A DNA stretch of 37,056 nucleotides from positions 1 through 37,056 of IMG/VR virus record IMGVR_UViG_3300037784_000028. One strand, 5' to 3'. The stretch comes from a virus. Its lineage: Duplodnaviria > Caudoviricetes. Under the pieces are notes generated by a model. It searched no databases. It saw only the letters and a list, made by a program, of their open reading frames with translations, and had not been told where the DNA came from. The translations under genes and the position numbers were made by a program. Numbering within the stretch: the stretch's first letter is position 1; each line of letters starts with the position of its first letter. Positions 1 through 37,056 of this stretch are shown piece by piece.

Positions 1-739
1 ACCGACCACAGCGATCGAAAAGGGCAAGGCGATTCATACGCTCATGCTCGATGGGCCGGAACTGTTCGAGGCCACCTACGCGATCGGCGGGCCGATCAAC
101 CCCAAGACGAACGCGCCGTACAACCGGGGCACAAAGAAGTTCGATGAGTGGATCGAAGAACAGGGCGACAAGCCGTTCCTCACGACCACTGAGTATGAGT
201 CGGTCAAGCGCATGGCCGAGGCGATCGAATCAGACGGGTTCCTACACAGCATCGTCACGATGCCTGGGACCGAGCGGGAGCTTTCCCTGTTCTGGTGCGA
301 GACGATCAACGGCGAGCGTATCCGGTGCAAGGCCCGGCTGGACTGGTGGAATCCCGACATCGGCGTGATCGACCTCAAGAGCACTGACGAGACGGCATAC
401 GGCGATTTCTGCAAGTCGGTCGCTAATCGCGGGTGGTTCGGTCAGACGTTCTGGTATCCGCGTGGTGCGGTCATGACCGGCCTGAGCCGCAAGACGCCCG
501 ATTGGGGCTGGGTGGCCGTGCAGAGTCGTGAGCCGTACAAGGTGGCCGCGTACCGGCCTGACGAGTGGATGATCGACAACGGGCGTGCGCTCATGCTCCG
601 TGGCCTTGAGAACATCGCCCGCTATCGCAAGGGCGGTCACAGGCGGGAACCAACAAAGCGATTTGAACAAGTGAAGCTGCCGTCATTCGCATGGCAGGAA
701 GAGAAGGACATCATCAGAGGAAAGGAGGTGTTCTTGTGA
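1..739 (+). CDS. RecE/ExoVIII-like (DUF3799-type) PD-(D/E)XK exonuclease, C-terminal part
   Basis: Motifs ELSLFW...CKARLD...IDLKST...Q..WY; adjacent to an ERF gene. Confidence 0.85.
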   Translation, partial: PTTAIEKGKAIHTLMLDGPELFEATYAIGGPINPKTNAPYNRGTKKFDEWIEEQGDKPFLTTTEYESVKRMAEAIESDGFLHSIVTMPGTERELSLFWCETINGERIRCKARLDWWNPDIGVIDLKSTDETAYGDFCKSVANRGWFGQTFWYPRGAVMTGLSRKTPDWGWVAVQSREPYKVAAYRPDEWMIDNGRALMLRGLENIARYRKGGHRREPTKRFEQVKLPSFAWQEEKDIIRGKEVFL

Positions 740-1383
740 AAGAGAACATCGAGGCAATGAAAGCACTATTTGCAGCACAGGCACAGATGCCGAGTCTGCA
801 CAAAGACGGGCACAACCCGCACTTCAAGAGTGAGTTTGTGACGCTGGACAACATTCTGGGCAAGGTGATCCCGGTACTCAGGGATCATGGGCTTGTGCTC
901 ATGCAGATTCCCTTTGAATCGCAGTCCGGGGTGGGTATCCGCACGATCGTGGCGCACGCTGAAACCGGCGAGGAGATCCAGCTTGGCGAGGTCGTGGTCC
1001 CGGTGAACAAGAAGGACGCGCAGGGATATGGATCTGCCGTCACCTACGGGCGCCGGTACGGTCTGCAAACCGGCCTGTGCCTACGCACTGGCGAGGACGA
1101 CGACGGTAACGGCGCTGCTGATTCCCCACCCGACAACATCATGTCCGTCAAAGCCCGCATCGGCGGGGCGATCCGCGAACTCACCGGATTCAAGGACGGC
1201 AACGACATTCGGGACGCGGTGAATCGTGTTCGCAAGGAAACGAACGCCGCCGACGACCTGAATGGGTGGGTGGCGGTTGAGGAGTTCCTTGCCAGCCACG
1301 ACGCGGACTCGTTCATGAAGTTCCTGAACCCAGACAGCACCGACCTGTTCGAGGGCGAGGGTGCGGAGAGGGGGTACAACTGA
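736..1383 (+). CDS. erf: ERF-family ssDNA annealing protein
   Basis: KDGHNPHFKS..TLD and AQGYGSAVTYGRRYGL...EDDDG motifs; AGGAGG upstream of GTG 736. Confidence 0.9.
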   Translation: MKENIEAMKALFAAQAQMPSLHKDGHNPHFKSEFVTLDNILGKVIPVLRDHGLVLMQIPFESQSGVGIRTIVAHAETGEEIQLGEVVVPVNKKDAQGYGSAVTYGRRYGLQTGLCLRTGEDDDGNGAADSPPDNIMSVKARIGGAIRELTGFKDGNDIRDAVNRVRKETNAADDLNGWVAVEEFLASHDADSFMKFLNPDSTDLFEGEGAERGYN

Positions 1384-1754
1384 TGGGACTTGACACATCA
1401 CACGATTGCTGGCACGGTTCATACTCGTCATTCAATGACTTCCGCGCTCGCATTGCAGCAGATCAGGGCATTGACGATCTGCGGCAGTTTTACAAAGACC
1501 ACCCGTCTATGGATACAAAGCCATACGAGGAAGCGGGCGTAGACCCCAGAATCATCCCGCTCCTGAATCATTCAGATTGCGACGGTGAACTATCGCCTAT
1601 TGAGTGCAGGGAGATTGCGTTGTTCCTCAATGAGTACATGCAACGCATTGAGGGGAAAGACCTAGGAGCCAAGTGGCACAGGGAAGAAGTAAACCAGTTC
1701 AGCACTGGCGCGATGAAAGCGTGGATGCAGAACGAGCATGTGGAGTTTAGGTAA
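1383..1754 (+). CDS. Hypothetical phage protein (MGLD..., HSDCDG motif)
   Basis: TGATG and TAATG coupling on both sides. Confidence 0.75.
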   Translation: MGLDTSHDCWHGSYSSFNDFRARIAADQGIDDLRQFYKDHPSMDTKPYEEAGVDPRIIPLLNHSDCDGELSPIECREIALFLNEYMQRIEGKDLGAKWHREEVNQFSTGAMKAWMQNEHVEFR

Positions 1755-2158
1755 TGACCCCCACCCCCGCCAAAGGCAAACGCGGTGCAGTGACGATTAC
1801 GCTGCCGTGGCCCCCGTCGATCAACGGATACTGGCGATCAATCGTCAGAGGCAAGCGGCCCGCTCAGATCCTCTCTGAGCGAGGCAGAGAGTACAGGGAC
1901 TCAGTGTCCGCGTCGGTGCTCTCGCAGGGCTCTCCGTCAATCTCTGGTCCTGTCAGGGTGTGTGAGCGATTCCACCCGCCAACGCTCCGCAAATACGACA
2001 TCGACAACTTCCGCAAGGCGTACCGGGACGGGCTTGTTCACGCAGGCGTGATTGAGGACGACCACCTGATCCACGAGGATCACGGCATCAAGTGCCCCAA
2101 GGACAAGGACAACCCGCGCGTGGAGATCACGATCGAGCCAATGGAGGGCGCAGCATGA
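1754..2158 (+). CDS. rusA: RusA-family Holliday junction resolvase
   Basis: LPWPPSINGYWR and DIDNFRKAYRDGL..AGVIEDD motifs. Confidence 0.92.
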   Translation: MTPTPAKGKRGAVTITLPWPPSINGYWRSIVRGKRPAQILSERGREYRDSVSASVLSQGSPSISGPVRVCERFHPPTLRKYDIDNFRKAYRDGLVHAGVIEDDHLIHEDHGIKCPKDKDNPRVEITIEPMEGAA

Positions 2159-2379
2159 AACGAGCAAAGCCATTCACAAGGCCCATACCGCGATGCTACC
2201 CAAGGGTGTACGCATACGGCCACGAACTCATTCAAAGGATCATCCTGCGGGAGACGTCCGCACGGGTCTACATGGAGTCGGGGAACGTGTACAACGTGCA
2301 CGCCCTTCCGGGCCAGAAGTTCACGACAGACGACTTTACGGAGATCGTCGCGACGGCGATCAGGAAGGAAAAGGCATGA
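2155..2379 (+). CDS. Hypothetical protein
   Basis: ATGA overlap with rusA; GGAGG upstream. Confidence 0.6.
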   Translation: MKRAKPFTRPIPRCYPRVYAYGHELIQRIILRETSARVYMESGNVYNVHALPGQKFTTDDFTEIVATAIRKEKA

Positions 2380-2759
2380 ACCATCCCGAGACACACAAGG
2401 TAACTCGCAAGAACGGGACGCGACCAGCAGGCAAGCAAGGCGAATGTTTCTACTGTCACGAGAAGATTGGCAACGAACACAAGCCGGATTGCGTGCTCAG
2501 GAAAAAAACTGTTGTGATCCGGCTCGAAGTTGAGTATGTCGTCGCCGTCCCGGAGTCGTGGGACAGCGAGAACATCAACTTCCATCGGAACATGGGTTCA
2601 TGGTGCGCCGGGAATGTGGTTGGCGAACTGGAGCACCTGAACGAAAACATGAATGGGTGCCTGTGCAATATCGCCAAGTTTGAGTACATACGGGACGCAA
2701 CCGAGAGCGACGAGTTGTCGGCTTGGGGCGGGTGGGTTTCGCCGGAGGACTACCAATGA
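2376..2759 (+). CDS. Hypothetical protein with CFYC..H...C putative Zn site
   Basis: ATGA overlap; AAGGAAAAGG upstream. Confidence 0.7.
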   Translation: MNHPETHKVTRKNGTRPAGKQGECFYCHEKIGNEHKPDCVLRKKTVVIRLEVEYVVAVPESWDSENINFHRNMGSWCAGNVVGELEHLNENMNGCLCNIAKFEYIRDATESDELSAWGGWVSPEDYQ

Positions 2760-2953
2760 ACCAGCCCCCGCCCAGCATCGCACTCATGTACCGATGGGAC
2801 GAGAACGACCCGCGAACCAGAGTCGTCAAGTGGGATTTTCGAGAGTTGCCGAAGGTCACTTACGAGAAGGTCAAGTGCCTACGCGACATCAAGGACACCA
2901 AACAGATCACGCGCGATGTGATAACGCACGCCGCATTCGAGGGGGCTTTCTGA
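2756..2953 (+). CDS. Hypothetical protein
   Basis: GGAGGA RBS; overlapping start and stop codons. Confidence 0.6.
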   Translation: MNQPPPSIALMYRWDENDPRTRVVKWDFRELPKVTYEKVKCLRDIKDTKQITRDVITHAAFEGAF

Positions 2954-3270
2954 TGAACCAGCCCTCCCTATTCCCCCACAACAAACACCCGACCCACAGG
3001 ATGCACGCGAACTCCAAGGCCGCGTGGAGGTCGATCAAGCCCAGCAAGCGGGCACAGCAGATTCTCGACTTCGCAAGCGAACACCCGCCGATGACAGACC
3101 GGCAACTGCGAAACGCGATGGGGTTTGACGACCTGAACCAGGTGCGCCCTCGCGTGACCGAACTGCACGACCGGGGCCTGATGTTTGAATACGACACAGT
3201 GAAATGCAGCGCCACCAAGAGGCCCGTTCGCGTGAACGGCGTTCGCGGGGTGCATGAAAGGAAGAAGTGA
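2953..3270 (+). CDS. Small winged-helix-like DNA-binding protein
   Basis: MTDRQLRNAMG..LNQVRPRVTELHDRGL pattern typical of phage wHTH proteins. Confidence 0.6.
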   Translation: MNQPSLFPHNKHPTHRMHANSKAAWRSIKPSKRAQQILDFASEHPPMTDRQLRNAMGFDDLNQVRPRVTELHDRGLMFEYDTVKCSATKRPVRVNGVRGVHERKK

Positions 3271-3566
3271 TGACGCGAGAACTTGAGAGACAGAATGCCA
3301 TTCTGATGCACAAGCTGGTGCAGGCAGCGAGCACCTTTCGTTGCATGAAGCACTACGGCGTTCAGGCGGAGCAAGCCGACGCAGCGAGGTACATGGATGA
3401 CCTAGAGCAGATTCTTTCGCGGTACACCGATGACATGGCCCCTTGCAACAACGGCCATAGATGGGACGACGAGCGGTGTGTGGTGTGCGGCATCAAAGAC
3501 TGGATGGCATATGGAAAAGAGGTGGCCCATGCCGCGTCTGAAGCCACAGAACCCCCAACCCCTTGA
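3270..3566 (+). CDS. Hypothetical protein (C-terminal C..GH.W...CVVCG)
   Basis: TGATG coupling. Confidence 0.6.
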   Translation: MTRELERQNAILMHKLVQAASTFRCMKHYGVQAEQADAARYMDDLEQILSRYTDDMAPCNNGHRWDDERCVVCGIKDWMAYGKEVAHAASEATEPPTP

Positions 3567-3912
3567 CACGCCCCGCCCACCCCATTACACTACCGATGCA
3601 ACCCGGATCGTGCCCCAGCACATCCAAGACAAGCCACCGCCCCAACCGAGGCCGATTTCGCATTTGCGATCCGGGTTGCACCTCGCGGGGTGGTGGCGTG
3701 CGCGTAGGAGAATGCGAATGACAGACTTTGAACGAGCATGCGATGACGAGGGATGGGAAGAATCCTCGAACGGCGAGATCGTGTATGCAGGCACAGATAC
3801 ACCTGTTGACTGGAGCAAAGCCAACCCACTCGCTGCGATGGCGGTGCTACTGAGTGGCAAAGGGCCTCGTAGCGTCATAGAGCAGGCACTTTGGAAAGGG
3901 TTATCACAATGA
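3529..3912 (+). CDS. Hypothetical protein (start uncertain: 3529, 3712 or 3718)
   Basis: GAGGT before 3529 and AGGAG before 3712, all in the same frame. Confidence 0.5.
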   Translation: MPRLKPQNPQPLDTPRPPHYTTDATRIVPQHIQDKPPPQPRPISHLRSGLHLAGWWRARRRMRMTDFERACDDEGWEESSNGEIVYAGTDTPVDWSKANPLAAMAVLLSGKGPRSVIEQALWKGLSQ

Positions 3913-4289
3913 CCAGCGAGCAGACAGAGCGGATGAGTGAGGCGGAGATTGAACAGCACTGCCATGAGTTGTCTCGGTGGTACGACGAAACCGGAAAGGT
4001 TTCACTGAGGATCATCATGCAGTACCAATCCGACCTCGCCGAAGCCCGCGAGCAGTTGGAGGAGGCGAGGGAGGGGTTGGAGTTCTATGTACACCAAGGG
4101 GACATGGGAGAGCGTGCTCGAACCATCCTCTCCCGCCTCTCGCCCAGCACGAAGGGTGCGGGGGGAGGTGAGTGCCCTGAGTGCGGGAGTCACCCGTCCA
4201 TTGACGGGGGCAAGTGCGAAGCTTGTTACAAGGATGCTATTTGTTTGGCAAGGCGGGCGTCGCTGGCCGGTGAGGACAACCATGACTAA
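3909..4289 (+). CDS. Hypothetical protein, coiled coil plus CPECG...CEAC Zn finger
   Basis: ATGA overlaps; Cys pairs. Confidence 0.65.
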   Translation: MTSEQTERMSEAEIEQHCHELSRWYDETGKVSLRIIMQYQSDLAEAREQLEEAREGLEFYVHQGDMGERARTILSRLSPSTKGAGGGECPECGSHPSIDGGKCEACYKDAICLARRASLAGEDNHD

Positions 4290-4617
4290 CCCCACCCCAC
4301 CGCAACCGCCCGAGATGCCGAAGCCGAACGTACCCGATCAAGTGCTGAGGATGGACTCACTTACTCCAGAGATACGGATAAGACGGTGGACGGTACATGC
4401 AGACGGCACCACCTCCATCGAACGCTACGCCAAGCAGCAGCGTGATCGGGCGGAGAAGGCGGAGGTGGAGAACGCGAGACTGCGGGAGGCGTTGGGCTGC
4501 ATCAAGCAGCACATAGAGGCCGGGACATTCCACCTTGAGGAAGTGATTGTTTGCATTGTGGATCAAGCCCTCCACCCCACCCCCGAAGCCACGAACAAGG
4601 AGAATGAAGATGAGTAA
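4282..4617 (+). CDS. Hypothetical coiled-coil protein
   Basis: GAGGA RBS; RDRAEKAEVENARLREAL. Confidence 0.65.
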   Translation: MTNPTPPQPPEMPKPNVPDQVLRMDSLTPEIRIRRWTVHADGTTSIERYAKQQRDRAEKAEVENARLREALGCIKQHIEAGTFHLEEVIVCIVDQALHPTPEATNKENEDE

Positions 4618-4936
4618 GCTGAACGAGACGGAAGTTCGGGAGAGGGCTATTTCGTGGATTGGGGCGTATACCGAGAGATTCGACCCGCCATACGACAAGA
4701 CTGTGGTACCAATCATCCGCGAACTCCTCACCCTGCTCGACGAGAAGGACAGGGTGCTCGGCGGGTCTCTCTCCGTCATCACAACTGAGCGGGACTGCGT
4801 GGTAGCAGAGCTTCATGACGACGAAGGTGTGTGCCGCACCCTCTCGCATCAGCAACGGTACGGCCTGCTCAACACACAGGCGAACGAGATCAAGGTTTCG
4901 CTCGCCGCCCGCAACAAGGAGCCCACCCATGACTGA
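4610..4936 (+). CDS. Hypothetical protein
   Basis: AAGGAG RBS; overlapped by both neighbours. Confidence 0.6.
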   Translation: MSKLNETEVRERAISWIGAYTERFDPPYDKTVVPIIRELLTLLDEKDRVLGGSLSVITTERDCVVAELHDDEGVCRTLSHQQRYGLLNTQANEIKVSLAARNKEPTHD

Positions 4937-5309
4937 CCTTTCAAACAAAACCGCCGATTCCTTTAAGAGTGGCGACGAAGTTAAAGGCGGGTTTGATACC
5001 GCCGAACTCACTCAGGCAGGCGAGACGCTCGCACGCCTCGGGCTCGTATCGCTCGCAGTGGCGCTCCTGTCCGGGTGCAGCATTGAATCATCGCCGTCAT
5101 CACCGCCACCCCCCGAGTCGCCCAAGCAATTGAACATCAGTGAAACAAAGTCCTACGGCAGCGAAGAGGAGAGATGGAGCGAGCACCTGATTACAGTGGA
5201 GCACGACGGGCACCTGTTCGTCATCCACAATAAGGGCTACGGCTCAAGCATGCTCCACCATCCGGGGTGCGAATGTGCCACTGAAGCACTGGAGATCGAC
5301 CATGACTGA
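4929..5309 (+). CDS. Putative lipoprotein/membrane protein
   Basis: Hydrophobic stretch ending LLSG-C (lipobox-like); AAGGAG RBS. Confidence 0.55.
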   Translation: MTDLSNKTADSFKSGDEVKGGFDTAELTQAGETLARLGLVSLAVALLSGCSIESSPSSPPPPESPKQLNISETKSYGSEEERWSEHLITVEHDGHLFVIHNKGYGSSMLHHPGCECATEALEIDHD

Positions 5310-5685
5310 CCGAACAAACCCGCCCCCAACCGAACTCATGGCGAAGGTGGTGGCGAAGTGGAAGGGATGGGAATCATGCAAAGGGCCGTTCTGGAACGGG
5401 AACCACAACGCGTTCCAGTGCCAGCAGGAACCCTACACCATCGTACCGGACCCGAGGGAAAGCACGGACGCGGCGTTGGATTTGCTGCATTGGGTGGCTG
5501 ACTACATCATAGACGCTGTTGAGGATGGGCTAGGCGTTGTCCAGCTACAGCGAGAAAATGGGGTATGGCACGTCTGGAACTACTGGTCTGGGAATGAGTA
5601 TGGAGACATCCCCATCTCCGGCCAGCCCTTCAGAACTGCCGTCTGCTGGCTCGCCGTGGACGTGCTAGGAGTAGCCAATGCCTGA
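5302..5685 (+). CDS. Hypothetical protein
   Basis: GGAG RBS; Trp-rich. Confidence 0.65.
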   Translation: MTDRTNPPPTELMAKVVAKWKGWESCKGPFWNGNHNAFQCQQEPYTIVPDPRESTDAALDLLHWVADYIIDAVEDGLGVVQLQRENGVWHVWNYWSGNEYGDIPISGQPFRTAVCWLAVDVLGVANA

Positions 5686-5785
5686 CGGAATGTACACCGC
5701 CCTCTACATCTGCCTCGGCATATTCGCCGTGGCGATCATCGCACTGCTTATCATCGGGAGGAAGAACAATGGACGCAAGCACTGA
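5678..5785 (+). CDS. 35-aa single-TM peptide (MPDGMYTALYICLGIFAVAIIALLIIGRKNNGRKH)
   Basis: AGGAG RBS; fills the gap; hydrophobic helix with a basic tail; translated by hand. Confidence 0.55.
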   Translation: MPDGMYTALYICLGIFAVAIIALLIIGRKNNGRKH

Positions 5786-6137
5786 ACTCAACGAACTCAC
5801 AACAGGCGAACTTCTCGATCTCGCATGGGAACTGAACCCCCAAGAGGATTGGTACGGCAAGGTGGAGATGTTGATCCGCTACATGAGAGACGTGGGGAAT
5901 TACTGGGACTGCTACCTTATTGGACGCTGGGACCCTGAGTTGGTTTGGTATCAGCACCGAGAAGATCATCCGCTACACGTCTACTACGGATGCTACCGAG
6001 GTTCGCTCGGCGACGGGTATAGGTATCGGCAAGTTGATGAGGAGAAGCAAAGAGAACTCTTGATTGATTTTTTAGAAAGGGGTCGCCCATACACAAGCGA
6101 AGATTGGCTGCGGGATGGGGGCCAGCCGCAACACTAG
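5769..6137 (+). CDS. Hypothetical protein (MDASTELNEL)
   Basis: GGAGG RBS. Confidence 0.65.
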   Translation: MDASTELNELTTGELLDLAWELNPQEDWYGKVEMLIRYMRDVGNYWDCYLIGRWDPELVWYQHREDHPLHVYYGCYRGSLGDGYRYRQVDEEKQRELLIDFLERGRPYTSEDWLRDGGQPQH

Positions 6138-6147
6138 GGAGCATGCA

Positions 6148-6510
6148 ATGGACGCAAGTAAGCAACTCAACGAACTCTGGGAACTGCTGGGGAGGGGGAC
6201 GCATGAGGCGTGGCCGGAGTGTGTATGTCCACTGGAAAGCGATAGAACCCCAAGTAAGGAGGATAAGTACCAGTCGGAATGGTGGTATGAGGGCTGGGCT
6301 AGCGGGACGCGGATTGAGAAAGCCCAACACGCCCTCGATCTCGTCACGGCGCACGCGGAGCGGTGGTTGGTGGAGCAGGGGTGGCACCTAACGAGACTCG
6401 CAGGCGAAACCGGCTACACGTATTCCCCACCCGGCGGCATTAACAAGCCGCATCACTACACCCTCACCGATGCCATCCGCTACGCACTGGAATCAGCCCC
6501 CGCAACCTGA
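6148..6510 (+). CDS. Hypothetical protein (MDASKQLNEL), last gene of the + arm
   Basis: GGGAG RBS; shares its N-terminus with the previous gene. Confidence 0.65.
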   Translation: MDASKQLNELWELLGRGTHEAWPECVCPLESDRTPSKEDKYQSEWWYEGWASGTRIEKAQHALDLVTAHAERWLVEQGWHLTRLAGETGYTYSPPGGINKPHHYTLTDAIRYALESAPAT

Positions 6511-7668
6511 GCAACCAAACTGCCGATCTAGCTGGTCTTGAGCGAACGCATTCAACGCCGGATCAGTCGGAATCGGGCCGGGCCTGCCAGCATCGTACCC
6601 CGCGCACTGCGGGCACTGGCGATACAGCGGGTTCGCGCAACGCGGGTCATTCGGCACCAAGCCCGCACACAGGTTCCCGCTCGACGGGCACGCCTGGGTG
6701 GACCACGTAGCCCCTACAGGTGGGTCGCTCGAGACAGCCGACACCGGGACGTACCGATCACCGCCCCAGAGCAGCGTAACGCCGTCCTGCGGGCGTAGGT
6801 CAGGGTCGTAGGTAATCGTCGCCGTCCCATCGCACAGACGCGCCACAGGCCATTCGGGGGCACCACCGCACACGTCCTGTACCCAGTCCACCGCAACGGG
6901 CGTACCGCTCGCTCTGGACACAAGGCGGTAGCTCTCGCCCTGATAGCGGATGCCGGTGAATCCGTTGGACGTGGCCTGATCGACGATGATGGTCTGGGCG
7001 GGGTCATCGCACTTGGCGGCGAGCATGAGATCGGGGGTGTTCTGGTTGCAGTTGGTATCGAACTGGGCCTCTACGATGAGCTGGCCGGTCTGGGAGACAA
7101 TGCCGCTCGCGCAGGGCTGGTCGCCCAGATCGTTATCCAGCGTCACAGGCCCGTTATCGAGGAACAGGCCCTGATTGAAGGTTCGGCGCCAAAGGAACAC
7201 GAGGCCGCCCGTACCCGACGACGTGGTAATGTCATACGACGACCCGCCCCCCACCACGTCGATGCGGGCCTCTCTGATGATCGGGCGGTTATCGCGGCAC
7301 CCGAGGGTGTAGTCGAAATGGAAGGTGGTATCGGTCCCGTACACGCCGCCTTGACCGACAAACGAGACAAGCCCCTTGAACGGGAGATTCAGGGCGCTTG
7401 ATTGGATGCCCGCTGTGGGCAATGGCCCATCCACGAGCAAATCAACCAGCTCGGCCTCGATGCTTCCGCCCCCGTCCGAGATTCGGATATCACACGACGA
7501 CGGCGTGAACCCCACCGCCGACGCGCGGAAGCAGAACCCGAGCACGCCGGGGCAGGGCGGATCGCCCCCGCCACCATCGCAACAGCACGGCGCACCGTTG
7601 GCAGTGGTGAGCACACGCCCACCCTGCACGACTACGCGACCGTCCTTGACGAGGATGTGGGTCATCAA
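6493..7668 (-). CDS. Cys-rich putative tail-tip/fibre protein with two tandem ~55-aa repeats
   Basis: Last gene of the structural arm; PCCCD at the N-terminus, GCSGCGG at the C-terminus. Confidence 0.6.
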   Translation of the reverse strand: MMTHILVKDGRVVVQGGRVLTTANGAPCCCDGGGGDPPCPGVLGFCFRASAVGFTPSSCDIRISDGGGSIEAELVDLLVDGPLPTAGIQSSALNLPFKGLVSFVGQGGVYGTDTTFHFDYTLGCRDNRPIIREARIDVVGGGSSYDITTSSGTGGLVFLWRRTFNQGLFLDNGPVTLDNDLGDQPCASGIVSQTGQLIVEAQFDTNCNQNTPDLMLAAKCDDPAQTIIVDQATSNGFTGIRYQGESYRLVSRASGTPVAVDWVQDVCGGAPEWPVARLCDGTATITYDPDLRPQDGVTLLWGGDRYVPVSAVSSDPPVGATWSTQACPSSGNLCAGLVPNDPRCANPLYRQCPQCAGYDAGRPGPIPTDPALNAFAQDQLDRQFGCSGCGG

Positions 7669-8537
7669 TCAATCTGCGTTGGGCCGCCCACGTCCTGCTT
7701 CGTGCCGTACAGGTAAACCGCGTTGGAGTCGTTGAGGAGTTCGCTGTCAACGATCCGGGCACCACCCACATTGAACGCGGTCCCGCCCGGCGTGATCGCC
7801 TCACGAAGGCGTGATGCGTCGTAGGTGCCGCCCAGAAGGTTCATGGTCGGGATTGCCCCACGGTCCTGAGCGAAGTACCCGCCGTAGGTCTTCACAGACG
7901 ACGATGAGAAGTCCGTGACCTGGCCATCGGGGAAGTAGAAGACCTTGGCCGTGCCGCCGATCTCGAAGGTCGTGACCTTGCGGTAGACGTAGTGCTCGCC
8001 CGCCGTGGCGCGGAATAGGGTGATCGCGGTCGAGCTGTACTCGATCTCGGATCGCCCGCCGTAGCTGTCAAAGTTGGTGATGACCGTATCTTGGTTGGCC
8101 GTGAGATTCCCGCCCGTCTGACCAACGTTCGTGAACGTCCCGCCGTACAGGTGGAGTTCGTTGCCCTTGCCCACCGAGGCGTTCTTGCACTCGTTGTCGT
8201 CGCCGTCCGCTTCGTAGTGAAACACCACGCCAGACCCGTAGTTGGAGACCTCAGCGCTGGCCTGATCGCCAGCCGACGATGCTGATTCATTGTCCGCATC
8301 GAACTTGACCGGGTTCGCGGCGGTCCCGAGCACGCCACGCGCCCCCGGTTGGATCTTGAACGAGTGAACGCCCTCGGTCGCGCCGGAGTGGTCGATCGAC
8401 GTTGTGACCGCCGTAACGCCGTTGCCGATGATGTCATTGATGACCAGATCGGGGTAGGTCGCGCTGAATCCGTTGGTGTCTGACCATTGAGCATCCGCCA
8501 GACTGGATGCGTTCTTCGCAAGGTATGCGGTTGCCAT
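7665..8537 (-). CDS. Putative virion protein, beta-strand/Gly-rich
   Basis: GGAG RBS; position in the tail module; G/T/N-rich short repeats. Confidence 0.6.
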   Translation of the reverse strand: MATAYLAKNASSLADAQWSDTNGFSATYPDLVINDIIGNGVTAVTTSIDHSGATEGVHSFKIQPGARGVLGTAANPVKFDADNESASSAGDQASAEVSNYGSGVVFHYEADGDDNECKNASVGKGNELHLYGGTFTNVGQTGGNLTANQDTVITNFDSYGGRSEIEYSSTAITLFRATAGEHYVYRKVTTFEIGGTAKVFYFPDGQVTDFSSSSVKTYGGYFAQDRGAIPTMNLLGGTYDASRLREAITPGGTAFNVGGARIVDSELLNDSNAVYLYGTKQDVGGPTQID

Positions 8538-8541
8538 TGGT

Positions 8542-8874
8542 TTACTCCTGCGCTCTACGCGCGAAAATGTGCAGCGTGCCGTAACGTCCGGACTCCGCCG
8601 TTGTGACTGCGAACGTGATGTAGTTCACGCCGTCGATGTCGATCTTGTTTGCCGTTCCGTCGAGGGTCAGGTCGGTGTCCTGCAAGGGCGGTTCCTTCAC
8701 CGTCCGCTGGGTCATGGCGTGAACCTTGCCCGTTGTGGGGCCGGTGCCGTCCTCAGTGACGTAGCGGTAGTACAGGTCGTCAAGCCCGCCGACCTCAAGC
8801 GGCCTCATGCCGATGTTCTCGATCTCGGCAAGGCCCACAGACTCCATCTTGATTTCAAGTTCCATCTCAATCAT
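8542..8874 (-). CDS. Putative virion protein
   Basis: GGAGG RBS; tail module. Confidence 0.6.
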   Translation of the reverse strand: MIEMELEIKMESVGLAEIENIGMRPLEVGGLDDLYYRYVTEDGTGPTTGKVHAMTQRTVKEPPLQDTDLTLDGTANKIDIDGVNYITFAVTTAESGRYGTLHIFARRAQE

Positions 8875-9191
8875 GGGCACCCTCCGAATGCGGGGAGTTC
8901 GCCCCGGTCGATGTACAGAATGAAGTCGTCACCCTGCCGGTCAAAGTGGATCGGCACGCGATGACCCAGCGGGAACGGGTTGATATTCGGCTGCTCGCCG
9001 TCCGGTCCGAGCGGCATGTACTCCGTCCACCGCGCGCCACGCTGGGGAACGACGTCCGGTAGCGATACAGACGAGTTGTTGATGTTGATCGCCACCGTGT
9101 ACGACACCTGATCGGCGGGAGACGGAACGTCAACGCTGCGTCCGACGATGATGCCGGTGTACAGTCCCGGTTCTAGGTCGTTCAGGTTCAT
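8871..9191 (-). CDS. Putative tail-tip protein (possible OB-fold/spike-like)
   Basis: ATGA overlap; GIIVG..SYTV...V.P pattern; position. Confidence 0.5.
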   Translation of the reverse strand: MNLNDLEPGLYTGIIVGRSVDVPSPADQVSYTVAININNSSVSLPDVVPQRGARWTEYMPLGPDGEQPNINPFPLGHRVPIHFDRQGDDFILYIDRGELPAFGGCP

Positions 9192-10054
9192 GCCAGACCC
9201 GGCAGATTCTGCCAGCCGTTCGGCTCCCGCTTGAACTTCTCAATGAATGTCACCTTGGGCAACTCGGTTGCCTCGGTGTTCCCGTCGATCCGCATAGTCT
9301 GGAATGGAGGGATGATGAAGTCGTTATTCGCGAACGGGTACAGCACCGTGCCGATTCGCCCCAAGTTCCCGTCCAGCGTCTCATCGAACGTAGGCCATTC
9401 GTTGGGGATGCCAAGATCCTCGGTCCAGCGGTAAGCCACACGGAACTCTGTAGCAGACCCCTGGTCGATTCCTTCGCACACAAACCGCAGATTCTTGCCC
9501 GCGATGGTGTGGATCTTGTCGGTCTGCCCGACGATGACCGACGTGAGATTGAACACGTCCTCAATCGTGGCGGACTCAGGGAAGGTGACGCCCGTTTCGA
9601 CGCGGTAGTACGGAGTCCGCTTGCGATACGGGATGCCTGCGGAGTAGTCCCCGTAGACCAACAGCGTAACAGGGACACCGTTCGCGTCCGTTGTGGTCAG
9701 GCCCGATCGGCGGAACAGGGGAATGTCGATGTCCTCATGATCGAACGACACATCTTTGCCGATGAAATCCTCGGCGTAGGTGTTGACGTTTGGCCCGGAA
9801 CCGCCGACGTAGGGGGCAGGCGAGTAGGTGACTTGGATCAACGAACCCTTACCACGCGGCGCTGCCGAGACATCGCGCGCAATGAGCGTTGTATCGTCCG
9901 GGTGGGGGTCACGGTATCCGGGGATGTTGGGCACTTGCAGCGCCACGTCAGGCGTAAGGCCCTCGACATTGAATGCCCGTGTGAGCGTGGGTACGCCGTC
10001 GCGCAGTGATCGCGTGCGGTAGGAGTAGAGTTCGATGACCTCACCAAGGGGCAT
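9188..10054 (-). CDS. Putative distal tail/hub protein
   Basis: Directly follows the tape-measure candidate; GGAGG RBS. Confidence 0.55.
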   Translation of the reverse strand: MPLGEVIELYSYRTRSLRDGVPTLTRAFNVEGLTPDVALQVPNIPGYRDPHPDDTTLIARDVSAAPRGKGSLIQVTYSPAPYVGGSGPNVNTYAEDFIGKDVSFDHEDIDIPLFRRSGLTTTDANGVPVTLLVYGDYSAGIPYRKRTPYYRVETGVTFPESATIEDVFNLTSVIVGQTDKIHTIAGKNLRFVCEGIDQGSATEFRVAYRWTEDLGIPNEWPTFDETLDGNLGRIGTVLYPFANNDFIIPPFQTMRIDGNTEATELPKVTFIEKFKREPNGWQNLPGLA

Positions 10055-11049
10055 TACTTCAACCTCCGAACGCCGGTGGAGACTTCCTTGAGGGCACGCG
10101 GTATGGCCTCAAGCGTGGCGACGAAATCGCCGCTGGTGATGGAACTCATCGCCTCCTGAATCTGGCGGATGCGCTCGGCGTTTCTGCGGTCGGCTTCCGC
10201 CTCTCGCTTTGCCTGGGCCTCGTCCGCGATTCGTTGTCGCTCTCGTTCGGCGGCAAGTTGCTTCTCTGTAATCAGATCCACATTCCGCAATGCCTGATCC
10301 ACTAGGCCCTCGGGGAGATTCACGCCGATCTCAGAGAACGTCTCCTCAATGATCCTCTTTTGGCGCTCAGCGTCCGCCTTCAGCTTCTGGTCGTCAGGGA
10401 GCAAGCTGATACGCTGTTGGTCAAGCAACTCGACAAGCTCACGGATCGCCGCCGCCTGCGTTCGCCTCGCCTCCAGTTCAACCTTGCTCGCCTTTTCCGC
10501 CGCCTGTTGGGTCCGAACAATCTGCGCCTCTAGCAACTTCTCCTGCTCGATTTGCTGAACCGTTGCCGCCAGCGCGTCTAGGCGGGATCTCTCAATCGTG
10601 TTGTTCTGGGCGTCGATCGCACGGAGTACCCGGAACGTGGATTCCTCAACCTGCTCGGTGCTCTTAACCGCCTCGGCTTCGTAGTCTTGAATGGCCCTGG
10701 TCAGGTCGTGGTATGCTCTGGTCTGCTGCTGGGACGCCTGCTGTGCTGCATCATGGCGGTTCTTGAGGAGTAAGAGCACGCCCGCCAAGCCCGTCACAGC
10801 GCCTGTGACCGCCGTGATCGCCCCTACCGTTGACGAGAGCGCCCCAGAGAACTTACGGATGCCCGCCGTGCTGTCCTCAATCTTTTTTCCGGCACGCTCA
10901 AACGCGCCGCCGATACGCTCCCCGGTGTTATCGGCTACGTTTCCAGCATCCTGAAACGTCTCCCTGATCTCTGGGCCTACCCTTTTCAGGTCCGATAGGT
11001 CGGCTTTTACGCCAACTGAGACTTCCGCTATTTCATTTGGGGACGCCAT
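10054..11049 (-). CDS. Short tape-measure-like protein (331 aa)
   Basis: IAEVSVGVKADLSDL N-terminus, Ala/Gly hydrophobic segment, long coiled coil; position after the tail tube. Confidence 0.7.
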   Translation of the reverse strand: MASPNEIAEVSVGVKADLSDLKRVGPEIRETFQDAGNVADNTGERIGGAFERAGKKIEDSTAGIRKFSGALSSTVGAITAVTGAVTGLAGVLLLLKNRHDAAQQASQQQTRAYHDLTRAIQDYEAEAVKSTEQVEESTFRVLRAIDAQNNTIERSRLDALAATVQQIEQEKLLEAQIVRTQQAAEKASKVELEARRTQAAAIRELVELLDQQRISLLPDDQKLKADAERQKRIIEETFSEIGVNLPEGLVDQALRNVDLITEKQLAAERERQRIADEAQAKREAEADRRNAERIRQIQEAMSSITSGDFVATLEAIPRALKEVSTGVRRLK

Positions 11050-11065
11050 TTGTTAGAATCCCCCC

Positions 11066-11383
11066 ATGAGCACCATGACCATGAAGCCAAAGAAAGCCGT
11101 GTTTGTGATTGGGGTACAGGACCGCAAGAGTGGCGAACGCCTCACCGTGGAAGTTCCCGCGCGGTCTGTGCATGAAGCCGAGGCAAAGGCGAGTGATGCG
11201 GGCTGGCTTGTGCTGGACCCGACGACCGAACCCGCTGCGCAGCCCACCGCACAAGAGGTGGACGCCAAGCTGAAAGAACGCGCCGTGATGTTCGGCGTTC
11301 TCAAGGCGCTCGGGATTGCTGCGCTCGCTGTCATCGGCCTTGTGATCCTCGGGAATATCGTGGTGTTCCTCGCCGCTCAGTAA
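11066..11383 (+). CDS. Moron-like membrane protein antisense to the tail operon
   Basis: C-terminal TM segment; TGtTAGAAT 6 nt upstream of the ATG. Confidence 0.7.
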   Translation: MSTMTMKPKKAVFVIGVQDRKSGERLTVEVPARSVHEAEAKASDAGWLVLDPTTEPAAQPTAQEVDAKLKERAVMFGVLKALGIAALAVIGLVILGNIVVFLAAQ

Positions 11384-12190
11384 TCACCCGATCGTCAACG
11401 CCCCCGTACCCTGGAAGTTCACGTTCACGGTCACCTGTGAGCCGATCGCGCTGCTGATCGTCCAACCGGTCTCAAACGCATTCCCCGAGTACGTCCGCGA
11501 ACCGTCCACCCGGATGCTGATCGCCGTCGCTTCGGGCGTTTCCAGATCGTCAGGGGTGCCCGCAGAGTCCACGTTGAACAGCGACGAATCGCCGTCAGTC
11601 GTCAGCACACCGGACACCACGAACGAGACCGTGACCAACCACCGATCGCCGACCTGACCATTGACGCTCACCCCCGTCACAACGATCGAACCCGCCAGCT
11701 CGTTATCGTTCGTGCTCTCGGTCGAGATACGGAACGTGGCCGAGCCGCTGGTACATGAGCTGATCGCCGTCGTGTCGTCAACCAGACACTCATACGAACC
11801 CGAGTAGGTGTAGAGGCCCGGCAGGTAGCTCATCCACGTCGGGGCCGTGCTCGCCTGTGCGGTCACGTCCAGCGCCGCGATGGACGCTGTGATCGTCCAC
11901 CCGCGAACATTCGTCGCGTACCCGCTCCCGAACGTGACCAGCCCCAGATGTCCCGATGCCGCCCCGCCAGCCGGGAACCGCCCACCGAACGAACCCGACC
12001 ACGATTGCAGGCCCGCGATGTTCGTGGCCGCAACCGGGGCGGTCGATGCAAACGGGGTGGTGTCAAACGACTCACCCGCGATCGTCAGGGACGCGGAATA
12101 CGGGTCAGTCCCCGAGTTAATGAGGTAGTGCAGGGGCTTCCCCGTGTCACTCGACGAGATGAGGCCCGTCAACCCTACTGTTGGTGCCAT
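11384..12190 (-). CDS. Major tail tube protein with internal duplication
   Basis: DTT...AGLQSWSGS and YSGNA..TG....FQGTGALT tube motifs, each present twice. Confidence 0.8.
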   Translation of the reverse strand: MAPTVGLTGLISSSDTGKPLHYLINSGTDPYSASLTIAGESFDTTPFASTAPVAATNIAGLQSWSGSFGGRFPAGGAASGHLGLVTFGSGYATNVRGWTITASIAALDVTAQASTAPTWMSYLPGLYTYSGSYECLVDDTTAISSCTSGSATFRISTESTNDNELAGSIVVTGVSVNGQVGDRWLVTVSFVVSGVLTTDGDSSLFNVDSAGTPDDLETPEATAISIRVDGSRTYSGNAFETGWTISSAIGSQVTVNVNFQGTGALTIG

Positions 12191-12192
12191 CG

Positions 12193-12648
12193 CTATGCCT
12201 CCACGTTCTCAATCGAGAATGTCATCCAGTAATGCAGGCGCTCCGCGTCGTGGGCCGTCCCGTAGGATTCGGGCACCATCGTTGCGCTCGCCATGTCCGT
12301 AACGCCCGTCATCTTCCAGCGGGCAAGCCCATACGTCGGCGCGTTGTCGGTCCCCTCCGCGTCGCCGAAGATGTAGCCCATGATCGTTTTCGAGTCGTCG
12401 TCGCCATCCTGCCGGTTCGCGTACACGCTGACCTGATAGAGCGACGATGCGATGTTCGTGCGGAACGTCGTGTTCTCAAACGTCCCCGAGATATGGGTGA
12501 CGACCACATACGGCTTATCACCGGGCATGAGCTGGGTGTCATCCGGGGCGACCGTGTTGTAGATGCCCTGCGTCGCCGCCACTAGAGCAACGTGCGATTT
12601 GAGCCGCGTGATGATCGGCCCCTCGGGGGCAAACGGGTTGAAGCTCAT
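12193..12648 (-). CDS. Tail terminator (DUF3168-like)
   Basis: L..HVALVA...IY..AP...PYVV...YQVSVYA pattern; synteny. Confidence 0.75.
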   Translation of the reverse strand: MSFNPFAPEGPIITRLKSHVALVAATQGIYNTVAPDDTQLMPGDKPYVVVTHISGTFENTTFRTNIASSLYQVSVYANRQDGDDDSKTIMGYIFGDAEGTDNAPTYGLARWKMTGVTDMASATMVPESYGTAHDAERLHYWMTFSIENVEA

Positions 12649-13187
12649 GCAGCACCCCCAGCCGCCTTCATCAACCGGCGGACTCGGGCTGCAAACACCC
12701 GCCCGAGAGCCGCCTTGTTATTCCGCAGCGCGGGCCGCATGAACGGGCGTGCGGGCATGTTGATAGCGTGTGGTTTCGTTCGCTTCATCCACGGCTTGGC
12801 GTTCTCATTCCGCACCGGCTGGAACCGGCCGCCAACCATGATGTAGGCCGTGCCGCCAGGGTGGTTAATCACGCCCCCGAACTCATGGATCTTCGCATAC
12901 TCCACATTCGTGCCCGCCGCCCATCGCAGCGTGCCCACACGCGCGTTCGTGAACGAGTTGGCGAGCCGACCTGTTTTCACGCTCGGCGGTGTCCCCGGCG
13001 CCGAAGGCGGCTGAAGCTTGGTCGGCGTGTCGTTGGGCACACCGCCCGCACCACTCAGGTACATTGACTCCGTGATCTTGCCCGCAAGGAACTGAGTAGC
13101 CGCGTCAAGCCCGCCACCACTGCCGTCCACGGCCTCCGTGAGGCGTGCCAGGAACGCGCCTGAGTTGTCAGTGATCGTGACACCCAT
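12645..13187 (-). CDS. Virion morphogenesis/tail completion protein (Mu gpG / HK97 gp10-like)
   Basis: TGRLANS, GTNVEYAKIHEFGG and MPARPFMRPA motifs. Confidence 0.88.
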   Translation of the reverse strand: MGVTITDNSGAFLARLTEAVDGSGGGLDAATQFLAGKITESMYLSGAGGVPNDTPTKLQPPSAPGTPPSVKTGRLANSFTNARVGTLRWAAGTNVEYAKIHEFGGVINHPGGTAYIMVGGRFQPVRNENAKPWMKRTKPHAINMPARPFMRPALRNNKAALGRVFAARVRRLMKAAGGAA

Positions 13188-13561
13188 CAGCGGTCCTCTT
13201 TCTTGAGAATCGCCGTCTGCTCGCCGCTCACGCCCTCTCGACGGCCCGCACCGAGCGTCATGTACTGCACGCCACCGACCGTGATGTACTGGTTCTTGCC
13301 GATCAGGAGATCCGAGCCGTCCGCCTTGCTCACCGGACAGATCAGACGGAACGCGGTCTCATCCACGACGTAGCCATACTTGAGCGCCTGACCCGGCGTG
13401 ATCGTGTCGAGGCGGCAGGGGATGTTGGAGTCGGTCGATCCCAGCGTCCGCGTCGGCATACCCGAACTGGACAGCGTGCCATAGTCGGGCGTGCTGATCG
13501 TCGCCGTCGTGTTGTACAGCGACAACGGCGCGGGCGGTGTCGGCGGTCCCAGCGTGCTCAT
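13187..13561 (-). CDS. Head closure/stopper protein
   Basis: Synteny; IPCRL motif. Confidence 0.6.
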   Translation of the reverse strand: MSTLGPPTPPAPLSLYNTTATISTPDYGTLSSSGMPTRTLGSTDSNIPCRLDTITPGQALKYGYVVDETAFRLICPVSKADGSDLLIGKNQYITVGGVQYMTLGAGRREGVSGEQTAILKKEDR

Positions 13562-14160
13562 ACGCTCACCCGCTTCCAAGGACGAATCAGGTCTGCTTTC
13601 ACCTTCTCCGCATCAGTCGGGGTCATCCGGGTACGCTGCACAACACCGTCCGCCTGCTGCTGAATCAACGCGCTGTGGCCGCGATCGTGCAGGGCGATAT
13701 CAACGAGCTGGTACATGAGCGACACAAGGTCGTCAGGGTGCTCACCGCTGCCATAGCCCGCCGTGTACGTCACAAGCACGTTGCCGTGGCCTCGAGGAAA
13801 GCACGGCCCGCTGTAGCCGTCCCAGGGCGACACAGCGTCCCAGCCGGTGCTCTTGAGCCGGTGGATGTACTGCGAGTCAACCAGCCGGTAATCCCCGCTG
13901 TCCAGCGTCGTCGTGGTGCCGTCCGAGGCAAGGATCTTGACCGCCGTCAGCGTCGAGACGGGCCGGTTATCAAGCCACAGCTCGCCGGTGCCGGTGCCGT
14001 CGTATGCCTCATCCGTGTACGTCGCCTCGTCAAACGCACGCCCGCACTGCCGCTCCAACCACGCCTGCTGTTGCGTGATGATGTCCGCAATGATCGTGTC
14101 ATAGTCGGAACCGGGCACGCCCCGGCTGGTCTTGTAGTTGGATGCGGTGGTGATGGGCAC
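13558..14160 (-). CDS. Head-tail adaptor (gp6-like)
   Basis: LERQCGRAF..TYT-E.YDG, VLVTYTAGY and PDDL motifs. Confidence 0.85.
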   Translation of the reverse strand: MPITTASNYKTSRGVPGSDYDTIIADIITQQQAWLERQCGRAFDEATYTDEAYDGTGTGELWLDNRPVSTLTAVKILASDGTTTTLDSGDYRLVDSQYIHRLKSTGWDAVSPWDGYSGPCFPRGHGNVLVTYTAGYGSGEHPDDLVSLMYQLVDIALHDRGHSALIQQQADGVVQRTRMTPTDAEKVKADLIRPWKRVSV

Positions 14161-14163
14161 GGT

Positions 14164-14346
14164 TTACCCCGCCGCGCTCAGCGACTTGTTCTCAAGGTTC
14201 TTGCGGGTGCCACGCTTGGCTTTGGGGGATTCCACAACCTCCACAGCGTCACCGTCTTTCAGGAGTTCTTTCGCGCGGGTCGGGGATACCTCGATCACCG
14301 ATCCTGGCTTGAATCCAAACGCTTCGATTTTCAGTTTGATCTTCAT
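14164..14346 (-). CDS. Small capsid-associated protein
   Basis: PGSVIEV...RAKELLKDGDA pattern, common after capsid genes. Confidence 0.6.
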   Translation of the reverse strand: MKIKLKIEAFGFKPGSVIEVSPTRAKELLKDGDAVEVVESPKAKRGTRKNLENKSLSAAG

Positions 14347-14381
14347 AAAACACCCCCGCCCGTTTCCGAGCGGGTGGTGGT
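14347..14381 (-). terminator. Hairpin/terminator after the capsid-decoration gene
   Basis: - strand cccgctcg-GAAA-cgggcggg followed by ggtgtttt. Confidence 0.5.
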
Positions 14382-14386
14382 TGGGG

Positions 14387-14821
14387 TTATTCGATAATCA
14401 CCTCAGCCGCGTAACCGCGCTCCGTTGCCGAGTTCGGGAACTCAGCACCACGCGAGAGTTGCACGACCGCGCCGATCAGCATCGCGCCGACGTTGTTCTC
14501 GGTTGCAACCAGCTTGAGGTACCGCTTCCGGTTCCCTCCAAGCGGAAGCTTGATCGAGAGCATGTCGCCGTCGCTATCAGTGCTCGGCAGGTCGCCGCCA
14601 CTGAACGCCGCGCCAGTGATGTCCGTTGCGGTGTTGCCGTCAGACGCGTCGTCCTCCTGCAACTTCAGCGCCGTCAGCGTTCCCGCTGAAGCGCCGATCG
14701 AAATCTGGACATCGGCATACGACCACCCCCGAGTATCAACGATGATCGAGGTTGCCGTGGCGTTGTTGAGTGACACGGGCCGGATAATCTGAACTGCCTT
14801 GACATTCTGTGCTTCAACCAT
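14387..14821 (-). CDS. Putative head decoration/minor capsid protein
   Basis: IVDTRG...KLQEDD...DITGA...KRYLKL pattern; follows the MCP. Confidence 0.7.
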   Translation of the reverse strand: MVEAQNVKAVQIIRPVSLNNATATSIIVDTRGWSYADVQISIGASAGTLTALKLQEDDASDGNTATDITGAAFSGGDLPSTDSDGDMLSIKLPLGGNRKRYLKLVATENNVGAMLIGAVVQLSRGAEFPNSATERGYAAEVIIE

Positions 14822-14833
14822 TTCAGATTCTCC

Positions 14834-16369
14834 TTAGTCCTTGAGTGCGATGACCTCGGAGGAAGTGCCCCCGACATCGTGGAAGTTGAAGTCGATACGC
14901 TCGGAGGCCATCCATGCAACCTCGTCGGTATCCCAGTAACGCTGGTCGGTGTACTTGAGGGCCTCGGAGCCGCTCACCACACCGAACTTGGAGCCGCGCC
15001 CACCGTCACCGATGTACGCAACCAACTGATCCGCCGAGTAGGTGCTGGGCAGGACTTCACTCAGGACGACAGGAATGCCGTCCCAGCCGTATCCGCCACC
15101 CATGCCGTCAAGCAGCGCACCGCCGACGTTGCCGCCTGCCGAGAGAGCGAAGCGACGGAGCACGGCCTGATAGAACGCGGTCGAACACGCGATCTTCACA
15201 GTGCCCTTCATCCATGCCTCTGCGGGAACCTTGGCGACCCACGCCTGGAGCTTGGGAATCGTGTAGTCTTCCCAGCCCGACGAAAGCGCCGCGTCGTAGG
15301 TAGAGTCGGAGTCCACGTTCCCAGCGAGACCGCCGTGGGTGCCGTGGCTCCCGAGGAAGTATTCCTGATCCTCGAACAGCGCCATGCCCGCTGCGGACGA
15401 CTGGGCAACCTCATTGCCAAGCTCGAACGCGGAATCGTTGAGCATCTCCATTGAGACGCGAGCGATACCCGCCGCCTTCTTCGCATCGAGGTGAACATTG
15501 TCGTATGCGGGGTTGGTCTCTGACGGAGCAGATCCCTCGCTCACATATGCAAAGCTCATGTTCGATGTCTTGCGCTTGGTGTCGTAAGAGCCGTCAGGCA
15601 TGCTCGTGATCGGGCAGAACTGGCGAGCAGCGCCATAAGTGTGCAGAAGGTCGATGATCTGCGGGGCAGTCTCCGAGACGATGAGCGTGCCCGCCCATGC
15701 GTTGTCGGTGGTCACCCCGGTTGCCTTGGTGCCGATGATCGAGCAGTCGTTGCGGTACTGATCTCGGCTGTACGGAACGCCGTGACCACCCTTTGAGATC
15801 ATCAGGCGAGCCGCTGAACCGAAATACTCCGCCTCGTCCGCAGACCCAAAGACGACCCGCTTGCCCCGATACAGCGTGCCGTTCTTGGCCGCGTTATCGA
15901 ACGCCTTGCGTCGTGCCCGCTCTGCGCTGACGTGTACAGCCGGTGCACCCTTGGTGCTCGCCTCGTGGATCGACTTCATGAACGTGGGTTCTTTGATCCC
16001 GAGTTCACGAGTCAGCTTCTGGAGCTGCTTGTACTTCTTGGACTTGGCCTTGCCTTCGTCCTCGTCCTCGTCAAGCTCCTTGGTTTCCTCGTCCTCTGGG
16101 TCGGCCTCAGCCGTGCCCATGCCGTCGTCAACCACGACTTCCTCGCCAGCGTCGGCGATAACACGCACGGTCTTACGGCCCCAAGCCGCCTTCACCGCCG
16201 CCTCGTCAACCTCGCCGTCCTTCACAAGGTCGGGAATGTCGTAGCGCTCCGCGACCGTCTTGACGAACGCAACCGCGTCGTCAGCCGAATCGCCCTCAAA
16301 GTCTCGAATGTTCAGGTCTTTCGCCCACGCCTTGAAGTTGTGGCGCAGGTTCTTTTGGTTCCACCCCAT
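14834..16369 (-). CDS. Major capsid protein, HK97 fold, with a long N-terminal (scaffold/delta-like) region
   Basis: YVSEG..PSE, VHLDAKK...VSMEMLNDS and GIPVV motifs; AAAGGAG RBS before ATG 16369. Confidence 0.92.
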   Translation of the reverse strand: MGWNQKNLRHNFKAWAKDLNIRDFEGDSADDAVAFVKTVAERYDIPDLVKDGEVDEAAVKAAWGRKTVRVIADAGEEVVVDDGMGTAEADPEDEETKELDEDEDEGKAKSKKYKQLQKLTRELGIKEPTFMKSIHEASTKGAPAVHVSAERARRKAFDNAAKNGTLYRGKRVVFGSADEAEYFGSAARLMISKGGHGVPYSRDQYRNDCSIIGTKATGVTTDNAWAGTLIVSETAPQIIDLLHTYGAARQFCPITSMPDGSYDTKRKTSNMSFAYVSEGSAPSETNPAYDNVHLDAKKAAGIARVSMEMLNDSAFELGNEVAQSSAAGMALFEDQEYFLGSHGTHGGLAGNVDSDSTYDAALSSGWEDYTIPKLQAWVAKVPAEAWMKGTVKIACSTAFYQAVLRRFALSAGGNVGGALLDGMGGGYGWDGIPVVLSEVLPSTYSADQLVAYIGDGGRGSKFGVVSGSEALKYTDQRYWDTDEVAWMASERIDFNFHDVGGTSSEVIALKD

Positions 16370-16717
16370 CGCATAGCTCCTTTGGGAAGTGGTTTCCATG
16401 GGAAAACACAACCGTCCGGGCAACGCGTTTGGAATCTGGGGCCTTCGGTGCTGGCCTGCACTTCGGGCGCGATCATCCGCAGGGGAAGCCGTTCAGTTTG
16501 ACAAACCGAAGCGACGCTGTGAGCGACGATTCGGGGTGTGGCCTCTAGGTCTCCATTTATTCCCCGGCTTGGGAGACTCCACGCGTGCCGGGCAAGATGT
16601 TCCCGATGTCAGGGCCACTGGGGAACCAACGCTTTGTGGCCTTTCGGCCAATCGGCTACGCCCCTCCACAGACCGCAGCCGCGTGAGTTCGATGAACCAA
16701 GCACGAACCCCATCAGT
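16370..16717 (-). ncRNA. Predicted structured 5' leader RNA of the capsid gene
   Basis: About 8 stems, G-U pairs on the - strand, GAAA tetraloop; lies between a promoter and the MCP RBS. Confidence 0.55.
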
Positions 16718-16723
16718 TGCCGT

Positions 16724-16752
16724 ATTGTCCCCGAACCCTCTTGTGGTGTCAA
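16724..16752 (-). promoter_or_regulatory. Sigma70-like promoter for the capsid/tail operon
   Basis: TTGACA-N17-GACAAT on the - strand. Confidence 0.65.
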
Positions 16753-16834
16753 CAGGATTTATGCAATATCTTGTGTGCATAAGCGAGATTTATGACGCGA
16801 GACCGGCAAACCACCAGGTTCAGGGGTGAGACGC

Positions 16835-16880
16835 ATCGGAAGCGATCGGAGCCAATCGGAAGGAATCGGGTATGATCCGA
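16835..16880 (+). repeat. Five ATC(G/C)G(A/G) hexamers at exact 10-bp period
   Basis: Starts at 16835, 16845, 16855, 16865 and 16875. Confidence 0.8.
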
Positions 16881-16882
16881 GC

Positions 16883-17167
16883 ATGAACACCGCACTTGAC
16901 ACCAAGCCCGAGGTCACGGTCACGCAGTCTGACCAGTTGTATTTCGACGTTGGCCTGACCATGACCCGCATCAAGGCGAGAGACCCTGATCGGGGCTGGT
17001 ACACCATCACGCACCAGCCCGGCACACTGACCAACGCAGGCTTATCTGAGGCGATGAGCCGGTATAACTTCGCACACCGGATCGCATGGGGCCTCCCGGC
17101 ACTCAGGCGTGTTCGGCTGGACACGATGGGACGAGTCGTGCCCACCCCCATTGCGGATCGGGTATGA
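16883..17167 (+). CDS. Hypothetical protein (antisense moron, leaderless)
   Basis: TATGAT 6 nt before the ATG. Confidence 0.6.
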   Translation: MNTALDTKPEVTVTQSDQLYFDVGLTMTRIKARDPDRGWYTITHQPGTLTNAGLSEAMSRYNFAHRIAWGLPALRRVRLDTMGRVVPTPIADRV

Positions 17168-17173
17168 TGGGGT

Positions 17174-17497
17174 ATGGTCAACTTCCTCAACAGTCTCACG
17201 CAGCAATCGGTCTGCTGGTACATCAGCGTCAACGACCACAAGTCCATCTACATGGACCTTGAGCGGTACCTAGATCAATCCCAAGACTTTGAGTGGTGCG
17301 ACGACGGGGCACGTGAGCGGTGTATCGAAAAGGACGTGCTAGTCACGCTAAGGGTCTACCCCACAACGCCGGTAGGGTTCGTCGAGATCGCGGGCGATAC
17401 GCTGGAGGCAGTTTGCGCGGCGATGCAATCCGCCCTCACCCCACCGACCCTCACTCATAAACCTTCACCACAGACCGACGCGGAGCAGGCGAACTGA
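17174..17497 (+). CDS. Hypothetical protein (antisense moron; YPTTPVGF motif)
   Basis: TATGAT 5 nt before the ATG; protein-like composition. Confidence 0.7.
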   Translation: MVNFLNSLTQQSVCWYISVNDHKSIYMDLERYLDQSQDFEWCDDGARERCIEKDVLVTLRVYPTTPVGFVEIAGDTLEAVCAAMQSALTPPTLTHKPSPQTDAEQAN

Positions 17498-18194
17498 CCG
17501 CGTGCATCTTCCGCCTTGGCGTGATGGGCATACCCAGCAAGCTCGCCGACTCACGGTCAATCAGGCCCTTCGTCACAAGCCGGTCAACCGCGTCAAGCAT
17601 GTCCGCGGACTTGCCCTCGGTCATCGCCATCGACTGACACGCCACGTTGCAGGGCAGGGCCGTGACGCTCAGCTCGAACCAGTCCCATTCACGCACGACC
17701 GAATGAGGGGTGGACCCGTCCGCCGACTTGAACCGCTTCCGCTCATCCTCGGTCGGCGCCCCGTAGTCCTTGGCGACGAAGCCGATGGATACCCCGATCT
17801 GGCCCGTTTCCTCAACGATCCGCATGGCCGCGTTGCCCAGCGGGTTGTCGTGCAGGTGCATCTTCACCCGCCACGCCTTGTGGTCGGTGTCGCTCGGGTA
17901 CTTGTATAGGTGTCGGAGCACGCCGACGACGTTGCCCAGGTCATACACGTGGTCCGCGAATATCTGCTTGTTCCGCTGGAAGTACGCGGTATTCGCGCCG
18001 CCCGGAATCACGACCTCGTTATCCAGGTCGATGTCATCGGTGTTGGCGATCACCTCAAGGTGGCGAGCACGGTTGTCGTCGCTCTTGACGATGATCTGCG
18101 CACCCTTGCCGAATGAGGAAACCACGCCAACGCGGGCGTCGTCGTCAATCCCAGGGTGCCCCTTGAGGCGGTGGAGGATGTTGGTTGCGTTCAT
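17451..18194 (-). CDS. HK97-family prohead protease
   Basis: DLDNEVV, FADH, SIGF and ELSVTALPCN motifs. Confidence 0.9.
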   Translation of the reverse strand: MNATNILHRLKGHPGIDDDARVGVVSSFGKGAQIIVKSDDNRARHLEVIANTDDIDLDNEVVIPGGANTAYFQRNKQIFADHVYDLGNVVGVLRHLYKYPSDTDHKAWRVKMHLHDNPLGNAAMRIVEETGQIGVSIGFVAKDYGAPTEDERKRFKSADGSTPHSVVREWDWFELSVTALPCNVACQSMAMTEGKSADMLDAVDRLVTKGLIDRESASLLGMPITPRRKMHAVSSPAPRRSVVKVYE

Positions 18195-18352
18195 GGGGTG
18201 TCTCCGAGTGGTTTGCCGCAGTGTGGGCAGCGTTTCTTAGGCGGCGGCGGTGCTGATCCCTTGGGCCTGTTTGGTTTCGCTTCCTGCTTGGCTTGAGCGG
18301 TAAGCTGCAAGTGCCTCCGATATCTGTCGATCCTGCGCCTGCCGATAATCAT
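18191..18352 (-). CDS. 53-aa basic peptide with CPHCG (absent from the ORF track)
   Basis: TGATG overlap with the portal stop and ATGA overlap with the protease start; MIIGRRRIDR...KRCPHCGKPLGDTP. Confidence 0.6.
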   Translation of the reverse strand: MIIGRRRIDRYRRHLQLTAQAKQEAKPNRPKGSAPPPPKKRCPHCGKPLGDTP

Positions 18353-20613
18353 CACTCCCCCTCATACTTGAATGTGATTCCGCACCTGCAATTGATTCCC
18401 AACGGTGGGGCGTACAGGTCACGCGAGAACGTATCGCCTTCGATCGTCTCCCCCGCCTTCACAATCGGCTCGTCGATCGGGGTCCAGCCGCGCGCCGCAA
18501 TCGCCGCGTGTGACTTGCGAACACCGGGGGCCGTCAGGATTCGGTATTCCTTCACCCCCACCGCAATCGCACCCTCGCGCTTGCCCGTCTGGACCGCTCG
18601 CTGTGTCTCCGTCCGGGCAATCGCCTCGGCCCGGTACTCGGGGAAGCCCGACATCTCCTCGGCCACCTTGTCGATCGACCAGCCCTGCCCAAGCCCATTG
18701 CGTACTGCGACCTCGGCCTGACGCACGGTCGTGTCTGCGAGTTCACCGGCGAGTTCAAACGAGTAGGCGTCCAACGCACGCAGCGCCCGCTCGGGCACGA
18801 TCTCAAACGCCTCATCGGGCACGCTCTGGCCGTGCTCGCCGGACTCGAGATAGTTCACGATACCGAAACGCACGATGTCACCCATCGCGTCCGCGAACTG
18901 CGGGGCGGCCTGATCGACGATCGGTTTCAGGTCCGGCGTGCGGCCATTGCCCACGGCCTCCAACGCCTCGTCCTGCATGTCCGCTACAACGTCGCGTGCG
19001 AGCGAGAACACCCGGCCCCGGTACTTCTCAAGCGCCTGCCTCAACACCGGGTCATTCGCCGCGATGTCGTCATCGTCCTTGGTCCGACGCTGCCCGCACT
19101 CGCCGCAGTCTCGCCAGAGGGGGGATTCGTGGGTGCCGAGGATGGATTTGAAATCGAACGCCTTTGGTTCGAGCTGCTCGGCCTCCTCATCGCCAGATCC
19201 GGGCGGGTTGGGTTCATCCTCGGTGGCCCGCTCTGCCTGATCGGGCTTCGGCGCCGAACCACCAAAGCTGCCCAGCAACCCGCCAAACGGGTCCGCCTGT
19301 GCCGATGCTCCAAGCGGCTGGCCGTTCACCATCAGCTTGTTCGCGTTCTCGTCGTCGATCTCGTCAAGGCCAAGCTCCACGCGGACCTCGTTCGCAGTGC
19401 GGACCCCGTTAAGCCAACTGGTACGAAGACGCTCCTCATAGATCGCCTCGTCCTTCTCAACCAGCGGGTCATACGCCAGCGCGTAATCGTCCGGGTCCAG
19501 ACCGAACCACTGCAACAGCTTGACCTTCTGCGCCGCGTCCTGCTGCAACGCCGGTTCGATCACCTGACCCAGGAACCGGGCATCGCCCATCAGGGCTGCC
19601 GCGTAGGTCGCGTCCCCACTGTCCGCCTGCGCCTCGTCGTGGCCGTATGCACGGCGGACGGCCTTGAGCGCCTCTTCCCGCTTGGGCAGGGACATCGCCT
19701 CTTTCTCGGGCCACGTGATGGGCGTCACCTTGGTCTCGCCTGTAATGACAAGGGGCTTGACCCAACTGCGAACACCGCCCGTCCCGAACTTGGACGTGAG
19801 CCGCTTGATGAACGTCTTTTCCTGGGGATCTGAGGTGCCTTCGGGTAAACTCACGATCATATCCGGGCGCAGCCCGTTCTTCGTCATCGCAATGTCGAGG
19901 ATCACCGAGTCTTTCAACTGGTCCACATACGGCAAGACCTCGTGCAGCGGGCACGTCCCGTACAGGGGCGTCAGCATCGACGGGAACAGCTTGTAGTGGA
20001 TCACCTCGTCCGGGCTGTAGGAATGCCATGATGTCTCCGCGCGTCCGTAGACGTACTCCTTGATGCCCGCCTCGTCGTCGCCCACGATATTGACGTGCTG
20101 GGCGAACATCGGGTAGAGCTGCACCGGCGTGGTGCCTGAGAACGAACCCAGCTCATACGAGTTGCCCGTCACCCAACGGAACTGCCAGCCGAGCAGATTG
20201 ATCTGGTTGCCGGGGAACATCCAGTTGGGGTTGCGGATCAGATCGAGCAGCGGGTGCGCCGTGACCTCGACCATCTCAGCCCCGCCCAAGGTGAACTCGG
20301 CGAGCTTGCGGCCATACTTGCCCCGCTGCATGTCCTTGTGACGCTCCACCGCCTTGCGTGCCCGTGTGCCCCTGCGGACGCCAGCGGACCCCGCCCGCTT
20401 GTACAGACGCAGCGTGGCCGAATCGCAGATCGTGGCGTTGATGCGGGCACAGATCGCGGCCTCGCCGAATGCGCGGGAGATCAGCTCGATGGCCTCGGGA
20501 TTCAGCCCGTAGTGGCGTGCGAGCTGCTCCTGCCGCTTGAGCGTGTCACCCCATACCTCGGAGTTGACCTCCTGCTTGATCTTGGGGGCGGCTTTTGTGC
20601 GTAGTCCGAACAT
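18352..20613 (-). CDS. Portal protein fused to a C-terminal SPP1 gp7/Mu gpF-like minor head domain
   Basis: HPLLDLIRNPN, EVIHYK, LYGTCPL and TANEVR portal motifs; RAEAIARTET and PP..NCRC gp7 motifs. Confidence 0.88.
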   Translation of the reverse strand: MFGLRTKAAPKIKQEVNSEVWGDTLKRQEQLARHYGLNPEAIELISRAFGEAAICARINATICDSATLRLYKRAGSAGVRRGTRARKAVERHKDMQRGKYGRKLAEFTLGGAEMVEVTAHPLLDLIRNPNWMFPGNQINLLGWQFRWVTGNSYELGSFSGTTPVQLYPMFAQHVNIVGDDEAGIKEYVYGRAETSWHSYSPDEVIHYKLFPSMLTPLYGTCPLHEVLPYVDQLKDSVILDIAMTKNGLRPDMIVSLPEGTSDPQEKTFIKRLTSKFGTGGVRSWVKPLVITGETKVTPITWPEKEAMSLPKREEALKAVRRAYGHDEAQADSGDATYAAALMGDARFLGQVIEPALQQDAAQKVKLLQWFGLDPDDYALAYDPLVEKDEAIYEERLRTSWLNGVRTANEVRVELGLDEIDDENANKLMVNGQPLGASAQADPFGGLLGSFGGSAPKPDQAERATEDEPNPPGSGDEEAEQLEPKAFDFKSILGTHESPLWRDCGECGQRRTKDDDDIAANDPVLRQALEKYRGRVFSLARDVVADMQDEALEAVGNGRTPDLKPIVDQAAPQFADAMGDIVRFGIVNYLESGEHGQSVPDEAFEIVPERALRALDAYSFELAGELADTTVRQAEVAVRNGLGQGWSIDKVAEEMSGFPEYRAEAIARTETQRAVQTGKREGAIAVGVKEYRILTAPGVRKSHAAIAARGWTPIDEPIVKAGETIEGDTFSRDLYAPPLGINCRCGITFKYEGE

Positions 20614-20867
20614 TAGGTAGCCTTCCAATCGTGGGGGTAACGCACGCTTCCGTCGCTGTTTATGTGGTGAATCACGCGAATAGGGTCACCGTACAGCATG
20701 CGGCCCTCGATTTCGGACAGCGGCGAGATGCCGAACTTGCTGGCGTACAAACGGGCCTCGCCGACCGTGAGCGGCGTGTGAGCGTCCTCATACGACGGGT
20801 AGTCTGGGATCTTGTCCGCAGCGTCCAGTATGTCCGCAAGCGTGACTCGTGACCAAGTGCTGCTCAT
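20613..20867 (-). CDS. Hypothetical protein
   Basis: Coupled to the TerL stop and the portal start. Confidence 0.55.
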   Translation of the reverse strand: MSSTWSRVTLADILDAADKIPDYPSYEDAHTPLTVGEARLYASKFGISPLSEIEGRMLYGDPIRVIHHINSDGSVRYPHDWKAT

Positions 20868-22204
20868 CACCACCCACCTCCATAGCCGAAGCCGTTCACT
20901 GGTTCCCAACCCGCCTCGGGGTCTTCCAAACGCCTCTGCTCGAACGTCTTGGGTTCATCTTGCTTCTTGACCTCATCGGGGTCGGGACCGAGCACGCGAA
21001 GGCCGCGTTGCTGCGAGATCCAACGAATCCCGTACCGGATCGGGTCCATTGCGTGGTCGTTGATCTTCCGAGGTTCGTCCTTGAGGCCGTCCCGATTCTC
21101 CGCCCACTCGTAGGTCTCAAACTCCCGAACCACGTCCGTGCAGCACTCATCCACGCTGAACTGGTTGTTCGCAAGGTAGGCCTGCACAAGATTGATCCCG
21201 TGCAGCACCGAGCCCGGCCCCTTGTCGCAGGGCTTGGCCCGAATGCCGTCTTGTTGCAATGACAGGATCAGGTCTTGGGCGGCGCTGTCAACCACCACGA
21301 GCGTGTCGCCGTCGCACAGGCCCTTGATCGCGGCCCGCTTCTGGTCGCTCGCCATGCCCTTTTCGTAGATTTCTCGGGCAACGTGGAAGTGCCCATCGGG
21401 GCTCACACGCACATCAAGGGCGCAGAACGGGTGTACAACGCCGTCGTCCACGCAGATCATGCGATCCCACCCGGTCACGTTCACCGACCGCACGTGGCTG
21501 TCTCGGCTGAACTGCGGGTAGATCAGGCCGTCCGTGCCGCACCACTCGCCGAGGAACATGCGGCGGTAGTAGAGCGTGCCCTCATGCCGCCTGAACGAAT
21601 CCAAGTACGACTGGGGCAGGTAGATGTTGTCGCTGGTCTTGGTCAGGATGATCTTGCATCCCTCGTCCGGAGTCTGCTTCTCGGGGCTCAGGCCCATCAT
21701 CTTGGCGTACCAGTGCGAGGGGGTCGCTGGGTTCGTAAATGAAAGCACCTGCTGAGGCACGCCGATCTCGACACGCACGCGGGTGTCCACCGCACCATAA
21801 TCCTCCTCTGTCAACTCCACGACCTCGTCAATGCCAGCACGGGTGAGGTTCATGGACAAGACCGATTCGGGCCGCTCGATGCCGCTATACAGGATCGAGC
21901 CTCCCCCCTTGACCTTGATCTCGCACTCAACCTTGTTGTGGGTATAGGAGTCATAGGGCAGCACGGGCGGGGCATCGCCATCGCCCTCAAGCAGCGTTTT
22001 AAGGGTGGACTTCTTGAGACCCACGAGCGTCTTTCGAAACAGGCCGTAGCGGGCACGGGGCTCGCCGGCACAGTGGATGAGTGCGTCGATGCATGCGCAC
22101 CGCGACTTGCCCGCGCCGACCGCGCCGGAATAACAGACATGCCGCTCCGTTGAGAAGATGGCAGCGTCCTGCTTGGGGAGCAACTTGTGGCGGACTTCAG
22201 TCAT
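20867..22204 (-). CDS. terL: Terminase large subunit
   Basis: GAVGAGKS Walker A, IDE Walker B, TNP, and nuclease DDG...NDHAMD..RY. Confidence 0.93.
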   Translation of the reverse strand: MTEVRHKLLPKQDAAIFSTERHVCYSGAVGAGKSRCACIDALIHCAGEPRARYGLFRKTLVGLKKSTLKTLLEGDGDAPPVLPYDSYTHNKVECEIKVKGGGSILYSGIERPESVLSMNLTRAGIDEVVELTEEDYGAVDTRVRVEIGVPQQVLSFTNPATPSHWYAKMMGLSPEKQTPDEGCKIILTKTSDNIYLPQSYLDSFRRHEGTLYYRRMFLGEWCGTDGLIYPQFSRDSHVRSVNVTGWDRMICVDDGVVHPFCALDVRVSPDGHFHVAREIYEKGMASDQKRAAIKGLCDGDTLVVVDSAAQDLILSLQQDGIRAKPCDKGPGSVLHGINLVQAYLANNQFSVDECCTDVVREFETYEWAENRDGLKDEPRKINDHAMDPIRYGIRWISQQRGLRVLGPDPDEVKKQDEPKTFEQRRLEDPEAGWEPVNGFGYGGGW

Positions 22205-22616
22205 CGCCCTCCCCGCCGGGTCGCTCAATCGTGATCTTCAACGGTGCACCACCCGCCCCGGAATGCTCAAGCTTCTGGAGATCGCCGTAGACCTTGGGCT
22301 TGGTCACACCCGCCAGCCAGCGCAGATTCTGGGACGCTTCCTTGAGGCCCTGGACTCGCGTGATGCTGTCCGCCGTCTCGAAATCATCGCAGTAGGCGAG
22401 CATCCGGTCTGCGTAGGAATCCGCAGCGTCCTCGCGTGCACGTGCATAACGGGCGCGAAACGCCTCATTTTCCCCTCTCCACCGCCTGATCGTTTCCTTG
22501 TCAGGCATGTCGGCATCACGGCAAATACGTCGCAGCGACTCCCCATCCGCGATGCGTGTGCAGATCACTTCTGCGAGTTCATCCGTGTATTTTGATGGCC
22601 TGCCTACTTTAGCCAT
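22197..22616 (-). CDS. terS: Terminase small subunit (Sf6-like)
   Basis: GRPSKYTDELAEVICTRIADGESLRRIC...PKVYGD. Confidence 0.9.
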   Translation of the reverse strand: MAKVGRPSKYTDELAEVICTRIADGESLRRICRDADMPDKETIRRWRGENEAFRARYARAREDAADSYADRMLAYCDDFETADSITRVQGLKEASQNLRWLAGVTKPKVYGDLQKLEHSGAGGAPLKITIERPGGEGDD

Positions 22617-22663
22617 TGCTAACCCTTAAAAACTGCGATTAGAATCCGTCCATGTTCCGTATT

Positions 22664-25600
22664 TCAGCGTTGGCGTAGCCCGTCGCGGATACGCGAGCGG
22701 TTTCCGCTTGTGCCGACGCTGCCGATTGTGAAGTTCCAGTCTGTGTTTGCCGTGTAGCCCGCGAACGGGAGTGACGTGGACTGTGAGAGGAATGCCCCCA
22801 TCGGGATGTAGATGTACACCGCTCCGCTTTGGCCGAGCAGTGACAGCCCGGTGAGCGTGACTTCTGTTCGGTCCCCGATGTTGATGGTCGCGTCCGCCGC
22901 GTTGATCGAATCGAGCACTGAGTCGTCTGAGACCTGGCGGAGTTCGATCGTGCCGGTGCCCACCTTCATGTTCTCGCTGAACTGCATGTCAGGCGTGGTT
23001 GCTGTGGGCACGCCGGTCGCGTTGTCTGCGGGCGAGAGTTGGGCGACGGTCGGCGGTGTCGAGTCTTCGTCCACCCCACCGCGATTCTGGGTCTGGCCGG
23101 GCGTCCACGGTGAGCCGAACGCATCGCCGAACACGCCGTTCGGTACGGTTGCGGTCCCGCCGCCGGTGGGCACGAACGAGGAATCGAGCGTGACCGATGC
23201 GTAGGTGGTGCCTGACGTTGCGGCGTTGGATGTCCACTGTGCCTCTGACTGGTTCACGCCGTCGATCCGGCCAACAACCGCCGCCTCGCCTTCTGTCTCG
23301 GAGTCCTCGGGAACGGTGTTGTTTGTGAATATGGAAGACGACACCGATGCGTAAAGGTGCATGAACCCGTATGCGTTCGGGGCGGTGTTCCCGTCAAACG
23401 TGAACACGCAACCTTCGATGAGCACGTTGGCTTCCACGTTGGCATCGGACGTGCCTTCGATCGTCCCAAATACGTTGTTGGTCTCAGCGAGTGCCTCACC
23501 TGTCGCCACGATTGTGCAGTGCCCGATGTAGAATCTGCCCGATGCTGTGGAATCACGGTTCAGTCCCATGCCGCCTGGATACTGAGCGCCTGTCGGCGTG
23601 TTTCCGGTGACCGGCAGCATCTTCTCATCAGAGATGATGCAGGAGACAACCTGCACCTCGCCAGCGTCGTATGCGTCGATGCCGTTGATGTGGCACTGCT
23701 CCACACGGACGTGCTGGGCGTTCCCGCCGTCGCCGCCGATGCTCATGGACGTGCCGACAAGGTTGCACCCAAAGATGCTGGCTCGTTCGCACGCTTGGAC
23801 CCGGAGCGGGTTTTTCCCGCCGTGGCTTGACTGATTGACGTGGTTGTGCCCGAACGTCAGACGGCCAAGGCCGAGGTTGAAGCGGTGCGGGCGCTCGGTC
23901 GTCACTGCCCCCGCGTCACTGTCGATACACGCGAGATCCACGGTATGGGTAGATGTGGAGACGAAGCAAGAAATCCAGCCGCGTACCGTGGCGACCCCGT
24001 TGGCCTTGACTCGGAGGTAGGCGAGGCGGGAGCCGTCGGCCATTGTCCCGCCGAAGCCCTCGAAGGCATAATCCGGCGTGCTCTCGTCGAGTTCGATGTC
24101 GGCAAAGCACATATCGACGTTGACACCCGACGGTGCGTTGACCAGCTTCTTTCGACCGTTGAGGACAAGGACGTGCCCGGCGTGGTTGGACAGGGACGTG
24201 ATGTTGACGACCGACCCGCCCGGTGTGGCGAGCAGCTTGATCGTGTTCGATCCCTGCTTGGAGACGTAGTAGACCTCGTCCTGGGTCAGTCCGCCGGGGA
24301 GGTTCGTGCTGCTGCTGAGCGTGGCCGCGTAGTAGATCGGGTCGTCGTCGCTCGCCGCGTCATAGAGTTCAGAGGACACCACGATCGTGTCTGATCCGGT
24401 GTCACACACGGCGGAGTCCGAGAAGTCCACGACCGCCGTGACCGCGTTGGATGCCTGTACGTTGAATCCCCGGAACGTGCATCGCCTGAGCGTGCCCGAT
24501 CCGCCGTTGAACTCGAATACCGGCGTCTCTCGGTCGAGTTGATCGGTGTCGAGGTTGACCAGCGTGCCCGACGTGCCCCACCGCCAAACGACGTTGACCC
24601 CGTCGACAGGCAGGGATTTGGTTTGGTGGTACGTGCCGGGTGCGACGTTGACCAGCACCTTGTCCAGTACCGCATCCATGAGCGTAGCCATCGTGTCAAT
24701 GTTGCTGATCGCGTCACCGCTCTCGCCGCTGCCGTCGTTGAGGATCTTGAAGCTGAAATCCTTCCAGATAAACTCGCCGCTGTCAGATCCACCCACACCC
24801 CAACCGTTGATTCCGCACTCGGTGTTACCCGAGTAGGTGGACGTGGTGTGTGTCAGTTCGAGGTTCCCGTCCACATAGACGTTGATCTCGCTGCCGTCGT
24901 CCGTCACCTTAAGTACGTAATCGGTGTTAGCGGCCACGGTAAAGGCGGACTCGGCCAGCACTGAGAATCCAGTGCGGTTGACGATCTGAACTTTGTCTCC
25001 GTCTTCATTCAGTCCGACGATGAGCCACGAAATACCCCCGCCATATCTGAGGCAAAATCCGTTTGCTACCGTTTCACCCGCCGCTGTGAATCTGACGGTT
25101 GATTCAAGTACAACCTGCTCAACGCCGTAATCAAGCGTGGCGATAGACATGCCCACGCCGTCCTGTGTAACTGCCTCAAGAGCGCCAGAGCCGTCGGTAG
25201 CAAGCGTGCCCTTCCGAACGGTCCAATCCCGCTGATACAGGTTCTTGTCCGGGTCAATCGCGTCGATGCTGGTAGACGCGGAGTCGGTGAAGTCGGTCTG
25301 GTAGATTTCGCCCTCGGTGTTCGATGCTGAGTCATCGACATAAAGCTGGGTGTAGGTGCTCGCGTCGGTGATGGTGGCCGATGTCGTGGCGGTGTCGCTG
25401 CTCGCGTCCTCATCGAGACAGGTGAACGTGGCATCGAGCGTGCCTGCTTCGTCGGGCAGCACGGGCATGTCCCAGAACTTGGCATCGTCGAACACGTCCA
25501 CTTGGGCGTCAAGGTTCGTGCTGAACCCGTTGGCGGTGGTGAACTGCGGGAACCGGCAGGCGTTCCATGACATCGAGCCGAGGGACGTGCCAGACCACGA

Positions 25601-25723
25601 CGGCTGTTGTTCCTCGATCTCGCCGGTTGCCCCGGTCGTGGAACCACGGAGGAAGATCACGCCCTCAACAGGGGTGACGGCGCCGGTGTTCGATTGCACG
25701 GCTGCGGATGCTGATATCGCCAT
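22664..25723 (-). CDS. 1019-aa multidomain adhesin/fibre-like protein (lectin-like, beta-helix-like, C-terminal Ig-like)
   Basis: S/T/G/D-rich; LKVTDDGSEINVYVDG lectin-like; DSTPPTVAQLSPADNATGV...FSE Big_5/SbsA-like. Confidence 0.7.
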   Translation of the reverse strand: MAISASAAVQSNTGAVTPVEGVIFLRGSTTGATGEIEEQQPSWSGTSLGSMSWNACRFPQFTTANGFSTNLDAQVDVFDDAKFWDMPVLPDEAGTLDATFTCLDEDASSDTATTSATITDASTYTQLYVDDSASNTEGEIYQTDFTDSASTSIDAIDPDKNLYQRDWTVRKGTLATDGSGALEAVTQDGVGMSIATLDYGVEQVVLESTVRFTAAGETVANGFCLRYGGGISWLIVGLNEDGDKVQIVNRTGFSVLAESAFTVAANTDYVLKVTDDGSEINVYVDGNLELTHTTSTYSGNTECGINGWGVGGSDSGEFIWKDFSFKILNDGSGESGDAISNIDTMATLMDAVLDKVLVNVAPGTYHQTKSLPVDGVNVVWRWGTSGTLVNLDTDQLDRETPVFEFNGGSGTLRRCTFRGFNVQASNAVTAVVDFSDSAVCDTGSDTIVVSSELYDAASDDDPIYYAATLSSSTNLPGGLTQDEVYYVSKQGSNTIKLLATPGGSVVNITSLSNHAGHVLVLNGRKKLVNAPSGVNVDMCFADIELDESTPDYAFEGFGGTMADGSRLAYLRVKANGVATVRGWISCFVSTSTHTVDLACIDSDAGAVTTERPHRFNLGLGRLTFGHNHVNQSSHGGKNPLRVQACERASIFGCNLVGTSMSIGGDGGNAQHVRVEQCHINGIDAYDAGEVQVVSCIISDEKMLPVTGNTPTGAQYPGGMGLNRDSTASGRFYIGHCTIVATGEALAETNNVFGTIEGTSDANVEANVLIEGCVFTFDGNTAPNAYGFMHLYASVSSSIFTNNTVPEDSETEGEAAVVGRIDGVNQSEAQWTSNAATSGTTYASVTLDSSFVPTGGGTATVPNGVFGDAFGSPWTPGQTQNRGGVDEDSTPPTVAQLSPADNATGVPTATTPDMQFSENMKVGTGTIELRQVSDDSVLDSINAADATINIGDRTEVTLTGLSLLGQSGAVYIYIPMGAFLSQSTSLPFAGYTANTDWNFTIGSVGTSGNRSRIRDGLRQR

Positions 25724-26523
25724 TACTCAACCCCCTGTGGATCGCCCACGTCCATGTTCCTGTCCACCCGGTGACGCTCAAGGCCCATCCGGAACTTGCC
25801 GCCCAGCCGGTCAACCTCGGCCATACGCCGATCAATCGCGTCCTTGCCGCTCTCTCGTGCTTCGTACCACCACAGGGGTGTGGCGCCCGACGCGGCGATG
25901 ACCTCGCCCATGACCAGCGCCTCGTACTCGGTCATCTCAAGCCGGGTGGTCCCGCTGGGACGCACGCTGAACTGGAAGGCCAGCATGATCTCCACACCAT
26001 CGAGGAGCACCGCCCGGATCTCCCGCAAGGCCGAGAGTGTGTTGAGCATGTAGCGGCGCTCTTCAACACTGCCCGGCTCAAACTGCGTGGCGATGTACAC
26101 GGGGATGACCACGAAATCGAACAGCCGCCCGACCGCCTTGAGGTTCTCGATGCTGCTCTGGCTGATCGCGGTGTGAGCGTTGGCGCGGATGCACACCGGG
26201 CCGTAGATGCCCGCACGGTTGCCGGTCTGTCGGATCTCCCCGGCGAGGATCAGCTTGATGAACAGTTGACTCTGGGTGTTCACCCGAGTGTTCGCGTAGT
26301 GGTCCTGGTACTCCCAGTCGATGTAGACGTCCTGACCGGGTGCCAGCTTGCGGATGCGGTCGATGCCGGTGATGACCTCGGGCGAGTCGATGGACAGGTG
26401 TGGGTCGCGTCCGAAGTCAACCTGCACCACCGGCGTGGGGTGGACGTTGAAGCCGTGGAACTCGATCGCATCGACGGCAGCCGGGCGGAGCGCCTGATCG
26501 TGGGTGACGCATAGGTGGATCAT
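25723..26523 (-). CDS. Putative glycoside-hydrolase-like protein, endolysin candidate
   Basis: VYIDWE (DxE) and GNRAGIYG motifs; adjacent to TM genes. Confidence 0.45.
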   Translation of the reverse strand: MIHLCVTHDQALRPAAVDAIEFHGFNVHPTPVVQVDFGRDPHLSIDSPEVITGIDRIRKLAPGQDVYIDWEYQDHYANTRVNTQSQLFIKLILAGEIRQTGNRAGIYGPVCIRANAHTAISQSSIENLKAVGRLFDFVVIPVYIATQFEPGSVEERRYMLNTLSALREIRAVLLDGVEIMLAFQFSVRPSGTTRLEMTEYEALVMGEVIAASGATPLWWYEARESGKDAIDRRMAEVDRLGGKFRMGLERHRVDRNMDVGDPQGVE

Positions 26524-26801
26524 GAGCTTGCCCCAATCCCCGCGCGGGCAAGCGTGATCTCCATCTCACGGTTGTCTTTCTTGATCGACTCAATGTCCTT
26601 GGCGTACCGCATTTGCTCCGCCTTGATCCGCTCAATCTCGATCGAGTTGGCTTGCGTCGATGAGTGGATGCGAAAGACAAAGAACAGCACGGCGGTGAGC
26701 GAGCCGAGCACCGAGAGCACGGCGACGACCGCGCTGGTCAGCGTCACGATGTTGTCAATCGTGCTCGGGCCGCTGGCGATGGTGGCGAACAGGTCAATCA
26801 C
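26520..26801 (-). CDS. TM plus coiled-coil protein, holin-like
   Basis: One long hydrophobic helix followed by heptads. Confidence 0.55.
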   Translation of the reverse strand: MIDLFATIASGPSTIDNIVTLTSAVVAVLSVLGSLTAVLFFVFRIHSSTQANSIEIERIKAEQMRYAKDIESIKKDNREMEITLARAGIGASS

Positions 26802-27109
26802 GGAATCGCCTCCATGACCGTATCAAGCCGCCTGAGAAGATCGCGTAGGCGTCCGACGTCCTCGGGCCTCGGGTTGATGCCTGCCGCCTTGTCTCGGGCT
26901 TGCGAGACCATCTCCCGCGTGCGTGCGAGCGACGTGTCGCGCTCCCGCAACTGTGACTCAAGCGCCGACACGCTCCCGAACCGTGCCCCATACCAGAGGA
27001 GTAGACAGGCGATGATGATGAACCCTGCCACAATAATGAGGCACAGACGAGCGAGCAGTCTCTCAGTGGGTTTGAACTGTTCTGCGAGATAGGCACGGTC
27101 ATCTGCCAC
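26798..27109 (-). CDS. TM plus coiled-coil protein (holin or i-spanin-like)
   Basis: LCLIIVAGFIIIACLLLW followed by a coiled coil. Confidence 0.55.
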   Translation of the reverse strand: MADDRAYLAEQFKPTERLLARLCLIIVAGFIIIACLLLWYGARFGSVSALESQLRERDTSLARTREMVSQARDKAAGINPRPEDVGRLRDLLRRLDTVMEAIP

Positions 27110-27118
27110 TCACCTTCC

Positions 27119-27406
27119 TCATGCCTCAAAGCACGATGCGTGATTCGCGCAGTAGTCCTGGAATGCCTGATTCGCGTCCACCTTGGGATCAAGCAGCTCG
27201 ATCTGGTAGAGGATGTACGCCACGTCCGCGCACTTCTTCTGGTTCTCGGTCGCTCCGTCCGGGTACGCCTTCTGCGGGTTCGGCGAGGGCGTGCCCTCCT
27301 GCGCGTAGTGCATGGCGTTCGCCTTGATGAGCGAGGCGAGGTCGATGCCTGCCTGTTCCCAGAGCTGGGCGAGCGAGTCGAGTTGCTGGGTGGTGTAAAG
27401 CGACAT
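27119..27406 (-). CDS. Hypothetical protein
   Basis: AAGGA RBS. Confidence 0.65.
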   Translation of the reverse strand: MSLYTTQQLDSLAQLWEQAGIDLASLIKANAMHYAQEGTPSPNPQKAYPDGATENQKKCADVAYILYQIELLDPKVDANQAFQDYCANHASCFEA

Positions 27407-27420
27407 GGGCGGTCCTTGTG

Positions 27421-27456
27421 AAAAACCCCGCCCCCCGAAAGGTAAAGGGGCGGGGC
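27421..27456 (-). terminator. Intrinsic terminator-like hairpin
   Basis: - strand ccccgcccc...ggggcgggg-TTTTT. Confidence 0.65.
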
Positions 27457-27471
27457 GCAGGAAGAGAGAGG

Positions 27472-27654
27472 TCAGGTTCCAAAGCCCATGCTGCGGGCTT
27501 TAGCGAAAATGTCATCCACCGTCATGCCCAACTCAATCTCGGGGTCGCCAACTACCTTGGCGAAATCACGAAGCAGCCGCTCGCGGTTGGAGTAAAAATA
27601 CTCCTCACCAAACAGCGACTTGAGAACACGGGATGCGATAGCTTTCTTGCTCAT
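27472..27654 (-). CDS. Hypothetical 60-aa protein
   Basis: AAAGGA RBS. Confidence 0.55.
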   Translation of the reverse strand: MSKKAIASRVLKSLFGEEYFYSNRERLLRDFAKVVGDPEIELGMTVDDIFAKARSMGFGT

Positions 27655-27665
27655 TGCAAGTCCTT

Positions 27666-28256
27666 TCAGGTCGTTTGCTTGATCTTCTTGACGGCCTTCT
27701 GAGTCTTGACGCTCATCGACTTGCGGAGGTCGTTGCCGCCGTCGCCGTCGATCGCGGCGCGGATCGCGGGGCTGGACTGGATAGACGTCACGATGTCCTC
27801 AGTGACCGACTCGGCTGATTTCTGCTTGCGACGGAACACGCCAGCGAGCAGGCCGGTAAGCACGGTCGAGCCGCCAAGCAATGCCTCGGCAACCCCGATG
27901 CCGCCAACCAGCGTGTTTTCCCATGCGTCCGCGTCACGATCGGCTTGCGTCCGCCAGTCGTCGGCGAGGTCTTCCATGAGTGCCGCAACGTCACGGGCAG
28001 CACCGGGCGCATCCTCTGCCACTTCCAGCACCCGCGCCGCTTCGTCGGCGAGCGATTCAGGGACGTACACACGCAACGCCTCAATCAGGTCGGCGTGATC
28101 CACCGTGCCCTGCTCAACACGTTCGGCAACTTGTCGGACTTGGTTCGCGCCACGATCCAGCTTGTCCGCGTTCTCACGGAGCCGGGCAGACGAACACCCG
28201 GCAAGCACAAGGATCATGGAAATCAGGAGGACGCCAAGCAGGATGCGTGATCGCAT
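27666..28256 (-). CDS. Lipoprotein with helical body and C-terminal hydrophobic segment (u-spanin-like architecture)
   Basis: MRSR-hydrophobic-LAGC lipobox; GGSTVLTGLLAGVF-RRKQK. Confidence 0.6.
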   Translation of the reverse strand: MRSRILLGVLLISMILVLAGCSSARLRENADKLDRGANQVRQVAERVEQGTVDHADLIEALRVYVPESLADEAARVLEVAEDAPGAARDVAALMEDLADDWRTQADRDADAWENTLVGGIGVAEALLGGSTVLTGLLAGVFRRKQKSAESVTEDIVTSIQSSPAIRAAIDGDGGNDLRKSMSVKTQKAVKKIKQTT

Positions 28257-28513
28257 GGGATAAACCCTTCCTCAGAGAAAGGGTTCGTGCTTGGTGCCCG
28301 TAGTATACCCGTTCGTGTTCTACATGGAACACAGAAACCTGACTTTTTCCAGACTTTTTACCAGCCCTGATGATTCGTGATGAATCGATTCACCAAAGGT
28401 GATTCAAAGATGAATCGCGCCCCCGGCCACAACTTTCCCCACCTACCCATTCCCCACAAATTTGTGCGAAATTACACAACCTTGACCCAGACAAGTCGTA
28501 TACCACCCTGATT
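28257..28513. promoter_or_regulatory. Divergent control region
   Basis: Lower GC; - strand TATACT at 28302-28307; palindrome at 28316-28331; GATTC/GAATC repeats at 28371-28417. Confidence 0.65.
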
Positions 28514-30052
28514 ATGTATGAGCGGCGCATGATTCAGGCCGCCAACCATGATGCAGGGGCAGGGGAAACACACACACCGATACCTATCAGCAGCTACGCG
28601 GATCTACGCGCACCTACAGAGGAGCAACCATCCGTCCGCATCTATGTGAGGCAGGGGGAGCAACCACCCAAAGTGGTGTGCGATGGGGCTGTAACTGTAG
28701 AAATCATATTGACTTGCGGGGACAGGGGCGGTACGGTGGCCCCGATGGAAGTTCAGCAATCCCAGCCCGTTCGGTGGGATGAGGTTCTTCGAGAGTGGGA
28801 GCGGGACGCGTCTGTCCAGCAGCTCGGAAAGGATCACACCACCCGCGTACCCCGCATGGTCGGGCGGATGTGCATCGCCCTCGGGATCGAGACAGTGGAC
28901 GAACTCGACCGATCGAAGATGCGGGGCTATCTGGCGGGCCTGTCAGAGTCCGGGGTGAAGGGTGAGCCGCTGTCGCCCAAGACGATGCGGAACTACATCA
29001 CGGCCTTCAATCGGTTCTTTGAGTGGTGCAGGCAGGCGGAGATGGCCCCCGCGTCGTGGGCGAACCCCTGTGACGGTATCCGGCTTCCACGGCTTCAGGA
29101 CAACCCCAAGCGGGCGTTCACGCAGGATGAGGTTCTTGCCGTGTTCCGCGCGGCGATGCTCGATGAGACGCACGAACGCCCGGCGTTCACGTCCGGGGAC
29201 GGCCTGCCCAAGATGCGGTCTGGCCTGTACTGGCTCATGGCGTGCACAGGGCTACGGGTGGGCATCGCGGAGCAACTGCGGGTCCGGCACCTGACGCTGA
29301 TCGGCACGGCCCCGTGCGTGCACGTTCCGGCCACGGGGACGGGCAAGGAACGCAAGGCCAGGACGATCGCGATCTCGCAGCTCGACGCGCAGATATTGCG
29401 TGAGTTTCTGGCGCGACACCCACGCAAGCCCGGCACCGATGACCGCCCGTTCGATCGCCCGCACCCGCGCGTGTTCTACGCGGACCTTGAGGCGGGCGGC
29501 GTTTCCGTGCAGGACGGGTCGGGCCGGTGGCTTGGATTTCACAGTTTCCGCCGATTCCACGCGACCCAGCTTTTGCGGATGAAGGTAGACCCGAAGCTTG
29601 TGCAGAAGCGTTTGGGGCACAGGAGTTTAGAGACGACGACGAAGCATTATCGGGACATCGAGCACGAGGAGCACGCGGGGGTGGCGCGTGAGTTGGGCGA
29701 GAGTTTTTCTGCAAAAATGGAGACAAGCCCCTTGACTGGACAGGGGCTGATAGCCGATACTGATAACGCAAGCTCGCTACCAGCGATTGATAACTCAGAG
29801 ACCCACGCCAAGAAGTGCGGCGTTGATTCGGGCCCAGTGAGCTTGCATTCCCTGCCCGGATCCGCCGCGCCTACTGGCGGCTTGCCGCGTTCCGGTGAGA
29901 CGGTCTCGGGGATTCAGAATGTCGAAGTGGAGGACAGGGGACTCGAACCCCTAGCCCGAAACGAGCGGCATTCTAGGCCAGAGGACGGGCTTCTTGTTGA
30001 AGCCGCCGTAACTCTGGCGCGAATCCTCGATCGTCTCAGCGAGCGCCGCTGA
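28514..30052 (+). CDS. int: Tyrosine integrase (start 28514 or, more likely, 28745) with a long C-terminal extension containing attP
   Basis: TGLR, K, FHSFRR and LGH...TTKHY catalytic motifs; LSPKTMRNY...NP core-binding region. Confidence 0.93.
   Translation: MYERRMIQAANHDAGAGETHTPIPISSYADLRAPTEEQPSVRIYVRQGEQPPKVVCDGAVTVEIILTCGDRGGTVAPMEVQQSQPVRWDEVLREWERDASVQQLGKDHTTRVPRMVGRMCIALGIETVDELDRSKMRGYLAGLSESGVKGEPLSPKTMRNYITAFNRFFEWCRQAEMAPASWANPCDGIRLPRLQDNPKRAFTQDEVLAVFRAAMLDETHERPAFTSGDGLPKMRSGLYWLMACTGLRVGIAEQLRVRHLTLIGTAPCVHVPATGTGKERKARTIAISQLDAQILREFLARHPRKPGTDDRPFDRPHPRVFYADLEAGGVSVQDGSGRWLGFHSFRRFHATQLLRMKVDPKLVQKRLGHRSLETTTKHYRDIEHEEHAGVARELGESFSAKMETSPLTGQGLIADTDNASSLPAIDNSETHAKKCGVDSGPVSLHSLPGSAAPTGGLPRSGETVSGIQNVEVEDRGLEPLARNERHSRPEDGLLVEAAVTLARILDRLSERR
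28709..28737 (+). promoter_or_regulatory. Predicted promoter for a leaderless integrase mRNA
   Basis: TTGACT-N17-TACGGT, 7 nt before ATG 28745. Confidence 0.5.
29726..29761 (+). promoter_or_regulatory. Predicted early promoter inside int with an overlapping inverted repeat
   Basis: TTGACT(29732)-N18-GATACT; AGCCCCT-N9-AGGGGCT. Confidence 0.45.
29927..29952 (-). other. attP core: 3' end (T-arm plus acceptor strand) of tRNA-Ala or tmRNA
   Basis: - strand AGGGG-TTCGAGT-CCCCT-GTCCTCC-A-C; U70 and A73 alanine identity; no anticodon or D arm upstream. Confidence 0.85.
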
Positions 30053-30062
30053 GGAATGAGGA

Positions 30063-30365
30063 ATGTCGGAAGTTCAGATCAAGTTTCAGCAGGACGCGCC
30101 GGAATCGAAGCCGGTGAAGACCTACACGGGCAGTGTGAGCGAGTGGCCCAAAGGCGTCTACCGGAGCAGTAACCAAAGGCATCTGCTTGTCAAATCCGCA
30201 AGCGACAGCGAGGGGGCGGCTTACTTTTTCAGTGGTCGCGTTTCTTGTATCTATTCCGTGACGTGTGAATACATCCGCGTCTCCGACAACCCCTGCATCG
30301 ACTCCATGACCTTCGCCGGTTCGATGAACTACCCCGACGGCAAGCCGGAAGGGGGGCAGGCGTGA
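30063..30365 (+). CDS. Hypothetical protein
   Basis: GAGGA RBS. Confidence 0.65.
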   Translation: MSEVQIKFQQDAPESKPVKTYTGSVSEWPKGVYRSSNQRHLLVKSASDSEGAAYFFSGRVSCIYSVTCEYIRVSDNPCIDSMTFAGSMNYPDGKPEGGQA

Positions 30366-30658
30366 TGGCGAACATACAAGCCGACCATCTGTATCTCGAC
30401 AAAAACGGCGACTATGTAAAGCCGGGCGATGTTGTGCTTTACGACGACAACGGCAAAGAAGTCGAGTGCGTAGTTCTTTCCGAAGACTATCACTCGATAG
30501 ACATGGAACACATTCTGGAAGCGTCGTCTGTCCACTGTAAGCGGTGTGACGGCGATCCTGTCTTTGTCTGCTTGTGCGACTGCTCTGCGGTGCCTTCATC
30601 AGGCCACCACCGCTTCCACCCGCCTCACGACGGCAAGCCGGAAGGGGGTGCGATGTGA
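30365..30658 (+). CDS. Hypothetical protein (YopX-like DKNG..VKPGDVV motif; Cys-rich)
   Basis: TGATG coupling; flanked by a 21-bp direct repeat. Confidence 0.6.
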   Translation: MANIQADHLYLDKNGDYVKPGDVVLYDDNGKEVECVVLSEDYHSIDMEHILEASSVHCKRCDGDPVFVCLCDCSAVPSSGHHRFHPPHDGKPEGGAM

Positions 30659-30891
30659 GTCACCCCCTCTCAGAAATCATCACCCGTCGCCTAGACGAGA
30701 TCGCCCTAAGCAACCCGACCGACCTCAAGGTGGGCGATTGGATTCAGTGGAGCGGTCCCGGTAACCCTACACAGGTATGGAAGGTGGACAAAGCCGCCAA
30801 TCGTTTCTGGGCCTCTGACTTAGGCGGCTATGCAACTATGGATGGTCACGGCTACACCGTCGTCCCCGCACCAAAGGGGGTGGCCTCATGA
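30655..30891 (+). CDS. Hypothetical protein (DLKVGD, SH3-like)
   Basis: GTGA overlap; 29-bp repeat at its start. Confidence 0.6.
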   Translation: MSHPLSEIITRRLDEIALSNPTDLKVGDWIQWSGPGNPTQVWKVDKAANRFWASDLGGYATMDGHGYTVVPAPKGVAS

Positions 30892-31277
30892 GTCACCCCC
30901 TCTCAGAAATCATCACCGCCAAACTCAACGGCGACGACCCGCACGCCCGCACGACGATTCCGAATGGGCTGGCGGTGGAGATACGGGATGAGTTGAATCG
31001 GCTGTCCCGTTATACGAGCGTGACCGCTGATGGAGTCCGCGTGTATCTAGGTAGGCAGGTGTGGCTACCTGTTGACGTTAACGGAATACGTATCGCTCGT
31101 GAGTTGCAGGTTGGTGAGGACGGCGAGGCGCTTCACTGCAAGTTACTGGACTGCGACGACACTTGGGATTATGCAGAAGCTGTTGTAATGGCGTGCCTCG
31201 TGAGCGACACCTACGCATCGAAAGATGCTGCCCTGTCTGCTGAATCGTCGTATGACACGAAGGCGGTGACCTCATGA
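30888..31277 (+). CDS. Hypothetical protein (TADGV..YLG..VW)
   Basis: ATGA overlap. Confidence 0.65.
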   Translation: MSHPLSEIITAKLNGDDPHARTTIPNGLAVEIRDELNRLSRYTSVTADGVRVYLGRQVWLPVDVNGIRIARELQVGEDGEALHCKLLDCDDTWDYAEAVVMACLVSDTYASKDAALSAESSYDTKAVTS

Positions 31278-31894
31278 ACCGCACCCAACTCCACAACCCA
31301 ACTCAAGCGGATCAGGCGACATTGGAGCAGGCCGTGCGCCTGCTAGTCGGAAGCATCGGCAAGGACGCCGACCCTGTATCCGCTGTGCGGAGCGTGTTTT
31401 CCACGATCTGCATGAATGACACGAACGCGAACTGTGACGTAGCCATGACGCTTCGCGCATTGGATGACGCTGCGTTCGCCATACAGAACGAGGCGCACCA
31501 ACTCTGGGATGCGTACACCGATGCCGCGTTTGAGCTCCAAGACAACCCAGAGATTCTCTCTCACCTGCGTGGCAAGGGGGCAGGGCACAGCGAAGTACCC
31601 GCTTCGTTGGCAGCCCTGCCCCCGCAGTGTGTGTCTCACGTTGTGAGGCGTCACGATCGGTCGAAGTGGATGGGCAAGCTGAACTCACCGGAGGTTGCGA
31701 TCGCATCCGAGAACGCGGACGCGGCGAGCAACTGCCTTGTGGTGGAGCAGGCGATTGAGGATGCCCGCCCACTTCCACAGGTGTTCGTCGGTAACGAGTT
31801 GGCAACGGAGGAGGTCGAAAAAACCGTGAAGTACGGCTTTGTGATTCTTCCAAACGGCAAGCTGGGCACGCGTGAGATTGGGGGTGAGTCGTGA
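31274..31894 (+). CDS. Hypothetical protein
   Basis: ATGA overlap; 206 aa. Confidence 0.65.
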   Translation: MNRTQLHNPTQADQATLEQAVRLLVGSIGKDADPVSAVRSVFSTICMNDTNANCDVAMTLRALDDAAFAIQNEAHQLWDAYTDAAFELQDNPEILSHLRGKGAGHSEVPASLAALPPQCVSHVVRRHDRSKWMGKLNSPEVAIASENADAASNCLVVEQAIEDARPLPQVFVGNELATEEVEKTVKYGFVILPNGKLGTREIGGES

Positions 31895-32280
31895 GATTGC
31901 TCGGTAAACGAAAAAGCCAGCCGGTGGTTGACCAGCAGGAACAGATGTTCCTCATCATGATGGAAGCCCTGTTGAATAACCGCTCAACAAAGAATCTAGA
32001 CCTAGATAAGCAGATCGACATGACGGAACTCAAGCCCGTCCGCGATGTGATTCGCAACGACCTGAAGGCAGCTATTCAGCGGATCATTGACAACCGATTC
32101 TTTAGTATCTGCCCTGTCGATTCGCTACTCAAGATGCACCGCATCACGCCGGACAAAGAAGTGTACGAACTGCTTCGCTCGCTCCACTGCGTCGATTGGC
32201 GAGACATGGAGCCGGATCTCCGCAAGCAGGTTCAGCTTCACTTGGTCGCTATGTTCGCGGCGGTAGAGGGGGAGTTATGA
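31891..32280 (+). CDS. Hypothetical protein (FFSIC..D, LHCVDWRDM motifs)
   Basis: GTGA overlap. Confidence 0.7.
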   Translation: MRLLGKRKSQPVVDQQEQMFLIMMEALLNNRSTKNLDLDKQIDMTELKPVRDVIRNDLKAAIQRIIDNRFFSICPVDSLLKMHRITPDKEVYELLRSLHCVDWRDMEPDLRKQVQLHLVAMFAAVEGEL

Positions 32281-32555
32281 ACGACAACTACCCGCCCGGC
32301 GTTACCGCCTACGACATCGACGCGCACGCACCATCGAACTACACCGGCGACCCGTCGGACGCGACCTGTCACGAATCGACCTTTGACGAGTGGCGTGAGT
32401 TCGTTGGCGAATGGTTCAGCGGACAAGACCTCGTTGATTACTACAACGAGGGCTACACGCCCAGAGAAGTGAACAAGCTCGCAGCCCGTGAAGAGCTCCG
32501 CCTTGAGGCGATGGCGGATCGTGAGCAACTGGAAAAGGATGGAGGCAAGGAATGA
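32277..32555 (+). CDS. Hypothetical protein (NYPPGVT..DI)
   Basis: GGAG RBS; ATGA overlap. Confidence 0.65.
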   Translation: MNDNYPPGVTAYDIDAHAPSNYTGDPSDATCHESTFDEWREFVGEWFSGQDLVDYYNEGYTPREVNKLAAREELRLEAMADREQLEKDGGKE

Positions 32556-32683
32556 GACACGACGACCACCCCGTAGACCCAGGCGACGTTGCCACCGGCT
32601 GCAAACTCTGGGCACTCATCGCAATCGGATTCCTCATCATCGCGGGCGTTGTGCTCGCAATCATGGCCGTGCTTGGCCCATGA
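32552..32683 (+). CDS. 43-aa single-TM peptide
   Basis: LWALIAIGFLIIAGVVLAIMAVL; ATGA overlap; translated by hand. Confidence 0.55.
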   Translation: MRHDDHPVDPGDVATGCKLWALIAIGFLIIAGVVLAIMAVLGP

Positions 32684-32690
32684 CCCATTC

Positions 32691-32970
32691 CGCTCCGGTG
32701 AGTAAGCCGGGCGAACCCCCGGCGCGGTGAACCCCCGCCGCGTCGGATTTCTTGTGCGTTGAACTGTTTCCACCGTTCAGGTCTGACGCACAGTGCCCCG
32801 CGTTGGGGCACGAACCAAGCCGCGAGCGCGTTCCTCATTCCTCCGCTCGCGTACCCCTCGCCCCGTCCTACCGGGCCGGGCAGGGATTCCGTGCTGCACG
32901 TTGATTGCACTCACGCAGCACACCGGCGCGTTGCCGGAAGCCCGCTCCCGATGAGATGCGGGGGCGGGGG
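32691..32970 (+). ncRNA. Array of about 9 consecutive hairpins (putative structured RNA)
   Basis: Back-to-back inverted repeats with G-U pairs on the + strand; no credible CDS. Confidence 0.6.
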
Positions 32971-32986
32971 TTGAAAGGAGATACGA

Positions 32987-33244
32987 ATGAATCCACGAAA
33001 TGACGCAATGGCCCTGCTTGCAATGTGTGTGGCATCTGCCGAGCAAAGTGTGAGGGGTTGGCAACGGTACAGGCCATCACTCGCGCTGCGCGAGCCGTCT
33101 CCGGAAAAGTACGAGGGACAGCGGACCGCCTACCTGATTGGAGCGTGGCGGGGAGACGGGTCTGAGTCTGTCACGACTCGGCAGCGTATCCGCAAGGCGC
33201 AGAGGGTCGCGGCTAAAGCAGCGCGGCGAGATCGACAAAACTAA
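32987..33244 (+). CDS. Hypothetical basic protein
   Basis: GAAAGGAG RBS. Confidence 0.6.
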   Translation: MNPRNDAMALLAMCVASAEQSVRGWQRYRPSLALREPSPEKYEGQRTAYLIGAWRGDGSESVTTRQRIRKAQRVAAKAARRDRQN

Positions 33245-33286
33245 CCCACCCCGCCCGGAAACGGGCGGATTGGACTTGGAGTGAAT

Positions 33287-33772
33287 ATGGCAGGCGACTA
33301 TATCAAGATCAGAACCAGCACATGGAACAGCCCGGAAACGCACGCAGTGGGCTTAGACCTGGACCTATTGCCGTCAGAAGTACTGGCCAAGCTCATCATC
33401 GTCGGGATATGGGCGGATGGCAGTCTCATCCCGTCGCTAGACCAGATAGACCTCATAGCTAAAACGAATGGGTTCGGAAAATCCATGCTGCAATATGGGT
33501 TTCTAGTTCCCGACCAAGGCCAGTACCTACTGAGCGACTACTGCGTACCCGTCGTGAGTCGCTACATTCCCATGGCAATCCGCGAGGAGCTTTACAAAAA
33601 CCCCCGGTGCGCACTCTGCGAGCGAAACTGCGATTTGCAGATTGATCACATGGTGCCAGTCTCTCGTGGCGGCAAGTCAGTACGCGACAACCTACAGCTC
33701 CTTTGCAGCAGTTGCAACATGGCCAAGGGGTCCATGACTATGGACGAGTTCATGGCGGGGAGGACTGACTGA
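33287..33772 (+). CDS. HNH endonuclease with an initiator-like N-terminal domain
   Basis: CALC...IDHMVPVSRGG....NLQLLCSSCN..K. Confidence 0.88.
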   Translation: MAGDYIKIRTSTWNSPETHAVGLDLDLLPSEVLAKLIIVGIWADGSLIPSLDQIDLIAKTNGFGKSMLQYGFLVPDQGQYLLSDYCVPVVSRYIPMAIREELYKNPRCALCERNCDLQIDHMVPVSRGGKSVRDNLQLLCSSCNMAKGSMTMDEFMAGRTD

Positions 33773-33773
33773 T

Positions 33774-34574
33774 ATGTCGATGCCCTGGATCAAAATGCGG
33801 ACTGACATCTGCGACGATCTGAAGGTCGAGGAAATGGCCGAGATCACCGGTCTTGATGTGTTTGGCGTCGTGGGTCGCCTGCAACTGCTTTGGTCGTGGG
33901 TTGGGAGCAAGTCCGAGGATGGCGTGAATGTGCTCACGACTGACGACCGTATTAACCGTCGCGTTCAATGCGACAATTTTGCGACTGCCTTGCGACAAGT
34001 CGGCTGGATCAAGGGCGAGGACAAGGCAATCACGTTCGTCAACTTCACTGAACACAACGGAGCGACGGCGAAGAAACGGGCAGTAGATGCGGCCCGTATG
34101 GCGAAAAAACGCGGGTGTCGCAAAAGTGTCGCAAGCGATGCGACAAAAACGCGACCAGAGAAGAGAAGAGAAGAGAAGAGTAAGAGTTCTCCTACGGAGA
34201 ACAAAGGCGACCGCTCCGCGTCGCGTTCCGATTTCGATTGGGACCGAGACTGCCCGCCATCGCTGAACACGCCGGGCGTGCGTGATGCCTACGGCGACTT
34301 CTGCGAGTACCGGCGTGAGCGGAAGCTTGGCCAGTGGAAGCCGACGACGATCCGCACGAACCTTGCGAAGTTCGAGCCGTTTGGCCCTGCGGCGTTTGTC
34401 GCGGCGGTTGAGGACTCGATCAGCAACGGGTGGCAGGGCGTGTTCCCGCCGAAGGGCACCGCACGCGGCTCGCCGGGCGTGCATCTCAACGACCAGTACA
34501 ACATCAAGCCGGACGACCCGGCAGACGACCCGCTCGCGAAGGCGCGGGCACAGACAGCGAGGAATGCAGGATGA
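33774..34574 (+). CDS. Phage replication initiator
   Basis: WIKMRTD N-terminus, HNGATAKKRA, EKRREEK linker, SISNGWQGVF C-terminal domain; upstream of a DnaC-like gene. Confidence 0.8.
   Translation: MSMPWIKMRTDICDDLKVEEMAEITGLDVFGVVGRLQLLWSWVGSKSEDGVNVLTTDDRINRRVQCDNFATALRQVGWIKGEDKAITFVNFTEHNGATAKKRAVDAARMAKKRGCRKSVASDATKTRPEKRREEKSKSSPTENKGDRSASRSDFDWDRDCPPSLNTPGVRDAYGDFCEYRRERKLGQWKPTTIRTNLAKFEPFGPAAFVAAVEDSISNGWQGVFPPKGTARGSPGVHLNDQYNIKPDDPADDPLAKARAQTARNAG
34115..34186 (+). repeat. Putative origin: TGTCGC/GCGAC repeats plus an (AGAAG)n purine tract
   Basis: gtgtcgcaa x2, gcgac x2, then agagaagagaagagaagagaagagtaagag, all inside the initiator gene. Confidence 0.55.
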
Positions 34575-34861
34575 CGAAAGAAATCATATCGGCGGTCAGC
34601 ACATCGTTCGGATTCGATAACACACGCGTGGAATGGGAAGTCAGCGACCACACAGACTTCGACCTTTGGGAGCAGAATGTGATCATTGTTCCCATGGCGG
34701 ACGACCCCGGTGATGAAGTAAAGAACTACTACACGCTGGACGAAGCCGAGCAACTGGCGGAAAACCTCAAGGCCGCATGTAGCGCCGCAAGGTCACACCG
34801 GCAATGGCTCATTGACACAGACCAGCTTGTTTACCCAGATGGTGACGAGGTGGGCGAATGA
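34571..34861 (+). CDS. Hypothetical protein
   Basis: ATGA overlaps. Confidence 0.6.
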   Translation: MTKEIISAVSTSFGFDNTRVEWEVSDHTDFDLWEQNVIIVPMADDPGDEVKNYYTLDEAEQLAENLKAACSAARSHRQWLIDTDQLVYPDGDEVGE

Positions 34862-35469
34862 CCCCCACCCGCTCCACCACCCACAGCCCAGAGGCACGCG
34901 CCTCAGCCGTCCGCCAGTGCATGGTCAACGGGTTCCCCCGCCGCCAGTGCGAAGCGTTCATGCGGGACGGGTTTGATCTCAGGCCCAACCAGAAGCACGC
35001 GTGCGAACACATCAATCCGCACATCCTCGAAGGCAGCTTGATCGTGATCACCGGGGTCGAGGGCAACGGAAAGACGGCGCTCGCCTGCTCATACGCATAT
35101 GCGTGGTACCTACGCGGCTACTCACTGCCACGCGGCAAGGCCCTGTACTTCACCATGACCCAGTTGCTCAACGCACAGAAGGCGTGGTACGGGGCAGGGA
35201 GCAAGGGCGATTCCCCACTGGATAAGGCGCTCGAATGCGGCTTGCTCGTCCTTGACGAGTTGATCGCGTCACACGAAAGCCCGCACGATCGGAACCTGAT
35301 CCGCGACCTGCTCAACCGCCGGTACGCGGACAAGCGGACGACGATCCTGCTCTCGAACCTGGGTGACGAGGGGTTGAAGAAGGCGCTCGACCGCCCGATC
35401 CTCGACCGGATCAGCGACGGCGGGGCGCTCATCGAGCTGCAAGGGAAGTCCTTGAGGGGGGTGGCATGA
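34858..35469 (+). CDS. DnaC/IstB-like AAA+ helicase loader
   Basis: GVEGNGKT, LLVLDE, RRY...TILLSN and ILDRI motifs. Confidence 0.88.
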   Translation: MTPTRSTTHSPEARASAVRQCMVNGFPRRQCEAFMRDGFDLRPNQKHACEHINPHILEGSLIVITGVEGNGKTALACSYAYAWYLRGYSLPRGKALYFTMTQLLNAQKAWYGAGSKGDSPLDKALECGLLVLDELIASHESPHDRNLIRDLLNRRYADKRTTILLSNLGDEGLKKALDRPILDRISDGGALIELQGKSLRGVA

Positions 35470-35789
35470 GCACGATGACAATCCAACAGCAAATCGTCCG
35501 CCCCCGCAAGCTGCTCAAAGCCCGCGTAGCACGCGCCGTTGTGCTCGCCGAGTTCGGGTGCCGCCTCGGTGATTGGTGCGTCACACGGCGGACTCCGGAC
35601 GCGGTGAAGGCGTGCCGGGTGTTCGCGTACATCGCCAAGTCATTGGGCCTGGGCTACGCGGAGATCGGGGAGTTGTGCGTGTGGTCGGATGATTCGGTTC
35701 GCGGGGCGATCAAGTACATGGGTGAGCATCCGTCACTTCGTTTGCGTGCGGAGGTTCTTCGGGAACTGGTAGAGGAGCATTTGAGATGA
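35466..35789 (+). CDS. DnaA domain IV-like HTH protein
   Basis: RRT..AVKACRVFAYIAK.LGLGYAEIG pattern. Confidence 0.65.
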   Translation: MSTMTIQQQIVRPRKLLKARVARAVVLAEFGCRLGDWCVTRRTPDAVKACRVFAYIAKSLGLGYAEIGELCVWSDDSVRGAIKYMGEHPSLRLRAEVLRELVEEHLR

Positions 35790-35835
35790 CACAGACAGCC
35801 ACGAAAGAGCGACCGATTTTGAGGGGGCAGGATTC

Positions 35836-36141
35836 ATGATCGTAGTCGTCCTCTCAACCCTGATCGCTCTCCTGATCCCGATCCCGCTTGTAGTGAACGC
35901 ATGGGTCGCATCGGAGCGGCGATGGACCGACCAGTTCTGGCGAGGATGCTGCACTCAGCACCACTGGGATCGTGCCGCAGCAGCTCGCATGGCGGAAACC
36001 CTATCGCCGCCGAGTGGAGTGAGTGACGCTTACGGCACGATCTCGCTGGCCCTGGAACAGTGGGCGGCTGAGATGATCGCGGCCCGCACGTCGCTATGGA
36101 CGCTAGAGCCGCAGAGCGGGATCGTGAGACTGGAGCCATGA
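35836..36141 (+). CDS. Hypothetical membrane-anchored protein
   Basis: N-terminal hydrophobic helix. Confidence 0.5.
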   Translation: MIVVVLSTLIALLIPIPLVVNAWVASERRWTDQFWRGCCTQHHWDRAAAARMAETLSPPSGVSDAYGTISLALEQWAAEMIAARTSLWTLEPQSGIVRLEP

Positions 36142-36419
36142 GAGTCGCCACCACAAAGGGCGGACGCCCACGCAAGGAACACACAGACGTCCCCAAGGGC
36201 CACAACTACCCCAAGGGCACCACGCACGTTACGAGCAACGCACGCGACTGGCACAAGGCGTGCAACCCGCCTGCGAAGGTGAAGTACGCGCGGACGGACA
36301 CGATGCGGTATTTCCGTCGCGTTCGTGAACAGGACATCGGACACAAGCAGGCAACCCGCTGGTTGCCGGTGACAGCCGCTCATGTTGAGGCGGCGGGAAG
36401 GGAAGGGTGGTACAGGTGA
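36138..36419 (+). CDS. Hypothetical basic protein
   Basis: GGAG RBS; ATGA overlap. Confidence 0.55.
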   Translation: MRVATTKGGRPRKEHTDVPKGHNYPKGTTHVTSNARDWHKACNPPAKVKYARTDTMRYFRRVREQDIGHKQATRWLPVTAAHVEAAGREGWYR

Positions 36420-36730
36420 AGGACAGATGGACACAGTGTATCTCTGAGGCGTTTGAGGACGCCGGTATTAAGGCGACCGACCAGCAGATTGATGTCGTCG
36501 CCGCATGGGCAGAGAGCGAGAGCGAACATGGACACATTTCCAGTGGGCAAAGCTGTATCCCCAGCCCGCTTGAGTCAGAGAATGAACGACTCAAGAGGCA
36601 GCTCAAAGCCGAGAGGGAGAAGGTGGAATGCCCCGCGTGCCGTGGCGAAGGTCGGATCATCACGTATGGGGTTCGCTCAGGCAATATGCACTGCACCAAG
36701 TGTAACGGTGAGGGAAGGGTGTCGCCATGA
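36416..36730 (+). CDS. Protein with DnaJ-type CxxCxGxG zinc-finger repeats
   Basis: CPACRGEG and CTKCNGEG. Confidence 0.7.
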   Translation: MKDRWTQCISEAFEDAGIKATDQQIDVVAAWAESESEHGHISSGQSCIPSPLESENERLKRQLKAEREKVECPACRGEGRIITYGVRSGNMHCTKCNGEGRVSP

Positions 36731-37056
36731 CCTTTCCCCCCACCCAGCGAACGCCGGATGAGGCGAGCATCGTGGACTACACGCCCGAACTCGACCTCGC
36801 AGAGCACGACACCATCGTGGTACGCGGGATGCCCGAATCGGTATACCACGGCATCGACCGCGCATCACAATCCCGCCTCAAGGACTGGGCAGTATCCATC
36901 GCCGATGGGCTCGCCGCGATCGGGCCGGGACCGACCACAGCGATCGAAAAGGGCAAGGCGATTCATACGCTCATGCTCGATGGGCCGGAACTGTTCGAGG
37001 CCACCTACGCGATCGGCGGGCCGATCAACCCCAAGACGAACGCGCCGTACAACCGG
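36727..37056 (+). CDS. N-terminal part of RecE/exonuclease VIII-like PD-(D/E)XK nuclease (continues at 1..739 across the circular junction)
   Basis: ATG at 36727 overlaps the previous stop (ATGA); frame reads MTFPP...VYHGIDRASQSRLK...TTAIEKGKAIHTLMLDGP into the 44..739 ORF. Confidence 0.85.
   Translation, partial: MTFPPTQRTPDEASIVDYTPELDLAEHDTIVVRGMPESVYHGIDRASQSRLKDWAVSIADGLAAIGPGPTTAIEKGKAIHTLMLDGPELFEATYAIGGPINPKTNAPYNR
36930..37056 (+). repeat. 127-bp direct repeat of positions 1-127 (circular assembly overlap)
   Basis: accgaccacagcgatcg...gccgtacaaccgg is identical at both ends and falls inside one CDS. Confidence 0.97.

Follow-up and report, generated by a model that had tools for sequence, protein, structure and literature searches.

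The delay of lysis-type proteins in temperate phages is usually explained by proteins, such as antiterminators and antiholins. Among engineered RNAs, the synthetic toehold switch carries a stably unpaired 5' toehold and has its SD in the hairpin loop. Among natural ones, DsrA reportedly activates rpoS as a trans-acting RNA with an anti-antisense mode of action, and the c4 RNA of phages P1 and P7 is said to be an antisense RNA comparable with P4 CI. Further systems are summarized here from excerpts of the papers cited. StxS, a processed and Hfq-bound RNA of 74 nt, is described as issuing from an always-active phage late promoter and as activating a host gene (PMC7547250). IsrK of the prophage Gifsy-1 binds a longer isoform of its own transcript, and the CI RNA of P4, processed from the transcript that it controls and located between its targets, represses (both as excerpted in PMC4825925). 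Sok is presented as cis-encoded, fully complementary and inhibitory (PMC4485353), and in Listeria the hly and prsA2 mRNAs pair with each other via a 3' UTR, which protects from RNase J1 (PMC8722363). A pair of late leaders of the kind considered below was not found in the literature searched, most subscription papers lying outside its scope.

The window, that is the whole 37,056-nt stretch of viral DNA analyzed, is the record of a complete temperate tailed phage of 36.9 kb with terminal repeats; half or more of the phage's words were present in three of the six listed runs, from pond metagenomes. On the minus strand, reading down from position 28256, are found the lipoprotein gene, four small ORFs (two of which encode a hydrophobic segment), a protein of 266 aa with an Atlas model similar to putative glycoside hydrolases (TM 0.65-0.69), a 1019-aa Ig-domain protein, the terminases, the portal, the protease, two opposite-strand genes, the capsid gene and the tail genes, whereas the plus strand carries the integrase, early genes and replication genes. 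The two opposite-strand genes (16883-17497, plus strand) are absent from the close relatives L005, L026 and L135, and more distant relatives have other inserts between protease and capsid. No match to a repressor family was found among the 70 ORFs scanned; a zinc-finger ORF lies at 36407-36730 and a late CXXC protein is present. The capsid scan of GTDB returned distant capsids only (19-32% identity), and the viral contigs scanned with the capsid as a single protein gave no match. The positions of the features discussed are collected in table 1.

Table 1. Features bearing on the two late leaders and the early element (positions in the window unless L141 is named).
Feature	Position	Strand	Remarks
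196-aa phage lipoprotein	27666..28256	-	Residues 18-21, lipobox; residues 120-138, second hydrophobic stretch; body helical
-10-like box of lipoprotein promoter	28302..28307	-	-35 weak; predicted +1 at 28295
Lipoprotein leader, +1..+15	28281..28295	-	9-nt 5' tail and first 6 nt of anti-SD arm
SD-sequestering hairpin	28262..28286	-	Predicted
Terminator-like hairpin and U-run	27431..27449	-	After lipoprotein gene and 60-aa gene
HK97-type major capsid protein	14834..16369	-	phrog_10, E 3.8e-27
Sigma-70-like capsid promoter	16724..16752	-	10/12 consensus; kept in four clade members; predicted +1 at 16717
Structured capsid leader (~350 nt)	16370..16717	-	Hairpins 1 and 2, then variable insert
Capsid leader, after the insert	near 16500	-	Hairpin and short U-run at this position, then twice-repeated motif before SD
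Capsid-leader hairpin 1	16685..16710	-	Fold kept in L005, L026, L135; loop variable
15-nt segment of capsid leader	16696..16710	-	5' arm and loop of hairpin 1; predicted +8..+22
Early element (~300 nt)	32690..32985	+	Non-coding, multi-hairpin, upstream of replication genes; z -4.35
Structural counterpart of first half of early element	L141 12425-12570		
Site A	32712..32719	+	Copy of lipoprotein anti-SD arm word, 5' of terminator-like hairpin
Site B	32808..32820	+	Hairpin arm and single-stranded linker; 9 nt complementary to capsid hairpin-1 loop

Further features of the layout were noted along the way. The C-terminal tail of the integrase gene contains a sigma-70-like promoter (29732-29761, plus strand) and an attP-like, reverse-complemented tRNA 3' half (29925-29953, plus strand), read by eye as tRNA-Ala, with a counterpart in the distant relative L141 (10988-11017); the promoter spacing leaves a residue footprint in seven of the eight homologues checked. 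Integration would sever this promoter from the early operon and alter the end of the integrase, and an integration-dependent, repressor-free switch is possible. Junctions of small early genes bear exact direct repeats of 29 nt (30656-30684 and 30889-30917) and 21 nt (30335-30355 and 30628-30648), which resemble modular gene shuffling. Another promoter-like site (22616-22645, plus strand), kept in L141 (4129-4158, plus strand), overlaps the start of the small terminase and is directed into the 1019-aa gene and the lipoprotein unit, antisense to them. Finally, the integrase-lipoprotein intergenic region holds spaced inverted pentamer repeats at 28359-28448, and in a variant contig (run X4, depth 4.7) 88 bases of this region are replaced by 18 others.

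The product of the first minus-strand gene belongs to a phage-type family (52 clusters at 50% identity, look-alikes 81-96% viral), and its lipobox Gly-Cys is invariant in all 12 aligned homologues. Its second hydrophobic stretch is borderline (1.58 and 1.71) and is followed by about 55 residues. The predicted structure is all-helical and of low confidence (pLDDT 53), and a fold search with this model gave nothing under E 0.001. The unimolecular spanin gp11 of T1 is described, in the excerpted account, as having a mainly beta periplasmic domain and as being encoded last in its lysis cassette (PMC6139136). An N-terminal lipoprotein signal is common to unimolecular spanins and the window lipoprotein, and the borderline second stretch recalls the C-terminal transmembrane domain of such spanins, but the window lipoprotein is modelled as helical and its gene comes first in its unit, unlike gp11 as excerpted there (PMC6139136). 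A role at the envelope, in lysis or in exclusion, is likely for this protein, and the label of lysis gene is plausible.

The first-pass annotation had reported a 15-mer shared, in inverse orientation, by the regions upstream of the lipoprotein and capsid genes. It is indeed present at 28281-28295 (plus strand) and, as its reverse complement, at 16696-16710 (minus strand), with no mismatch; no other exact inverted repeat of at least 15 nt exists in the genome, and a G-U pair lengthens this one to 16. The length by itself is uninformative, because Markov genomes (60 per order) are expected to contain 1.1, 1.3 or 1.65 inverted 15-mers each, and as good a complement exists somewhere for 12 of 500 random windows of 40 nt. 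What stands out is the position. With both transcription starts placed from sigma-70-like boxes, the match covers predicted positions +1 to +15 of the lipoprotein transcript and +8 to +22 of the capsid transcript, both on the minus strand, so that the two transcripts would carry complementary 5' ends, as had been proposed. In simulations, a 15-nt match between two non-coding stretches arose in 15 of 3000 cases, and a match of even 12 nt between the first 40 nt of the two leaders in 11 of 200,000; in both nulls, the stretches and start sites had been chosen after the match was seen. A 15-nt match at both leader starts is rare by chance. A second complement of 13 nt, between the capsid leader (16397-16409) and the lipoprotein coding region, was set aside: it does not exceed chance (26 inverted 13-mers), and one base of it is different in two relatives.

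On the lipoprotein side, folding supports the RBS-blocking hairpin of the earlier reading: 11 bp are predicted over the purine-rich SD of ORF 28256-27666 (-13.3 kcal/mol, z -2.9), the SD lying in the 3' arm of the stem and the loop being free of it. Opening this SD would cost 13.5 kcal/mol in the window and 14.6 kcal/mol in L141, though 2 of 21 other late genes have a higher modelled cost. The unpaired toehold that had also been described is predicted for the nascent leader, where its opening costs 0.1 kcal/mol at 42 nt and 2.4 kcal/mol at 60 nt, but it would be paired in cis once the mRNA exceeds about 60 nt: the modelled cost rises to 5.6-7.2 kcal/mol for mRNAs of 70-200 nt (2.6-3.2 kcal/mol in L141), because the tail pairs with codons 5-8. 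L141, whose lipoprotein and integrase are 41% and 60% identical to those of the window phage and whose gene order is the same, shares the 39-nt leader with its 5' ACCAA tail, and also the SD-locking hairpin, in which changes are compensatory. Both phages have the start codon at +40 and agree in all 12 nt around +1. In their alignment, all 18 hairpin cells are paired, with two double and two single compensations, against 44-72% pairing in slid controls; a shuffle control (111 of 500) was not significant, such a control being powerless with two sequences. The variant contig has one change in the lock hairpin, which the model keeps (13.1 kcal/mol), and none in the 28.3-kb 15-mer (40 of its 114 differences being listed for the long stretch). 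The leader is absent from L138 (lipoprotein 37% identical, different phage type) and L142 (integrase 43% identical), no whole-leader match was found among annotated phages, and 9 of 11 matches to the lipoprotein-promoter pattern are unrelated. A terminator-like element also directly follows the lipoprotein gene of L141; since both phages have one after this gene, the lipoprotein may be on its own short transcript. Separately, L141 contains, inside a hydrolase-like gene (7556-7574), an 18/19 same-strand copy of its lipoprotein leader (0 of 700 null windows), which may be another target site or may simply show that rare matches occur.

On the capsid side, the 15-mer varies in its letters among relatives while the fold is kept. 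Across L005, L026 and L135, which retain the promoter, both sides have changed in 5 of the 18 pairs of hairpins 1 and 2 (2 of the 6 in hairpin 1). The hairpin-1 loop holds UUGG, a motif of the YUNR type (as described in the excerpted PMC4485353), in the window, L005 and L003; this motif is absent from L026, L135, L017 and L018. In nascent leaders of up to 150 nt, the loop is predicted to be accessible at 0.5-1.3 kcal/mol. Three of the four capsid leaders have a hairpin with a short U-run at about +215. Rfam and ARAGORN searches gave nothing, and a peptide starting at an AUG at +5 was rejected by eye, there being no residue conservation. Other features of this leader deserve mention in their own right. 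A motif made of CCTG, five to seven bases and ATCG (window about 16425-16485, minus strand, 60-120 nt before the capsid start) occurs once or twice in 11 of the 15 leaders examined, down to 34% capsid identity (listed carriers: L005, L026, L135, L003, L007, L010, L011, L015, L017 and L018); close-clade leaders have two copies, one on either side of a hairpin whose loop is conserved. This motif, which is not in Rfam, is a candidate protein-binding RNA or DNA element. A palindrome with a 7-base spacer (16778-16794), upstream of the capsid -35 box and largely kept in L005, L026 and L135, is a candidate regulator site. L005 has a tRNA-like insert with D- and T-arm-like hairpins in the variable middle of its capsid leader (about 4050-4125), for which ARAGORN made no call.

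Pairing of the two leaders would comprise 15-16 pairs spanning the 5' tail and 6-7 nt of the anti-SD arm. In the folding models, the cognate capsid leader binds at -11 to -14 kcal/mol and lowers the cost of opening the lipoprotein SD from 13.5 to 5.7 kcal/mol (60-nt mRNA) or 7.8 kcal/mol (90-nt mRNA), while four non-cognate capsid leaders leave it at 9.2-13.5 kcal/mol. The net binding is unexceptional: 54 of 395 random windows of 90 nt, and 20 of 398 of 60 nt, equal it. Among about 2460 loci of the window, the capsid hairpin has the lipoprotein leader as its best target apart from itself, and site B ranks eighth. The toehold-switch reading of the first-pass annotation is thus feasible in folding models, with a lock conserved through compensatory changes in L141, but departs from the original picture in that the toehold is predicted not to be stably unpaired in the window phage and the SD to be only partly freed, the freed SD re-pairing weakly.

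Among the records searched, no second genome has both sites, which were found only in the window phage and its identical copies. We therefore compared leaders across phages. In an ungapped register, the L141 lipoprotein leader differs from that of the window at 6 of the first 16 positions; at these six, the window capsid leader forms one Watson-Crick pair with the L141 leader, L005 three, and L026 and L135 four each. Nulls with fixed positions gave 0.037, 0.045 and 0.045 for L005, L026 and L135 (0.004-0.007 with free positions), the three tests not being independent of each other. L135 is the sister of L141 (82-83% nucleotide identity, 84% amino acid identity for the portal); its capsid hairpin forms eight contiguous arm pairs with the L141 leader, followed in the loop by five consecutive mismatches, and its loop does not complement the toehold. 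In this cross-phage comparison, the compensatory changes sought in relatives run partly as pairing would predict (p about 0.04 each); the L135 loop, with its five mismatches, goes against it. The L141 leader pairs better than shuffles (p at most 0.05) with 5 of 15 capsid leaders, four of them from the close clade, the starts of the distant capsid leaders having been picked by eye. In a blind scan of the 25.5-kb L141 contig (about 1700 loci), this leader ranks 38th with the L005 hairpin, 203rd with that of the window, 383rd with that of L135, and beyond 600 with those of L026 and L003. The changes in hairpin 1 are also compensated inside hairpin 1, and the shared arm is anti-SD-like and favors G-rich complements. 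G009, a complete distant phage, has neither a lipoprotein nor a stand-out complement to its capsid leader.

A permuted partial copy of the 15-mer had been reported at 32808. It is present (32808-32820), but the better reading assigns it to a conserved early element distinct from the two leaders. The counterpart of the first half of this element in L141, matched by eye since automatic alignment was poor, has a terminator-like hairpin whose U-rich tail is the same, two further hairpins, the second of these with the same loop, and a linker. Immediately before the terminator-like hairpin stand GAACCC in the window and GACTCC in L141, which are hexamers of the anti-SD arm of each phage's own lipoprotein leader and complements of the window and L135 capsid arms, respectively. 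Word sharing between early element and lipoprotein leader amounts to 9 and 6 within the same phage, against 1 and 1 with the other phage, and ranks in the top 0.4% of 7279 windows for the window phage and 2.8% of 4996 for L141, the latter being the independent figure. The early element scores -21.0 with the capsid hairpin when cut at 32870 (0 of 244 nulls) and -13.8 over the whole 300 nt; site A ranks beyond 600 in the blind scan even in the window. We found no local promoter for the element. A further observation concerns one of its hairpin loops (32828-32843, plus strand), complementary to the SD and start codon (30051-30066, plus strand) of the gene that directly follows attP, over 13 Watson-Crick pairs, or 16 with two G-U pairs (modelled binding -14.3 kcal/mol); no counterpart was seen in L141, which lacks this gene.

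Taken together, these data lead us to consider a functional pairing of the two leaders somewhat probable, because two independent tests in the L141/L135 clade (p about 0.03 and 0.045) add to the positional rarity; what keeps it from standing higher is that the L135 loop mismatches, the tail pairs in cis and the blind ranks are weak. That the capsid leader activates the lipoprotein by anti-antisense pairing, with the early element as likely competitor, has in our view slightly less than an even chance; it is placed there because, given pairing, release of the lipoprotein SD is the only sizeable modelled effect. These gradings, like those that follow, are judgements and not computed values. As a trans-acting anti-antisense key, the 5' hairpin of the capsid transcript would capture, through its loop, the 5' tail of the lipoprotein mRNA before the tail pairs with codons 5-8; its arm would then push aside the anti-SD strand and so loosen a ribosome site that the models fold shut, whereupon translation of the lipoprotein would rise. 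Early in infection, the look-alike words of sites A and B may soak up the capsid hairpin, in which case lipoprotein synthesis would begin only when capsid transcripts outnumber early transcripts. Four parts of this proposal are inferred: where the two transcripts start, that loop and tail make the first contact, that translation rises, and that the early element soaks up the hairpin. A bolder version, which we consider unlikely, is a timer of three RNAs without protein regulator, in which the capsid leader would be the key, the lipoprotein leader the lock and the early RNA a co-evolving decoy, the capsid hairpin perhaps also serving as an immunity RNA. An envelope-breaking or entry-blocking lipoprotein would then be translated only when head-gene transcripts exceed early ones. 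More generally, late-leader pairing tuned by an early decoy would, if true, amount to a compact, RNA-only way of counting transcripts.

The main competitor of the activation reading is coincidence, in which each of two cis hairpins is conserved independently and their complementarity in the window phage is accidental, and the lock is opened by a protein (such as the product of the zinc-finger ORF), an RNase or a standby ribosome, or simply keeps expression low. The expectation of about one inverted 15-mer per genome, a match picked post hoc from many windows, the unexceptional net binding, the weak blind cross-phage ranks and the L135 loop mismatch are all consistent with it, as is the existence of the late CXXC protein; the 18/19 leader copy in a coding gene of L141 is equally striking and has no clear role. 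Chance accounts poorly, however, for a match that sits exactly at the transcript starts, for parallel changes at three separate loci and for word sharing in the early element that is cognate-only in both phages, and we judge coincidence somewhat unlikely. The alternative suggested by the first-pass annotation, in which a single regulator would recognize the 15-mer as an asymmetric DNA site close to each late promoter, agrees with the location of both copies just downstream of the predicted starts and could tolerate the direct orientation of the second copy in L141. It fits poorly with the rest of the data: the two copies in the window are oppositely oriented relative to transcription, there is no family of near-copies (three further sites at three mismatches versus 1.24 expected), and at no more than one mismatch the 15-mer was found, among 168 loci, only in identical copies of the window phage. 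Moreover, the segment varies in relatives while the RNA pairs stay, the conserved DNA features are the -35 region and the upstream palindrome, and the early copies are permuted fragments. A DNA site is thus highly improbable.

Pairing may also be real with its roles reversed, the capsid hairpin being the target, or with repression as its main job. Either the early element (in the manner of c4 or CI) or the lipoprotein 5' tail (in the manner of Sok) would bind the U-turn loop and hold down the capsid operon, or a short RNA from the capsid promoter in the lysogen, reminiscent of StxS, would bind site A and stop early transcription before the replication genes. A YUNR loop with single-stranded partners fits loop-linear antisense systems, the capsid promoter is near consensus in a phage in which the 70 ORFs scanned yielded no repressor, site A abuts the terminator-like hairpin in both phages, and the hairpin and U-run near +215 recur in most of the capsid leaders compared. 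Against this, pairing is predicted to barely alter access to the capsid SD (6.4 to 5.8 kcal/mol), and in the equilibrium model the early terminator forms with a probability of 0.99-1.0 with or without the capsid hairpin. The early element has no local promoter that we could find, and integration would cut its early promoter off from the operon. We regard these repressive variants as distinctly unlikely, and return to activation of the lipoprotein by the capsid leader for the comparison with known systems.

As with DsrA and StxS, a trans RNA would pair with the strand that masks a ribosome site; unlike StxS as excerpted, trigger and target would both be phage late leaders, with 15-16 contiguous pairs at the 5' end (PMC7547250). 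The likeness to IsrK is that a phage leader RNA would make a phage mRNA translatable in trans, but the window RNAs would come from promoters 11.6 kb apart and have no sequence or Rfam match to it, the comparison resting on the excerpts of PMC4825925. P4 CI and c4 resemble the present case in that a short segment of phage RNA has at least two complementary sites in the phage, one of which adjoins a terminator that precedes replication genes; they differ from it in that the complement in the window lies in another operon than sites A and B and the lipoprotein leader, and, for P4 CI, in that the clearest modelled effect in the window is activation. The Rfam families of P4 CI and c4 gave no meaningful match in the window (E at most 5) or in six related loci. 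In hok/Sok as excerpted, a single-stranded 5' tail meets a YUNR loop, as the tail would in the window, where however the two partners are unlinked and it is the putative target that provides the tail (PMC4485353). The hly-prsA2 pair shares with our proposal a full mRNA whose UTR pairs with the 5' end of another mRNA, coupling their expression; the present proposal differs from the excerpted account in running from 5' leader to 5' leader, in releasing an SD and in belonging to a phage (PMC8722363). Compared with the synthetic toehold switch, of which it would, if true, be a natural counterpart, the lipoprotein leader has the same order of a 5' tail followed by a hairpin, to be opened by strand displacement, but its SD is in the stem, its tail is only 9 nt long and re-pairs in cis, and its trigger would invade only 6-7 of the 11 stem pairs.
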